From contig CAWAKC010000012.1 of NCBI GenBank assembly GCA_963782525.1, positions 1 to 64,000 on the forward strand: DNA of 64,000 nt. The letters are read 5' to 3'. The DNA is from Candidatus Bathyarchaeota archaeon. GTDB taxonomy: Archaea; Thermoproteota; Bathyarchaeia; Bathyarchaeales; Bathycorpusculaceae. Shown here piece after piece: positions 1 through 64,000 of the stretch. How positions within the stretch are numbered: the first letter of the stretch is position 1; every line of letters begins with the position of its first letter. A program made the position numbers and the translations under genes. A model generated the notes under the pieces. That model saw only the letters and a list, made by a program, of their open reading frames with translations. It had not been told where the DNA came from and did no database searches.

Positions 1-642
1 TACAGATAGAACAACAACATACAATTTTGTAACGTTTAGAACCTTAAATGCGAATTTTTTCTATAGCATCATATAAGCAAAGCAAAGTCAGTTAATGTTT
101 TGAGGTCTCTCACCAATACTCCCTTCTCCTTGTAAAAGCAGGGACCTTCCTAAGCTCTCTCTAACGCTAATCATAGTAGCCACTAAATAGGGTCCAATCA
201 GGTTTGCGCGCACGTACTTGTATAAGTTGCTAATGAGTTGGAGCAGATTTTTCATGTGGGATGAAGATTTTGTGAATGTAAATGTTTACTATAAAGCTTA
301 ACAATTGATGCAAAAGGCTGGACCCTTGAGCAGAAATGATTAGAAATATCAGAAGATTTCAAAAAGCTCCGAGTTCCTAAATACTACAAAGTATTGACCA
401 CAGCACAAATCACTAGCCAAGGTTCTCGGATGGTCTATTAACAGACATAATAAAGAAGATGAATAGAGACGCTAAGCAAAAATTGAATATTACAGCGCGA
501 ACAAAGAAGGGGATTTATTCCCGGACAGCGCCTACGCAGACTTTTAATTCTGAACCCAAAATTTAAAGGGAGACTACTTTTTTGGCAGTAACTTTTATTT
601 GGGTAATGTTTTATGTGTTGTATGTTCTGGGCTTCTTTGGGT

Positions 643-719
643 GCCTCGATAGCTCAGCCCAGTAGAGCGGCTGCCTTGTAAGCAGCAGGCCGCGGGAGCA
701 AGGCCCGCTCGAGGCTCCA
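643..719 (+). tRNA. tRNA-Thr(TGT), CCA encoded, atypical D/T loops
   Basis: Acceptor GCCTCGA/TCGAGGC + T + CCA; anticodon stem GCTGC/GCAGC with loop CTTGTAA; T-stem GCGGG/CCCGC. Confidence 0.9.
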
Positions 720-735
720 CAAAACAAAAATTTTT

Positions 736-966
736 TTAGACTTCTGGTTCGGGTTCTTCTGCTTTGGCAGCTTTGGGGTCTTTTCCCGTGAGCGAGTACT
801 TGCGGGCTTTGGTCGCGATGATTTCATGTTCAAAGAACTTTTTTAGTGATTTGAAAACTTTTTTGCAGGGTTCCCCTGTTTTGTCTGTTAGTTCTTGAAG
901 TGATAATTCTTTACCTTCTGCTTTGAGGGTTTGGAAGACTTTTTCGTCAACTTTGTTTAGTTTCAT
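736..966 (-). CDS. small winged-helix (wHTH) protein
   Basis: 76 aa; LSLQELTDKTG..KVFKSLKK..G/H..Y wHTH pattern. Confidence 0.7.
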   Translation of the reverse strand: MKLNKVDEKVFQTLKAEGKELSLQELTDKTGEPCKKVFKSLKKFFEHEIIATKARKYSLTGKDPKAAKAEEPEPEV

Positions 967-1100
967 TCCAGTCCACTGCCTTGTCTTATTTTCTTTGTTT
1001 ATTGGCAGGTGGCTTTTTCAAGTTTGCGGTACTTTGGCAAAAAATAGGTCTTGCTCTTATCATTGGTCGTTTTAGGTGAATCAAGTTGGTCGACGACACA

Positions 1101-1730
1101 TCAAACTTGCAGTTTACCCATAAGCACTCGAAAACCGCTTTCCCGAGTCGCAACCTCGCAGCCGCCGAAGGTTTTCACAAAAAGCGCAGGCAAGATTTTT
1201 GCGCCGATTTTGGAGCGAATAACCATTTGAAAACTTGCTTCTGGCGTCATCACTTTGGGGGCACCTGCAACAATTGCCTTCACCGTCTCCATGCCTGCAC
1301 TCACAGGAGGATTCGACAATACACAACTGAACTTAAATTCTTCGACTGGTTCATAAAAAAACCCGTATCGAACAACTGTGTTTGTTACCCTGTTTAGAGC
1401 AATGTTTTTCTTGGCTAACCGTACCGCCCGCGCATTCACATCCGTCATGACCACATGCAACTTGGGCTTAAACGACGCAACAGCTATACCGACCGCACCG
1501 TATCCACAGCCGATGTCAAGAACGCAGCCTTTTTCAGGCAAGACCATGGATTCGATGAGTAATCTAGTGCCGCTGTCAACTTTTCGCTTCGAAAAAACAC
1601 TTGATGCAGTTAAAAACTCGAAGGATTTTCCGCAAAGACACGTTCGAACAAGCCCGAAGCGTTCCTGCGATTTGGGAGTGGACGAAAAATAGTGTTCAAC
1701 GCTATTTTGGTCTTTGTTCATGTGCGGCAC
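1101..1730 (-). CDS. RsmC/MTS-family small class I SAM methyltransferase (probable rRNA m2G MTase)
   Basis: EHYFS, VFS..VDSGTRLL, VLDIGCGYG, SNPP motifs; true start probably Met at 1721. Confidence 0.88.
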   Translation of the reverse strand: MPHMNKDQNSVEHYFSSTPKSQERFGLVRTCLCGKSFEFLTASSVFSKRKVDSGTRLLIESMVLPEKGCVLDIGCGYGAVGIAVASFKPKLHVVMTDVNARAVRLAKKNIALNRVTNTVVRYGFFYEPVEEFKFSCVLSNPPVSAGMETVKAIVAGAPKVMTPEASFQMVIRSKIGAKILPALFVKTFGGCEVATRESGFRVLMGKLQV

Positions 1731-2727
1731 CTGTCTTCCAAACCTTCGGGTAAGTGCCCCTAGGCATTAGCACACGAGACAAAGTAGCAACAGCGCCATG
1801 TTTGAGTTCAAGGATTTCGTCTGTTGAAACAAGAGCCTTTGCCAACGCCACCGCCTCGCCCTTGAGCGTAAAGATTGCAACTGTGGAACCCTTCACAATA
1901 CCCGTGTCGACCTGCAACACACCGGGCTCAGTTAAGTTGGCTCCGTGGCAAAGTGCGTCAACAGCTGAGTCGCGAACAATTATTTTGGGAATCTGCATGA
2001 GCGCTACTTCCATGGGTTCGATAAATTTGCATAGAAGTGCCTGTTCTTTTTTGGCTTCGTATTCACCAAACCAGTATGCGACATCGTGGAGGGTGACTTT
2101 TTTGGCGCTGGATTCGATGAAAGGTCCTGCACGGGTTCGGCGGAGTTCTTGCATATGGGCGCCGACGCCGAGGATTTCGCCGATGTCAAAACAGAGTTTA
2201 CGGATGTAGGTGCCGCCTTCACAGCCCACTTTGAAGAGGACGTTGCGTCCATCCGTCTCCATGTACTCGTTGTAGTAAATGCGTCTGGTACGTAGTTGCC
2301 TTTTAACTGAGGAGCGCAGTGGGGGGCGTTGATAAATTTCATCTTCAAATTCCGCGAGAACCCTTTTTATTGGGTCTTCGGCTACATCGCCGTGAAGTTT
2401 CATGACGCAGACGTATTCTTTGCCGCTGTAGAGCAAGGCTTGAACCATCTTGGTCGCATCCTCCAGAGTGATTGGTAAAATGCCTGTGACTTTGGGGTCA
2501 AGAGTCCCGCCGTGCCCAATTGCTTCAAGGTGCATAATTCTTTTTACCCATGCCGCAACCTCGTGGCTTGTGGGTCCAGCAGGCTTATCGAGGTTGATGG
2601 TGCCGTAGCGTATGTATTCTTTTGCTGGACGCTCCGAGGGCTTACAACCATATTTTGGGTCCGTAGAATCCTGTGCTTTAGTTAACAGTTCACGCTTGGT
2701 TTCCCATGGAGGGGTTGTTCTGGGCAT
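1702..2727 (-). CDS. cbf5: H/ACA RNA-guided pseudouridine synthase Cbf5
   Basis: LDKPAGPTSHEV, HGGTLDPKVTG, GTYIRKLC, C-terminal PUA domain. Confidence 0.97.
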   Translation of the reverse strand: MPRTTPPWETKRELLTKAQDSTDPKYGCKPSERPAKEYIRYGTINLDKPAGPTSHEVAAWVKRIMHLEAIGHGGTLDPKVTGILPITLEDATKMVQALLYSGKEYVCVMKLHGDVAEDPIKRVLAEFEDEIYQRPPLRSSVKRQLRTRRIYYNEYMETDGRNVLFKVGCEGGTYIRKLCFDIGEILGVGAHMQELRRTRAGPFIESSAKKVTLHDVAYWFGEYEAKKEQALLCKFIEPMEVALMQIPKIIVRDSAVDALCHGANLTEPGVLQVDTGIVKGSTVAIFTLKGEAVALAKALVSTDEILELKHGAVATLSRVLMPRGTYPKVWKTGAAHEQRPK

Positions 2728-2787
2728 TCTATGCTTTGCTCTCCTAAACAGGATAAGAAAAAGAAATAGAAGTATTAAAGCTTAAAA

Positions 2788-3063
2788 TTATGTGGTTTTA
2801 GCAGCGGCTTTTTGTGGAAGTTGACCAGCAGCTTCAAGGGCTTGAGTAACTTCCTCATCTGACGCGCCCCGTTTAACCTCTATTTTGTCTGCGAGGGGCG
2901 TAACGTGGTTTATATTGACTCTACGCCGTCTAACGCCTGAAACTTTTTTGGGTCCCGTAACTAAGACGAAGCTCTTGTCCATGACGTCGATAATGACGCA
3001 TCTTTTGCCACTTTCTCTGCCGATTTGTTTTGTGCATATTCTGCCGACTTCAATAGCGGGCAT
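2788..3063 (-). CDS. rpl14e: 50S ribosomal protein L14e
   Basis: MPAIEVGRIC.K..GRE.GK..VIID..D..FVLVTGPK; start set at ATG 3063; usual position before cbf5. Confidence 0.95.
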   Translation of the reverse strand: MPAIEVGRICTKQIGRESGKRCVIIDVMDKSFVLVTGPKKVSGVRRRRVNINHVTPLADKIEVKRGASDEEVTQALEAAGQLPQKAAAKTT

Positions 3064-3327
3064 GTTTTGTATCTCCAAAAACCAATAAACGGAGAATCCA
3101 TATTTAAGCATAACATCAACTAAAGGCAGAAAAATGGAAATACATTGCCCGTTTTCAACATGCTAATACACACCTACAAAAGTCGATAAACCTTACTCCC
3201 TTTAGGCTTTTGAAGTTAGGCGTATTTCTTTAGGTTTTACTGATGGAGGCCTCGTCCGCGGTAATTGGTGATTTATTGCCCAAAGTTTTAAAGCATCCAA
3301 TTCGAACTATGTTGGTGCAAGTTCACA

Positions 3328-4395
3328 GTGGTCCATTTGAGTTTAAACTACCATTACATGCAGCTTCCCCGCGAGGTTATAGTTGGAAAAGGCACCCTCA
3401 ACCGCATTCCTGAAGTAGTTAAACGACTAAACCTTAAAGGAAAAGCCCTCGTCCTTTCTGATACACAATGTAATGAGCTTGCAGGGAAAACAGTCTCTAA
3501 ACTTTTGATTGAATCGGGTTTAACAGTGGATTTTGTCGCCATTAAAACCATGTCGATGAAAGATGTGGAGAAGCTTGAAGACCAAATTAAAGATTTAAAG
3601 CCTCAAATTCTGTTCGGCGTTGGCGGCGGAACCATAATCGACTCCGCCAAAGTCAGTTCAGGTAGCCTAAAAATTCCCTTCATCAGCGTCCCAACGACCG
3701 TCTCCCACGACGGCATAGCCAGTCCTCTTGCTTCAATAAAAGGCTCGGACAAACCGTTCTCGATTTTAGCGCAGGCACCGTTGGCCATAATCGCTGACAC
3801 AGAAATAATCGCTAAAGCGCCTTGGCGTTTTGTGGTCAGCGGTTGCGGAGACATCATCGCCAAATTCACTGCTGTTAAAGACTGGAAACTTGCACACATT
3901 GAAAATGGCGAATACTACGGCGGATACGCAGCAAGCTTGGCGTTAATGAGTGCGAAACTGGTCACGGAGAACGCAGAGTTGATCGTTTACAGGCAGGATG
4001 AAGGTTTACGAGTGTTACTCGAAGCCTTAATCAGCTGTGGAGTTGCCATGAGCATCGCAGGCAGCAGTCGTCCTTGCAGTGGCTCCGAACACCTTTTCAG
4101 CCACGCACTAGACATCATCAACACAAACCATGCCATGCACGGTGAGCAATGCGGCGTCGGCACCATTTTAACCTCTTATCTCTACAGGGCAAATTGGCAG
4201 GGCGTCAAAAAAACCCTGAAACAACTGGGTGCACCCACAACAGCCGCTGAATTAGGCGTCAAAGACGCAGATGTCATAAAAGCGTTGGAGATGGCGGCTA
4301 AAATAAGGCCTGAACGCTATACAATTTTGCATAAACTTAACCTCGAAGCTGAAGCCTGCGAGAAAACAGCGAAGGCAACAGGAATAATCAACTAA
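3328..4395 (+). CDS. egsA: sn-glycerol-1-phosphate dehydrogenase
   Basis: GVGGGTIID, PTTVSHDGIAS, SRPCSGSEHLFSHALD, HGEQCG, RPERYTIL. Confidence 0.96.
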   Translation: MVHLSLNYHYMQLPREVIVGKGTLNRIPEVVKRLNLKGKALVLSDTQCNELAGKTVSKLLIESGLTVDFVAIKTMSMKDVEKLEDQIKDLKPQILFGVGGGTIIDSAKVSSGSLKIPFISVPTTVSHDGIASPLASIKGSDKPFSILAQAPLAIIADTEIIAKAPWRFVVSGCGDIIAKFTAVKDWKLAHIENGEYYGGYAASLALMSAKLVTENAELIVYRQDEGLRVLLEALISCGVAMSIAGSSRPCSGSEHLFSHALDIINTNHAMHGEQCGVGTILTSYLYRANWQGVKKTLKQLGAPTTAAELGVKDADVIKALEMAAKIRPERYTILHKLNLEAEACEKTAKATGIIN

Positions 4396-4772
4396 ACACG
4401 TATTGGTTGGATTAATGCAAATATGTTTCCTTCTGGATCTTCGGCGGCGTCTATCCAGCCGATTTCTGGAACTTCTTGTTTGGGCTGACTTACCTTTCCG
4501 CCCAGCTTCTCAATCTTTGTTAGAAAATCGCTGATGGATTCGACGGCGGAGTAGTTTAATGGTTTGCTCTCGGGCACCTGCTTTTTGTAGATGCCGCCGT
4601 TGACGCCTGGTCGCAACAGCTGCCGTTTGGGTCTACGGGAACGGTTTGGATTACCCAGTACTCGATTGGCCCCGTGACTTGGATGATTTTCCAACCGAAA
4701 ACTTCCTCATAAAAAGCCTTAGTTTCAATATTTGTTTGCGGGGATTTCAAAATGAATTAAGGTGTGGTCCAT
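4392..4772 (-). pseudogene. VOC/glyoxalase-family protein, frameshifted
   Basis: MDHTLIHFEIP / FYEEVFGWK / GVNGGI / KIEKLGGKV..PKQEVP.IGW...EDPEGN spread over several frames. Confidence 0.75.
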
Positions 4773-4949
4773 CTTTTTTTTAACCTCCATTCAAGTTAAT
4801 GGTAGTAAATGTCGGATGAAGAAGTGTACTATTACTATGAAGTAGTTGATGGATTTATCTTTTATTTTTCAGCTAAAACGCCATGCTAATTGCTGCTTCA
4901 AATTGAAAAAATTAAAAACTTAAAAAAAGATGGTTTGGGTTGAAAATGT

Positions 4950-5816
4950 TTATGCCTTAGTTGCTTTTACAACTTTAGGGGCTTTTTCTGTTTTTGGGGC
5001 TTTTTCTGTTTTTGGGGCTTTTTCTGTTTTTGCGTCTGGAGCAGGTTTGGCTTCTGGCTCTTCTTCTTTTGCCGCTGGAACTGGTTCTGCCACTGCAGGT
5101 TCTGTTGCTGGAGCAGCTGCGACTGGTTTAGGTTCAGCTTTGAAGGTTTCAACGAATCGTGTCTCGGTTAATTCTGGAACAAACTTCTGGATATCCATGG
5201 CGATACCGCGTTTAGCTATTTGTATTCCTTCGACGTAGAAGGTTTCTTCAGGCATATCTATGGTTAAATCAACGCCTTTTATAGTTAGTTTGAATTTGTT
5301 TTCTTCGACAACTGGGACTCTGCGGTGGATTATGGCGCCGATTTTCTGTTCAGCTAAGTCAAGTTTTTTTGTTATGGTAACGTCGTAGATGAGGGTTCTT
5401 CCTGCTAAGGGTGCGTTGAAGTCGAGAAGGACTCTACCTGCGCCGACGGAGCGGATGGTGGCGTTTTTTCCTTGAAATTCGATGCGTGCGCCAACCACTG
5501 GGTTGATTTCTTTTGCGTAAAGTTGTTTGATTGAGACGCGTTTGATTTTTTCTGGGTCTCTTTGTCCGAAGCCTTTGTCGGGTGAGATTTCTACCGTGCA
5601 AGGCTTACAAATTTCCATGGTTGTTAGTGCGTCATCCAGGGCTTTTAGCACCCAGCCTTCACCGACAACGACGAGTTCGGGCTCGTGTATTTGTCCTTCT
5701 TTATGCAGATGCTCTTTTTTTGCGACTTCATCTTTTGTTGTGTCGAAAACTTCGTTTGTTTCCTTAACTTTGGCTACATAATCGATTAGTATGAAATCTC
5801 CTTTTTGTAGGGTCAT
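4950..5816 (-). CDS. long-type FKBP peptidyl-prolyl cis-trans isomerase (SlyD-like)
   Basis: GDFILIDY, VFDTT, P.KGFG.RDP, GRVLLDFN.PLAG; Pro/Ala/Lys-rich tail. Confidence 0.93.
   Translation of the reverse strand: MTLQKGDFILIDYVAKVKETNEVFDTTKDEVAKKEHLHKEGQIHEPELVVVGEGWVLKALDDALTTMEICKPCTVEISPDKGFGQRDPEKIKRVSIKQLYAKEINPVVGARIEFQGKNATIRSVGAGRVLLDFNAPLAGRTLIYDVTITKKLDLAEQKIGAIIHRRVPVVEENKFKLTIKGVDLTIDMPEETFYVEGIQIAKRGIAMDIQKFVPELTETRFVETFKAEPKPVAAAPATEPAVAEPVPAAKEEEPEAKPAPDAKTEKAPKTEKAPKTEKAPKVVKATKA
4978..5031. repeat. 3 x 18-bp perfect tandem repeat encoding (KTEKAP)n
   Basis: GGGGCTTTTTCTGTTTTT at 4978, 4996 and 5014. Confidence 0.95.
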
Positions 5817-6407
5817 CTTGAATCATCCTTTATCTTGACGGGGGACTTTAAGTTTCAAACGCGCATAAAAACTTTGTCTAAGCAAAAACACTTACAGTTT
5901 TTCGGATATACAACGCGTTATATTTTTAATACGTTGCAAAAGGCTAAGTTTCTTTTGGATGAACTTCATCTGAAGATATCTGTTTCAAAATAATTTGACA
6001 AATACTTCAACAGTCTTCACAAACATCGTTACCATATCTTAGCGCCAGGATTTTTTTGGGTTGCTTTACAGATTTCACATGTTCCCTCTGGCGCCTATAA
6101 GAAATGCGTGACTTGAGGAAACAGATTTTTTGCTTTTATGAGTAGATTTTGCTGGTAACATTATTTCATTTTTAGTTTGTTTATTCATTCAAATCTTTCC
6201 TCGGTAGCCAAATTGGGCTCTTTAACTTTAACTTTAACATTTAAGACTTATCTCAAAAATCAAACAAATCAGGTTTTCAGAAAACTTAACTTGATGAAAG
6301 TGCAAGGTACCAACGACATACTTATTCTTATTACCAAAGCTTACGTGCCACATGTAAGCGCCAAAGGGTGCACCCAAGCAAACTATAGATGATCAATCTG
6401 GCAACTG

Positions 6408-7505
6408 CTATTTTTTGCCTTTTGCTGCTTCCAGTTTAGTAGGCAAATACTCGTCGACGATGTAGGTTAATCCGTAGCGGCTGAAAGCTTCAAGTTCCGT
6501 CTTTCGCTTAATCTTGAGGAACATCTTGATTTCACGTTGCCAAACGGGGTCGTTTTGGTATCTTGGATCCTTTTGCAACTCGTAGAGACGTTTAATGTCT
6601 ACTTCGTCAAGCGGGTCGGTGGGCAGTTTGTATTCGACGATGTCGCTTGCCCATACTCCACTCCAAACTGCGTCGGGTGTGTTTAAGTCTCGCAGGTGTG
6701 CAGCGTTGGCTGAGCCGGATATGATGACTTGGGCAATATGCATTCCCCATGGATCGCCGTCGGTGAGGATGAATACTGGTAGGCCGAGTTCGTCGTGGAG
6801 TCGGCGTATGAAACTTCGGGTTTGTCTTGGCGCTTGACCACCGCAGGAAATTAGAAGCGACTTGTGTTTGTTGTGGACGTTTTCTTCAATGAATCTTGTG
6901 AAGAGGGCGCCTTTCTCGATGGCTATGACTTTATCAGCGCTGGTTTTTATGAACTCTGAAGAGGTTACCGCTGGTCCAATGAGTACGCCGTCTGGGTGGC
7001 TGGTTAAATTCACCGTTTTACCTTCATAGCCGGGAACAGTGTAGCCGATGTCTAAGTCGCCGAAAATTGCGCTGCGTTCTTCGGGAAATATGCTGAAGTC
7101 TTCTCGTGCAAAGCCTGTGAGGGTTTCAAGGTCGGTGATGATGTTGTTTGATTCTTGTTGGTCAGTAAAAGTCATCTCATATGCTTGAGCCGAATAGTAA
7201 ACATCTCTTAACGTTGAGGTTTTGCGTTTGCTGGTTAATTCATTGCTAAACATGGCACACCATGCGAGTTGAGTAAAGGGTTTGATGTGGCGGATGTTGC
7301 GGGCGCTTCTGCCAACGTTTTTCTCACCGAGGATGTATTGGCGAAGTGTGGGGTCATAGTTGATGTTTTCTGTGGAGCGGCTTGGCATGTTAATGGTTGG
7401 AAAAACGCCTTGGTCCAATTGATTATAGATCGAGGTACCAAACGTTTTCAGCGCTGCAAGAACTTCCAGTTTTCTTTCAGTTATCTTAGCTTTCTTCTGC
7501 TCCAT
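6408..7505 (-). CDS. top6A: DNA topoisomerase VI subunit A
   Basis: STLRDVYY (catalytic Tyr), IAIEK, GQAPR, TDGDPWG Toprim motif; start set at ATG 7505. Confidence 0.96.
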   Translation of the reverse strand: MEQKKAKITERKLEVLAALKTFGTSIYNQLDQGVFPTINMPSRSTENINYDPTLRQYILGEKNVGRSARNIRHIKPFTQLAWCAMFSNELTSKRKTSTLRDVYYSAQAYEMTFTDQQESNNIITDLETLTGFAREDFSIFPEERSAIFGDLDIGYTVPGYEGKTVNLTSHPDGVLIGPAVTSSEFIKTSADKVIAIEKGALFTRFIEENVHNKHKSLLISCGGQAPRQTRSFIRRLHDELGLPVFILTDGDPWGMHIAQVIISGSANAAHLRDLNTPDAVWSGVWASDIVEYKLPTDPLDEVDIKRLYELQKDPRYQNDPVWQREIKMFLKIKRKTELEAFSRYGLTYIVDEYLPTKLEAAKGKK

Positions 7506-9012
7506 ACTTCTGCACACTCTTAAGTAATTTATCTATGTCAGGCTTCCGCTCTAGCCCAGCTAACGTTGTTGAGAACTCGGCGATTTTGGGTAAGTATTTG
7601 CTGAAGATACCGAGGCGTTTCTTTTCCATGTGCACGTGTTCTTGTTTGGCTAAGAAATGCTGCAGTTGACGTGCAACTTCGCGCAGGGCGTTTGCGACTT
7701 CTCTGCGTACTTCGGGGCGGTCGGAGATGAATTCTTTGCCTACGGTTTTGTAGGGAACTTTGGTGCTACATATGTGCACCACTATTGCGATGGGCATTTC
7801 GGGGGCGACTTTATATCTGCGCCAGTTCATGGCTGCGATTACACGGTAGGAAACGTCGCTTGCTTCGTCGTAGAGTAGGGGGATTTTGTTGGCAAATCGA
7901 TAAATGACGAAGGTTCCACGTTTTGGAACATCTCCGCCATAAGCCATAGCTAATTCAACGATGAATGGGTGACCAGCATAAGTGGATGGTTTACGTTGAT
8001 GAACCACAAGGTACTCGGGCTTGAGTTCTTTTTGGATACCAGCTTTAAGCAGGTCTTCGCCGAGCGGTGAGAGGCAACTGGCGTCCGGAGGAAGGAAGTC
8101 CTTGTATTTTTTGAGGTTCTGCATTAAACGTACGATTTCTTCGTGGGCTAGTTTTTTGGGGTTTTTGTTAGGTGGGATGCCTGCGAAGGCGAGGAATTTT
8201 TGAGCAGTGATTTCTCCGACTCGGTGAAAATGCCCTTTCAAGAAATCTGACATGTTTGTGAAGGTTGTTATTTGAATGAGGCGTTGAAGGAGCTCTACGT
8301 CGACGCCGTATGGGTGGGGCATGGTTTCTTTAGGCGGTTCAGGCATGACGCTAGTTGCCCGTGTAAACTTATAGAGCCGACCTTTAGGGTCAACAAAAGT
8401 GATGTTTGCGTATGGGTTTACCATAGCGGTTTGTTTGAAGTACTCTATGATTTTGGGCATGGCACGCAGGTAGTCGCCTTCGAGAGTGAACTCCACGATA
8501 GTGCCGCGCCATTGGTCTTTGTTTATGAGGACTTTGCGGTCTAAAATTATTGGTTTGTTTCGCTGGATATCAATCATTAATTTGAAGCTGTAAATTTTTT
8601 CTTGACCAGTGCTCGAGGTGACAAAAACAGGTTGGTGCGTGGTGATTTGTCCATAGAGCACTGCCATTTTGCCCCCTAAGCCGAAGGTGCCTCTTGCTTG
8701 TTTGAGTTTGTATTTGCTACCGTAGAGTACTTGGCCAAAGGCTGATGGGATGAATCGGGGTGGAATTCCGCTACCGTTGTCTTCGACGCGGAGCTTGTAA
8801 ATTTGGGTTTCTTTTGTGGCCTCTCCCTCGTAAGATAAACGAACGTAGACGTCTGGAGGGATTTTTTGGCTCTCCGCTGCATCGAGTGAGTTTTCCACGA
8901 TTTCTCGTATAGCAACGAAGATGGCGCGTGATGGGTTTGTTAATCCTGCAATGTCTCGGTTACGATAGAAAAAGTCTGACGCGCTGATTTCTTCAAAGGT
9001 TGCTTGAGCCAC
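7486..9012 (-). CDS. top6B: DNA topoisomerase VI subunit B
   Basis: REIVENSLDA, EDNGSGI, GSKY..QARGTFGLG GHKL motifs; RFANKIPLLY. Confidence 0.97.
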   Translation of the reverse strand: MAQATFEEISASDFFYRNRDIAGLTNPSRAIFVAIREIVENSLDAAESQKIPPDVYVRLSYEGEATKETQIYKLRVEDNGSGIPPRFIPSAFGQVLYGSKYKLKQARGTFGLGGKMAVLYGQITTHQPVFVTSSTGQEKIYSFKLMIDIQRNKPIILDRKVLINKDQWRGTIVEFTLEGDYLRAMPKIIEYFKQTAMVNPYANITFVDPKGRLYKFTRATSVMPEPPKETMPHPYGVDVELLQRLIQITTFTNMSDFLKGHFHRVGEITAQKFLAFAGIPPNKNPKKLAHEEIVRLMQNLKKYKDFLPPDASCLSPLGEDLLKAGIQKELKPEYLVVHQRKPSTYAGHPFIVELAMAYGGDVPKRGTFVIYRFANKIPLLYDEASDVSYRVIAAMNWRRYKVAPEMPIAIVVHICSTKVPYKTVGKEFISDRPEVRREVANALREVARQLQHFLAKQEHVHMEKKRLGIFSKYLPKIAEFSTTLAGLERKPDIDKLLKSVQKYGAEES

Positions 9013-9307
9013 TTGCCGCTTACACCACTTTCCCCGTTTTTAGTTTGCAGAGTGCTTAGTATATTTGCTTCTGGTTCTTTAAGTTAACTACACTCTGGGG
9101 AGCAAACTCTTATTCTAAAAACAGATTATAGCATGCTTGAATGGAGAATTTTGCTTTAAACATGTAAAATATTCGCTAATTATCAGTCGGCACCTGAGAA
9201 AGACCGAAAAAATTATGTTAAAACTCTCAAAGCTATGAAAAAGAGAAGAAGAAAATGACAGGTAAAAAGTAGCCTTGCAATAGCTAAAAGCAGTTCTCAA
9301 GTTGTCT

Positions 9308-9766
9308 TTATGCTTCAATCTTCTGCAAGATTGATTGTGGCTTCATAATCAATGATGATTTCTCGGTTGTTGCTAACTCGTAGTTGCAGGTGTTTTTTAT
9401 GGCTTTTTTTGGGCAGCTTTCAGCACATTGATAACAGAAAACGCATTTGGAAAGGTTCAATTGCGGGCGCTTTTTTCCATCAACCGTAACCATTTCAATT
9501 GCCTTTGCGGGGCAATCTCTGCTGCATAAACCACAGCCTATACAAGAAGAAAAATCAAAAACAGGTTGTCCACGAAAGTTTTCTGATAATTGAGGCTTAA
9601 CATAGGGGTACTTGATTGTTGCTGGCTCGGTAAAAAAATATGAGGCAGCACTCTTAAACATTTGAGGTATACGATTTTTTTTCGCCAATTTTTTTACGCC
9701 ACCATCTAATTTTTTTTGGGCAAAAACACTAAACTTTGTTGGTGGTGGTTTGTCTTTGGCTGGCAA
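9308..9766 (-). CDS. 2x[4Fe-4S] NuoI/hydrogenase-subunit-like ferredoxin (orphan)
   Basis: PAT.KYP..FRG, CIGCGLCSRDCP, CVFCYQCAESCP; real start may be MFKSAAS. Confidence 0.85.
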   Translation of the reverse strand: MPAKDKPPPTKFSVFAQKKLDGGVKKLAKKNRIPQMFKSAASYFFTEPATIKYPYVKPQLSENFRGQPVFDFSSCIGCGLCSRDCPAKAIEMVTVDGKKRPQLNLSKCVFCYQCAESCPKKAIKNTCNYELATTEKSSLIMKPQSILQKIEA

Positions 9767-10102
9767 GAATATTGAATTCTTGCTCCGTTGGTCTTAGTTC
9801 GATGAGAGCATAAGGTGCGGAGATCGCTTGAATTTTGCTTTTGCCTAATAATATATAAGATTTTGCGGCTTTAATTGTTTGTGGTTTTTCGGCCTTTTTT
9901 TTGGACGTTTGTACAGTTTAAAAGATTTTGGTAAGGTATTGCTTGATAGCCGCGAATTTCACTTACACTAAACCCTCCCGTCATCCGCAAGGTCTTTTGA
10001 ACTGACACTATAAAAACTCAAGAAACGCTTTGTCTGTCCCCCTAAAATTTGGAGAAAAGAGCATGAGAAAAAGCAAGTCTACGCTAACAGGAGACATATC
10101 CT

Positions 10103-10369
10103 ATGGGTAAAACCGTTGAGTCATACCGCATGGCGTTAGAAGATGAGATACGCAGGTGGAGCGGTTTTGAGAAAGCCCTGAGAACGGAAGATCGAGAAGC
10201 CTTTGAAGAGTTGATGGATGCTTGCCGAAACTTTGCTTCAGCAGGAAGCAACGCAACCCAACCCATACTCTTTGAACCCATGATACTTTCAATCCTGCTT
10301 CACCTGCAGAAGAAGATTATGCGGTTAGAGAAGAGACTAGATGCAGCCCAGCGAGCAGCGACGGGTTAG
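10103..10369 (+). CDS. small helical PolB2-associated protein (arCOG07300-like)
   Basis: MGKTVESYRMALEDEI.RW..F..ALR.EDREAF.ELMD; overlaps the polB2 start, the known context for this family. Confidence 0.8.
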   Translation: MGKTVESYRMALEDEIRRWSGFEKALRTEDREAFEELMDACRNFASAGSNATQPILFEPMILSILLHLQKKIMRLEKRLDAAQRAATG

Positions 10370-12632
10370 AGGCTGGATATTCGACGTTTACCCATCTAAA
10401 TTTGGTAAAGTTGCAGTTTGGGTAATCACTGAGGCAGGCGAAAGAGTCAGGTTAACGGATAAGTTTGAACCCTGCATCTATGTTTCGGGCAAGCAAGACG
10501 CTCTTGAACGCCTAATAAGCCAACTTTTCGATAACCAGAAAATCGCGTCGCTTAGGTTCACATATAAGTATGCTCAAGCAACAGACATTGAAAAATCCAG
10601 AGTTCTCGAAATAACCCTAAAAGACTGCAGGCAAACCCGAGCTTTAACTCTTGAAATCTTGCGGATGGGCGATTACTTGCGCTATGAACTGCACAACTGC
10701 GATATCCAAAATGACCGTTTGTACTTTTTTGTTCATGATTTGTTTCCTTTGGCGTTTGTCGAAGTAAAAGTCTCGAAGTCTGGCTTGGATTATACGCTTT
10801 TGGATTCTGTTACTAGCACAGACTACGTTATTCCCAAGTTGCGGGTGGTAACGCTTGAAGTAAAAGTTTCCAAGAAAGACATAGTCGCAAGTTTTGATGA
10901 CCTCATCGAAAAAATAATTTTAAAACAAGAAGACAAAGAAGAAGAGATACCCATTGACTATGGCGACGAGGCAACAAAACTTTTGCAGCTTGTTTACGCC
11001 GTAAACGAGTTGGACCCCGATGTAATCTTAACGAGTGCAGGCGACTCGTATCTTTTCCCTTATTTAATTAAAAGAGCCAGTGTAAACGATGTACTAGATG
11101 AGTTTGTTTTAGGCCGAGATAAGGTGCCTTTTAGTGGTAAAACTAAAGCGTCTGGCAGAACATACTTTTCGTATGGACGCACGTTCTACCGTGCAAGCAT
11201 CATGAGGCTACATGGTCGGATACATGTTGACCAGCGCAACACCTTCATCATTGGGGAAGCAGATTTTGAAGGCTACATCGAAATAGCCCGAACCTGCAGA
11301 GTACCTCTGCATACAGCGGCAAGGTTCTCGATTGGCTCCAGCATGTCATCCATCCAGTTCTACCAAGCCATAAAAGACGACATCCTGCTGCCCAGAAACA
11401 AAAAGATGCCTGAAACATTCAAGTCAGCCATTGATTTGTTGGTTGGCGACCGCGGAGGATTTGTCTATGAACCACGGCTTGGAGCACACGATTCAGTAGC
11501 AGAACTAGATTTCTCCTCAATGTACCCCTCATTGATGCGTAGATACAACATTTCCGCTGAAACCGTACTATGTAAATGCTGTCCCGACTCACCGATACGG
11601 ATTCCCGATTTAAACTATCATATATGTCAAAAACGAGTCGGTATGGTTCCCAAAACCGTTGATTTGGCTTTAACCAAACGGCTCTGCTACAAGCGTCTCA
11701 GAGACGAAACCGATGATAAGCGACTCAAGCAAGTGTACGATAGACGCCAGACAGCATTGAAGTGGATTTTAGTCACATGCTTTGGCTATTTGGGCTTTAA
11801 AAACTCAAAATTTGGCACAGTCGACGGACATATCGGCGTCTGTGCGTTTGCGAGGGAAGCCTTCCTTAAAGCATCACGTATAGCTGAAGATGCAGGTTTT
11901 GAAGTTATCCATGGCATTGTGGATTCGTTCTGGCTCAAAAAGAAAGACGCCCCCCTAAATGAGTACGATGAATTATGCAGGGTAATTGGCATGGAGATTG
12001 GGGTGCCCATCAATTTTGAGGGACGCTATAAATGGATAGTTTTTGTGCCGTCGAGGATGCATCCGCAGCTTAGTGTTTTGAATCGTTACTTTGGCGTAAT
12101 GGAGAACGGCAACGTCAAGATTCGGGGCTTAGAAACTCGCCGCAGCGACACGCCAGGATTCATTTTTGATGCTCAAACCGAAATGATAAATGCCCTAAAA
12201 CCCGCAAACAACACAACGGAACTCTACCAGCGGATTCCTGAAGCACTAAAAGTTTTGAAGAACTACAGACAACGACTGCTCAAAGGCGACGTATCCACAT
12301 CGGATTTGATAGTTACCAAACACATGTCTAAAGAACCCAAAACCTACAGGCAACAAGTCAGCCAAGTCATCGCAGCCCAACAACTAAGCAAACATGGATT
12401 AGAAGTGCCCGCGGGTAACAGTGTAAAATTCGTCTTCACAAACGCGGAACACAAACGCTACGAACGCCGCGTTAAAGCTCTGCAGCTTATCGAGAAAAAC
12501 GTGACGCCAGACACAAAAAAATACCTACTTCTGCTCTATGCGTCAGCAGGTAACTTGTTGAGTTTTGCAGGTTACACTCCTCAAAAAATATACGATGCCG
12601 TCAAGAACCAGCATCAAACAAACATTGGATAA
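10341..12632 (+). CDS. polB2: family B DNA polymerase, PolB2 group
   Basis: Motif A DFSSMYPS, motif B RQTALKWILVTCFGY, motif C HGIVDS (replaces YGDTDS, typical of PolB2); degenerate exonuclease domain. Confidence 0.9.
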   Translation: MQPSEQRRVRGWIFDVYPSKFGKVAVWVITEAGERVRLTDKFEPCIYVSGKQDALERLISQLFDNQKIASLRFTYKYAQATDIEKSRVLEITLKDCRQTRALTLEILRMGDYLRYELHNCDIQNDRLYFFVHDLFPLAFVEVKVSKSGLDYTLLDSVTSTDYVIPKLRVVTLEVKVSKKDIVASFDDLIEKIILKQEDKEEEIPIDYGDEATKLLQLVYAVNELDPDVILTSAGDSYLFPYLIKRASVNDVLDEFVLGRDKVPFSGKTKASGRTYFSYGRTFYRASIMRLHGRIHVDQRNTFIIGEADFEGYIEIARTCRVPLHTAARFSIGSSMSSIQFYQAIKDDILLPRNKKMPETFKSAIDLLVGDRGGFVYEPRLGAHDSVAELDFSSMYPSLMRRYNISAETVLCKCCPDSPIRIPDLNYHICQKRVGMVPKTVDLALTKRLCYKRLRDETDDKRLKQVYDRRQTALKWILVTCFGYLGFKNSKFGTVDGHIGVCAFAREAFLKASRIAEDAGFEVIHGIVDSFWLKKKDAPLNEYDELCRVIGMEIGVPINFEGRYKWIVFVPSRMHPQLSVLNRYFGVMENGNVKIRGLETRRSDTPGFIFDAQTEMINALKPANNTTELYQRIPEALKVLKNYRQRLLKGDVSTSDLIVTKHMSKEPKTYRQQVSQVIAAQQLSKHGLEVPAGNSVKFVFTNAEHKRYERRVKALQLIEKNVTPDTKKYLLLLYASAGNLLSFAGYTPQKIYDAVKNQHQTNIG

Positions 12633-12828
12633 CGGAAAAGGGTAAGTTTGGATGCCATTTCAAGGATTACGAGGTAAAACACATTTTCTATTAAGGTAAC
12701 TGTATAATTTGGGTTTCGTTCTGATAGATGATAATGGTGTGTGCAGAAGGGGTTTGTATCATCATCAGCATCATTATCATCTTCTCAGGGGTTCTTACTT
12801 TCGTTTCAGTTTGAGGTGTACTTGGCAA

Positions 12829-12896
12829 TTTGGGTTGTCTTGATTGTTGTTGCAACTGGTGTGCAGAATTCAGTTGCAGCAGCAGCAACAACTTCT
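12829..12896. repeat. dispersed hairpin repeat, copy A
   Basis: Reverse complement aligns with 50147-50217; 15-bp stem 12844-12858/12871-12885. Confidence 0.8.
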
Positions 12897-12942
12897 CTGT
12901 GGGAGTCTTTCGTTTAAAAGAGAACGAACCCAAAAAAGCAAG

Positions 12943-14784
12943 CTATTTTTTGGGTGTTTTAGCGGGTTCTTTCTTATCTGGCTTGGTTTCCATTTTTTCG
13001 GGTTTCGTTGTTTTGGTGTAGTAGTATTCGCCGATGTCTTTTTGGAATTTATCCATCTGGGAATCTTCTTTGTTTACTCTGGGGCGGTAAGTGACTGAGT
13101 CCCGTCTGAAGGTGATGTCCATTTCTTTAAGGAACGTGTTCATGCCCTGCCGAAGGCTGGTTGGTGGATGTGCTAAGCCGGATACTCCTGGTTCACCGTT
13201 GAAGACCATTAGGCGGTCTGCTATGAAGTCTTGAGTTACCACGTCGTGTTCAACTACGAAGGCTGGGATGCCGTGGGCTTCGACGACTCGACGTAGCGTT
13301 TTTGCCACATTTAAGCGTTCTTCAACGTCAAGGTATGCGCTTGGCTCGTCAAGCAGGAATAGGTCGGTTTTGCGGCTTAGGCACGCGGCGATGGCGACTT
13401 TTTGGAGTTCTCCGCCACTGAGTTCCATCACGTTTTTGTCCATTAGGATTTGTAGTCGGAGGGGCTGGGCGATTTCGGTTTTGTACCAGCTTGAAGTAAA
13501 GTTTTCCTTAGCCACGTTCATAAGTAGTTCTTGCACTGAACCTGCATAATCAGGCGCAATGTACTGGGGCTTGTAACTGACAGTTAACTTACTTAGTTGA
13601 CGTTTATCATCAGTCTCCTCCAGACCAGCTAAAATTTTGACGAAGGTAGTTTTTCCGATGCCGTTGGGTCCAAGAATTCCGATGATTTCGCCAGTTCGTA
13701 TCTCGCCTGGTTCGATGGCGAGCTTGAAGCCTTTGAAGGTTTTCTCCATTCTGTCCCATTTGAGTAGGGGATCGCCGACCATTTCGCCTGCGTTTGGCGG
13801 TTTTTCATGGAACACTATGGCTTCTTTTCGGAACATGATGTTCTCGTCTGGAATGTACCCTTGTAAGTAAATGTTAATACCTGTTCGGACTCCATGGGTG
13901 TGTGAGACGACGCCATAAACGCTTGGTTCTCCGTAGAAGACGCATATTTGGTCGGATAAGTAGTCGATGATGGCTAAGTCGTGTTCGGCTACAACGATGG
14001 TTTTTTGTTGTTCTTTGAGGCTGCGGATGGCTCTGGCAACTACAAGCCGCTGCTTCACGTCTAAGTAGCTGGAGGGCTCATCGAAAAGGTACACATCTGC
14101 TTCACGGCTAAGTGCTGCCGCAACCGCGACACGCTGAAGCTCCCCGCCACTGAGTACATCGAGTGGTCTATCCCAGATCTTCTTGAGCTCCAACTCCTCG
14201 GCGATGGCGTCAAGCAGTTTGCGTTCATCAACTTTTTCCAAGAGTTCACCAGCTTTGCCCGATACCGCCTTGGGAATTTTATCTACGTACTGCGGTTTGC
14301 TACTGACTTTAAGCTTCTTCTCGCTTAATTTCTGGAAGTAATCCTGAAGGCTTGAACCCCGATAATACTGAATGATCTCGGACCATTCGGGTGGGTCATC
14401 GAATCTGCCGAGGTTAGGTTTGATTTCGCCCGAAAAAACCTTAAGGGTAGTGCTTTTGCCTATGCCGTTTTGTCCCAGCAACCCCAAAACTGTCCCGGGC
14501 GAAGGCATGGGTAAACGATAAAGTTTGAAGCTGTTGGCGCTGAACCGGTGGCTACAATCTTTCTCGAGTTCGTCAGGTAGGTTGACGATGCTGATGGCTT
14601 TGAAAGGGCATTTTTTGACACAAATCCCACAGCCGCTGCAAAGTGTTTCAGCTATGACGGCTTTGGATCCTTCAACACGTATGGCTTCCACTCTGCTGCG
14701 TACCATGGGACAGAAGCTAACGCAGAGTGAATTGCATTTTTTGACTTTGCACTTGTCTTCGTTTAATACGGCAATTCGCGTCAT
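12943..14784 (-). CDS. rli1: ribosome recycling ATPase ABCE1/Rli1
   Basis: N-terminal Fe-S Cys motifs (CSGCGICVKKCPF), two ABC domains (GQNGIGKST, GPNGIGKTT, LSGGELQ x2). Confidence 0.97.
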   Translation of the reverse strand: MTRIAVLNEDKCKVKKCNSLCVSFCPMVRSRVEAIRVEGSKAVIAETLCSGCGICVKKCPFKAISIVNLPDELEKDCSHRFSANSFKLYRLPMPSPGTVLGLLGQNGIGKSTTLKVFSGEIKPNLGRFDDPPEWSEIIQYYRGSSLQDYFQKLSEKKLKVSSKPQYVDKIPKAVSGKAGELLEKVDERKLLDAIAEELELKKIWDRPLDVLSGGELQRVAVAAALSREADVYLFDEPSSYLDVKQRLVVARAIRSLKEQQKTIVVAEHDLAIIDYLSDQICVFYGEPSVYGVVSHTHGVRTGINIYLQGYIPDENIMFRKEAIVFHEKPPNAGEMVGDPLLKWDRMEKTFKGFKLAIEPGEIRTGEIIGILGPNGIGKTTFVKILAGLEETDDKRQLSKLTVSYKPQYIAPDYAGSVQELLMNVAKENFTSSWYKTEIAQPLRLQILMDKNVMELSGGELQKVAIAACLSRKTDLFLLDEPSAYLDVEERLNVAKTLRRVVEAHGIPAFVVEHDVVTQDFIADRLMVFNGEPGVSGLAHPPTSLRQGMNTFLKEMDITFRRDSVTYRPRVNKEDSQMDKFQKDIGEYYYTKTTKPEKMETKPDKKEPAKTPKK

Positions 14785-14959
14785 GTGTGGCGTCGTTTAA
14801 TGATGCCAACAGGATAGTAATAAATGTAAACCTCAAGGAAAAATAAACAAAAAGGAGAAATGGCTTTTTTCATCGGTTCAAGAAAACAACCTCAAAAACT
14901 CTGGAATAAATTGAAACTTAAAAGAAAAATAATACAAAAGTGCGGTATAGGCGTTTAGT

Positions 14960-15031
14960 TTACCATTCTTCTTCTTCCCATTCTTCATCTTCGCCTTCTT
15001 CCCATTCATCTTCTTCCTCTATGAACATCAT
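14960..15031 (-). CDS. acidic Trp-containing micropeptide MMFIEEEDEWEEGEDEEWEEEEW (23 aa)
   Basis: ATG..TAA ORF; SD GAGGTGA at 15047-15041, 9 nt before ATG; T-rich tract downstream. Confidence 0.65.
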   Translation of the reverse strand: MMFIEEEDEWEEGEDEEWEEEEW

Positions 15032-15237
15032 GTGTTTTTTTCACCTCACGAATAAGTCGTATATGCTACCCTACCCTCGGCAGGGTTTAAGCGTTTAGAT
15101 TCGTCAACTGACGTTAAAACCGTCCAATGCAATAGGTAGAAACATGGTTTCTGCACCTTTTTTCCTATTAATTTTAGGATTTTCAGCGGTAATTTTTTAA
15201 GGAAACGCCAACAAGAATGCTTCAAGAAGGCGATTGG

Positions 15238-15830
15238 ATGAGAAAAATCTTCAAAATAATCCTTGCAATCTTCGCAGTAGTAGTTGTTATAATAGTAGCG
15301 TTCGGAGCAATCATTCAACTAGATGTAGCAGCTATCACGGCTACGGGGTCGCAAACGCTGACGCCAACTGGAACCTCCGTTGGTAAGGCATTAGTAATCT
15401 ATGACCCTGGGCTATCAGGGACCGCAAAGGCGTCGCCGACAAAGTCGCCGCTGACCTGCAGGCAAAAAGCTATACTGTCACAGAGGCAGGCGTAAAAAGC
15501 CCAGCAGTCGCTAACACCACAGAGTACTCAGTAGTAGTTGTCGGCGGACCCGTTTATGCAGGCGCATTGACCAGCTCAGTGAAAGACTACCTAAACAATC
15601 TATCTGCAGGTCATGCGAGTCCAAGTTACGGACCTTACATTTTTACCAGAGTTGGGGTGTTCGGAAGCGGCCAAGGTGCAACCTCTCAAAACGATATAGA
15701 TATGATCAAAAACTCCGTAACGGCGCTCTCATCAAACGGTACCTTATCGAACGCAATTGTAGTTAAAATCGGGCAGAAAGAAGATCTCAACACAAGAGCC
15801 CAAGACTTCGTAAACCAACTAGTAACTTAA
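15238..15830 (+). pseudogene. membrane-anchored flavodoxin-like protein, frameshifted near 15428
   Basis: N-terminal TM, KALVIYDPGLSGT; continues in another frame as YSVVVVGGPVYAG..RVGVFGSG. Confidence 0.7.
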
Positions 15831-15919
15831 AAGAGTCTATACCAACTTTACCTTTCTTTTTCAACTTCTCCGTTTTCCTCTAATCAAAATAGATAAATCC
15901 GCACAGTCAACATTAAAGT

Positions 15920-15983
15920 GGGAATGATGTAAGGCGACGGCTTCGAGCATAAGCTGTGAGAAAACGTCAATCAACACTGACCC
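15920..15983 (+). ncRNA. box C/D methylation-guide sRNA candidate
   Basis: GGG/CCC terminal stem, box C ATGATGT (15924), D' TCGA (15943), C'-like TGTGA, box D CTGA (15977); guide GGCGACGGC complementary to TACK 16S GCCGTCGCC. Confidence 0.72.
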
Positions 15984-16131
15984 GAAAACCTACCCGTATA
16001 ACATACGGTAACATAGAAAAGAATCAACAGCTAAACTGTGCAAGATGCCAAATCATGGAATAATTTAAAATAACTCCTCTTGTTTATATGAAAGAAAACC
16101 ATTAAGAAAAGACGCAAGGAAGAAAATACAC

Positions 16132-16335
16132 ATGAGCGAAGAAGGCGACACATTCTGGGTATCATTAGCTGAAAGAGTCTTTGGATTAGCACTCATAATA
16201 ATTGGTGCAGTTATGATTTATTTCACAGCAACAAGCTCAAACGTTTTAGGCGGATTTACCTTGTTCTTCGGTGCATTAAGCGCCATTCTATTGATCGTGG
16301 GCATTGTTCTGCTGCTTGTCAAACCACCAGAATAA
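16132..16335 (+). CDS. small two-TM membrane protein
   Basis: 67 aa with two hydrophobic helices; TATA-like TTTATAT upstream. Confidence 0.75.
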   Translation: MSEEGDTFWVSLAERVFGLALIIIGAVMIYFTATSSNVLGGFTLFFGALSAILLIVGIVLLLVKPPE

Positions 16336-16341
16336 ACTTCT

Positions 16342-16658
16342 TTAGTCTCTTCTTTCAACAACAATTTTGCAGTTAGTAACTAAAGCAGCAATTACACCTA
16401 AAGCCGCCAACCATGGAGCCAAAACAAATCCAACCACACCCACAGTTGCAGGGATTTCAAGCAAAGTTTTACCTGCCTCATCCTTAACTATTACACGTGT
16501 CACATTTCCTTCATGTAATAATTCGCCGACGCGGTAACCAAGTTTTTACCTGAAACTGTGTATTCTTCCCTTGTAAACATGGGAGCCGCAGCTCCACAAA
16601 CCGTACAAAACTTGTCGTTGTTTTTTAGTGGAGCACCACATTTAACACAATATGGCAA
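16342..16658 (-). pseudogene. zinc-ribbon + DUF4342-like protein, one frameshift
   Basis: MPYCVKCG..DKFCTVCG, then after a frameshift near 16535 ELLHEGNVTRVIVKDEAGKTLLEIP..APWLAALG. Confidence 0.75.
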
Positions 16659-16953
16659 ACAATCACCAATCCAAAAAAGACAGTAACAGAATAAAATGTT
16701 TTCTACCCGAGCAAAATATACAAAGTGTGGCGCAACAAAAATATACTGAGTATTTTAAGATTTCATTTTAATAAATATTTATTAAGCAGCATTATGTTGG
16801 TGCAAATTTGAAAAGAAGTCAACAGTTGCGCTCTAAATAATTTTGAAGTCAAGAAATGTCTCTAAGACACAAAGGATGCCTAAATTTTAACATAAAAGTT
16901 TTACACAGTAGAAAAGAAAAAAGAGAAATGAAAGTTTTTTGCCGAGGTGTTAC

Positions 16954-17010
16954 TTACTTTTTCTTTGCCGGGGCTTTCTTTACTTCTTTTTTAACTGGTT
17001 TTTTTGCCAT
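16954..17010 (-). CDS. Lys-rich micropeptide MAKKPVKKEVKKAPAKKK (18 aa)
   Basis: ATG..TAA ORF; SD GAGGT 7 nt before ATG; TATA TTATAAAT at ~17057-17050; T-rich tract downstream. Confidence 0.65.
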   Translation of the reverse strand: MAKKPVKKEVKKAPAKKK

Positions 17011-17136
17011 TGAAATAACCTCGGGATTCAATGTATGATAGCTATTGGTATTTATAACTTGCTAAATCGAGGAGAAAACAGATAACAAAGCTTAATACTT
17101 ACTTGAAAAGAAAAAGAGACTGTGGATGAAGTTGCT

Positions 17137-17358
17137 ATGAATGAATTAGAAATATCTGTGGCTCCGATGATTAGATTATGCAAGAAAGCGGGAGCAAAAA
17201 GGGTGAGTGGGGAAGCGGCTAAGGAGCTTGCAAGAGTCCTTGATGAGATTGGCGTTAAGATTGCAAAAGAAGCATGGGATTACGCTACATATGCTGGAAG
17301 AAAGACAATTAAAGCGGAAGATATTGAAATCGCTGTTAGAAAAGTAATGGTAAAATAG
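17137..17358 (+). CDS. archaeal histone (HMf-type histone fold)
   Basis: APM.RL.KKAGAKRVS.EA...L...AGRKTIKAEDI; alternative GTG start at 17122. Confidence 0.95.
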   Translation: MNELEISVAPMIRLCKKAGAKRVSGEAAKELARVLDEIGVKIAKEAWDYATYAGRKTIKAEDIEIAVRKVMVK

Positions 17359-17686
17359 TTACATAATGGCACAAATGCACCTTTTCTTACCTTTCTATGA
17401 AGATTTGTTTTAAAATCTTATTTGATTTAGGAAAAAGGAAATGAGGGTGACAGCTCCATCGAGTAGAGTGTTTCGAATTTCCCCTGAAATAATAAATCAA
17501 AGAAAATGTGTTGGCATCTTGTCAGTAAATTTTTTAGAAAGGCAGCATTTGAGAATCTAAGATAGAATTATAGCCATACAAGCAATGCCAAGTAAGCGCT
17601 TGCAACATTAATGTTCCTTAAGAAACTCAACGAATGTTAAGGCTTATAAACAAAAAACGCTAAACCACTGAACGGGGCTGAAAAAA

Positions 17687-17908
17687 TTGGTGAATGAAGA
17701 GAACTTGGTGTCAATAAACATTAGTCGAAAAAATGGGGAAATTCGATATAAAGTAGATTGTTCTAAAAATGTGTCAAGTGATGAGTTAGCGCATTACCTG
17801 GATGAAATAATTGAGGGCATTTGCACATGGAAACCAGAAGTTTGCGAAGAGACCATTAAAACTATAATTGGAACAATCAAAATAAAGGAAAAAAATCCCC
17901 AAAAATAA
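17687..17908 (+). CDS. hypothetical protein
   Basis: 73-aa ORF with upstream TATA (TTATAAA); no recognised motif. Confidence 0.55.
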   Translation: MVNEENLVSINISRKNGEIRYKVDCSKNVSSDELAHYLDEIIEGICTWKPEVCEETIKTIIGTIKIKEKNPQK

Positions 17909-18138
17909 GGCACATACTTAATTTAAACAAAAAATCAAACGAATTCCTTGGGATACCTTCCTTTCTACAAAAAGACGAAAAATTGAGGATGCTAAAAAAT
18001 CCTCTTTTCGAATCATAGCATTATAGACCGGTTTTAATTAAACCAAAGTCAAATGAATACTTTGATACATGAATATTTTAATAATCATCAACCATTACAA
18101 TCATCCAGCTATCAATTGTTACAGGAGAAAAACGGAAA

Positions 18139-19923
18139 ATGCCCACGCGCCAACCAATAGTTTGTGTTTTAGGACATGTAGATGCAGGCAAAACCTCACT
18201 GCTAGATGAGTTACGAAAAACCAATGTGCAGCTTCGTGAAGCTGGAGGAATGACCCAGCACATAGGCGCGAGCTATTTCCCCGTGGAAACTCTAAAACAG
18301 CTAATTGGACCATACATGGTCAACTTTAAAACAGGCATCGAAATCCCAGGGTTACTAATCGTGGATACGCCTGGGCATGAAGCATTCACTAACCTTAGGC
18401 GCAGAGGCGGAAGCGTTGCGGACATCGCAATCCTGGTTGTTAATGCGGTGCGTGGGTTTGAAGCTCAAACCTTCGAATGTATAGATATTCTCAAAGCGCG
18501 CAAAACACCCTTCATCGTAGCGGTAAACCAAATCGACCGCATTCCTGGCTGGAAGCCTCAGCAAGGAGCGCCTTTTATGAAATCTTTTGCTGCCCAGTCA
18601 AGTTTTGTTCAGGACGAAGTAAACAATAGTCTCTACCGAGTTATGGGTGATTTTAGCCGTTTAGGTTTTAAAACTGACCGCTTTGACCATATCCGAGATT
18701 TCACACAAAACATTGCGTTAGTTCCGACGAGCGCCAAAACTGGTGAGGGCTTATCTGAACTCGTTATGGTGTTAGTCGGATTAACTCAGCAATTCCTTAA
18801 AAAACGCCTGCAGACAACAGATGGCGCTGCAAAAGGCTCCATTTTGGAAGTTAAAGAGGAACCAGGCTTGGGAATGACACTCAATGCGATTGTCTATGAC
18901 GGCACTCTTCATCGAGATGATTTGATTGTTGTCGGCGGCAAAAACGGGCCAATTTCGGCACGCGTACGAACGATTCTGGTTCCTAAACCACTCGATGAGA
19001 TGCGTGACCCTCGCGACAAATTCACAAGCGTCGACTGTGTCTATGCAAGTGCTGGTGTCAAAATTGTTGCCCCAGACCTGGATGGCGCATTGGCTGGTGC
19101 ACCATTATTTGCTGTTCCTGAAGGTGAAGACGTCTCCAAATACTGCAAGCTCATCACTGAAGAAATTGGTAGAATCAGAATAACTAAGGAAATCGATGGA
19201 GTCATCGTGAAAGCGGACACTTTAGGTTCACTTGAGGCCATGGCTGAAATCTTAAAAGCCAACAATATCCAAGTCCGTATCGCCGACATCGGCGACATCA
19301 GCAAACGCGACGTCATCGAAGCTTCCGTGGTGAAGACGCGTCAACCTTTAGTCGGTGCAATCTTAGCATTCGGTGTAAAAGTATTGCCTGATGCTGAAAT
19401 TGAAGCTGAGGCAAATGGAGTTAAAATCTTCAAGGACCCAATCATCTATAACCTAATCGACAACTACTTGGAATGGGCAAAGAATAAGCGAGAAGCTAAA
19501 AGCGAAGAGGAATTTGAAAGACTTGTTAAACCGGGAAAAGTCACTGTGCTGCCCAACTGCATTTTCCGCCGCGCTAAACCATTAGTGGTTGGCGTGGAAG
19601 TCTTAGCGGGCAGACTAAAACCAAAAGTTTCTCTTATGCGCGCAGAAGACAGCTCAGATTTAGGTGAAGTGGATCAGATTCAAGATCAAGGTAAAGCAAT
19701 CGGTGAAGCTAAAGCAGGGATGCAGGTGGCGATTTCTATGGATAAACCAATTGCTGGACGCCATGTGTTCGAGAAGGATGTTTTGTATGTTAAGGTCCCT
19801 GAAGCTGATGCAAAAAAACTGTTAACGGCACATATGGATGACTTAACCAGCGAAGAGCAGGATCTGCTTAAAGAGTTCATTGCGTTCATGCGCAAGAAGA
19901 CCCTGTTCTGGGCTGGAGTCTAA
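18139..19923 (+). CDS. infB: translation initiation factor aIF5B (IF2)
   Basis: RQPIVCVLGHVDAGKT, GGMTQHIGA, DTPGHEAF.NLR.RGG, KADTLGSLEA. Confidence 0.97.
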   Translation: MPTRQPIVCVLGHVDAGKTSLLDELRKTNVQLREAGGMTQHIGASYFPVETLKQLIGPYMVNFKTGIEIPGLLIVDTPGHEAFTNLRRRGGSVADIAILVVNAVRGFEAQTFECIDILKARKTPFIVAVNQIDRIPGWKPQQGAPFMKSFAAQSSFVQDEVNNSLYRVMGDFSRLGFKTDRFDHIRDFTQNIALVPTSAKTGEGLSELVMVLVGLTQQFLKKRLQTTDGAAKGSILEVKEEPGLGMTLNAIVYDGTLHRDDLIVVGGKNGPISARVRTILVPKPLDEMRDPRDKFTSVDCVYASAGVKIVAPDLDGALAGAPLFAVPEGEDVSKYCKLITEEIGRIRITKEIDGVIVKADTLGSLEAMAEILKANNIQVRIADIGDISKRDVIEASVVKTRQPLVGAILAFGVKVLPDAEIEAEANGVKIFKDPIIYNLIDNYLEWAKNKREAKSEEEFERLVKPGKVTVLPNCIFRRAKPLVVGVEVLAGRLKPKVSLMRAEDSSDLGEVDQIQDQGKAIGEAKAGMQVAISMDKPIAGRHVFEKDVLYVKVPEADAKKLLTAHMDDLTSEEQDLLKEFIAFMRKKTLFWAGV

Positions 19924-20074
19924 AAACATTAGTTGGCTAAGAAAGAGCAAACGCCCTTTCTCCCCCTTCCACAATTTTTTTGTTTATCCGTTGAAAAAGT
20001 CAATAAACTTTAGTCCATTAGGTTTCTCCGCTGAAATCTATTAGGATTCAAATTTGTTGGCTCTACTAAAAACT

Positions 20075-21124
20075 TCAACCTATCAGTTTCTTTAGAACTG
20101 GCACTTTTTGGAAGGGAAGAATAATTCCAAGGCAGATAAACAGAGTAACCACTGTTATCAATGGGACCTCGATTATGGAATTCAAGGTGTTTCCGCTGAT
20201 GGTGAAGCCCCATAAATAGCCTCTTTGTAATGTTTCAAGGACGATTACGTGAAACAGGAAAATCGCTAGGGTGCTTTTGCTGATTTGCCTTAGTAGCCAA
20301 TTAATTTTTGGATGAGGCGCTTCTGCGGGGTTTGCTGGAACATTAAGAGTGTTTAGGAGCAGAAATAGCATGACTGCGGATAAAATCGTTGTTGGGCTAA
20401 AGTAGTCTTGGAAGAAATAAGTTTGCGGACCCCCAACCGTAGCAGCTATCGCGTAGGTTCCAACGGCTGTCAAAACTAATCCGAGAGCCAGCAACCCCAG
20501 CAGAGTTGAACGCTTTAATTTTACCGATAAAAGAAAAACCCCCAGCAAAAAGTATCCTACCCACAGAGGAATCGTTAGAAGGTTACTGTCTATATGGAAT
20601 GCTCCAAACAATCCAGGGACAGGTGATATGATTGCTCCAAAGAACCATACACCCAGAAAATACTTGAATGTCTCGCGGTTTACATGAGCTACCACTACTC
20701 GTAGGATTGGTGTAAAAAGATACAGACCCACCAGCATGTAGAGGTACCAGAACTGGTAGTAGGGACCTGACAGAATGCCTTGGGCGATGAAGCTTGAGGT
20801 AAGGGCTATGTTGTCAGCGAAATAGTCCCATGCAAAATAGATGGCGCCCCAAAACAGGAAAGGTAGCCCTATGCGTGCCCAACGTTTCTTGAAGAAAACG
20901 CTCAACGGTTCAGTCTTGGATGGTTGAAGCAGAAGAGCACCCGTCAACATAACAAACAATGGAACTCCCGTTCGCCCCAAGGTTTGGTAAATATTAACTG
21001 CCCACCAACGGTAAATTTCAGCTTGATTCATCACTTGAGGAGCTATTCCCTCGTTGGCTGCGTGGAGCAGAATAACACCTACAATAGCGATAGTGCGAAT
21101 TAGGTCCACTGGAATAGCGTGCAA
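20075..21124 (-). CDS. acyltransferase family 3 (WecH/YiaH-like O-acetyltransferase)
   Basis: DLIRTIAIVGVILLH, VPLFVMLTG.LL, QFWYLY, IFLFH; multi-TM. Confidence 0.88.
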   Translation of the reverse strand: MHAIPVDLIRTIAIVGVILLHAANEGIAPQVMNQAEIYRWWAVNIYQTLGRTGVPLFVMLTGALLLQPSKTEPLSVFFKKRWARIGLPFLFWGAIYFAWDYFADNIALTSSFIAQGILSGPYYQFWYLYMLVGLYLFTPILRVVVAHVNRETFKYFLGVWFFGAIISPVPGLFGAFHIDSNLLTIPLWVGYFLLGVFLLSVKLKRSTLLGLLALGLVLTAVGTYAIAATVGGPQTYFFQDYFSPTTILSAVMLFLLLNTLNVPANPAEAPHPKINWLLRQISKSTLAIFLFHVIVLETLQRGYLWGFTISGNTLNSIIEVPLITVVTLFICLGIILPFQKVPVLKKLIG

Positions 21125-21235
21125 TCTCTCTTGAATCAGCTTTTACACCCTTTGCTTGATACCCTCAGAAGGCATTTTACGCTAATAAGATTTAACTTAA
21201 ATTGGAGAATTAAGATACGTTTCTTGATCGAGCAG

Positions 21236-21961
21236 CTAACTGGAGTTTTGTTGGCTTATAACACGGTATATTTCGTTGGCGATTAATTGTGATCCGTCGG
21301 GGTCAGGGTGAACGCCGTCAGGAAAAAACTGGGAACAATTAGAAAGAGCTGAATGCACATCAATTACAGGCGTATTGGTCTGTTGTGCAACCTGGTCTAC
21401 TCCAGGAATAGTGTTGGTCTCTAAAAATTCAGCGCTTGGCGTTGATCCATTACAGAAAACTGGCGGGGGCTTAACAAGCCAGATCTTTGGCGGGGTTGAA
21501 AGCGCTTGGAACGCTTCAACCAAGCTCACGTAGCCGGCAACAAAGCTTCCGTTATTTGGAGTAATAATCGCGTTGGCATCGTTTGTTCCCAACATAATTA
21601 TCACTATGTTAGGCTGAAACTGTTTTGCCCTCTGAAACTCGATTTGGTGCATGTATGGGCTTAACGAATCAAGAGAGGCTGCAGTTCCACCAACGCCGAA
21701 ATTATCTACAGTATAGTTTGAGCCAAGCAACATCCACAGGTCATCTGGATAATAAGTTCCTCCAGTAATACTGTCGCCGACACATGCAACTCTAATCTTA
21801 TCTGACGAATTATCTTTACTTCCTGACAACATGAAAAACGATGTAGCCCCTGAAAGAGTAACTAGAAGGACTAAACCGATCGCCAACAACGTTAATTTCT
21901 TCTTATTCATTTTACGCTCTCGCAGTACGTTAAAGCTTAATCTGCTAAAGTAAAATCCCAC
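21236..21961 (-). CDS. membrane-anchored SGNH/GDSL hydrolase
   Basis: GDSIT, NFGVGG, LGTND, DGVHP blocks; N-terminal TM; start probably MNKKK at 21910. Confidence 0.9.
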   Translation of the reverse strand: MGFYFSRLSFNVLRERKMNKKKLTLLAIGLVLLVTLSGATSFFMLSGSKDNSSDKIRVACVGDSITGGTYYPDDLWMLLGSNYTVDNFGVGGTAASLDSLSPYMHQIEFQRAKQFQPNIVIIMLGTNDANAIITPNNGSFVAGYVSLVEAFQALSTPPKIWLVKPPPVFCNGSTPSAEFLETNTIPGVDQVAQQTNTPVIDVHSALSNCSQFFPDGVHPDPDGSQLIANEIYRVISQQNSS

Positions 21962-22175
21962 TATCCATTAAACTTACCGAGAAAACTAAGGATTCTACTT
22001 GGTTAAAGCCTCAACCAGATTTGCGATTTCCAACATTCATTTTCCTTAAAATCAAAACCCTGTAATCTAAAGTTGAGAGCGAGTTTTCACTTAAGGTATT
22101 TTTCGATAAAGCTTTAAATTCTGCAAAAGTCAGAGAAAAGGTGCAAACCAACCCATCAAGAGTTGGTTTTTATTT

Positions 22176-22288
22176 GCCGGGGTATCCTAGCCAGGCAGGG
22201 AGCAAGCCTGGAGATGCACCTTAAAGGGGCACCAATTAGCTTGTGGCCTCTCGGGGCCGCGGGGGTTCAAATCCCCCTCCCGGCGCCA
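22176..22288 (+). tRNA. tRNA-Ser(GGA) with 24-nt canonical 37/38 intron (22214-22237)
   Basis: GCCGGG/CCCGGC acceptor + G + CCA; CAAGC-CTGGAG|intron|A-GCTTG; long variable arm GGCC..GGCC; TTCAAAT T-loop; relaxed BHB motif. Confidence 0.92.
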
Positions 22289-22606
22289 TTTTACTGGTTG
22301 GGGGTTGTTTTTGAGCTTATTTTGTCTAAAATCTACATATTTTAAGTTATTTTAAATTAGTGATTTGCTTCATTTGAAATCTTGCAAAAGCAGGAGGCGA
22401 TCAGTTAATCGATGATTAGAGGAAGCCAAGATAATTTGCATGCAAGCAACTTCTTTGAACCCCTAAACAGGGAAGGGAATAGCACCTCAAGTCAGATGCC
22501 CATCCCCATACCGAAACTGGGTCAAAACATTTTTTCTTGAATAGGGGCGCGGCGCTCTTATCATAAGGCACAAATGACGTTACATAGAAGAAAATGGGGC
22601 GGGTGC

Positions 22607-23746
22607 TCATGCGTTTTCCGTAGCGGCTTCTACTATTTTCTTGATTTCAGCGTTTAGAGTGTCTGGTAGTCCAAGTATCCCTACGTCCATGAAACCGCGT
22701 ATAATCACAGAAACGGCTTGATCGCGTGACAGTTTTCGCGTCATAAGATAAGTTATTTCTTTTTCTGAGATTTTTCCCACCGCTGCTTCATGCGTTATCT
22801 CCACACCTTTCTTTTTAGCGATAAGCTCAGGAATAGATTGCATAAACGATTCATTGTCCATCAGTAAGCCGCGGCATTCCAAGTGTCCCTTGCAGTCGTT
22901 GCTGTCGCCTTCTATCATGCCTCGGATGATCATTTTTGAGCCCTCACGAGAAATGGCACGACTAATCATCTCTACCTTGCTTCCCTTTCCAGTCAGAACA
23001 GCCTTTGTTCCAATGTCCAACTGAGAGTTTTTGTATCCGTAGAGAATGCTGTTGAAGCTTGCCCGTGAGTCTTCTCCATTGCAGTATGCTACAGGATACA
23101 TTTGAATGTCCTTTACGGGGCGCATGCATACATAGTTCGATACGAATGTTGCTTTGTCAGCTATTTCGGTTGCGCTTCTCGGTCGGACAAGGGTGCTCTC
23201 GCTCCATTGATGAATCATTGTGAAGTTGAGCGTAGCGCCTTTTTTGACGTAAATTTCGGATACGCCTAGGTGCGCCGCGTTTTTAACCGTTGAGTGTTGA
23301 AGGCAACTGGTGATTATGTGTGAGTTTGAACCTTCCTCAGCGATTATGATATTGTGTACTCTTTGTTCAATATTCTTCTGAGTGATCATCATGCATGATT
23401 GGAGCGGAAACGTCACTTCGGCGCCGGGAAGAATCCGCATGAAATAGCCTCCGCTATAGTCCTCAGCCACTTTCTTGGTGAATTCGTCCTTGTTTTTGTC
23501 AACTATTTTCCACATATAATCGTTAAGCCAAGAGTACTTTTTCAGAGCTGTCTTAATGTCCAGTAGCTCGATTTTTTCTTCGAAAAGCTGGTTTACCTTT
23601 GCTTGGACAGTTGTTTGATCCAAGTGGAAATAAGTGGCTGAACGGTTTTTGTCGTCTGATTCAATGCCAGCTTTTTGCGCCTCTTCAAGAATTTTATGTG
23701 GAACTTTTGTCAATTCATTTTCTGTTGTCAGTTTTCCAGCCTCCAA
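22607..23746 (-). CDS. sufB: SufB/SufD-family Fe-S scaffold (minimal SMS-type SmsB)
   Basis: FPLQSC, QRVHNIIIAEEG, GHLECRGL, PEL..THEAAVGKI..YLM.R. Confidence 0.92.
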   Translation of the reverse strand: MEAGKLTTENELTKVPHKILEEAQKAGIESDDKNRSATYFHLDQTTVQAKVNQLFEEKIELLDIKTALKKYSWLNDYMWKIVDKNKDEFTKKVAEDYSGGYFMRILPGAEVTFPLQSCMMITQKNIEQRVHNIIIAEEGSNSHIITSCLQHSTVKNAAHLGVSEIYVKKGATLNFTMIHQWSESTLVRPRSATEIADKATFVSNYVCMRPVKDIQMYPVAYCNGEDSRASFNSILYGYKNSQLDIGTKAVLTGKGSKVEMISRAISREGSKMIIRGMIEGDSNDCKGHLECRGLLMDNESFMQSIPELIAKKKGVEITHEAAVGKISEKEITYLMTRKLSRDQAVSVIIRGFMDVGILGLPDTLNAEIKKIVEAATENA

Positions 23747-24491
23747 CTACTCTTTTTCTGCAGGCTACGCATTCCTCGTAACCTACCTTCTTAATATCCT
23801 TGTAGATGTTCATGGGATGTGTGTAACAGTGAAACTGCCCGTCCAAAAGAATAAACCCATACTTAGCTTTGATATACTCCAGTATATCACCCTTGTGAGT
23901 TATCACCAAAGCTGAGCCTCCGCTGCTTTCTATGTAGCGTTCAATTTCTGTTGCAATCAGCTTCAGACTTTCTACATCCACGCCTGAGTCAGGCTCATCT
24001 AAAAGGAGAAGTTTGGGTTTAAGGAAAATCAGTTGAAGAATTTCGGAGCGCTTCTTTTCGCCGCCGGAGAAGCCAACGTTTAGATCCCTGCTTAAGAAGT
24101 CAGTTAATTTGAAGGCTTCAATTAAGCGTTGTTCTTCTGCGCTGAACGGTTCGTCGGTTTTCTTGCCCAGACAAAGTTTCAATAGGTCTGCGAGTTTGAC
24201 GCCGGTGATTTCTGGAGGATTTTGGAAGCTGATAGTCACGCCGAGCTTTGCCCTTTCCTCCACAGTTTTGGTCGTAATGTCTGTTCCGTTGAACGAGATT
24301 GTTCCTGATGTTGCCTCGTATTTGGGAAGTCCCATAATTGTACTTAGAAGCGTTGTTTTGCCAGAACCGTTGGGTCCAAAAAGAATGTAATTCTCGCCGC
24401 TTTTGAGGTTGAAAGTCACTCCTTTGAGGATAGGCTTTCCTTCAACCTTAACAGTCAAATCTTTAACTTCAAGAATATCCATGACAATCAA
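23715..24491 (-). CDS. sufC: SufC ATPase (SMS-type SmsC with C-terminal CxxC)
   Basis: GPNGSGKTT, LNVGFSGGEKKR, LDEPDSGVD, C-terminal EECVAC. Confidence 0.92.
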   Translation of the reverse strand: MIVMDILEVKDLTVKVEGKPILKGVTFNLKSGENYILFGPNGSGKTTLLSTIMGLPKYEATSGTISFNGTDITTKTVEERAKLGVTISFQNPPEITGVKLADLLKLCLGKKTDEPFSAEEQRLIEAFKLTDFLSRDLNVGFSGGEKKRSEILQLIFLKPKLLLLDEPDSGVDVESLKLIATEIERYIESSGGSALVITHKGDILEYIKAKYGFILLDGQFHCYTHPMNIYKDIKKVGYEECVACRKRVVGGWKTDNRK

Positions 24492-24840
24492 AGACTATTT
24501 AACGTAAAATAAACCTTTTGTGAGATACAACTTGAAGGATGCTTTAAAAAAAGCACTCACCCATGAAATAAAACTTTTTTGTTAAAGCGCACGCATGCAC
24601 ACACATTTTCGAAAAATAATATCGGGCATGAAATTTTCTGGAGATTCTTAATCTAAGCAAACTATTGTTATTCTATCTCTTTGAACCATTCTTTAAAATG
24701 CTACCTGTTTCTTCATTGGGTCCCTTAAAAACGCGTATGCCGTACGTCCCTCGGATAATTTACGAGAGCGGGTATAAATTACGAAAACTCGCAACTTCGA
24801 GGAGTGAGAAAAGAGTGCCGAGATAGCCCTCCTATTTGCA

Positions 24841-25357
24841 TTGATCGCCACTGCAGTATCATCAGGTCTTCTAATCTACAAAAGGCGTGCCACCAAGAAA
24901 TATAACTCCCTGGCATTGAAAACAGATGCATCCAACTCAATCAAAGATGTACTCACGTCCATAACAGCCTTCATAGGTATCGCTCTGACCAGGTACCTCA
25001 ACATCATTCAGTTTGAGGCCATAGCAGAAATAATAATCTCATTGTTCGTTTTCACAATGGTGTATACAATAATAAGAGAGACCTCTTTGGTCCCTGATGG
25101 ATGCTTGCCAATGCCCAGAAATCTTAACAGACATAGAAAACATTGCCAAAAGTGTCAAGCGGGCTAAGCAGGTGCATAGCCTACGAATGAGAAAATATGA
25201 CCCTACCTAATTGGCGATCTACACGTGTAGTTGACGCTGACCTAACGGTTAGGGATTCGGGCAAAATGGCTTACGAAATAGATGAACGCGTGAAAAGGAA
25301 TTTGATGAGGTAATAGAGATAAAGGTGCGAATAGGCCCTGAACCCGTAGCAAACTAA
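24841..25357 (+). pseudogene. cation diffusion facilitator (FieF-like) fragment
   Basis: S.ALKTDA...KDV.TS, then frameshifted VHSLRMRK..YLIGDLHV C-terminal remnants. Confidence 0.65.
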
Positions 25358-25602
25358 GCGCGTGCTAATATAGCAAAGCATAGATGTGTGAGAAACCTCT
25401 ATGAGATCTAAGCAGCGAGAAAAATAATCGTTTATACTTCATGACAATATTCTCGGCGCGCCTTGCTTGATCTTAAGCAGTTCGTCTATGGTGGGTTAGC
25501 GCGGTGCGCTTTCGCAATCGTATTCGCAGTCTGCTTCTATTAGTTGGCAAACTTCTTGTTCCGAGTTAGCTACTTATGCTGTACTGCCGTCACTATCTCT
25601 TG

Positions 25603-27805
<2,203 letters not shown>

Positions 27806-27872
27806 TTATGTCTTAGTTTTCTACAGATTTAAAGATTAAGCAAGTTTGACTATTTTGAACAAATAAATAATT

Positions 27873-28895
27873 TAGACGTGTGCGCAATTCATTTTTTATA
27901 GTTCCGATAGGTAAGTTATCTTTGAGCAAGTCTGGGATCGTACCCGTAAATACCATTGATTTGGTGTCTTTGAGGGCTCCATGATCATTTGTTGTTGGGT
28001 CAAGCCCAGTACTTGCTTACCGTTTTTAGACTTTGCTCGCCAACAATAAGCGATCGTATTGCTTCAGCATCATAACTAATCAAGCCAGCCATCACCATAG
28101 CCGCCTTCTTCACCAAACCCTTAGGCCTCACCCAGCAATTCCTCAAAACGTTAGCTTTAAGATGCCCATTAAACTGCTCAACCACATAACGCTTAGTCTC
28201 CAAGAGTCTAGCATGTTTGATTCTTTTGCGTTTTCCCCTTCTAGGATTAGGAGCAATAACAGGCTCAGCTTCAATGCCCTTGGCTGCTCTTTTGTTTGTT
28301 TTCGAGTCATAACCCGCATCGGCCAAAACGTATTCTGCTTCCAAATCCTCAATGAGACCGGGAAGAAAAGGCGAGTCATAACGATTACCAGGCGTAACAA
28401 CTGCTCTCAACGGCAACCCCAGCTGATTTACCGCTGCATGAAGCTTGAAACCTCTGAATTTTCCACGGCTCGTGTGACCCCAGCCCGCTTCCATATCGTA
28501 GAGATCCACTAACGGCGTTGAGTCAACAATTAGAATAGTGGTCGGTGTCACTAGTTGAAGCATAGCCGATATCTTCTTAAAAGTTTCTTCAAGAACGTCA
28601 AGATAGCGTCTCCACCATCTTCCAACAGTGGTTCTATTGGGTACTTTGAATAAACCAAGTGTTCTAGCAACGTCCGTATGCTTCTTTAGATGTTCAATTA
28701 CACGTGTGTCGTTCTCTAATCCTTTCAGTCTGGCATAAACGAGAACTCTTAGTGCTCTTAGGCGTCCGTAGCCTGGATTTCCGCGTCTTTTGGGTTCTAC
28801 AGAAACGATTGCTTTGTTGACGAAAAGCCTGACAACTTCACAGGCTTCCATACTAGAACATAATTGGGAAGCAGCTTAAATTCTGCACACCCCTA
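27873..28895 (-). mobile_element. IS element (IS5-like, DDE_Tnp_1), about 1.02 kb
   Basis: Imperfect TIRs TAGACGTGTGCGCAATTCA / TAGGGGTGTGCAGAATTTA; flanking direct repeat AATAATT at 27866-27872 and 28896-28902. Confidence 0.85.
28000..28851 (-). CDS. DDE transposase
   Basis: IVDST, GFKLH, LADAGYDS, RYVVEQFNGHLK. Confidence 0.93.
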   Translation of the reverse strand: MEACEVVRLFVNKAIVSVEPKRRGNPGYGRLRALRVLVYARLKGLENDTRVIEHLKKHTDVARTLGLFKVPNRTTVGRWWRRYLDVLEETFKKISAMLQLVTPTTILIVDSTPLVDLYDMEAGWGHTSRGKFRGFKLHAAVNQLGLPLRAVVTPGNRYDSPFLPGLIEDLEAEYVLADAGYDSKTNKRAAKGIEAEPVIAPNPRRGKRKRIKHARLLETKRYVVEQFNGHLKANVLRNCWVRPKGLVKKAAMVMAGLISYDAEAIRSLIVGEQSLKTVSKYWA

Positions 28896-29125
28896 AATAA
28901 TTGAGTAAAAGCGCACTAATAGAGATGCTACAAAAAATCTAGATGTAGAGATCATTGTAGACGAGAGTAATCTTCCGACTTGCCACTAATGTTTTTACTG
29001 GCAAATTGGGGCTAGGATCCTCCCCCTTCCCGGCGCCAATTAGTTCTTCAAACAGCTGATACGATTAGTTTTGAATGTTATGAAAATAGCAAAAGATAAG
29101 TCAAAAAAACACCGAATTAATTTTT

Positions 29126-30061
29126 TTATGCTATACTTTTTCTAACATAAGCTGAAGCTTTCATCGCCGCCATCGCACCTTCGCCTGCTGCTGTGACAAC
29201 TTGCATGCCGCCGCAGGTGCAGTCTCCTGCTGCAAAAACTCCTTCGATGTTTGTTTTTTGTTGTCGGTTAACTGTTAGGCAACCACCGTAATCTGTGTGT
29301 ATTCCAGCACGCCTCACAACCGCTGTCATGGGCACGTTTCCCATTGCAACGAACACCCCCCTAACTGCTAGTTCAACTTCTCCCTGCACACCAGGACTTT
29401 GAAAGTGTATGGTGTTAACCATTTGTTCGCCGACTATCTTTGTAACTTGTCCTTTCACGATTTCTATTTTGGGTTTATTTTGAAGTTTAGCAAGCAATGT
29501 TTTGTCAATGGTTAAGTCTTTTCCTTGAGTAACTATGGTTATTTTGCTTGCAACGTCAGCTAAAGATAATGCGTCAGCCGCTGCATCTTCTCCATTGCCG
29601 ATCACCGCAACTGCTTTATTGCGGAAAAAGGGGCCATCGCAGACAGCACAATAACTGACGCCTCTGCCCAAAAATTCGGTTTCGCCCTGTACCGAAAGTT
29701 TGCGTCCCTGGGTTCCGGTCGCTATAATTATTGCGGGTGCTTGGTAGGTTTGTTTTCGCGAAATCACTTTTTTTGCTTCTGACTCCAAATCTAAACCTAT
29801 CATTTCTTCGTCACTTCTGAATTCAGCGTTGAAACGTTCTGCTTGCATCCTCATTCGGTCAGCTAGTTCGTTGCCCGAGATGCCGTCGGGGAAACCTGGA
29901 AAATTCTCTATCTTAGGTGCTAACCCAGCTCTGCCGCCCGTCACTCCTGCCTCTAAAACAACGGTTTTTAACCCAAGCCAAGCAGAGTAAATGGCTGCAG
30001 TTAAGCCGGCTGGTCCAGCTCCAATGATAACAATATCGCATTTTTGGTTTTTCTCACTCAC
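29126..30061 (-). CDS. trxB: thioredoxin reductase
   Basis: IIGAGPAGLTAA, IENFPG, GRGVSYCAVCDG, GVFAAGD. Confidence 0.92.
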   Translation of the reverse strand: MSEKNQKCDIVIIGAGPAGLTAAIYSAWLGLKTVVLEAGVTGGRAGLAPKIENFPGFPDGISGNELADRMRMQAERFNAEFRSDEEMIGLDLESEAKKVISRKQTYQAPAIIIATGTQGRKLSVQGETEFLGRGVSYCAVCDGPFFRNKAVAVIGNGEDAAADALSLADVASKITIVTQGKDLTIDKTLLAKLQNKPKIEIVKGQVTKIVGEQMVNTIHFQSPGVQGEVELAVRGVFVAMGNVPMTAVVRRAGIHTDYGGCLTVNRQQKTNIEGVFAAGDCTCGGMQVVTAAGEGAMAAMKASAYVRKSIA

Positions 30062-30134
30062 CGTAAAACCTCACAAAAAAACATACTATAAAAAATCTAA
30101 GCTTAACTAATATCTTTTGGATACTGCAAAGTTA

Positions 30135-30491
30135 CTATATTTCTTCTTCGTCTATGTTGAGGAACTTTTTTATGGTTGCCATAATTTCCTGCAATCCCTT
30201 ATCTGTTAATGGCGGATTATATGGAATCCTAAGTACATCCCAACCCTGCGCAATCAGAAGGTCAGTGATTTCTTCGTCTCGTTCGATGGCTTTGTCTTTT
30301 TTGTGGACTGGGTTGCCGTCTAAGTAAACGATTTTGCGTTTTTCCATCCAGCAGAAGTCAGGGATTGTGGATTTGAGGATGATAGGCTGTTGCGTAACCA
30401 TTCCAGTGGTCAATCCAGTAGCGCTTAAGGATTTGAAAACTTCAATTTCTGCTCGGCTAACTTTGGGGTGCATGCGTTCTTTATAGCTCAA
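30135..30491 (-). CDS. DUF559/Vsr-like endonuclease-fold protein
   Basis: S.AE..PDF..VYLDG..H..D..R..L...GW.VLRI pattern. Confidence 0.75.
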   Translation of the reverse strand: MSYKERMHPKVSRAEIEVFKSLSATGLTTGMVTQQPIILKSTIPDFCWMEKRKIVYLDGNPVHKKDKAIERDEEITDLLIAQGWDVLRIPYNPPLTDKGLQEIMATIKKFLNIDEEEI

Positions 30492-30581
30492 ACTAAGTCA
30501 CGAACGCTAGCATTGCATGTGTACCTTAATAAATTATATACTAGAACCCGATTAAATCGTAAGGGGCAATTCGTAACCAAA

Positions 30582-30729
30582 AAGTAGGCTTGGCGGATCG
30601 CCTGTGTCAACCCAAGACGCCAATCAAAAGTAGTCCCCTAATCCTTCTTTAGAGGCTCAGCGACTGCGCGTCATGGTTGGCGGCTGACCCGTCAAGCGTG
30701 GGTGTACCTCTTGGATGGCTATTTCTCGC
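30582..30729 (-). ncRNA. candidate structured non-coding RNA
   Basis: GC-rich island in an AT-rich intergene; multiple nested stems; ends in a T5 run. Confidence 0.45.
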
Positions 30730-30858
30730 AAATAAACAAGTATTCGTCAACTATATTTGTCGTTGTGACTGTACTCTGGTAACAACAAGCATACAAGTTA
30801 CGATTCTGCATCAAGCACAAAAAAGGTAAACGAGTTAGATTTAGGGTCACTTGTTGCA

Positions 30859-31119
30859 TTAATAATTTCTTATTTGTTCTTGTTCTTCAAAAATGATGGG
30901 CACTAAAGTAACGTTGTCTTTGGTGTTTTGTGGTTTTTTCTGAGTGTGTTTTTGGTTGTCCATGGCGTACATGCACCAGCCCATGAAGCCTATGAAGATG
31001 AGCGCGGGAAGAAGCATAATCATTAATCCTTTACTCCGTTTACGCTTAACTCTTCGATCTACCAACTTTGAACCCGAGCAATATTCGGTAGGAAGTGAAG
31101 ATAAGCCTTGATAAGCCAA
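30859..31119 (-). CDS. small single-TM protein
   Basis: MLLPALIFIGFMGWCMY TM segment; start uncertain. Confidence 0.6.
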   Translation of the reverse strand: MAYQGLSSLPTEYCSGSKLVDRRVKRKRSKGLMIMLLPALIFIGFMGWCMYAMDNQKHTQKKPQNTKDNVTLVPIIFEEQEQIRNY

Positions 31120-31174
31120 AATATAGATTAAAAATACACATTAAAAGAAAAAAAGAAACTGTTGGAAAGGCTGC

Positions 31175-33586
31175 TTATTCTTCAACCTTTTTTGGCTGAG
31201 CTCGCACATTAGGATATTCTTTGAGTTTATCTGCCATTTCCCGCAATTGCCTATCAACCAGGTAGTTGACTGTGCCTTCTTGGTAAGTTCCGTCTGCTCG
31301 GCTTTCGCCCGCCTTGGTTCCTGTGAGTACTTCGATACCTTCGTCGATTGTTTTAACTGAGTAGACGTTGAATTTGCCAGCTTTAACTGCGTCCACGACT
31401 TCTTCCTTAAGCATCAGGTTTTGCACGTTGCTGTCAGGAATCATCACACCTTGCTCTCCGGTTAATCCTTTGGCTTTGCAGACTTCAAAGAAGCCCTCGA
31501 TTTTCTCGTTGACTCCGCCGATGGCTTGAACTTCGCCTTTTTGGTTCACAGAGCCTGTGACGGCTATGTTCTGTTTTATTGGAAGTCCACTGAGTGCCGA
31601 AAGTATAGAGTAGAGTTCCGTGCTGGAAGCGCTGTCGCCTTCAACACCTTCATAGTTCTGCTCAAAAACCAAGCGTGCTGAGAGGCTTAGTGGTTTGTCG
31701 CGTGCGTATTTGTCGTTTATATAGCCGCTGAGGATCAGGACTCCTTTGGTGTGGATTGGTCCGCCCATTTTGGCTTCTCGTTCAATGTCCATGACGCCTT
31801 CTCTGCCTAAGCCGATGCTGGCGGTGACGCGTGAGGGCATGCCGAATGCAAAGTCGCCAAGCCCCATAACGGATAATCCGTTGACTTGTCCAACCTCCGC
31901 TTCAACTGTGTCAATTAAGAAGAAGCCGCGGGTTATCATTTCCTGGATTTTTTCTTGGATTAGTTTTGAACGGTAGATTTTTTCTTCTATGGCTTTTCTA
32001 ACTTGGTCGCCAGTTATGAATTCGGAGTTGTCTTGGGTAGTGTAGTAGTTGGATTCACGGATGATGTCAGCGATTGCTGAGAATTGCGTTGAAAGCTTGT
32101 ATTGGTCCTCGATTATTCTTGAACTGTACTCAACCAGCTTTGCTAAGGCGCTGCCGTCGAGGTGTTTTAAGCCTTCTTTATCGCATAGACTACAAACAAA
32201 AGCTGCGTACTGTTGGACTTTTTCGTCTGTTCTTGGCATGGTGGTGTCGAATTCTGCTTTTATCTTGAAGAGTTCGTGGAAGTCAGGGTCTAGGCTGAAC
32301 ATCATTTGGTAGAGGTAGGGGGTGCCGATGAGAATTATTTTAGCTGTTAGGGGGATGGGTTGTGGTTTCAGGGTTTTGATGCTTATGAAACCGTAGCGTT
32401 CTTCGGGTTCTTCGATGGACATTCTTGCGTCTCGGATGTCGCGTTTTAAAGCGTCGTAGGAGAAGGGGTTTCGGAGCAGGTCTTCGACGGGTACTATTAG
32501 GTAGCCGCCGTTGGCTTTATGTATGGATCCTCCACGGATCATACTAAAATCAGTGGTTAATGCGCCGAACTGTGCTTCTTTCTCGGTTCTGCCCAGCAGG
32601 TTATGGTATGTAGGGTTAGTTTCAACAACAACAGGCGCGCCTGTGGTGTTTGAGTTGTCGATGACTAGGTTTACTTCGTATTTTTTGTAGGGTTCTTCCT
32701 TCATCCAAGGCATGGCGAAGGGCAGTTGTTCAGGTTCTCCTCGCCTTATGAACTGCTGCAGGTTATCCAAGATGTCGTTTTGTACTTCTTTCAGATAGTT
32801 TGTAACGTCAGAGTTAGTTTGGTACTTCTCTAGGAGGCGCTCCATCTGGTTCCCCAACGCGTAGAGGGCGACTTCTTTGTTTAGTTTCTTTAGAGCCTCA
32901 TGGATTTTTCTTTCCATATCGATTAGTTGGCGCATTGTGCTTCGGAATTCAGTCTCCAACTTTTCCCGTTTCTCATTAATCTTATCCTTCGTTTTTGGAG
33001 GTAACGCCAGCATTTCTTCTTCGCTGAGCGGTTTACCATCCAAAACTGGAATTAGCAAGATGCCGATGGGGGTAGTCTGAATAACGAAGCCTTCACTTTG
33101 AGCTTTGCTACTTAACTCGTCGATTAACTTTTTACGCTGGTCCTCTAAGACTTTGATGGTGGATTCTCTTTTCGCCCCATAGTCTTCGCTTTCAAACGCT
33201 TTAGGCAACGCAGTTTTGACGTTCTCAATGAAGTTTTTGAGGTCTTCACGGAATTCTTTGCCCTTTCCCGCTTGCAGCATTATTGCTTTTGGCTCATATT
33301 GATTGCCGAAGTTGTTGACGTAGCACCAGTCGGGCGGTACAGACTGGGTTTTAGCTTGGGCTTCGACGAAGTTTTTAACCGCGGTTTTTCTGCCCGTTCC
33401 AGGGTACCCCGCTACGTATACGTTGAAGCCGTGATTTTTGATACCTAACCCGAATTTTAGGGCTCGGACGGCTCTTTCTTGACCGATGATTTCGCTGAGC
33501 GGAATTAGGTCTTTGGTTGATTCGCAATGCAAAACATTAGCATCACAGACATTCCGTAACTTTTCAACTGGTAATTGATTGACCAA
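31175..33586 (-). CDS. LonC/AAA_32-type Lon-like protease
   Basis: IGQERAVRAL, GSIHKANGGYL, VGQVNGLSV, EGDSASS (Ser), GGVNEKIEGFF (Lys); TTG start with GGAGG SD. Confidence 0.92.
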   Translation of the reverse strand: MVNQLPVEKLRNVCDANVLHCESTKDLIPLSEIIGQERAVRALKFGLGIKNHGFNVYVAGYPGTGRKTAVKNFVEAQAKTQSVPPDWCYVNNFGNQYEPKAIMLQAGKGKEFREDLKNFIENVKTALPKAFESEDYGAKRESTIKVLEDQRKKLIDELSSKAQSEGFVIQTTPIGILLIPVLDGKPLSEEEMLALPPKTKDKINEKREKLETEFRSTMRQLIDMERKIHEALKKLNKEVALYALGNQMERLLEKYQTNSDVTNYLKEVQNDILDNLQQFIRRGEPEQLPFAMPWMKEEPYKKYEVNLVIDNSNTTGAPVVVETNPTYHNLLGRTEKEAQFGALTTDFSMIRGGSIHKANGGYLIVPVEDLLRNPFSYDALKRDIRDARMSIEEPEERYGFISIKTLKPQPIPLTAKIILIGTPYLYQMMFSLDPDFHELFKIKAEFDTTMPRTDEKVQQYAAFVCSLCDKEGLKHLDGSALAKLVEYSSRIIEDQYKLSTQFSAIADIIRESNYYTTQDNSEFITGDQVRKAIEEKIYRSKLIQEKIQEMITRGFFLIDTVEAEVGQVNGLSVMGLGDFAFGMPSRVTASIGLGREGVMDIEREAKMGGPIHTKGVLILSGYINDKYARDKPLSLSARLVFEQNYEGVEGDSASSTELYSILSALSGLPIKQNIAVTGSVNQKGEVQAIGGVNEKIEGFFEVCKAKGLTGEQGVMIPDSNVQNLMLKEEVVDAVKAGKFNVYSVKTIDEGIEVLTGTKAGESRADGTYQEGTVNYLVDRQLREMADKLKEYPNVRAQPKKVEE

Positions 33587-33785
33587 AACAAAAATCCTCC
33601 TATAAGCTACTCTAGGAAACTTGCTTTTATCTTTTAACCCTTTCTGCCAAGCGCCAACATGATTGAGATCATTCCCTTTACGGAAATGACTCATAAATTC
33701 GGTCGAAAAACTAGTTCTATTTAGTATTCATATTTTCAGTTAACAAACCTTATCTCCTCTGGCTAACTAAATACAACTGAGCAAA

Positions 33786-33953
33786 ATGCGCATCAACCAC
33801 AAAACCTTAGGCATCTTCGCGGTTGCATTTCTGGGTTTAGGAAGCGTACCAGCTTATTTCGGTTCAATGTTCTATGCGATAAGCCTTTGGATGATTGGTT
33901 TCGGCTTAATGAACATCCATGTTTTCATTCTTTCACATGAAAGAAAAATTTGA
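33786..33953 (+). CDS. small two-TM protein (55 aa, below ORF-track cutoff)
   Basis: MRINHKTLGIFAVAFLGLG..YAISLWMIGFGLMNIHVFILS. Confidence 0.55.
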   Translation: MRINHKTLGIFAVAFLGLGSVPAYFGSMFYAISLWMIGFGLMNIHVFILSHERKI

Positions 33954-33986
33954 AGTAGCGCCTTGAGAACTCGTTATAATCATTTG

Positions 33987-34535
33987 CTATTGGTCTGGCT
34001 GGATGAATAGTTTTAGGATTTCTTGGTTTCGCACTTCAGGATGGAAAAGCACGCCGTAGATATTTTTTTGTTTGAGTTTTATGGCTTGGATGCATTTTGT
34101 GGATTCGGCGAGGGTTTCAAAGTTTTGGGACGGTTCGACTGAGTAGTTGTGGAGTGTGTAAGCATTGAAGTTACCGTGGAAGAGAGGGTTTTCTTTCAGC
34201 GTTGTGATTTCAGCCGTGCCGACTTGCAGGCAAGATGCCAATGGAACATCGAAAACTAGAGCGATTGTCTGCATTCCAGCACAAATTCCCAAAATTGGTT
34301 TATCACAAGTTTTTATCCAGTCGAATTTTTCAATCTGATTTAGGGTTGCGTGGTCTTTGAGGGTTGTTCCTGAAAGGATAATTTTACTGTAACAGTCCAG
34401 CTCAGCTGGAGTAACCTCCAAGAAATGTTTTACCACACATTCCTCAAGCGGCTGCACCACCGAAATGATTGGAGCAACAAACTCGTTAAAAGATAGCGAA
34501 TCACGCTTCCAATTCATGTCGACAACCAGAATCAT
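33987..34535 (-). CDS. class I glutamine amidotransferase
   Basis: IILSG, PILGICAGMQ (Cys), FHPE (His/Glu). Confidence 0.9.
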   Translation of the reverse strand: MILVVDMNWKRDSLSFNEFVAPIISVVQPLEECVVKHFLEVTPAELDCYSKIILSGTTLKDHATLNQIEKFDWIKTCDKPILGICAGMQTIALVFDVPLASCLQVGTAEITTLKENPLFHGNFNAYTLHNYSVEPSQNFETLAESTKCIQAIKLKQKNIYGVLFHPEVRNQEILKLFIQPDQ

Positions 34536-35212
34536 TTGGGCACCAGCCGAGCCTGCTTAATTTGGAAAACGCCGCAATTACCCTTCGCTTCCACTCTGGA
34601 TTGGAGGATTTCTATTTTCTGCTTAAACATCGGCGCATCCAAAACAGTCGTCTCAATCTCTCCGCCTTCCCCTGAGGGGCTGATGCCATATTGCCCTTGA
34701 AGCTCTACCAACCGCGCAATAACCTGTGCATCGATTTGTTTTCCAAGCCATTTTTCATCGAGCGGATAAGCAAAAATCCCAGAGATTATAACTTTAAACT
34801 TCTTTTCGAGAAGTTTTTCCAAAAGTGCTTTTTGGTCGTATTTCCACAGTGGGTTGAAGCACCAGACGTCAAGGCGGTTGCAGATGCGTTGAACCCGTGT
34901 GGCTTGGTAAACCGACTCCACCGCGCCCGTGACTATGCCGTCGATTTGGAATTTGGTCTTTGCCTCTGCGATTGCCTTCTCCAAGTCGGCAAGTTCCTCT
35001 TCCTTCTGCCCCTCCGTAACCACTGAAACCAGCGGCAACCCGAGCGCCTCAGCCTGAAGGGTTGTCACATCGATGTTGGGTGTATGGAACATGTAGCTTT
35101 CAGGGTTCTTTGAAACCACGGTGATTAGGCAGACGACTTCCTCTTTTTCCTTTGCCAAATGGAGGGCAAGGGTTGAGTCTTTGCCGCCTGAAAATAGGAC
35201 TCCAAGTCGCAT
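34532..35212 (-). CDS. dph6: diphthine-ammonia ligase family PP-loop ATPase
   Basis: LFSGGKDS, SYMFH, GAVES.YQ, PLW, GEGGE.ET.VLDAP.F. Confidence 0.9.
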   Translation of the reverse strand: MRLGVLFSGGKDSTLALHLAKEKEEVVCLITVVSKNPESYMFHTPNIDVTTLQAEALGLPLVSVVTEGQKEEELADLEKAIAEAKTKFQIDGIVTGAVESVYQATRVQRICNRLDVWCFNPLWKYDQKALLEKLLEKKFKVIISGIFAYPLDEKWLGKQIDAQVIARLVELQGQYGISPSGEGGEIETTVLDAPMFKQKIEILQSRVEAKGNCGVFQIKQARLVPK

Positions 35213-35262
35213 GTGGTTTAAAGAAGAAAAGGGTGTTTATATCCTTGCTTGAGGCGGTGCGG

Positions 35263-36456
35263 TTAGATTTTTACGTTGCAGACGTTGGGGATTGCTTTGA
35301 GTTTGCTTATGATGTCTGCTGTGACTTTTTTGTGGATAACGTAGACGGATATGGCGTAGCCGCTGTTGCCGATTTGCCGAGAATAGTTTGCTCGGATGTT
35401 GATGTCGCAGTCCGCCAAAACCTTGTCAATGGCCGCGAACACTCCGGGAACGTCTCGGTGATGAATGAACAAGGTGTAAACAGCTTTTTCCTCAACTTCT
35501 ATGCTTTCACCTGCGTTGACAGCGTTGGTGAAGTCTCCGCCCAAAAGGTAACCTGAGACGACACGGGCAATCTCCGTTGAAGTTTCCCTCTGCGCCTCAG
35601 CCGTTGATGCGCCAAGGTGGCTGCTCATCACTATGTTGTCGAGTTCTTTGAGTTGATCTTTGAATTCGGCGCCTTCCCCTTTAGGTTCTTCCTTGTACAC
35701 GTCGGTTGCGGCGCCTGCGATTTTGCCTTCTTTGAGGGCTTTGAAGAGGGCTTGCTGGTCAATGTTGCTACCCCTTGAAGTGTTAATAACGAAAGCGGTG
35801 GGTTTCATTAAGGCAAATTCTTTTTCGCCGATAACCGCGTCTTTCCCGCCCGTGTGCACGCTGATGTAGTCGGCTTTAGCGAGAACTTCCTCTTTATTCA
35901 TGAATTTGATACCTGACTCAAAGCACGGCTTGATATCGTAGCCGATGACTTCCATGTCAAAGGCGCGTTTGGCGATTTGAGCAACTTTTTGCCCGATTCT
36001 GCCGCAGCCCAAAAGCCCTAGTGTCTTGTAGGCAAGTTCGGTGCCTTTGAGGCTGTCTTTTTTCCAAACCCCATTTTTGAGTGAAGCGTGTGCTTGGGGA
36101 GTTTTGCGTGAAATGGCCAGCATTAAGTCGATGGTTAATTCGGCGACTGCGTTGGTGCTGCCGTACGGAGCAATTTTTACAACAATGCCGCACTCTGAAG
36201 CTGCCGCTGCATCGATGTTGTCGTATCCGACGCCTGCGCGCCCGACAATTTTGAGTTTGCCCTTAGCGCCTGCTTCCAAAACTTCGCGTGTAACCTTGGT
36301 GGCGCTTCGGACAATTAAAGCGTCAAACTGGCCGACTTCAGCGATTAGGGCGTTGAGGTCTCTTTTTTTTGTGTCGGTTTCTATGCCTGCTTCATGGAAG
36401 ATTTTTAAGCCTTCCTTCTCTAAACCATCATTCAACAGTACCTTCATGCATAGCAT
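35263..36456 (-). CDS. serA: D-3-phosphoglycerate dehydrogenase with ACT domain
   Basis: VRSATKV, RAGVGYDN, GCGRIG, NTSRG, HLGAST.EAQ, H.DVPGV ACT motif. Confidence 0.9.
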   Translation of the reverse strand: MLCMKVLLNDGLEKEGLKIFHEAGIETDTKKRDLNALIAEVGQFDALIVRSATKVTREVLEAGAKGKLKIVGRAGVGYDNIDAAAASECGIVVKIAPYGSTNAVAELTIDLMLAISRKTPQAHASLKNGVWKKDSLKGTELAYKTLGLLGCGRIGQKVAQIAKRAFDMEVIGYDIKPCFESGIKFMNKEEVLAKADYISVHTGGKDAVIGEKEFALMKPTAFVINTSRGSNIDQQALFKALKEGKIAGAATDVYKEEPKGEGAEFKDQLKELDNIVMSSHLGASTAEAQRETSTEIARVVSGYLLGGDFTNAVNAGESIEVEEKAVYTLFIHHRDVPGVFAAIDKVLADCDINIRANYSRQIGNSGYAISVYVIHKKVTADIISKLKAIPNVCNVKI

Positions 36457-36529
36457 CTCCAGTAAACGTTAACTGAAAAGTTGATTGGTGTTGTGGATAA
36501 TAAAGTTCTCTGCAACAACGCCGAGTTGC

Positions 36530-36838
36530 TTACGCTTTAGCCTTAGCTTTTGGAGCGTTCCTTGGTTTGGCAACTCTTGTGCTCATGATGTCATAGGTTG
36601 ATTTGACATGGCAGTAAGGACATTTTAGTTGCCGCCTACCCCTATAAACAATTGAAGTTATGGTTGCGCCTGGCACCCAATGAAAATTAAAGCTTTTTCT
36701 GCAGTTCGGGCAAGTCAGCCTTGATGTGTAGTGTGGACCAAATCTTGGAAGCAAAATGAACAATATCACAAAGCCTATGGCAACAACCAAGAACAGAGCC
36801 GAAAGGAAATCAAACGTCATGAGCTTTCTGGTTCTCAA
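36530..36838 (-). CDS. TM + zinc-ribbon protein
   Basis: N-terminal TM, CPNC..CPYC. Confidence 0.7.
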   Translation of the reverse strand: MRTRKLMTFDFLSALFLVVAIGFVILFILLPRFGPHYTSRLTCPNCRKSFNFHWVPGATITSIVYRGRRQLKCPYCHVKSTYDIMSTRVAKPRNAPKAKAKA

Positions 36839-36862
36839 TGCACTTTTTGGGTTTATTAATGT

Positions 36863-37495
36863 TTAGCCTTGTTTTTGGGTTTTAGGCTTTGTGTTACTTT
36901 CATTAAGATTTGCTATTAATTCTGTGCTTATTTTCTTTCTTTTGGTTCTAACATACATGAGAGTGACGACTATTACAATAGCCATCACTGCGATTGGTAC
37001 AATGATCGCGTAGATGTCAACAGCTGAGGTTGGCGGAGGACTGGGTAACGGCGAAGGAGTGATGCTTGTTGTTTCGTTACCTAAATTTGCGTCATAATAG
37101 ATGTTTAATGTGTAATTAATCACGTTGGACACATCGATTCTGAAGGGACCATTGCCGTAACTTGCTTCATACCTGTTTGGTTCGAAGTCAAATATCCAAG
37201 TGTGCACCACGTTATCATTATCTGAGGAACCCGCACTGTTTTGGCCTGCATAGGATAACGATATGGATGGATCGCCCGTAGCCGTATAGGTGCCCCTGAT
37301 TCCCCAATGAAACTGCGCCGGAACTAAGGCATCGATATCTATGCTTTGGCTTTTAGTTCCCGTTATGGTTGTAACATAAACCCGATCAGGATTCGCTTGA
37401 GTACAAAACGCAGCCTGCAGAGCAGATGATAAAGAAATAACGACAAAAAAGGTAGTGATTGCCGCCATAATTCGTCTGGTGCCCATAACAGTCAT
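36863..37495 (-). CDS. secreted protein with C-terminal TM anchor
   Basis: Signal peptide, Pro/Thr/Ser linker, TM, KRKK. Confidence 0.75.
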   Translation of the reverse strand: MTVMGTRRIMAAITTFFVVISLSSALQAAFCTQANPDRVYVTTITGTKSQSIDIDALVPAQFHWGIRGTYTATGDPSISLSYAGQNSAGSSDNDNVVHTWIFDFEPNRYEASYGNGPFRIDVSNVINYTLNIYYDANLGNETTSITPSPLPSPPPTSAVDIYAIIVPIAVMAIVIVVTLMYVRTKRKKISTELIANLNESNTKPKTQKQG

Positions 37496-37564
37496 GCTCC
37501 TATCGACTTAGCACCGTAAAAGCTTTTGCAAAAAAGAGGCGAATTTCAGGGACCGTTTTGAGGG

Positions 37565-38203
37565 CTAGTTTTACCCTGCTTTTTCTTTTTACAACCAACA
37601 CCGCTACCACGATTACGACAACCACGACTACAATTGCGATTGAATAGAGGGCTTTGGTAGGGATGTTTTTAATGAGTTATTTTCTGCGGTGGGCGGTGTG
37701 GGAGTTGATGGGAGGCTACAGTAAAGAAAACATAAGAGTAATGTTCACGCCAAATATACCGCCATCAGAGTATATACTATGCCTTCTGCATGGATTGTTA
37801 ATTTGTGGTTCCCCGTGGGCAAATTTAAGTTTGTGGTGAAGGTGACGTTTTGTCTTCCAGGTGCATTATCGTTAGCTGTATAAATGGAATAGACCTCGGT
37901 GGGGAGCGTCGTGGGTTGGTTGTCTAAAAGGTAGACTACCCTTGTTATACCAGTTTTAAAAGCGGTTACTAACTCTGGCTTGCTTACGTTAAAATTTAGA
38001 GAGACAACATCCGAAGAGTAAGTAGTGCCATTTTGGGGACTGATGATTTCAATGCCCGACGGAGTAGTACCTGGAACAGGATCAACGATTGGTATACCAA
38101 AGAAAGGGTTCGCCCTCGCTAAACCGAATAATTGAGCCCCAAACGCCACGCCAAATACAAGCGCCAAAATAACAAGAACTTTTAGAACCGACCGGTTACT
38201 CAT
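37565..38203 (-). pseudogene. ANP-family Ig-like surface protein, frameshifted before its TM anchor
   Basis: ARANP signal end, IISPQNGTTY, G.HKLTI; TM + KRK tail in another frame. Confidence 0.65.
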
Positions 38204-38503
38204 TTTACTGTCCCCTGAGTGAAGCTTTTCTCAAAACCAGTATTGGGCACAGAGGAATAAGGAAAAAGCACGGGTTGGCGTGTACAACCACTGGAATTAT
38301 TGAGATCAACATAAACAACATCAGAATTAAGCAGGCAAAAGGGTACTTTCCGCATTTCCATCAATCCACGGTATATTGTGATTACCAAATAAGCTTTTAG
38401 ATAAACGACGTGTTGTCAAGAAACTTTTCTATCTTGGACAATATTTTTTTACAAAAGATCTCTTAAGCACATTATTCCATTAACATAATATAGGGTCTTT
38501 AGG

Positions 38504-39469
38504 ATGCCAAAGAAACTCGTGGCAACAGTAATGTGCATAGCAATTATCGTAGTGGCAGTTGTTAGCACAATAGGCGTTGAGGTAGTGAATGCTAATCCCT
38601 TTCCGCAGTCTACTATGGGCATCGATTCGCCACAACCCATCACCACCAGACTTGTTTATCAAAATACAAATGTTCCACTCACAATATCTATAATTCTATT
38701 AGTTGATTCCTCAGGATCTTATTCTCCAAAAATAACTCAGGTTACTTACAGTTTGGATGATCACCAAAACATATCCATACCAGATATCCCAAAGACTGGA
38801 AAAGAATTCACAGAAACGGGCATATTTGGAAGTCAAACCCATTTTGTTAATCTCATAGTAGGCGCAACACTTAGTAATCTCTCAGAAGGACAGCACACAC
38901 TCAAAGCGTATGCATTTGATAATAACAGTGGAGTAATGTCCGATTCTGTTACGTTTGCTGTTCTAACCTCCTATAGTATACCTGAAGTGACAATTATTTC
39001 GCCCCAAGACCAAGTCTACAGAACCAGCGAAATCACGTTAACTTGCGCTGTAAAAGGAGATTATGAGCAGTTATGTTATGCAATCGATTACCGATCCAAC
39101 GTCACACTTGGGAGAAACACAACCATAAGCATATCCGAGTTACCAAATGGCTGCCACACAATAACAGTCTATGCCACCACTCCTGGACGCTATGGCGGTT
39201 CAAGCTGGACCTACTTCATCGTTGGAACAATAAACTATTCCCTACCTAATCCCACAGCTTACCCAACCAACCCTGCCCCTTCACCCACACAAACAACCTC
39301 GCCTACCCCAAACCAAAATTCGCCCACAATTAACCCAGGTTTACCAGTGGAGTTGAACCCCTCCAAAGTCTACATAATTCTGACTATTATAATTGGTATA
39401 GTGGTTGTTGCTTGTTTCTCGCTGATTTATTTGAATAAGCGCCGACGCGGGAAGTTGCTGATTAGCTGA
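38504..39469 (+). CDS. ANP-family Ig-like surface protein
   Basis: VNANP, two Ig-like repeats (YSLD..NLSEGQHTL.AYA; ISPQ..NG.HTITVYA), PT linker, TM, KRRR. Confidence 0.8.
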   Translation: MPKKLVATVMCIAIIVVAVVSTIGVEVVNANPFPQSTMGIDSPQPITTRLVYQNTNVPLTISIILLVDSSGSYSPKITQVTYSLDDHQNISIPDIPKTGKEFTETGIFGSQTHFVNLIVGATLSNLSEGQHTLKAYAFDNNSGVMSDSVTFAVLTSYSIPEVTIISPQDQVYRTSEITLTCAVKGDYEQLCYAIDYRSNVTLGRNTTISISELPNGCHTITVYATTPGRYGGSSWTYFIVGTINYSLPNPTAYPTNPAPSPTQTTSPTPNQNSPTINPGLPVELNPSKVYIILTIIIGIVVVACFSLIYLNKRRRGKLLIS

Positions 39470-39618
39470 AAGGGTAAATCTTTTGAAAATGGGAGTGTCA
39501 GCGTGAATTTTAGGTGTCTTTTACTGCCAAGGTGCGAAGATAGTCGCTTTTGGCATGGCGGCCTACCGATTGTTTATTGATGAATCAAAATCGGTGTCAG
39601 ATTGAAACGCTTCCCTGC

Positions 39619-40410
39619 CTAACCTGTGCCTCTTCTCCTTAAAATCAACACAAAAACCAAGCAGAAAACAAGAATTATCGCTGCAACTATCACTAACCCT
39701 GAAAGGAAACTAATGCGAAAAACGTCGCTATTCGGTGCGACGTTTGTGGGCGTTTGTGAGGATGTTGAGTTAGGGGTTGGTGTGTGCGTTGGTATTGGAG
39801 GTAAAGTCGCCATCGGAGGATTAATAGGAACATATGTTGGACGCGTACCTGGTCTGGTTGTTTCTACGGGGTCTTGGTGAAAAGTAATTGTTTGTGCCTG
39901 AGCATCCATTGTAAAGGTTAATGTTTGGCTGACGCTCGCGTTCGAGCCATCGTACTCAATGAAGCACCAGACATCTATCCACATGATGTGCTGCTGTTGA
40001 GTTAAGTTTGTAAAGACAGCAGAATATTGATCAACGGTGTTATACGTCCATGGATAAGCATGTATCAACGCACCATCAAGATAAAGAAAGATTTGCGCAT
40101 ACCCAACTTCAGGTATCGTGCCGTATTGGTATGCGTTCCAGGATTGGGGTTTGGTGACTGTAAAGTTGAGTTCCAAAGCGTTAACAGCGTAATAGGGTGA
40201 ACTGGGTTCTGGAGTCTGAACGGTTAAAGTAGGCAACTCGTTGGTCGGTTGAACGATGGGATTAGCCTCTGCAACCCACGGCACCCGTAACCCAACTGAT
40301 AACATACAGATTAAAGCAAACATAACTGCCGTTATAAAGGTCTTTTTCAGGGAGGGCTGCCTCAAATTTACATATTTTGCTCTCATCTTATAAGGTTTTT
40401 TAATTTTCAT
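39619..40410 (-). CDS. ANP-family surface protein
   Basis: AEANP, LNFTVTKP.SW, PT-rich linker, TM, RRR. Confidence 0.75.
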   Translation of the reverse strand: MKIKKPYKMRAKYVNLRQPSLKKTFITAVMFALICMLSVGLRVPWVAEANPIVQPTNELPTLTVQTPEPSSPYYAVNALELNFTVTKPQSWNAYQYGTIPEVGYAQIFLYLDGALIHAYPWTYNTVDQYSAVFTNLTQQQHIMWIDVWCFIEYDGSNASVSQTLTFTMDAQAQTITFHQDPVETTRPGTRPTYVPINPPMATLPPIPTHTPTPNSTSSQTPTNVAPNSDVFRISFLSGLVIVAAIILVFCLVFVLILRRRGTG

Positions 40411-40588
40411 GCTTTATTATCAGCCTCATCGCAGGCTCAGGCAATCTATCACTTTGGCACCTTAGCCGTTGGTACAACTATCAAGCGGTTCAAGACAACT
40501 CCTGTCAAGAGTCTCAAGCGCTAAGACTATAGCATTCTTAAGCTTGCTCATGAGTTATTTCACGCTCACCAGTTTTTTTCTTAACTAA

Positions 40589-41455
40589 CTACATAAAAAG
40601 GGGGAAAATAGGGGTTTTAGCTTTGTCTCTGACATTAGGGTTTTGTGTGGATAGGGTGGAATACGTCTTTTGAGGTAATTTGTCCGTAGGTACTATGTTG
40701 TTATGCAGAAAACCGTTGCCATGACTGCTAAGCTGTGCTGAAACCGCCGCATCTTTGCCTGGTTGGTCTTCATACAGAGAGACTGAACCGTTGCTGATTG
40801 TTATATAGCCAATTCTTTGGACAGCAATGGAGAGGGCATGTGGATTTCCAGCAGTCCACAATCCAAGTTGAGGAGAATCTGTAGAGAAGCAGCCTACGGA
40901 ACCAATTGGAACACTTATAATGGAAGAGTTGTCAGTCATGTTGAATTGGAAGTCACCTCTCAATGCAGTACTGAAATCTTCTGGATTTACAAGGTCATTT
41001 ACGTTTGCAAACATAGTCGATAAGTCTGAGTCTGAGAACGATGCGTTGTAATTGGTGCCGATGAAGTAGGGAAGGTTTTCCTTTATTTCATGGTCTGTTT
41101 TTATTTGCACTCTATAGAGCTCTATGGCGGCATCGCAAGATGAAAAATGATCGCCTGTTAAACGAGTAATGTTAAATTGAACCGTAGATGGGTATTGGCT
41201 AACAATTGACATTTTAGCGCCATTGCTTGCTATATATGAAGAATTAAGTGGTGCAGGACCTGCGTATGCATAGGCTAAATCAAGCTTAAACTGTGTTTCA
41301 GGGCCTGCAATATGGATGGTTTTTGCTGAGGTTGTAGCTGACTCCAATGAAATGGTAATAATAAGTGTAGCTAAGGCAAGTATGAGGCCTGTTATTATTA
41401 GAGAGCGCTTCATCTTTTTTGTCATTTTATTCTTTAGGATTTGTTTCTTTTTCAT
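40589..41455 (-). CDS. membrane-anchored extracellular protein
   Basis: Basic N-terminus + TM followed by a beta-rich domain. Confidence 0.7.
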   Translation of the reverse strand: MKKKQILKNKMTKKMKRSLIITGLILALATLIITISLESATTSAKTIHIAGPETQFKLDLAYAYAGPAPLNSSYIASNGAKMSIVSQYPSTVQFNITRLTGDHFSSCDAAIELYRVQIKTDHEIKENLPYFIGTNYNASFSDSDLSTMFANVNDLVNPEDFSTALRGDFQFNMTDNSSIISVPIGSVGCFSTDSPQLGLWTAGNPHALSIAVQRIGYITISNGSVSLYEDQPGKDAAVSAQLSSHGNGFLHNNIVPTDKLPQKTYSTLSTQNPNVRDKAKTPIFPLFM

Positions 41456-42801
41456 TAAGGATACCTCACTGGAACGTATGAATTAGTTGTCGAGTTGTAG
41501 ATGTATGGTGTAGATGCAGGTGACGTGAAGCCTACTGGATAAGCGGGTGTTAGCGTTGCAGAAGTGTTTGTTATCCCTGTATCATTAAGTGGCGTCTTCG
41601 AAGATATACCGTTCATTCCGTACTCTTGCCAATTGTAGTAGATGTCGACTGTGTTTCCCCAAACGTACGTGTAGACGTTCATTGGAATTCCATAGTAGTA
41701 GCTTTCGCTGCCGCCACCCCAATTGTGAGCCATTGCATAGTTGAAGTAGTCGGTGCCCTGTCCCCACGGATCATCGATTGCGCTGTCAACGTAGTAATTC
41801 TCTCCTCCGCCTCCATGCACGTCTGAACCATGAGAGTAGTGTCGTCCACCAACTTCTTCCCAAGCAACATGCCATTCTGTCCAAGAGTTGACTAACGTGT
41901 CTCCATAGTTGTCATTATGGGCATATGCATTGAAAGTCACTGGATAGTAGTAAGGTTCTGAATTTATGACGATATGGTAGGGCGTGCTAATATCGTAAAA
42001 TGGATATGATCCAGTATTTCCACAGTAACCTAATTGATCATAAAGCTGACCGCTCATGCCATAAATGTACACGCTTGATACGTAGCAATAGTAAGATCCC
42101 CAGTCATCTGCGCAAACCCAAGAGATAGTTGGATTTGTGTGAATTGTGTAAGACTGTGTCGGAGTTGCTGAAACGTCTGCCAAGGGACTGACTTCTATAG
42201 CGCTTTCACCAGAGTTGGTACTATCGCCAGAAGCAGTCATTACTCGATAATGCGAGCCGCCAGGTCCAGCAGCCACGTAGATAACATGGCTTGGATTACT
42301 GACCTGATAGAAATAAGAGGATGATATACCGTTTATGGAAGTCAAGCGACCAGCCCACCATTCTGATAAGGTTTCAGCTTTCACATACTCGCCGAGTGAA
42401 TCGTATGATGGAGAATTTGTATCATCTACTGAAAAAAAGGTTTGGTAGCTTTGAGTATTTATAGGCATTATTTGACCCAGGCAGTGCGGATTTCCATAAA
42501 AATAATAATCATGTTGATAACCGTAGCCAACCTGTGCGTTCCAGTTCCATGTGATATAATTGTATGCATATTGGTAATTTAGATCATATTGAGCCGTCAT
42601 GCCTAGAAGCGCCACGCAATCGTCGCTATACTGCCAATCCGTATGGTCGCATTCAGAGTAATAATCAGGTCCAGGAAATCCTACGGTAGCCGACCAATCT
42701 CTCTGGAAATCTGCTTTTACTTCACCTGCAGACATAAGTAGGGTTATTGATAGTAATGTCGCAATAATGATAGCTGAGACTGTTTTTGCATTTTTCTTCA
42801 T
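41455..42801 (-). CDS. secreted Tyr/Trp/Gly-rich protein
   Basis: Signal peptide (..VKA), conspicuous Tyr enrichment; TAATG coupling to the next gene. Confidence 0.75.
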   Translation of the reverse strand: MKKNAKTVSAIIIATLLSITLLMSAGEVKADFQRDWSATVGFPGPDYYSECDHTDWQYSDDCVALLGMTAQYDLNYQYAYNYITWNWNAQVGYGYQHDYYFYGNPHCLGQIMPINTQSYQTFFSVDDTNSPSYDSLGEYVKAETLSEWWAGRLTSINGISSSYFYQVSNPSHVIYVAAGPGGSHYRVMTASGDSTNSGESAIEVSPLADVSATPTQSYTIHTNPTISWVCADDWGSYYCYVSSVYIYGMSGQLYDQLGYCGNTGSYPFYDISTPYHIVINSEPYYYPVTFNAYAHNDNYGDTLVNSWTEWHVAWEEVGGRHYSHGSDVHGGGGENYYVDSAIDDPWGQGTDYFNYAMAHNWGGGSESYYYGIPMNVYTYVWGNTVDIYYNWQEYGMNGISSKTPLNDTGITNTSATLTPAYPVGFTSPASTPYIYNSTTNSYVPVRYP

Positions 42802-43095
42802 TAATCATCACTAGTTCTTTTCATTTTCTGTTCTCATTAGCTCTTCTCTTAGAGCCAGGCGGTGACACGCCCCCAAGCAGTGTAGCTTGGATGGTTTTCT
42901 TTATCGAAAGAAAAGCTTTTAGGGTTTATTATGAAATAATATTCTTAATATTAATTGTATTATTTTTTAAAACAATTTCAAAAAAAACGTTGGTCAACCA
43001 AAAGTTGAGGGAAAGTAATTAATATCTTGAGATACAATATACCCGTTGGGCAGGACTTCAAAGCAGTTAGCGAGGCATAACGTGAGGGGTATGTT

Positions 43096-43464
43096 GTGCG
43101 TTTAGAAGAGTTTATGGCCGGTAGCAGAGAGCGAGCGGTTAAGGCGTCTTTAGATTTAATCATACTTCACTTACTGGCTAAGAATGCTATGAGCAGTTAT
43201 GAAATAAACAAAGCCTTAATCAAAAAATTTGGTCTAATAATTGGTCCAACCACGATTTACTCCAAGCTATCTACACTAAAAAGCAAGAACTCCTAAACTG
43301 TTCAGTAATCAGGTCAGGCAAAGTTTACTACTTGACCGAGGAAGGAAAACAATTAGAAACAAATACTCAAACAGTAATAGATGATGTTCACAGCTACCTA
43401 ATCAACAGGTTGTCGAAACAAACGCTGAAAAAAGACGAAGCTAAGCCTTTTTGATGTAGCTTAG
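43096..43464 (+). pseudogene. PadR-family regulator, frameshift in an A-run near 43280
   Basis: LDLIIL.LL...MSSYEI..I..KFG..GPTTIYS.L; KVYYLTEEG in the next frame. Confidence 0.75.
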
Positions 43465-44778
43465 GGCTTCTTCTACGGTTTGGAAGCCGTATTTGACACC
43501 GCTGAACTCTTTTTTGAGCGCCAACACATCCACCTTCACCTGTGCGGGTGTACGTTTGCTCTTGATTACGTCGAGCATGAGATCGCAGAGGTGTTTAACG
43601 TCGCCTTCGCCAAAGCCGCACCGTGTTATGTCTTGGAAGCCTATTCGCAGACCCGAGGGATCGGCTTTGCTGCTTTGGTCATCGTAGGGGAGCAGGTTTT
43701 TGTTTAGGATGATGTTGGCGTCTTCGAGGTCTTGGGCGATCTTGTTGCCGCCGCCGAAGCTGCGGATGTCGACCGCGAGTTGGTGGCTTTTGGTGAAGCC
43801 TTTATGCTCGGCTAATACTTTGACGCCGTTTTCATAGAGGTACTGCCCTGCGGTTTGGGCGTTCTTAACAATTTGTATCGCTAATTCTTTGCCGAATACT
43901 TTCATTTCTAAGCAGGCTATGCCCAAAGCGGGGAGTCTGCCTAGATGTGTGCTGGATGCTGTTAGGGGGAAGACTGCATGTTGTATTTTTCGCACGGCTT
44001 TCTCTTTAGCGGGTGTATCTGGATTGCCCATGATTACGCCGCCTTGTGGACCTGGAAAAGTCTTGTGTGTGGAACTGGTGATGAAGTCTGCACCTTCACG
44101 GAGGGGATCCTGGAATTGGCCGCCAGCGATTAACCCCAGTACGTGGGCTGCATCGTATGCTATATAGGCGCCTACTTCGTCGCAGACTGCTTTTAGCTCT
44201 TTTATGGGATGCGGAAACAGAAAGAGGCTGCCGCCGAAGGTAACTATGCCTGGTTTCGCAGCGCGGATAACATAGGCTGATTTGTCAGCGTCTATGTTGA
44301 ATTCGTTGATGTCGTAAACGTGGTTTATGTTGTCGATGCCAAGGATGCTGCCTGCCAACCCAGTGTAGTCGTGGCTTATGTGGGCGCCGCAGGATAGTGG
44401 GGTGACAACCATCTTGTTGTTTTTTGATGCCAATGATAACCCTTTGAAGGTGGCTGTGTTGGCGTGGGTGCCTGAAATTAAGCGGACATCTGCCCAAGTG
44501 GCGCCAAAGAGGCTTTTGATGGCGTCGGTTGTCAGGTTCTCGATTTGGGACATATACTTTTGCCCTTGATAATACCGCTTTTTGACATGGCCAACAGCGT
44601 CATTTTCGCCTTCAGCATAGCGGGTGGCTAAGTCGTGGCTTTGGTCGAGCATTTGGCAGACGGCGGGGGATTTGATTCCTTCGCTGGCAATCATATTTAT
44701 GCATTCTTTGCCGCGGTACTGCTCATGTTTGCGCGTGGCTTGTACTATGTCTCCGACTATGTTGGGCAGGGCTTCCAT
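43441..44778 (-). CDS. glyA: serine hydroxymethyltransferase (archaeal type)
   Basis: INMIASE, RYAEG, GAHISH, YDAAHVLGL, SSTHKTFPGPQGG. Confidence 0.95.
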   Translation of the reverse strand: MEALPNIVGDIVQATRKHEQYRGKECINMIASEGIKSPAVCQMLDQSHDLATRYAEGENDAVGHVKKRYYQGQKYMSQIENLTTDAIKSLFGATWADVRLISGTHANTATFKGLSLASKNNKMVVTPLSCGAHISHDYTGLAGSILGIDNINHVYDINEFNIDADKSAYVIRAAKPGIVTFGGSLFLFPHPIKELKAVCDEVGAYIAYDAAHVLGLIAGGQFQDPLREGADFITSSTHKTFPGPQGGVIMGNPDTPAKEKAVRKIQHAVFPLTASSTHLGRLPALGIACLEMKVFGKELAIQIVKNAQTAGQYLYENGVKVLAEHKGFTKSHQLAVDIRSFGGGNKIAQDLEDANIILNKNLLPYDDQSSKADPSGLRIGFQDITRCGFGEGDVKHLCDLMLDVIKSKRTPAQVKVDVLALKKEFSGVKYGFQTVEEALSYIKKA

Positions 44779-45072
44779 TTGGTTTCCTCACAAGTTAATC
44801 ACGGAATTGGGATTAGCAGTATTTAGCCGTTACTAAAGCCAAAATAAGGTTTTAAGGGGTTAAAAACGGCTAATTCTGATTTTCTGTCTCTCATTTTCGG
44901 TAAACGAACGAGACTGTGTAAAAAGTCAGTTCGGATTTTGAAAATTGCTTCATTGTTGTTAAAAGCCGTTTTATCAGCCATTGCTTTTTGCGAGCAAATC
45001 AGCAATTTTTTGAAAAGCAATTGAGTTATCACACAGTCTCGAACGCTCAGTAAATGGGGTTTTCATTTGGAG

Positions 45073-45399
45073 TTAAAGCATCTGGTCAATGTAATGTGGC
45101 TCAGGCGTATGCTTTATCCAAGGTCTGCGGGCACCTTCGTTGTCCCAGTAAATGCAGCACATCCGCGAGGTCACAAACACCAATACGTTCGCGTTGTTGC
45201 AGAATTTTTTTCCAGTAACCGTCTGTTTGGTGCCGGGCAGAGTTATGAGGTCTGCTTTTTTTGCTCTCTCCATGTCTTCGTCGTTGTCTGGGTCGATTCC
45301 TCCTTGGCTGTTTAACTCTTTTGGGTCGATGGATACCTCGTCCTTTGTTATGTATAGGCAGTTATAGCAGTTAGTTCCCACTATGGGTTGTTTTTCCAT
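45073..45399 (-). CDS. Cys-containing hypothetical protein (possible Fe-S binder)
   Basis: CYNC..FC..CCIYW; divergent from the DtxR-feoB operon. Confidence 0.7.
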   Translation of the reverse strand: MEKQPIVGTNCYNCLYITKDEVSIDPKELNSQGGIDPDNDEDMERAKKADLITLPGTKQTVTGKKFCNNANVLVFVTSRMCCIYWDNEGARRPWIKHTPEPHYIDQML

Positions 45400-45493
45400 G
45401 AAAAGCTCCCACTTATGGGGTTGGTTTGGAGTGATTTATAGGTTGTTGGGAGTGAGCGCTGGTTTTGCTGCTAGTGTTGCACGGGTATTATTT

Positions 45494-45549
45494 TTTAGGC
45501 TTACCTAAACCTTTATATGATATAATGAAGAAATTTAGGCATACCTAAA
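45494..45549 (+). promoter_or_regulatory. two DtxR/SirR-type operators flanking the TATA box
   Basis: TTTAGGCTTACCTAAA (45494-45509) and TTTAGGCATACCTAAA (45534-45549); TTTATAT at 45512. Confidence 0.88.
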
Positions 45550-45567
45550 AAACAAGTCGGGATCAAA

Positions 45568-46287
45568 ATGGAGCAAAAAACAACCCAAGACTACCTCAAA
45601 GCCATCTACAGCCTAGCAAGAAACGGAGACCTAATCAGCAACAGCGAAATCTCCCAAAAACTAAACGTAGCACCAGCCAGCGTAACCGAAATGCTCAAAA
45701 AACTATCCGAAGAAGGCTACGTAAAATATTCACCCTATCACGGCAGCACCCTCACCGAAAAAGGGCTCCAAGAAGCACAGAGAGTGACAAGGAAACACCG
45801 CTTGCTCGAAATCTTCCTCTCCGATATTTTACACATTGGAAAAGACAAAGTCCACAAGGAAGCTTGTCAATTAGAGCATGCCCTCTCAGACGAAGCAGAA
45901 GAGTCCCTGTGCCGCCTGCTAAAACATCCAGATACCTGCTCCGATGACGGCAAAACCATACCTGCCTGCGATTTGCCCTTCTCGAACTGTGAAGAATGCA
46001 TTCAACTCCACAGTCAAGGTCTAGAGGAAGTGGGAAAAAGAAAAGAAAACTTAGTTGCATTAAGCGAGTTGAAAAGGGGGCAATCAGGCAAAATCTCCTT
46101 CATTAGAGGCGGTCATAACGTGCTTCAGCGGCTCTTAGATATGGGGTTAGTACCCAGTACAAAGATAACTCTGTTGAAAGCGGCGCCGTTTGAGGGACCT
46201 ATCGAGGTTTTGGTGCGAGGATCAAAATTAGCGCTCGGCAGAGGTATCGCATCAAAAGTTTTCGTTGAAGTTGAACATAAGAGTTGA
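45568..46287 (+). CDS. DtxR/MntR-family metalloregulator with C-terminal FeoA domain
   Basis: QDYLKAIY, ASVTEMLKKL, RKHRLLE.FL, EAC.LEH, RLLDMG..AP..GP..VRG..LALG. Confidence 0.93.
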   Translation: MEQKTTQDYLKAIYSLARNGDLISNSEISQKLNVAPASVTEMLKKLSEEGYVKYSPYHGSTLTEKGLQEAQRVTRKHRLLEIFLSDILHIGKDKVHKEACQLEHALSDEAEESLCRLLKHPDTCSDDGKTIPACDLPFSNCEECIQLHSQGLEEVGKRKENLVALSELKRGQSGKISFIRGGHNVLQRLLDMGLVPSTKITLLKAAPFEGPIEVLVRGSKLALGRGIASKVFVEVEHKS

Positions 46288-48281
46288 GGAGGTTACAAAC
46301 TTTGTCATGCCATCCCAAAGTCAATTCGAAGGGTCTAACATCCAAAAAAAACCCGAAACAATTGACTTTTGCGCTTGCAGGAAACGCTAACGTGGGCAAA
46401 AGCGTAATCTTCAACCAACTCACGGGATCAAATCAGATAATCGGTAATTGGCCCGGAAAAACCGTGGATCGTGCAGAGGGTACATTAAGTTATGAGGGCT
46501 ATGAAATAAAAATTATAGACTTGCCGGGAATCTACTCGTTTTCGACATTTTCTATGGAGGAACTTGTTTCAAGAGACTACATTGCTCTTGAAAAACCCGA
46601 CGTGGTCATAAACGTTGTTGACGCTTCAGTTTTGGAAAGAAACTTGTTTTTTACCCTGCAATTGCTTGAAATGCAGGCGCCCCTGGTCTTATGCGTAAAT
46701 CAAGTGGATGTTGCCAAAAGCAAGGGCATGATACTTGACAAGGAAAAGTTGCAGCAAGCCCTTGGTGTGCCCGTCGTTTTTGTGGTGGCAACTCGGGGCG
46801 AAGGCATCTATGAACTCATGGGTGAAGCCGTAAACGTTGCCCTGTCAAAACCAAAAACCAAGAGGCTAAGATACCACCTAGACATGGAAGAAAGCATAGA
46901 AAAACTAAAACAGATTATAGCAAAAGCCAACCTTTCACTCCAGTATCCACCCCGTTGGCTTGCGATAAAACTGCTTGAAGGAGACACCGAAATCGTCAAA
47001 GCCGTATCAGCCCAATCAAGAGCAGTCATCGATTCTGCCTTAGCCATATCAAAAGAAATGTCTAGTAAATGTCAAGAAGCGTGCTTCTCTCTTATCGCTT
47101 CTGAGCGGTATGCGCTTGCAAGTTCCATCGCCGCTTCTGCTCTCCAGCAAAGTGAAGTAAAGAGCACTTTCTCTGAAAAACTCGACTGGTTAACCACCCA
47201 TAGAGTGCTGGGATATTTTACGTCTGTGGGAATAATTGCTGGGTTGCTGCTTTGGACATTTTTTATAGGGAATGGGCTGTCTAATTTGATTTCAAGCGGC
47301 TTAAGCTTCATTAAACCAATTGACCCCACTTTATCCGCCTCCCAACCTATTCTGTCGATTGTTTTGAACGGTGTTTGGGGCGGATTCAACGCTGGATTAA
47401 CCTTGATTATACCCTTCGTCATACCGTTTTACCTACTGCTGGCTTTGGTTGAAAACTCAGGCGTCCTCACCCGCGTAGCCTTCGTGATGGATAGCGCCAT
47501 GCACAAGATGGGCTTACACGGCAAAGCCCTAATCCCGATAATTTTGGGTTACGGCTGTAACGTGCCTGCGATTCAAGCCTGCAAAATCATGGAGACCCGA
47601 CGCGAGCGATTACTGGCCGCGTTCGCGATTACTTTTGCGCCGTGTTCCGCCCGAACCATTGTGCTCTTTGGCATGGTGGGCTTGTTTGTTGGCATTCAGT
47701 GGGCGCTGTTGCTCTATGTGGTTGATGTTGCCGTAATCTTCGCGTTAGGCAGAATCGCTATGAAAGTGGTTCCGGGCAAATCGACGGGGTTGATTATGGA
47801 GATGAGCAGCTTCAAAATGCCCTCGCTTAAAGTTGTGCTGAAGCAAACGTGGGCCAGAACCAAATCAATCATCTATATAGTGTTCCCGATTTACATCATT
47901 GGCAGCGCACTACTACAAGCCCTCTACGTTTACAACGTGTTAACGCCCATCAGCAATGCACTCTCGCCCTTGACGGTTTGGTGGCTGGGCTTACCCGCCG
48001 CTGCAGGAGTCCTCCTCATATTGGGCACCGTACGCAAAGAATTCGTGCTCCTTGGCGCCGTTGCAATTTTTGGCACCACTAACTTGGCACTGTACTTCTC
48101 ATCCGTTCAGCTGGTGGTGATGGCTTTGGTGGCGATGCTCTACATCCCCTGTGTGTCAACTGTGGCGATTCTGGGAAAAGAATTCGGTTGGAAAGCCGCA
48201 GCAACCATATCGCTGGCAAACATTGCTGCAGCAGTGTTAATTGGTGGAATGGCATTTAGGCTGCTGACTCTATTTGTCTAA
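46284..48281 (+). CDS. feoB: ferrous iron transporter FeoB
   Basis: [36 protein letters not shown]. Confidence 0.95.
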
Positions 48282-48292
48282 AACTTTTTTCT

Positions 48293-48697
48293 TTAGATTA
48301 AGTACATCAATATGTATACTATTTCTCCTGAGAGGAATGCAAACCACCATATCGGAAAGAGAATCTTGGCAAGTTTGCCGTGCCATTTGCTCGATGTTTT
48401 CCGTCGAACTAGTAAAATTCCGAGGGCGAGAACTGCAATTTCCAAAGCCATAACTATGACTGCGATTGCACCGTGGATTCCAAAGTAAACCGTCAAAATT
48501 GGGGTCATCGTTATTGTTACGGTGCGGAGTAGCATGTAGCCGATGGACAGGGATAAGTCCCATACGATGGCTATTGCGCCTGTGACTGGATGGATGCTTT
48601 TTTTGCCTCTTCCGCTTAGATAAGCGTGGACGAAGAGGAATGCTACGGGAATTAAGCCTATTGCGACTATTGTGCTTTCAAGGGGAGCATTGGTCAT
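48293..48697 (-). CDS. four-TM protein (DUF420-like)
   Basis: Four TM helices with conserved-looking His residues. Confidence 0.6.
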   Translation of the reverse strand: MTNAPLESTIVAIGLIPVAFLFVHAYLSGRGKKSIHPVTGAIAIVWDLSLSIGYMLLRTVTITMTPILTVYFGIHGAIAVIVMALEIAVLALGILLVRRKTSSKWHGKLAKILFPIWWFAFLSGEIVYILMYLI

Positions 48698-48739
48698 GGT
48701 TTTTGCCTTTTGCTGGTATGGGGAGTTTGCGGTTGCTAA

Positions 48740-49555
48740 TTAAGTTGGTGACGCCTTTTCTTCAGATTTATTTGGAGCATCGACAATTTTTGCTATCGCA
48801 ACCGCGCCAGTGAGGACACTGTTGTTTAAGAAAACTATCTCTTTACCTGAATCTAAAAGTACGGTAGTGTGAAAACCGGTGAGTTCTTTGACTGTGCCTT
48901 GCTCATTCATGTAAGAAGTGATTACTCTGTCGCCTACCCCGTAATGCAGTCTACTTTCGAATGTAGGCTCAGGCTTACGTACAGACGTTATGATTACTCC
49001 GCCCGATGCGACGGCACTATTTGGAATAGTTATTTGCCCCACATCAGTTCTTATACGCATAACAAGAGCAGTCATGTCGACTACTTTTCCAGGCACGTTG
49101 TTCACCATCACATCTTCACCAATCTTGAACTGGTAAGTGGTGAAGACCAGGGCGCCTGAGAGTATACCGCCGACGAAGGTTGAGATGACCAAGCCGACAG
49201 TAACCGAGATGATACCGGCACTAGTTAAAAGCGTAGAAAGCGGCACACTAAAAAATCCTAAAACAACAAACAATACGACGAGAACCGCAAGCACGAAGGA
49301 GAAAAACTGAATTATTGTCGCTACCTGAAGCCCAATGAAAGGCGTCAAGAGCGCTTTAACACGGCGTAAGAAGAGGAGTACGACTGAAGAGAAGACGAAA
49401 ACTATGCTTATATCGGCTAATCGATGCAAGAAGGTAGGCAAGTTTATGGCTCCGGCAATAAAAAGTTCAAAGAAAGCTATGGTGCCAGCAGCTATGATTA
49501 CAATGAAGATTAGGAAAGCCGCCAGTTTTTTGAGTGAATTAAAGATACTTGCCAA
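48740..49555 (-). CDS. MscS-family mechanosensitive channel
   Basis: Three TM helices, FKIGEDV, G.V..M..L..R..ITIPN; second MscS beta-domain copy. Confidence 0.82.
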   Translation of the reverse strand: MASIFNSLKKLAAFLIFIVIIAAGTIAFFELFIAGAINLPTFLHRLADISIVFVFSSVVLLFLRRVKALLTPFIGLQVATIIQFFSFVLAVLVVLFVVLGFFSVPLSTLLTSAGIISVTVGLVISTFVGGILSGALVFTTYQFKIGEDVMVNNVPGKVVDMTALVMRIRTDVGQITIPNSAVASGGVIITSVRKPEPTFESRLHYGVGDRVITSYMNEQGTVKELTGFHTTVLLDSGKEIVFLNNSVLTGAVAIAKIVDAPNKSEEKASPT

Positions 49556-49766
49556 AGTAATTCTTCCTGTGCACTATTGTCGAGGGTATTTCTATAGTTT
49601 TCTAAGTAGCGGCATCAATGTTAGCAACTATTATATTGAATAGTAGAGTACTCTAAACTATGAGCGATAGAGCTCCGAATTGTCCTTGCCCAAAAAAAGA
49701 TTGCCCACGCCATAGCAACTGCACAGAATGCGTACGCCATCATAAAGAAAAAAATGAAAATCCATA

Positions 49767-50024
49767 TTGCGCAAGGTAACCTTCATGGTCAAATGTTCAG
49801 AGGCGGAAGCGCGAAAGCAACGGGAAAAAATCCAAGCGCACTTTTGGAATATCGTTGGTGCAACCGAGCACATTAACATACCTAAACTGGAAGATGCCAT
49901 AAAAAAGGAATTTAATACCGATGACGACAGGTTTGTTCAAGCACAAATTAGGCTTATGCAGACTGAGTCGAGGGTAAGAGTGCAGAACAAAGTGAAAGTT
50001 TGGATAAAACAGTCAGAAACCTAA
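49767..50024 (+). CDS. hypothetical protein
   Basis: ORF with plausible composition; start uncertain. Confidence 0.55.
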   Translation: MRKVTFMVKCSEAEARKQREKIQAHFWNIVGATEHINIPKLEDAIKKEFNTDDDRFVQAQIRLMQTESRVRVQNKVKVWIKQSET

Positions 50025-50146
50025 ATTCTACCGGCTGTTTGGCGGTTCGCAACAGGTTCCACAACCACCTGAGTTCATGCGTGACTTTTCACGACTGGCA
50101 GTTAACGGCAAGTTGCCACAATAATTTACCTTAGGCACAGTGCGTT

Positions 50147-50217
50147 AGAAGTTGTTGTTGTTGTTACAACTGCATTCTGCACACCTGGTTGCAACAACAA
50201 TCAAAGACAAACCCAAA
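50147..50217. repeat. dispersed hairpin repeat, copy B
   Basis: Aligns with the reverse complement of 12829-12896. Confidence 0.8.
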
Positions 50218-50302
50218 AATCGGCAATTGCGTGTCTGCAAGAAGACAGAAAAAAACTTAAATGCTTAAACGTCTGCTCCTCTCAACATAGGAAGATGCAG
50301 AA

Positions 50303-50890
50303 ATGCAAGCGATAGGTATTATCTTATTATTAATCAGTATAGGAACAGTCGTTGGTCCCGTTGGGGCAGTAGCAATCGTTTACCGTGACGACCTATCACA
50401 GCTTGTCATAACGCCACAAATTAGAGACATCATGAACGGTAACAGCAACATCTTCCCCCAAAGCAACAACGGCAACCAAAACAGCAATGGCGATTCAGGT
50501 CTTGGCGGATTGATGAGTCCAACTTTTGTAAGCGCTCAAAGTGACATAATAACCCAAACGTTTAGCGCTGTTTTCAGTGTCACTAACAGCTACAACTATG
50601 ACTTGACACTAAACAGTTTTAGCGCCAACGCACTAATTACTCAACAACAGATATCAGCCGGCAGCATAAGCCTTGCCAACCCCGTCACGGTTCCTGCTGG
50701 CCAAACTTCCCAGTTAACCCTTACGGGGCAGTGGACACAACAAGCCCAAGAATATATAATAGCTAACTATCCTACCTCGACATCAATCGACATTTTCGTT
50801 AAAGATGTAACGATAAACATCAACGGGATAACAGTCGAGTCTTCGGGCACCATAGAAGTTGGGAATGTCCCGTTTAGCATAGTAGGGTGA
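50303..50890 (+). CDS. membrane-anchored LEA_2/Ig-like protein
   Basis: N-terminal TM; V.N.Y.YDLTL..V.VPAGQTS.L pattern. Confidence 0.7.
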   Translation: MQAIGIILLLISIGTVVGPVGAVAIVYRDDLSQLVITPQIRDIMNGNSNIFPQSNNGNQNSNGDSGLGGLMSPTFVSAQSDIITQTFSAVFSVTNSYNYDLTLNSFSANALITQQQISAGSISLANPVTVPAGQTSQLTLTGQWTQQAQEYIIANYPTSTSIDIFVKDVTININGITVESSGTIEVGNVPFSIVG

Positions 50891-51483
50891 GTTTATTGTA
50901 CAACAAAATCAACATCCTCGCTTTGATTGCTGGAATATCAACCTTCATTCTAATAGTCGTCTCGATTTTTGTCCCATGGTGGCAACTGGCAGTTGGAAGC
51001 CCAGCGTTCGCCTCCGTTAACGTTTCTCCCGTTAACTTGAACCTTGACCTTTTAGGCAACGTCTTCACGATTCCAATAATTTACGCGTTGAATATAGCCA
51101 GCGCACTAACGTTAGCTGCCGGCGGCATAATTATGCTCATCTACTCAGTCAGGCCTAACCGAACCTACTCGAACAAGTTGCTTGGGTTCGGATACAAAAA
51201 ACCACTCTATGCAGTGATCCTCTTCATCATTTCAATGTTTGGGTTAAGTTATCTGGTGCAGAGATTTTCAGGTTTTGCTTTTCCACTGTTGGGTTCAAGT
51301 TCCCTCTCGCTTCCGCAGGGTATGGCTCCTGATGGCGTAAACATCAAAGTTGCTGTTTCAGCAGGGTTCGGGTGGCCGTTCTATTTTGCAATAGTGGTCG
51401 CAGGATTATGTGTTGCTGCGAGGCTCTACCATGGAAAAGTAAAGGTGGACACGGCGCTACCGCCTCCACCGCCTCAACAATAA
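50887..51483 (+). CDS. four-TM membrane protein
   Basis: PWW motif, multiple TM helices, GFGWPFY; overlaps upstream stop. Confidence 0.75.
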   Translation: MSLLYNKINILALIAGISTFILIVVSIFVPWWQLAVGSPAFASVNVSPVNLNLDLLGNVFTIPIIYALNIASALTLAAGGIIMLIYSVRPNRTYSNKLLGFGYKKPLYAVILFIISMFGLSYLVQRFSGFAFPLLGSSSLSLPQGMAPDGVNIKVAVSAGFGWPFYFAIVVAGLCVAARLYHGKVKVDTALPPPPPQQ

Positions 51484-51640
51484 ATTAAACTTGATAAGCT
51501 GGGAACCAGAAAACATCTCTAATTCCCAAAAAAGATCGGAGTTAACAAGCGCCAACACAACAGTTTAGCAAACAATTCAGTTAACACTTGGTAAAGTTAT
51601 AAATAAAACATCTACCAATATATCACGTAGGTTTTCTTGA

Positions 51641-52024
51641 TTGTTTATTTCCAACAAGCCATCTATACTAATCATAGATGACGATACAGCCATTCTGAGA
51701 ACTTTCACAAAGATTTTTCAGCTGAAAGGCTTTTGCGTAGCAGTTGCAGAAAAAGGCAAAGAAGCCATGGAAAAAATAAGCAGCAGTCACTTCGACGTTG
51801 CGTTGATTGATTTATGCCTCCCCGATATGGAGGGAACCGCACTTTTCCCATTAATCCGCCGTACCTCACCCAATACAGTAAAGATTGTGCTCACAGGAAA
51901 AATGCTCGGGCAAAACAACATCGAAGGCGCAGATGCCCTTCTGGGAAAACCCATTGCCCCAGACGAACTGTTAAGCGTAATCGACAGCAAACTAAAGAAG
52001 AGAAATATGGAAATCAGTGTGTAA
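51641..52024 (+). CDS. stand-alone response-regulator receiver
   Basis: ILIIDDD, ALIDLCLPDMEG, LTG, KP. Confidence 0.9.
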   Translation: MFISNKPSILIIDDDTAILRTFTKIFQLKGFCVAVAEKGKEAMEKISSSHFDVALIDLCLPDMEGTALFPLIRRTSPNTVKIVLTGKMLGQNNIEGADALLGKPIAPDELLSVIDSKLKKRNMEISV

Positions 52025-52274
52025 TGCGAATTTACCTTGGAAAATATTAGCGGGACTTCACCGAACACGACTACATGTTGAAATCAATGGTGAGCCAGTT
52101 GCGTCTGTTTATAATAAATGGGTTACGCTTGGAGATGAAATCGGCGTTTCAATCACAGGTGCATAGATCATAGGGTAATCTTGGATACAGTAATCGTTAT
52201 CGAACATGTCGAGGTCACTGAAAGGCAAAGAAATAGTTCGTGACCAATAAAAATTTTTGCGTTTTAAGTTAGAA

Positions 52275-52514
52275 TTATTTGATTATTTCGCCGAACGCTA
52301 TTTTTTTTCCGACTTGATTGATTTTTATTTTTACACGTTCTCTTGGCTTAGCTTTTGGAACCTGAATGACATAGCCTTGAATTTTGGACATGCCATCGCC
52401 GTTTGGACATATGTCGATGATGTTTACTTCTAATTCGTCTCCTACATCAACGGGGGCTTTTTTCTCAGCGTGATTAATTTTGTATTTGCCGCCACGTACT
52501 CTTCTATGGACCAA
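52275..52514 (-). CDS. single TRAM-domain protein
   Basis: APV.VG.E..V.I..GDG...I.GYVI.VP.A...E.V..KI. Confidence 0.85.
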   Translation of the reverse strand: MVHRRVRGGKYKINHAEKKAPVDVGDELEVNIIDICPNGDGMSKIQGYVIQVPKAKPRERVKIKINQVGKKIAFGEIIK

Positions 52515-52956
52515 TCCAAAACCTCGTTTTATTTTACTTTTAAATGGAGACTTGAGCGCTTAAGTCTTCCGCAGGTTGTGGTAAATTAAATTGTTTTTTC
52601 AAGGTTTTATGAATCTTTGTTTTCAAAACAAGACATTAAACGCAAAAAGAGGCATAACTCCTATATGTCAGGTGCAAGTTTGAATAGCACAGATCGATAT
52701 GAACCCAGAAAATTATAAGTCGATAAGAAACAAGCCAAAACGCAACAGCGCCATTAGCAAATCCAAAATCCGAATGCTTGCAAAAGTAAAGTTGACCTCC
52801 ACGTCTACTCCAAAACTACGTTCAATCTACAACACAAAAACTGAATGGGCAATAAAGACAATGCCTAAACTAAAAGAATAGAAAATTGGCATTTTAGACT
52901 ATTATTCTAAAATTTAGAACAGTATTTTTCACTATTTTCAAAACATTGAGTTTACA

Positions 52957-53961
52957 TTAGGTTGGCAGGGGTATTGGCTGGTCAAGGTGGAATACTTCCT
53001 TCAGCAGCGGCTCTAGTGAGTAGCGCGCTAGCAAATTCTCGTTGTAATTGGTTAATATTTGGTGGTCACCGTTTGGAATTTTAATGAAGTAGGTTTCAAC
53101 ACCTGCTGTCCGAAGCTTTGCCACGAAGGACTCGGCAACTTGTATGGGAACTACCATGTCGCTGGTCCCATGTATTATGCAGAAAATGGGGTCATCCGAC
53201 GAGATGTAAGTTGCGGGCGAAGCCTCAATCCAAAGATCAGCGTTCGTTCTGTAACTAACGTTGCCCAAGGCAGCGGTTGTAATATTATAGATGAGGGATT
53301 TGGATTGGTATTTTCCGATATACTCTAAATCTGTAGCGCCCGAGTAATCGACAACTAAACGGACTTGACTTTTTATTTTTGCGTCTCCACTTGAGCTTAT
53401 AATGAAGGATTCATTTCCTGAAAGGGTACCTTCCAACGAGGCAAGTTGAGCCCCTGCACTATAGCCTAGAACTGCCAGCCGATCAGGGTCAATATTCCAA
53501 AAATTAGCGTTCTCTTTGATGAAACGAACTGATTCAACCAAATCCTGGATGTTATCTGGCCAGGCAGTTTTGTTCGGTGTTGAAAGTGTATAATCGATTG
53601 CGAAGCCAGCTATGCCTCGTTGAGCGTAGAAAGTCGCTGTGTAGTTGTAGTCACTTCGGCTACCTCTGACCCACCCACCCCCATGGACATATATGATTGC
53701 AGGGAAAGGTCCCTTGCCTACCGGAAGATAAACATCCATAACACGATATGGGCTGGAATCATTCGAGTATGAAACACCAGTCTGTACGGTGCAGTTTGTG
53801 ATTTCCGGAAGCAAGTTTGCGACGTTTTCATTAGTTGAAGGGGAGTTTACTCGTTGATTGGCTAAAAACGCAAGTAGGGAAAGCATAATAACTGCTAGAA
53901 GGACCAAAGCCGATACGACAAATTTGGTCTTCACTACTTGTTTTCTCCTTGAACCGAACAC
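52957..53961 (-). CDS. membrane-anchored alpha/beta hydrolase (esterase)
   Basis: HGGGW, GYSAG, HGTSD.VVP, GDH; N-terminal TM. Confidence 0.9.
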   Translation of the reverse strand: MFGSRRKQVVKTKFVVSALVLLAVIMLSLLAFLANQRVNSPSTNENVANLLPEITNCTVQTGVSYSNDSSPYRVMDVYLPVGKGPFPAIIYVHGGGWVRGSRSDYNYTATFYAQRGIAGFAIDYTLSTPNKTAWPDNIQDLVESVRFIKENANFWNIDPDRLAVLGYSAGAQLASLEGTLSGNESFIISSSGDAKIKSQVRLVVDYSGATDLEYIGKYQSKSLIYNITTAALGNVSYRTNADLWIEASPATYISSDDPIFCIIHGTSDMVVPIQVAESFVAKLRTAGVETYFIKIPNGDHQILTNYNENLLARYSLEPLLKEVFHLDQPIPLPT

Positions 53962-53979
53962 TGCGTCCCTAACCTATAT

Positions 53980-55143
53980 TCAATCCTTCAAACTTAATTG
54001 CTTTACCCAAAACCCTTCATCTGGCATAGCAACTGCAGGAACCTGTGCAGGCGCCCCAGTTTTATGATATTTTTTCCACGCGATAAATACAAGCGGCAAC
54101 CCAAAAAGCAAAACAACAACTCGTACAGCTTGATAAGCATAGAATTCTATGCCTCCATCCAAAAAGAAACTATCCGACGCCCCAAAAATATAGGTCAGTA
54201 TTAGGTAACTGATGAAGGGCTCTAATAGATAGATGAAGGCGCTTCTAGTTGCGATTTGTTTTGCGAAACCGTTTTTTGGCACCTTTATTTTTCTTAGGAA
54301 CAGCAAAGCCAGCAAGACTAAACCTAAAGTTAGAACGATGCTTCTAAAGTTAAAGTAGAGTTGTGACTCGAAGCCTGCAACAACGTTAGCGTAAGTGAAT
54401 AACCCTGAAAAATCAAATGAAAAAAAGATGACCAGCGGAATTACCAGCGCAGCCATCTTGAAATTCATGATGCGGTCGTAAATTTTGAATTTACTTACAT
54501 AAAAGCCAAATATGAACACTAAGAAAAACTGGCTAAACAGTTGACCCGGCCGAAAAGGCGAATCGTAGACCCAGAGCGTAATGGTGCTAAGCCACATCAG
54601 TGAAACTGCGAACACCTGAATTTTTAAGCTCTTGAAACATTTTTCTGTTAAACAAATAATCAGCATAAATGCTAAAAGATACGGAATAAACCACAGCGAT
54701 GACCAATTATAGATTGAATTTAGACGGTCAAAAATATTCAGCATCGAAAGCTGGGATCCAAGTTTAATTAGGTCAAAACTTTTTTGGGCCAGAATATTTT
54801 GAAACATAAAATAGAAGATGGTGGCTCCCATAAACGGAATGTATAATTTCTTGGCTTTGGTCTTAAAAAACTGTTGAAGGCTGTTTTCTCGAACGTGAAA
54901 TGAATCGTATACTAGGAACCCACTTATGAAGAAGAAAGCACTCAACAAGAACCATTGAACAGGATAAACGACCCCCGGATAAGCGAAGATGAGGTCACTA
55001 TGAACGAAAAGCAGCAGAATCAGCGCAAAAATTTTCAGGTAGTTGAATTCAGATACTAAACGTGAACGCGGCGAGTCATGAATCGTGTGATTATTCTTTA
55101 AAGATATCCCCCTCGTCAAAGATAGGTAATTTCTCAAAAGCAA
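53980..55143 (-). CDS. acyltransferase family 3-like membrane protein
   Basis: YLKIFALILLLFVH, FFFISG, LWFIP; multi-TM. Confidence 0.75.
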   Translation of the reverse strand: MLLRNYLSLTRGISLKNNHTIHDSPRSRLVSEFNYLKIFALILLLFVHSDLIFAYPGVVYPVQWFLLSAFFFISGFLVYDSFHVRENSLQQFFKTKAKKLYIPFMGATIFYFMFQNILAQKSFDLIKLGSQLSMLNIFDRLNSIYNWSSLWFIPYLLAFMLIICLTEKCFKSLKIQVFAVSLMWLSTITLWVYDSPFRPGQLFSQFFLVFIFGFYVSKFKIYDRIMNFKMAALVIPLVIFFSFDFSGLFTYANVVAGFESQLYFNFRSIVLTLGLVLLALLFLRKIKVPKNGFAKQIATRSAFIYLLEPFISYLILTYIFGASDSFFLDGGIEFYAYQAVRVVVLLFGLPLVFIAWKKYHKTGAPAQVPAVAMPDEGFWVKQLSLKD

Positions 55144-55381
55144 CCATAATGTGCATAATTAGCGTTGCGGTTTGGAAAAAAACAAACCTAAGGGGGCAAT
55201 AACTCGTAAATCAAGCGAGAGAGCATCCATAGCGATAATGGAACACGCTTGACCCGTTTGGAAGGTGATTAAAACAAGGATGCTTTTGAGCCAGCAATTT
55301 AACCCTTCAGCTCAAACTATGCTGCAAAATAGGAACCTTTTATAATCGATAATTCTCTTCATCAAAGGAAAGTGAAATTGT

Positions 55382-55615
55382 ATGACTGAATCTGTCCAAA
55401 AAAGAGTTCAAGCAGCACTCGACGAGATCAGGCCTCAAATCCAACTTGACGGCGGAGACGTAGAGCTTGTTACAGTTGAAAAATCGACTGTGAAAGTTCG
55501 ATTAGTTGGACACTGTGCAGGCTGTCCCATGTCGGCTATGACGCTTAAAAACGGTGTCGAAGCCCTCATCAAAGAACGCGTGCCAGAGATACAGAAGGTT
55601 GAAGCGGTAACATAA
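55382..55615 (+). CDS. NifU C-terminal/NfuA-like Fe-S carrier
   Basis: IRPQIQLDGGDVEL..GHCAGCPMS.MTLK.GVE. Confidence 0.92.
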   Translation: MTESVQKRVQAALDEIRPQIQLDGGDVELVTVEKSTVKVRLVGHCAGCPMSAMTLKNGVEALIKERVPEIQKVEAVT

Positions 55616-55932
55616 GTTAAGCTTCGCAATCTTCATCTACCTATTTTCTTATTCCTTTAAAAATAAATATCTTTGGATTTTGCTTTTTTAATAATTATTT
55701 GTTCTGTAATAAAACCGAATATCATATTTATTGTTCTGGAAGAAAACAATTATGGAAGGCTCGGGAATTTTTGAGAAATGTAACACTTACGCTCAGCGCT
55801 TCCAAACCAACCATGGGGAAAACCTATAAAGAAAATCGCTGAATGGACAAATAAAATTAATTCCTGATATAAGCAAGCGCAAAAATTTTTTATTTTTTTC
55901 TTACTATCGTTTTCATAGACCGAGGCTGTTGA

Positions 55933-56259
55933 TTACCTGGCCAGATTTGGCATCGATGACCAAACGATTTTGTTACCTTTATGGTCGTACTTCGCGAACC
56001 AGACCGGAGCATGAAGCGACTCAACGTCGCCAACATCTGAGTCAGTGTGCAACGATTGAATCATAGGGAACTTTTCAGGAGCCTTTTGTGACTGAAGCTG
56101 TTCAACCAAGGTTTTCGCTTGTGATTTGGCTACTTCTTCGCTGATGTCCCCGTTAAGAATCCGAACGTCCTTTGGCAGCTTAGAAATGTCAAAGAGCTCT
56201 CTGCCCTCCAGGTTGAATTGGCACTCACGGCTACTTCTCTCTATCATTAGCACCCTCAA
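55933..56259 (-). pseudogene. fragment of a hypothetical protein
   Basis: Appears truncated; LHAPVWF..Y pattern. Confidence 0.4.
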
Positions 56260-56324
56260 CTGACATTTTACTGTATATTTTCCTGGATCTGGTTACAAGC
56301 GAGTATTACCCTGTTTCAGATCAA

Positions 56325-56845
56325 GTGTTTGAAAGGCTTGAAGCATTCAATCAGAAGGCTTTGAGGCTTTTTAGGGAAAGATCAAGACAAACTTATGGTG
56401 ACTTTGGGCTGCAATTAATTGAGGTTAGAGAAAGGCTTGTCGCGCTTAGACAGAGGTTAAGTCCGTTCCGCGAGATTATGGGAAGAATCACAAGAGGAGA
56501 ATTTGCCTTGGTGCAGGGAGTTAACCTTCCCCATTTCGGAGACCTCTACGACCGAACAATCCAACTTGTCGAGTTGTTGACGCTCACAGAGAAGACACGA
56601 GCAACATCAGAGACATCTTAGCCAACGTTCAAACAATAAACACAAACAACATAATCAGGGTTCTCACGATAATTTCAGCTATTTTCCTACCGTTAACTTT
56701 GATTGCTGGAATTTATGGCACAAACTTCACCTCAGGAGCTATTCCAGAAACAGGAAACCCTTACGGCTTCTATATAATGCTGGGAATAATGGCTACGATA
56801 GCTTCTATTCTTGCATTGATTTTCAAGCTGAGAAGATGGATCTAA
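56325..56845 (+). pseudogene. CorA Mg2+ transporter C-terminal fragment, frameshifted
   Basis: F.DLYD, N.IIRVLTIISAIFLPLTLIAGIYGTNF, F..RRWI. Confidence 0.75.
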
Positions 56846-56929
56846 ATCGGGTCAATGGATTTGAATTGGACCTGAGAAGCTGCAATTTTATAAAATGACG
56901 GCAGTCTAATAAGGACAATAAACCAATCA

Positions 56930-58369
56930 TTGGTTAGGGAACCACGTTTGAAAGTCATGTTCATCGAGCCGCCTAAAGACATATGGTTCGTCATGGGCGA
57001 ATACCTGCCCCCGCCCTATGGCATCATCCAACTCGCCGCCTACCTGGAAAGAGAAAACAAAAACGTCCAACTGGAGATTCTAGATTGCAATGCGGAGAAA
57101 GTTGATTGGAAGAAGATGGAGGAGCGCATTGCCGCTTCGAACCCAGATGTGGTGGCTTGTGCTTCTCTTGCGACCTGCAACACTTATGCTGTCGCAAAAA
57201 CTCTTCAAACCGCTAAACGCATGGCGCCAAAAGCCCTCACTGTTACAGGCGGACAACATTTCACCGCAACCGCCCAAGACAGCCTTCAACTTTACCCAGA
57301 AATCGACGTCATCATCCGTAATGAGGGTGAACAAACTTTAACTGAATTAGTTAAAGCACACCAGCAAGGAATAGGTTTCCAAAACATTACTGGCATCTCC
57401 TTTAGAAGCGGCGGAAAAATCGAAAATATCCCTTCGAGACCGTTGATTGCAAACCTGGAGGATTTGCCGTTTCCTGGCTACCACCTCGTCAAAGATAACA
57501 TGCCCAAATACCATTTCTCCGCCATGTCCGGCAAAAGAGCACCGTACGCATTCATTGAGGGAGCACGCGGCTGTAACCATCAATGCACCTTCTGCACTCA
57601 GTGGCGCCACTGGCAAGCCTGCTGGCGACTCAAACCTGCGAAGCGTATCGCTGACGAAATGGCTTATTGCAGTCGGGAGTTTGGAAGTGAAATGATCTGG
57701 TTGACCGACGATAACTTTGGGACTGGACAACGTCCCATGGAAATCGCTGAAGAAATCATCAGCAAAAAGTTATCGGATGTGTCGTGGTTTGTTCAGGCTC
57801 GATGTGACGACATAATCCGCAATAAAGACATTCTTCCACGGTTGGCTAAGTCAGGGTTAAGTTGGGTGCTGCTTGGAGTGGAAAATTCGAGTCCTACCAC
57901 GCTGGACTACTTCAAAAAAGGGATTACGCCTAATGACGCAAAGAGGGCGGTTCGGCTGCTGCGTGACAACGGCATCTTCTCGCATGCCATGGTTATCATT
58001 GGTAACCGCAAAGAAACGCACCAATCCATTCTTCAACTGCGAGAGTTCGCCAACGACTTAGACCCCGACTTCATAATGTTCGGTATCCTAACGCCTTTTC
58101 CCGGTACAGAAGTTTACGCTGAGGCAGAACGTAACGGATGGATCGAAGACCGCAACTTGAACCACTACGACATGATTCATGCAATAATGCCGACCGAAAT
58201 GCTGTCCACACATCAGGTGCAGGAGGAGCTCTACGGCTGCTACCGCGACTTCTACGGCTCTTGGATCAGGCGATTCCGTGGGCTATTCTCAAGTAAACCC
58301 ATGAAACGGCGCACGTACTGGCACATGTTACAGTCGGGCGTAATGGGCAAAATCAAATCAATGTTTTAG
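56930..58369 (+). CDS. B12-binding radical SAM enzyme
   Basis: PPYG...LAAYL, GGQH.T, EGE, RGCNHQCTFC, TDDNF, LTPFPGT. Confidence 0.92.
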   Translation: MVREPRLKVMFIEPPKDIWFVMGEYLPPPYGIIQLAAYLERENKNVQLEILDCNAEKVDWKKMEERIAASNPDVVACASLATCNTYAVAKTLQTAKRMAPKALTVTGGQHFTATAQDSLQLYPEIDVIIRNEGEQTLTELVKAHQQGIGFQNITGISFRSGGKIENIPSRPLIANLEDLPFPGYHLVKDNMPKYHFSAMSGKRAPYAFIEGARGCNHQCTFCTQWRHWQACWRLKPAKRIADEMAYCSREFGSEMIWLTDDNFGTGQRPMEIAEEIISKKLSDVSWFVQARCDDIIRNKDILPRLAKSGLSWVLLGVENSSPTTLDYFKKGITPNDAKRAVRLLRDNGIFSHAMVIIGNRKETHQSILQLREFANDLDPDFIMFGILTPFPGTEVYAEAERNGWIEDRNLNHYDMIHAIMPTEMLSTHQVQEELYGCYRDFYGSWIRRFRGLFSSKPMKRRTYWHMLQSGVMGKIKSMF

Positions 58370-58378
58370 GCGAAAACT

Positions 58379-59071
58379 TTGCCGAAATCTGAACCTTCCA
58401 AGTTTTTCGTGTTGTTTTTGGTGGCTGTGGCAGTTTTTGGGTTGGCGCTTATCCCGCTTCTTTTGCTTTCGCCTAACCTGCAAACAGACCAAACACCTCT
58501 TCGACGTCCACTCGTAAGCGCAATTTACAGTATCGTCTGCATAATGGGCATAGTTGCGGTGTTTTATCCGGGCAAGTGCCGCATGATGTTCAAAAAACCC
58601 AATGTGCCCCCCGACTCTTCGAAACCATCTTCTTCAACTAAGCAGTTTAAAGGGCACCATCCAGACTGCGAATACTTCTCGGGTAATCGGATCACAATGA
58701 GGGGCTCGGTTTTTTGCGCTGCATGTAGTGGCTTGTTGATGGGGGCAATCGCCGCAATGGTGGGGGTAGTTTTGTTTTCTTTAGGTTTTTTTAGTTTGAG
58801 AATTGGAAACTTTTGGGTTCTGGCGGCTGGTGAAGTTTTGATGCTTGTTGGATTGGCTCAGTTAAAGATGGGAGGTTACGTCAAAATGGCGATGAACGCT
58901 CTGTTTGTTATCGGTTCATTCATTGCTTTGGTTGGAGCGGATTTGGTGGGGCAGAGCTTGCTCGTTGATGTGTACGTTCTTGGATTAATCGTTTTTATGT
59001 TGTGGTTTAGGATTTTGCTCTCAGAATGGAACAATAAACGAACCTGTTTGGCGTGCGGACGTTGCAGTTAG
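58379..59071 (+). CDS. membrane protein with Cys/His motifs
   Basis: Multi-TM; GHHPDC, FCAAC, C-terminal CLAC. Confidence 0.7.
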   Translation: MPKSEPSKFFVLFLVAVAVFGLALIPLLLLSPNLQTDQTPLRRPLVSAIYSIVCIMGIVAVFYPGKCRMMFKKPNVPPDSSKPSSSTKQFKGHHPDCEYFSGNRITMRGSVFCAACSGLLMGAIAAMVGVVLFSLGFFSLRIGNFWVLAAGEVLMLVGLAQLKMGGYVKMAMNALFVIGSFIALVGADLVGQSLLVDVYVLGLIVFMLWFRILLSEWNNKRTCLACGRCS

Positions 59072-59418
59072 GATGGTGGGTTAGGAGGGACGCCATATCG
59101 TCTGCGTCTTCCAAAAAGTGCGCCTAACACGATGAGCACGCCGAAGATGATTATTATGAATGGCCACAAATCTATCGTTATGCCGTAGGTAGCTTGCAAG
59201 AACAAGCCTAACCCGACAAGGACTATGATGACGCCAATTATGATGCCAACAATCATCCCACCGTTGGGCAAACCAAAGCATTCGTTTTCCATGCGTCGGT
59301 AGTGTTCTCGGTCGCTCCCAGGGTAGCGTTGACCGACTGTGTATAAGGGCGCGCCACAGTTAGTGCAATTGATGTTTGTGTCGGGGTTTTGGGTGCCACA
59401 TTTGCTACAGTAAACCAT
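59068..59418 (-). CDS. zinc-ribbon membrane protein
   Basis: YCSKCG..CTNCGA plus two TM helices. Confidence 0.8.
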   Translation of the reverse strand: MVYCSKCGTQNPDTNINCTNCGAPLYTVGQRYPGSDREHYRRMENECFGLPNGGMIVGIIIGVIIVLVGLGLFLQATYGITIDLWPFIIIIFGVLIVLGALFGRRRRYGVPPNPPS

Positions 59419-59885
59419 TAGAATTCCTCAAACAACAGTAAAACAGTATTTGGTTTTAAGATTTGCGGTAATAAAAAATTCGGGATGGTCAAATGCCCAG
59501 ATTGAGGGGCTTAAACTCCATTTGTCCAGCGAAGCAGCTTAAAAGACTCAGTTTATGGAAGTTTTTTGGGGTGTTGGGGTGTTAAATTTTTCATTTTGAT
59601 TGAAAGAGAAAGACAAGAATTTAATCATGAGGGCGTATGCGGAATTCAGATATTAAAAGTTCAAGCCAAGAAAGGATGAAACTTGAAATCAGTTTTCAGG
59701 TAACAAATCAAAATAACGGCGAGCACTATCGAGACCTCCAGTCTTCTCCAATTGACAAGGCATTATTTGACTGATTTATTTTCCTGAGAGTTAAATCGAA
59801 TATCGATCTTGCTAATACGCGGCTTTGAGAGCCTCAACCTCTCCGATATCTTGCATTTCCACATGGCAGTTGAAGTAAGTGTAGA

Positions 59886-60314
59886 TTATTCCTGGATTAT
59901 TTCATAAGAATTTGTGATTTCTGCCGTTTTCTTGAGCATTGCTCCGACTGAACAGTATTTGTCGTTTGACAATTGAAACGCTCGCTCCACAGCTTCTCTA
60001 CTCACGTTTTTCCATTTAACTACATATTTTATTTGGATTTTAGTGTAAACTTCGGGCGGTTCATCACGCCTCTCCCCTTTAACTTCAACCCAGTAACCGG
60101 AAATGCTCTGACGCCTCTTTCTTAGAATGTTATCAACATCAAAACTTGTACACCCAGCAAGGCAAGCCAAAAGAGTTTCCATAGGTGAAGGCGCTGTTTC
60201 GTCGCCCCATATTTCTTAGGCGCATCAAAGTTAACTGTGAGACCATTGAGGTTTTTGCTTCAAAACGAAAATTGCCTTTCCATTCAAGAGTCATTTTCTT
60301 TTTTCAGCAGACAT
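59886..60314 (-). pseudogene. OsmC/YhfA-family protein, frameshifted N-terminus
   Basis: EWKG..F.A, PSPME.LLA.LAGC, KYCSV. Confidence 0.8.
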
Positions 60315-60926
60315 AACTTCTATTTTGTTCTGGCAGAGAAAAACGTTACTACTTTGAAGCGAGCTTAGTGTCTTCTACGTTCCAAGCTTTGGTTTCTTCA
60401 GCTATGCAAAAATATTTGTGAACTGGCAATCAAAGAGGCATTCTAAAAAATTTGTTTAACAGTCTTTTGTCGGACATATTTCCAGTTTTGAAACTCCCTT
60501 TAATAGCAAGCATATGAAGTAGTACGATATATCAAAAGGTGGATAAATCATGAACGCATTCAGGAAAATAAGCCGCGGTCTTACTGTCCTTGCAATAGCT
60601 CCATTGTCTGGGCTTGAGAAGAAAGAGCGAGACAGAAGACTTGCAGAACGAATCAAACATTTAGAAGAAAAAAATCGGTTCGCTTAGATTCCGCGCTTGC
60701 CATAATGTTCTCTTCCAGCATTCAAACAGATTTTCAATTGTCTTTTAACAATTCCAAGAAAGAAAATAATGTAAGGGTGAGTAGTACATCCAAGCCTAAC
60801 TGACTGCTTATAGTATGCCTAAAGCGTAACTTGACTAAGCTGATTTGCATATTTAGAGAATATAGTTTCATTTTGCTAGCTTTTCTAAAAATTCAAATAT
60901 GCAAACATACTTTGGTCATTGGTGGA

Positions 60927-61181
60927 ATGATAGAAATGAAGAAATTATCAAAAGATGATTTCAAAAGATTGCTTAAACAATACAAAACGTTAAGCGTTGA
61001 GAAGTTGGAAATAGAAAATGAGATTCTTAAGGTGTATGAGTCTCTAATTGCTGACAGTTTTTTAAAAATAACTTCTGATAAACTAAAGACAATAGAATCT
61101 TTGAGGGAGAGATTGGATATCGTAAACCAAGAAATGAAGAAGACAGATAAGAAGATTTTAAAATTATTCAAAGATAACTAA
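60927..61181 (+). CDS. small coiled-coil protein, AT-rich
   Basis: K/E/L-rich heptads; start uncertain. Confidence 0.5.
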   Translation: MIEMKKLSKDDFKRLLKQYKTLSVEKLEIENEILKVYESLIADSFLKITSDKLKTIESLRERLDIVNQEMKKTDKKILKLFKDN

Positions 61182-61201
61182 TCTTATCTTTTTCTTTACC
61201 C

Positions 61202-62040
61202 TCAAAACATAGTTCTTATTATTAGTCGCTTGACTTTATTCCACATGCCGGTGAAATTAGCGTTTAGTTTGTCTAAGTCCTCAGGGTTTAATGTGTTGCT
61301 AAATTTGTTACATCTACCGGCGTCCAGCTTTTTGCCGAATTCAAGAGCTTCGTAAGCTACTGTTTGGATTTTGTCCCACCATTCGTCATAGCCCTCCAAG
61401 ATTATACCCAATAGTGACTCATGTTTTTCATCAGAGAGCTCAACGGTTGGTGTAAGGCCAAGCAAACCAGAGGTGTATTCATCAAAGATTACTAAGTCAG
61501 CGGTGCTAAGTTTTTGTAAAACTTCTTGTGAAACCTTGCTGAATTCTTTGCTTAGCATTAACGCTTTAAGCTTCTGATAAATCAACACCAGCACAACGAA
61601 GTCGTTACAGTTAAGAATCTTCTGAAGCGCACATGCAGGGTCATTGAAAAACTCGCATTTCTCACAATCCGATGGATGTAGTAGCCACTTCATTTTTTGT
61701 AATCTCTGGTTTTTACCGCATTCATCAACAAGTTTTTTGCAGACCTCAGTATTTTTTAAAAGTTGAAGTACCTTCGCGTTTTTGTTGTTTGAATGTTTTA
61801 CCGAGTAACAGTGTAGTCACCTATACGATACGTTAGCTCAACAATTACGACTTTCTTGCCAGCATTGACTGCCTGCTTAATCAAACTGGTTGTTGCACCT
61901 GCTCGGGTAACTTTTAAGACAGGCACTATGCCGTTGAGCTGTAGAACTTGTAAAGCTAAGCTGTCTTGCTTCTCAAAATTCGATGTTGAGGCTTCTAAGC
62001 TGACTTCAATCGGAGTTAGCGGTCTCATCATGCTTTTCAT
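61202..62040 (-). pseudogene. SF2 (DinG/XPD-like) helicase relic
   Basis: TRAGATTS Walker A-like, KKVVIVE.T, Cys cluster (C..CEKC..C), ADLVIFDE Walker B; internal stop and truncation. Confidence 0.55.
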
Positions 62041-62600
62041 CCTCCCAAGCGGGTAGGTTTTTCACCACTAACTTGCGGTTAACATCGGTTTGCTTAACAA
62101 AAATTACGGTTGCACCAATGCTGTCAAGGAAATCCTCGACTTGTTTGCGCCTCTAAGGGACGCTTCTAAAAACAATTGCAGTAATTTTTTCGTTCATTTT
62201 TTCACCAATCGGTCTTTCGGGAAGCTCCTAAATGAACACCCACACCAGAACTGTGTTTAATTAGTCAGCGTTTTTATGCCACTAAAATCAAGAAACCTAA
62301 AACGTAAAAACAGAGGGAGAATGAATAGTACTAATTTTGTATTTTAATTCTACTGCTTAGAAATGATACAGTTAACACGCGGCACTCGTTGCAATAAAAA
62401 CCGAAGTGGGTGAGGTGATAAACTTGACCCACAAAAAAGATTTTAAACGCTGGCTAACCAGCCTATTGATTACTTTGAAGATTGCGGAAATTCTGCTGAA
62501 CATAAGCCAAGCAAACAAAATTGGAGCAATCACCGCGATTTTTTCTTTGATATGTCTTTACGTTTCCACCAATGCAAAAAACACCGAAGAGCGGGAATAG

Positions 62601-63536
62601 CTAAAGAATATCAGCCATAGTGTTCAACATATTTATCATAAAGTCAGGCGACCTATTGTAAACACCCAACGGGATGCCCAAATCCACTATTTCTTTAAAC
62701 TTATCTCTTGGGAAAGGCGGCTGCAAAAAATAACGTTTGACCCTCAAAGCCCAACCGCCATTCTCTTTTAACAATTCATAGGTCTTTGGATGTATGATTC
62801 GTGCCACAAGAACAGGTCTAAGCCGCAAATAGCCACAAATGCTCAAAAGTGAGTTAACCTCAGCAAGCGAAGGATGCTGCATTTTGTTCTTAACTTGAAT
62901 ACCAACAAAAACATCTTTTTGAGGAACTTTTGCAATAAAATCTAAATCAGTCGGTCTGCCTGCTTTTGAACTTGGACGATATGAGCGCCCATTAAACGCA
63001 TACGCATCCTTCGCCACAACAACATAGGACGCTTGGATTAACGCTTGCTCAACAAGATATTCTGAGTAATCCATGTAAGTGATTCCGTCTTTTTCAAAGG
63101 ACCGAGGGTACTTCTTGTAAAAATGAGCTAACTCAGATTTTGTTTTTGCAATCGCTTCGAAATCTTCCCATTTTTCACCCTTGTTATAGAACCACCTGTT
63201 TTCAAACGCAACCGAGGTCTTAATCTTACCCTTTTTTAGTAGATTTAGCAATGCAAGGTAAGTATCCTTATGTAAACAATCTTCCTCAAGACAAACTTGG
63301 AGCTCTCTAAGATACGCAACCCGCTTAGGTATAAGAAGACCTAAAAGTTTCTGATTTAGACCCTGTTTTTTTCCACGAAGCTCAATGACTAAGCGGTTAA
63401 TCTCTTGCTCATCAATTCTCCACCAGCCTCGCTCATCTTTAACTGCCTTGATTTTACCTGAATATACCCATCTCTTAAGAGTAATGAAACTGATTCCAAT
63501 CCGCTTAGCTGCTTCTTGCGTTGAGTATTGAACCAT
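62601..63536 (-). CDS. excisionase-like HTH fused to a PD-(D/E)xK nuclease
   Basis: YSTQEAAKRIGIS..TL.RW..SGKI.A..GWWRI; C-terminal DLDFIA..GIQVK. Confidence 0.8.
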   Translation of the reverse strand: MVQYSTQEAAKRIGISFITLKRWVYSGKIKAVKDERGWWRIDEQEINRLVIELRGKKQGLNQKLLGLLIPKRVAYLRELQVCLEEDCLHKDTYLALLNLLKKGKIKTSVAFENRWFYNKGEKWEDFEAIAKTKSELAHFYKKYPRSFEKDGITYMDYSEYLVEQALIQASYVVVAKDAYAFNGRSYRPSSKAGRPTDLDFIAKVPQKDVFVGIQVKNKMQHPSLAEVNSLLSICGYLRLRPVLVARIIHPKTYELLKENGGWALRVKRYFLQPPFPRDKFKEIVDLGIPLGVYNRSPDFMINMLNTMADIL

Positions 63537-63704
63537 GCACTACCAAGTTAGTTTCTTACTTAAGTTGTATATAAAATACCCATAGAGCCCCTACTCCAAT
63601 AAACTTAAGATATGTTTTTGGCTCTATCAACGCATAATTTAGGCTACAGCAAAACTTTTAAGCCCAAAACTGCGCTTATATCTACCAACTGAGCCTAAAA
63701 CAAG

Positions 63705-63998
63705 ATGCTTAGCCAAAAGGAGATTGAATTTCTGCGCTCTCCCGAGAACTTCTCAATAGACTACTCTTACGTTCTGAAGCACAAAATTAGAAGTAAGGTA
63801 AAAGCTTTGAACGATGAACTTGTGCTTCTTGAGCAGGCAGGTCTTATTGAATTTAGTAAGATTACGGAAATCAGTAAGAATGAACCAAGCTCAAAACAAG
63901 CTTCTTTTAAGAATTGTGTGGTGGGGCTCCCCGGATTTGAACCGGAGTCTATAGAGCCCAAGTCTACAAGCCTAGACCAAGCTAGCCGAGAGCCCCAA
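63705..63998 (+). CDS. putative int(N) fragment of an SSV-type split integrase, reading antisense through tRNA-Pro (open at window end)
   Basis: MLSQKEIEFLRSPENF..VVGLPGFEPES, open frame running into the tRNA. Confidence 0.55.
   Translation, partial: MLSQKEIEFLRSPENFSIDYSYVLKHKIRSKVKALNDELVLLEQAGLIEFSKITEISKNEPSSKQASFKNCVVGLPGFEPESIEPKSTSLDQASREPQ
63919..63996 (-). tRNA. tRNA-Pro(TGG), CCA encoded
   Basis: GGGGCTC/GAGCCCC + A + CCA; loop CTTGGGC; GGTTCAAATCC. Confidence 0.93.
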
Positions 63999-64000
63999 CT

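Follow-up and report, generated by a model that had tools for sequence, protein, structure and literature searches.

Directly upstream of the ABCE1 gene of this archaeon lies a very short acidic reading frame, which raises the question of whether it is a real gene and, if so, what its product does. In the window, by which we mean the whole stretch of 64,000 nucleotides that was analysed, the frame occupies 14960–15031 on the minus strand as 23 codons followed by TAA, and it was defined from the ORF list, from selection and from orthologues. The translated product, MMFIEEEDEWEEGEDEEWEEEEW, has 23 residues, 15 of them Asp/Glu and three Trp, and it is laid out as a short hydrophobic start and an acidic body with three Trp, ending in a C-terminal Trp. 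Its computed pI is about 4.05 and its charge about −15, and it contains no Lys or Arg. A 22-aa form is possible from a second in-frame ATG at 15028. A Shine-Dalgarno sequence (SD), GTGAGGTGA, can be seen at 15041–15049 on the minus strand with its GAGGTGA core at 15047–15041, and the first ATG is 9 nt further on. The ABCE1/Rli1 ribosome-recycling ATPase, which includes the Fe-S domain, is encoded at 12943–14784 on the same strand (minus; NCBIfam PRK13409); its start at 14784 is 175 nt past the stop of the micro-gene and has no SD. Thus all of what the sequence-only reading had described of this ORF (23 aa with 15 Asp/Glu, a near-perfect GAGGTGA SD, and ABCE1 about 175 nt downstream) was confirmed.

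Analysis of the source genome revealed 124,099 short-ORF starts (12–50 aa), only 11 of which had at least 45% Asp/Glu, and among those 11 an SD was present only in this ORF (two starts) and in two paralogues. A pattern built on the C-terminus was found in 38 of the 201 genomes searched in the class and its reversed-pattern control in none of the 201; a pattern that required five acidic residues ahead of the final Trp was found in just two. Within the genus, the exact C-terminus pattern was found in 21 of 24 other genomes, and the three misses are 56, 58 and 88% complete. We also located same-genus loci through ABCE1, without using the peptide sequence, and 19 of the 21 had the ORF within 1.5 kb; in one of the two misses the ORF was 2.2 kb off, and in the other the contig ended after 139 nt. 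Across these 19 loci the ORF is 95% identical, as against 63–70% in the flanks, and GAGGTG is kept in every one. In the last 18 codons all variation falls on third positions and the first two never change, with a pN/pS of 0.046 by rough count. The last 14 residues are the same in 19 of 19 loci, and D/E exchanges at two sites are the only differences between the peptides.

Purifying selection together with a conserved SD, start and stop is what marks a coding small ORF. The earlier reading had named loss of the frame as the result that would overturn it; the frame is kept, with variation at third positions alone in the 19 loci, and the Trp positions are maintained there and in further archaeal orthologues, so a real conserved micro-gene stands. 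A different explanation is that there is no protein gene, only a GAA-rich repeat or a small RNA. The low complexity of the tract and the use of GAA in 12 of the 13 Glu codons of the window copy (72% GAA genome-wide) would agree with it, but third-position-only variation in 19 loci already largely refutes a non-coding repeat, SD, start and stop are kept, and GAG is freely used for the same peptide pattern in distant lineages. We regard this explanation as extremely unlikely, and we are nearly certain, from conservation at the sequence level, that the micro-gene is a real coding gene with a predicted translation product.

Upstream of the SD, a TATA-like box (CTTAAA) was identified at 15086–15091 on the minus strand with a BRE-like A-rich stretch ahead of it. 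Its distance to the SD is fixed at 42–46 nt in the 19 loci, and the block is 87% identical in these same-genus loci versus 63–70% in the flanks, so we infer a promoter role for this putative box (a sigma-70-style promoter scan is unsuited to archaea). Further upstream of the BRE/TATA, at 15102–15113, lies the palindrome CGTCA-N2-TGACG (no strand), which is a likely candidate site of a dedicated transcription factor. The exact palindrome has three sites in the genome versus 1.85 expected by chance, and all three precede copies of the peptide gene; by weight matrix these three score 27.5–27.8 and the next genome site 20.1. No convincing further site that would point to a wider palindrome regulon was found in the genome. 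In a set of 177 loci that still contained duplicates and false bacterial matches, 94 had a relaxed form; the crenarchaeal loci of the set all lacked it. In Bathyarchaeia the micro-gene therefore appears, from these putative sites, to be under a dedicated regulator.

Beyond the stop, a U-rich tract can be seen 20–40 nt downstream (14920–14939, minus strand), and T-rich tracts occur in the same position in most relatives compared; this is likely an archaeal terminator. We infer that the micro-gene would be its own transcription unit with a short mRNA. In RNA libraries, the largest share of the window's words in any run was 0.19. The ORF bins were covered by contigs from two of four RNA runs (X1 and X4, with two 3-nt deletions in X1), the promoter region was covered by one X6 contig, and no contig of the four RNA runs covered 15252–15400. 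These contigs come from relatives, some pieces are loose-ended and DNA carry-over in the libraries is possible, so they give a weak hint of transcription of the micro-gene.

Our scan of GTDB genomes returned at least 118 matching stretches; the range described here is that outside the Asgard and euryarchaeal lineages. Among the matches listed, nearly all archaeal ones were short stand-alone ORFs, and the taxa included Bathyarchaeia, Acidianus, Aramenus, Ignisphaera, Hyperthermus, Pyrodictium, Thermogladius and other Desulfurococcales. The bacterial matches listed were mostly tails of long proteins and, except for two that seem misbinned, included no comparable stand-alone peptides. Contigs L090 and L119, titled as a bacterium and as Nanoarchaeia, have Bathyarchaeia-type peptide loci and are probably misbinned; the ABCE1 of L119 is 80% identical to that of the window, and that of the L090 genome 74% over the N-terminal 95 aa. 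Viral contigs were considered as carriers and rejected, since all four matches were tails of longer proteins. With a looser pattern, 111 of 221 genomes of the phylum matched, and one with the control. The members are 18–55 aa long. Among 70 peptides that were not selected for their last residue, this residue was W in 56, F in eight and another in six; terminal W is found in 21 of the 2241 long ORFs of the genome. Ahead of the last residue, Trp spacing ranged from 3 to 24 residues, with a wide spread across families.

Neighbourhoods were counted for the 64 peptide loci out of 80 with long flanks, among the matches listed. ABCE1 was within 2.5 kb in 56 of these 64 archaeal loci, including those of Sulfolobales and Desulfurococcales, and in one relative (L075) it is 96% identical to that of the window. 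The other neighbours of the 64 were THUMP (27), Cgi121 (26), asparaginase (18) and S17e (8). ABCE1 is thus the most persistent neighbour. The micro-gene belongs to an old cluster of genes for translation, tRNA modification and housekeeping, which includes S17e, ThiS/MoaD, Cgi121, THUMP, an RPB9-like zinc ribbon and FBPase. In most loci it is co-oriented with ABCE1 and 50–260 nt upstream of it. Up to 1.45 kb of other DNA is inserted between them in some, and the order is divergent or rearranged in L098, L121, L133 and L137. In several families a further gene separates the micro-gene from ABCE1 (L065:2639–2947, L222:811–1104 and L098:2758–3066). Its product of about 100 aa has at its N-terminus a zinc ribbon of the RPB9 type, which matches PF02150 in L065 and L222, and ends in an acidic tail, with no second ribbon. 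On the other side of the micro-gene in the window, at 15217–15830 on the plus strand, overlapping ORFs of 92 and 87 aa resemble one frameshifted membrane-anchored gene, which appears to have been inserted upstream of the micro-gene and has no Pfam match above the cut-off.

The link to ABCE1 is not universal. We surveyed the regions upstream of 105 ABCE1 genes, chosen non-randomly to span families; the peptide was found in 52 and none was seen in 53. In families f11, f45, f46, f48, f50, f56, f57, f59 and f68, the sampled members have the two genes unlinked. Of 20 matches that were retrieved away from ABCE1, 15 are acidic ORFs that stand alone and have W, F or V as their last residue, and three are LysW-like fusions; this shows that the gene outlives loss of the linkage. 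The two from family f39 proved to be tails of long, unrelated proteins and were rejected. In that family ABCE1 is present, the peptide was found upstream of it in none of four cases, and the looser pattern matched just four of 33 genomes.

The source genome holds four copies, three of them away from ABCE1, all on the minus strand at G000 C3:333034–333102, C5:96104–96172 and C3:210206–210274. Two of these extra copies encode an identical 22-aa peptide and keep the palindrome, and within 3 kb of each lies a gene that we take to be PadR-like. The third extra copy is divergent, has no palindrome and sits between genes that are presumably those of a Vps4-like ATPase and TBP. The genome also carries a second copy of ABCE1 (G000 C10:214997–215719, minus strand), shortened and apparently broken, whose pieces match residues 1–84 and 440–598 with 64–75% identity; no acidic micro-gene was found in the 3 kb beside it. 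Elsewhere, the acidic-Trp tract forms the rear part of a fusion protein that begins with a LysW-like zinc ribbon, recognised in L298–L300 by PF21344 (26.8–30.2 bits against a cut-off of 27) and in L166 by eye. Atlas neighbours of the fused form, at 0.92, are LysW-like clusters, and a protein database search with the fusion returned only the fusion itself.

A similar peptide occurs in a second translation context. In a Candidatus Nanopusillus match (L157), an acidic-Trp ORF stands between the genes for NMD3 and aIF1A; the operon begins with aIF2beta and has the order aIF2beta-DUF424-NMD3-X-aIF1A, in which X is the acidic-Trp peptide. Among 30 aIF1A loci taken from relatives of G418, with genomes of 0.4–0.8 Mb, 18 have such an ORF in the slot between NMD3 and aIF1A; these 18 are the best-scoring of the 30, and the 12 more distant loci lack one. 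The nanoarchaeal acidic-Trp microprotein (L323:1357–1527, also L324–L341) has in many cases a short N-terminal helix-like segment. These nanoarchaeal peptides came to light only via aIF1A, and the Thermoproteota-type pattern had no match in 120 other genomes of the phylum of G418. Because of the low complexity, homology of the nanoarchaeal and Thermoproteota peptides is unprovable; convergence or transfer from the host is a possible cause of the likeness. Both persistent contexts, ABCE1 and NMD3/aIF1A, consist of translation genes.

We then asked whether the peptide belongs to any described class. The window peptide had no match in Pfam, NCBIfam or PDB, and none of 50 members matched a Pfam family. 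A family HMM matched one of 221 genomes and missed even the source genome, as the HMMER bias filter suppresses such composition. The best Atlas score for the peptide was 0.78, a lead at most. The only annotation found was the NCBI entry 'hypothetical protein [Acidianus]', with an N-terminus longer than the start chosen here, and no description of the peptide was found in the literature covered, which took in neither supplements (with possible archaeal small-ORF tables) nor most subscription journals. Membership of the eIF3j, stalk-protein, LysW and CIA-signal classes was rejected on the features compared. LysW carriers use a C-terminal Glu; here PF21344 is shared only by the fused L298–L300, which end in Trp, and the window peptide has no such zinc ribbon. 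Sem1/DSS1 is a small, very acidic, Trp/Phe-studded disordered adaptor, and in size class, acidity and aromatic residues the peptide, which is predicted to be disordered, resembles it. However, Sem1/DSS1 is about three times longer, eukaryotic and a component of complexes such as the proteasome lid, and its Pfam profile matched none of the 50 members, although the HMMER bias filter suppresses such sequences.

In the archaeal stalk protein aP1, an acidic stretch precedes the terminal hydrophobic residues of the tail. These residues bind NBD1 of ABCE1, docking in a pocket there (PMC6125642), and the peptide likewise has terminal hydrophobic or aromatic residues. Unlike the peptide, which would be a free product with its Trp separated by Glu runs and a C-terminus of E4-W, aP1 is anchored on the ribosome and docks a short helix with L103, L106 and F107; neither the N-terminal dimerisation domain of aP1/P1-P2 nor the conserved hydrophobic C-terminal helix is found here. 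Acidic-Trp motifs are present in the N-terminal region of eIF3j, a eukaryotic factor of recycling and initiation that associates with ABCE1. In native eukaryotic complexes the extended N-terminus of eIF3j reaches into the cleft between the NBDs of ABCE1. The site resembles the one that the aP1 tail occupies, and the authors propose a multivalent regulatory patch there (PMC7780240). Factor eIF3j also adjoins eIF1A and works with ABCE1, according to a review in which no acidic-Trp terms for eIF3j were found (PMC5737393); ABCE1 and aIF1A, the main neighbours in the two archaeal contexts, are the pair between which eIF3j acts in eukaryotes. The likeness concerns the proposed role at the ABCE1/eIF1A step; in contrast to the 3-kDa peptide, eIF3j has a mass of about 30 kDa, a six-helix dimer bundle and a binding site for eIF3b, and no helical dimerisation domain or Pfam match was found in the peptide or in any of the 50 members.

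The sequence-only reading had also pointed to a nearby histone gene and a basic micropeptide as possible partners. The histone gene (17122–17358, plus strand, PF00808) is about 2 kb from the micro-gene, and an 18-aa Lys-rich micro-ORF (16954–17010, minus strand) lies back to back with it; the Lys-rich ORF and histone occur together in all five genomes with a pattern match among 41 searched (L313–L317). However, the neighbourhoods give this proximity no support as an argument. Among the matches listed, none of the 64 peptide loci had a histone within 2.5 kb, and the histone block is about 770 kb from the acidic gene in G001 and on a separate contig in G012, being unlinked even in relatives with 97% identical ABCE1. 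With the block far away in two close relatives, the 2-kb distance in the window is probably incidental. If the peptide chaperoned the histone or the Lys-rich ORF product, partners of opposite charge would be brought together, and in family f56 (L299 and L300) a 14–15-aa Lys-rich micro-ORF with an ATG and a perfect SD stands directly after the fusion gene, but this pairing is from one family and three genomes, with no standard start codon in L298. In view of the neighbourhoods, we find such a chaperone quite improbable.

Three further explanations accept the gene and differ in what it does. As a cis-acting leader peptide, its acidic tract would destabilise or stall ribosomes and so set ABCE1 expression by recycling capacity. 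Acidic nascent chains have been reported to destabilise ribosomes (10.1101/2021.02.02.429294, PMC9718836 and PMC11162784), most loci have the co-oriented arrangement 50–260 nt from ABCE1, and the window ABCE1 has no SD. A leader should always be co-transcribed with, and lie directly upstream of, the gene that it controls, but the gene order includes divergent, DNA-separated and unlinked copies, some far from ABCE1 with unrelated or convergent genes downstream, and the U-tract past the stop and the extra copies also speak against it. We consider a leader improbable. An Fe-S cluster loading adaptor for ABCE1 would resemble Lto1-Yae1, which is functionally tied to Rli1/ABCE1, and would act via the C-terminal Trp; eukaryotic CIA clients and adaptors are marked by such a Trp (PMC10245660), a terminal W or F is found in 64 of 70 peptides, and ABCE1 has its Fe-S domain. 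Nevertheless, the CIA tripeptide is [LIM]-[DES]-[WF], with L, I or M at the third-last position, while the window peptide ends in E-E-W and this position is acidic in aligned members. The peptide also lacks the deca-GX3 repeat, the signal is described as eukaryote-specific and absent from archaeal homologues in PMC10245660, the Nanopusillus-type context is NMD3/aIF1A, and no Fe-S assembly gene was noticed among annotated neighbours. Such an adaptor has little probability.

A general polyanionic chaperone or hub, similar to Sem1/DSS1, is a stronger contender. It would have no single partner and would shield basic ribosomal proteins, NMD3, initiation factors or further RNA-binding proteins during assembly. 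The last 20 residues are 75% D/E and 15% W, the number and spacing of repeats differ between families, there are two different translation contexts and extra copies with their own promoter, and the tract has been fused to a LysW-like zinc ribbon. The wide spread of Trp spacing means that a general polyanion fits as well as a specific ligand. On the other hand, the invariance of the last 14 residues in the same-genus loci and the terminal aromatic kept in 64 of 70 peptides exceed what a bare polyanion needs, and no Pfam family was matched by any of 50 members. Overall we judge it somewhat unlikely.

The reading that we prefer is a trans-acting factor of translation. The promoter- and terminator-like signals of its own, the extra copies, the rearranged or inserted loci and the copies away from ABCE1 all argue for a product that very probably acts in trans. 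That it acts in translation is probable, and the tie to the ribosome and ABCE1 that the sequence-only reading had suggested is strong as gene order. Since this link is a matter of gene order in an old housekeeping cluster, and several families keep the two genes apart, ABCE1 may be a neighbour by descent and not by function. From a short mRNA under a dedicated regulator, a free peptide would be made, predicted to be a disordered polyanion ending in Trp. Its Glu/Asp tract may mimic RNA and meet a basic surface, and the spaced Trp and terminal aromatic residue may fill hydrophobic pockets. It would dock on ABCE1 or on the post-splitting 30S-ABCE1 complex at the step from recycling to re-initiation, by binding the patch on NBD1 that also receives the tail of the stalk protein aP1 and the N-terminus of eIF3j. 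In this way it would tune either the ATPase activity of ABCE1 or the release of ABCE1 from the 30S subunit. We put forward only tentatively that this Trp-anchored polyanion may be a direct cofactor of ABCE1 or 30S-ABCE1. If this best reading holds, the peptide would be a minimal archaeal stand-in for the N-terminal arm of eIF3j/Hcr1. The fullest version, which we regard as speculative and unlikely, is an ancient and overlooked translation factor, present in TACK archaea and in nanoarchaea of the Nanopusillus type: a free 3-kDa peptide that would couple ABCE1 recycling to aIF1A-dependent re-initiation as a functional forerunner of that arm.

In conclusion, the micro-gene is real, widespread and, as it appears, undescribed. 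Acidic-aromatic docking motifs are already known; the free-standing 3-kDa form tied to archaeal translation genes is new. Despite its conservation the peptide is almost never annotated; gene callers and profile searches would tend to miss it, and so would tryptic proteomics, as the window peptide has no Lys or Arg. Splitting assays for archaeal ABCE1 exist, the peptide is synthesisable, and Sulfolobales have the gene. To our knowledge, archaeal ribosome recycling has been described with ABCE1, aRF1/aPelota and the stalk, and we know of no eIF3j-like accessory factor. This textbook pathway would gain a component from a peptide that accompanies ABCE1 across several classes and, in nanoarchaea with reduced genomes, aIF1A. 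The forerunner, if real, would have its own regulated promoter and be retained even in 0.5-Mb symbiont genomes, and a recycling role, if true, would bear on the origin of the eukaryotic coupling between recycling and initiation.

Follow-up and report, generated by a model that had tools for sequence, protein, structure and literature searches.

Does a lysine-rich reading frame of only 18 codons, lying head-to-head with an archaeal histone gene, encode a protein, and would such a protein act on histone-bound DNA? The question is raised by a locus in a 64,000-nt stretch of a Candidatus Bathyarchaeota contig (hereafter the window), where an ORF encoding MAKKPVKKEVKKAPAKKK and ending in TAA runs on the (-) strand from 17010 to 16954 (ATG 17010-17008, TAA 16956-16954). 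Nine of its 18 residues are Lys, the others being four Ala, two Pro, two Val, one Glu and one Met. This is the H1-tail-like K/A/P composition that an earlier sequence-only reading of the locus had pointed out, and it can be read directly from the sequence.

A GAGGT Shine-Dalgarno (SD) site (17018..17022, (-)) is located 7 nt 5' of the ATG, inside or overlapping an invariant CCGAGG hexamer (17024-17019), and a TATA box, TTATAAAT (17050..17057, (-)), follows about 43 nt 5' of the ATG and is conserved in 12 of 12 aligned sequences. From the usual archaeal TATA spacing, transcription is predicted to start near 17027. At the other end, an oligo-T, terminator-like T-rich tract (~16911..16926, (-)) closes the unit and is kept in the same alignment. 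The whole unit matches our covariance model R1 at 16909..17031 (-) with 128.4 bits (E 4.9e-23). Just 3' of the stop codon, a non-coding CCTCGG hexamer (16942..16947, (-)), invariant in 12 of 12 sequences, forms the exact complement of CCGAGG. For this hexamer we can only infer a role: its pairing with CCGAGG could close a short mRNA or mask the SD site, and no covariation is seen within a type of unit. A possible upstream extension of the ORF from a TTG codon, giving 25 aa, is not conserved and is interrupted in relatives by a frame shift or an in-frame TAA.

On the opposite strand, a histone gene of 73 codons starting MNEL (17137..17358, (+)) matches PF00808 with 48.9 bits (cut-off 21.4; E 8.2e-13), and its product carries neither an N-terminal nor a C-terminal tail. 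The start codons of the two genes are separated by 126 nt, or by 111 nt when a non-conserved GTG at 17122 is counted, in agreement with the divergent HMf-type histone at ~110-125 bp given by the sequence-only reading, whose other anatomical items (the ORF with half of its residues Lys, the GAGGT site, the box and the T-rich tract) were likewise all correct. A promoter-like element of the histone, AAAGCTTAATAC (17087..17098, (+)), lies 33 bp from the TATA box of the micro-gene. The part of the spacer that contains it also matches upstream of a second histone in the same genome, which has no peptide unit.

Two further features of the surroundings were observed. Downstream of the micro-gene (16342-16658, (-)), two small genes overlap by 4 nt, one for a zinc-ribbon protein of 52 aa (PF13240) and the other for a DUF4342 protein of 53 aa; in the close relatives L004 and L005 the pair is one longer frame. 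A tRNA T-arm-like element, consisting of a GGTGACAnCTCCA core and then a GGTTCAAATCC-like stretch, is located 3' of the histone (17445-17500, (+)), has four copies in the genome and follows the histone in ~8 of 46 related loci. The idea of a tRNA fragment marking an att site was dropped, as the element matches none of the genome's 37 tRNAs; a match in Rfam was also not found. A small RNA, the remnant of a tRNA and a relic of an integration site are all conceivable identities.

The GC content of the micro-gene region is 0.30-0.32 compared to 0.43 genome-wide, and a Lys-rich ORF arising by chance therefore had to be excluded. We screened the 126,541 ORFs of 10-40 aa in this 2.87-Mb genome and found 85 with at least 40% Lys. 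Only two of these also possess an SD site, a TATA box and a T-tract, namely the micro-gene itself and one paralogue on contig C4. A DNA search recovered the unit from 11 of 24 congeneric genomes and from none of 16 genomes belonging to other families of the order. The resulting alignment of 12 sequences showed an invariant TATA box, SD site and stop codon, with homology between species ending just past the T-tract. Within the ORF, the start codon swaps between ATG and GTG, AAA/AAG and CCA/CCG vary at the wobble position, all four GCN codons are used for Ala-2, and indels occur only in multiples of three.

To extend this comparison, R1 was run on 120 genomes of the genus, 67 of which gave matches at E up to 0.001. 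The strong matches (119-152 bits), hereafter type 1, comprise 51 copies in 45 of the 120 genomes. The ORF is intact in every copy, with a length of 54 nt (n = 7), 57 nt (n = 41) or 60 nt (n = 3), starting with GTG in 30 and ATG in 21 and ending in TAA in all 51. When the 36 different sequences of 57 nt were compared, variation was seen in 4 of 17 columns at the first codon position, in 5 at the second and in 11 at the third, and the pooled pN/pS is 0.152 in frame compared to 1.12 and 0.77 in the shifted frames. The check for synonymous-biased substitutions proposed with the sequence-only reading thus came out in favor of coding, and the conserved ORF and SD site near histones, whose absence in relatives it had named as evidence against its proposal, are present. 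Lys positions are kept across the 51 copies, and selection also acts on non-Lys residues (Ala-2, Pro-5 and Ala-Pro 13-14).

These patterns bear on the possibility that the locus is not a gene, being either a chance ORF in an AT-rich spacer or a purine-rich non-coding RNA. Base composition speaks for it, since AT-rich DNA yields Lys codons by chance, as does a length below that considered by gene callers. The codon-position pattern, the constraint confined to one frame, the in-frame indels, the start-codon switch and the uniform stop codon all argue against it. A structured RNA was also rejected: Rfam 15 gave no match at E up to 1 in window positions 14000-20000, the single sequence folds more weakly than shuffled versions of it (z-score +1.19), and the lone consensus helix from RNAalifold, formed by the SD hexamer and CCTCGG, is invariant with no compensatory pairs. 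We therefore regard the non-gene explanation as exceedingly improbable. Contigs from three metatranscriptome runs (two studies; 4-6% of words) cover positions 16906-17177 in pieces. They bridge both promoters and extend past the T-tract, so that they do not delineate a discrete transcript and may stem from DNA carry-over; we count them neither for nor against expression. Taken together, the comparative data identify a stand-alone protein-coding unit that is under purifying selection and equipped with its own promoter, SD site and oligo-T end, and the micro-gene is very probably a real, translated gene.

The second part of the question concerns the histone. Being peptide-first, the covariance search is unbiased with respect to this neighbor. 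A histone was found no more than 1 kb from 46 of the 51 type-1 copies (46 of 49 when only assessable copies are considered). Divergent pairs account for 42 of these loci, with start codons 125-129 nt apart in 33 and 259-764 nt apart in 9; in the four remaining pairs, which are tandem, the unit comes after the histone. Five copies lack a histone, two because they are at a contig edge, while the other three are intact and truly separate. These three occur in two genomes, in which the only histone is either 428 kb away or on another contig. As 130-640 extra bases lie between both promoters in nine loci and four pairs are in tandem, a shared regulatory region of the kind put forward by the sequence-only reading is not needed.

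The outer 650-bp flanks, compared with blastn and tblastx, fall into 35-36 clusters in 46 loci on the peptide side and 32 clusters in 45 loci on the histone side. With unrelated flanks and a retained pair, the two genes have stayed together through many rearrangements, among them insertions and an inversion within the pair's own spacer. A conserved non-coding insert of ~290 bp is present between histone and unit at five loci (L010, L011, L126, L129 and L142), and a shorter form at L015.

A complementary, histone-first search gave 328 relatives, which with a few oddly labelled exceptions carry the label Bathyarchaeota or Bathyarchaeia, and 80 loci were kept. The unit was present in 33 of the 80, intact in each case, and no comparable micro-ORF was found at the remaining 47 histone loci, which include Bathycorpusculum and hot-spring lineages. 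In the histone tree, a branch with 98/93 support separates 35 rows, of which 33 have the unit, from 47 rows, of which one has it; the second, unit-less histone of our genome belongs to the latter side. One of the two unit-less exceptions among the 35 is near a contig end. Histones linked to the unit hence form one genus-specific clade. Some Bathyarchaeia-type histone loci (L066, L095 and L043) are found in MAGs labelled Candidatus Sulfotelmatobacter (Acidobacteriota) and Nitrososphaerota, which are probably binning or labelling errors in public records.

No histone fused to a Lys-rich tail was found in the best 120 of 1107 histone relatives. Of these 120, 117 are 73-82 aa long, and the three longer ones (86, 92 and 102 aa) owe their length to start codons called further upstream and have no K-rich tail. 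On viral contigs, 29 pattern matches were obtained, none of which was a histone relative.

Together, the type-1 micro-gene and its genus-specific, tail-less histone paralogue constitute a conserved two-gene module. As evidence for a functional tie, we would rate the pairing as real but modest, given that the genomes are related to one another, that only a short spacer separates the genes and that their association probably has a single origin; adjacency over a 126-nt spacer can persist by inheritance alone. The synteny proposed for testing the sequence-only reading was recovered within the genus, and in the genomes sampled the unit was not found near histones beyond one Bathyarchaeia family.

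The weaker R1 matches (37-76 bits) turned out to be paralogues organized like type 1. They combine a TATA box of the TTTTAAATA type and a TGAGGT motif with a Lys-rich ORF that starts with GTG or TTG, ends in TAA and is followed by a T-tract. Across the family, ORFs of 16-19 residues were seen, together with one variant of 26 residues. The paralogue in our genome, a 16-aa ORF encoding MAKAPKKDDKKAKKKK (contig C4 119084-119034, (-)), represents type 2; its whole unit, with TATA box, SD site and T-tract, spans C4 118993-119105 (-), corresponding to L099:1494-1606. In all 11 type-2 loci examined, the T-tract lies ~140 nt upstream of the start of a co-oriented pyrD (PF01180), which has its own conserved promoter-like motif and SD site after the T-tract. 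The gene following pyrD has no Pfam match and looks to us like pyrK. All 11 type-2 ORFs are intact with a length of 51 nt, and their pN/pS of 0.22, compared to 0.84 and 3.35 off frame, indicates that the type-2 ORF is under purifying selection as well. Type-2 units carry CCTCA before the T-tract, opposite the TGAGG of their SD site.

Type-3 units of 16-19 aa occur in two other genera (L113-L117), directly upstream of a tandem bacterioferritin-like gene in five of five loci. The product of this neighbor is 326-347 aa long, and its best solved relatives are bacterioferritins (E 3e-13); an assignment as Dps was rejected because the DPS-like match is weaker (E 4e-7). Types 2 and 3 share a co-oriented position ~80-140 nt upstream of their neighbor, and further variants of 18, 19 and 26 aa were found in other contexts. 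Samples of the order and the class gave matches within the window's own family in 14 of 35 and 6 of 15 genomes, respectively, and in none of the 90 and 131 sampled genomes of the remaining families, with search filters that lose weak matches. A lone, doubtful match in another family has no SD site. In these genome samples, the micro-gene family thus appears confined to one Bathyarchaeia family.

The sequence-only reading had interpreted the peptide as a histone tail supplied in trans. Persistent pairing with a tail-less histone despite unrelated flanks is in its favor, but paralogues at loci without a histone (pyrD, the bacterioferritin-like gene and elsewhere) indicate that the family is not a histone accessory as such. 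The proposal is weakened further by the three intact copies unlinked from their genome's histone and by the lack of a fused form among the best 120 histone relatives.

What, then, would the peptide do? With nine Lys and one Glu in 18 residues, and prolines that disfavor a helix, the product is expected to be free and unstructured. Selection on Lys positions and on Ala/Pro spacing, in a peptide whose length precludes folding, is indicative of a diffusible polycation. We consider it likely that the peptide binds a polyanion or nucleic acid. In the mechanism we propose, its action would be in trans, through binding to a polyanion that is most probably nucleic acid, and for type 1 the favored target would be DNA wrapped by the linked histone, a step inferred from the lasting pairing with a tail-less histone. 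There, the peptide would neutralize charge and aid compaction, similar to the C-terminal domain of H1, protamines or adenovirus mu. As a whole, a free, Lys-rich, nucleic-acid-binding polycation with chromatin as its favored target is our best explanation, which we put forward tentatively at somewhat below even confidence. That the peptide is specific to histone chromatin is doubtful, and it seems unlikely that it is a diffusible tail or linker dedicated to one histone paralogue and expressed from a back-to-back promoter.

Among the alternatives, an RNA- or ribosome-associated polycation is a serious rival. Here the peptide would bind rRNA or other RNA, either as a ribosomal-protein extension acting in trans or in the manner of eL41-type mini-proteins, and the position next to the histone would only be inherited. 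The paralogues at non-chromatin loci fit this idea, as do the intact copies that persist unlinked from a histone. Moreover, K/E/A/P-rich segments of longer proteins in the same genome proved to be the C-terminal tails of uL29, uL18 and eL32, and this shared composition makes RNA or the ribosome an equally natural target. Yet no examined copy is located within a ribosomal-protein operon, and the histone link is kept across 32-36 flank contexts. The eL41 profile PF05162 also found no significant match in the genome, its best hit, elsewhere on C7, being below the cut-off (14.3 bits, E 0.2); with its 25 positions, this profile is insensitive, as control genomes remain below the cut-off too. We judge RNA or ribosome binding to be rather unlikely. 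A different polyanion such as polyphosphate could be bound instead, as for the bacterial protein AlgP, which is suggested by composition only; none of the loci examined has a linked polyphosphate gene, and we consider this very improbable.

The remaining alternative dispenses with a role for the peptide and sees in the unit a cis-acting mini-cistron, in which a leader rich in Lys codons tunes the neighboring gene by attenuation, promoter interference or supercoiling. It would account for the fact that each type keeps a single neighbor (histone in 46 of 51 loci, pyrD in all 11 and the ferritin-like gene in all 5), that types 2 and 3 are placed 5' of and co-oriented with that neighbor, and that an invariant anti-SD hexamer follows the type-1 stop codon. 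However, the type-1 unit closes with a T-tract, and the gene downstream of it is variable. Together with the independent promoters, this argues against classical attenuation. An attenuator leader would be expected to share its transcript with a conserved, regulated gene downstream and to form alternative terminator and antiterminator hairpins, whereas type-1 units show 35-36 downstream flank clusters in 46 loci and no alternative hairpins. In type 2, pyrD retains its own promoter-like motif and SD site beyond the T-tract; in type 1, the two promoters can be split by inserted bases or the pair arranged in tandem. The absence of compensatory pairs, the weak fold and the selection on residues other than Lys are also unfavorable to a purely regulatory leader. 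We therefore hold cis-regulation to be improbable.

Among known systems, a close resemblance is to the C-terminal domain of eukaryotic H1 and to the stand-alone, tail-only H1 of kinetoplastids: all are rich in Lys, Ala and Pro, of low complexity, cationic and presumably disordered, and like the H1 C-terminal domain, the micropeptide would act beside histone-wrapped DNA. Linker histones H1/H5 (Pfam PF00538) have a winged-helix globular domain of ~75 residues. The micropeptide has 18 residues with neither this domain nor an S/TPKK motif; even its longest possible frame (25 aa) matched no Pfam family at E up to 0.01, and the lack of a globular domain places it outside the H1 family. In contrast to H1, it is encoded by an archaeal gene of its own with paralogues at non-chromatin loci, and the likeness is one of composition only.

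Similar K/A/P-rich compositions are found in prokaryotes in Hc1/Hc2 of Chlamydia and AlgP of Pseudomonas. These proteins are ~100-350 residues long and contain many repeats, whereas the micropeptide is a single unit of 16-19 residues and is compared by composition only. Polyphosphate binding has been reported for AlgP, a bacterial H1-like protein (PMC9239181); the micropeptide would probably share the binding of polyanions.

Adenovirus mu and the protamines are very short, highly basic and Arg-rich, and condense DNA; mu is cut from a precursor and acts in virions, protamines act in sperm. The micropeptide is likewise very short and highly basic but Lys-rich and cellular, and it would be translated directly.

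Within archaea, tailed histones were described for Heimdallarchaeota LC_3, Huberarchaea and Bathyarchaeota B23 (Henneman et al. 2018, PMC6136690). They resemble the module described here in associating a basic, Lys-bearing element with an archaeal histone, and one of them is from Bathyarchaeota, but their tails are fused to the histone fold, whereas here a tail-less histone is accompanied by a separate, divergent peptide gene. As noted in a review (PMC10919886), Lys-rich tails arise readily from AT-rich flanks. Ribosomal proteins with Lys-rich extensions are the subject of another review (PMC11764897). In our genome, uL29, uL18 and eL32 (contig C1 195859-202281, L168) possess long K/E/A/P-rich C-terminal extensions, the eL32 domain ending at residue 128 of 186. 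Compared to the micropeptide, these extensions are alike in composition, come from the same organism and bind nucleic acid, as the peptide is proposed to do, but they are covalently attached to folded ribosomal proteins, while the micropeptide is free and encoded outside ribosomal operons.

In the full-text literature, subscription journals aside, we found no description of free-standing Lys-rich micro-genes in archaea. Small Lys-rich polycations that bind nucleic acids were already known; the unusual feature is the conserved gene module formed by such a micro-gene and a histone paralogue. As genes of this length escape standard annotation, a family that is conserved and under selection exposes a real gap in the gene catalogue, and this gap concerns a major archaeal group of soil and peat. 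Should the peptide turn out to bind RNA or the ribosome, or to act as a cis-regulator, the family would still be useful as a compact, well-defined model of what micro-proteins do in archaea.

If the type-1 peptide is such a dedicated tail or linker, the basic element that promotes compaction of chromatin would come in trans and could be dosed apart from the histone fold, and a Bathyarchaeia lineage would have evolved a two-gene chromatin module consisting of a tail-less histone and an 18-residue, H1-tail-like polycation. If the peptide acts on histone-DNA complexes, the basic-tail function of chromatin would be able to evolve in the form of a gene product of its own, which would bear on the origin of tails and linker histones. 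More widely, stand-alone Lys-rich mini-genes could be overlooked components of the archaeal nucleoid that gene callers have missed.
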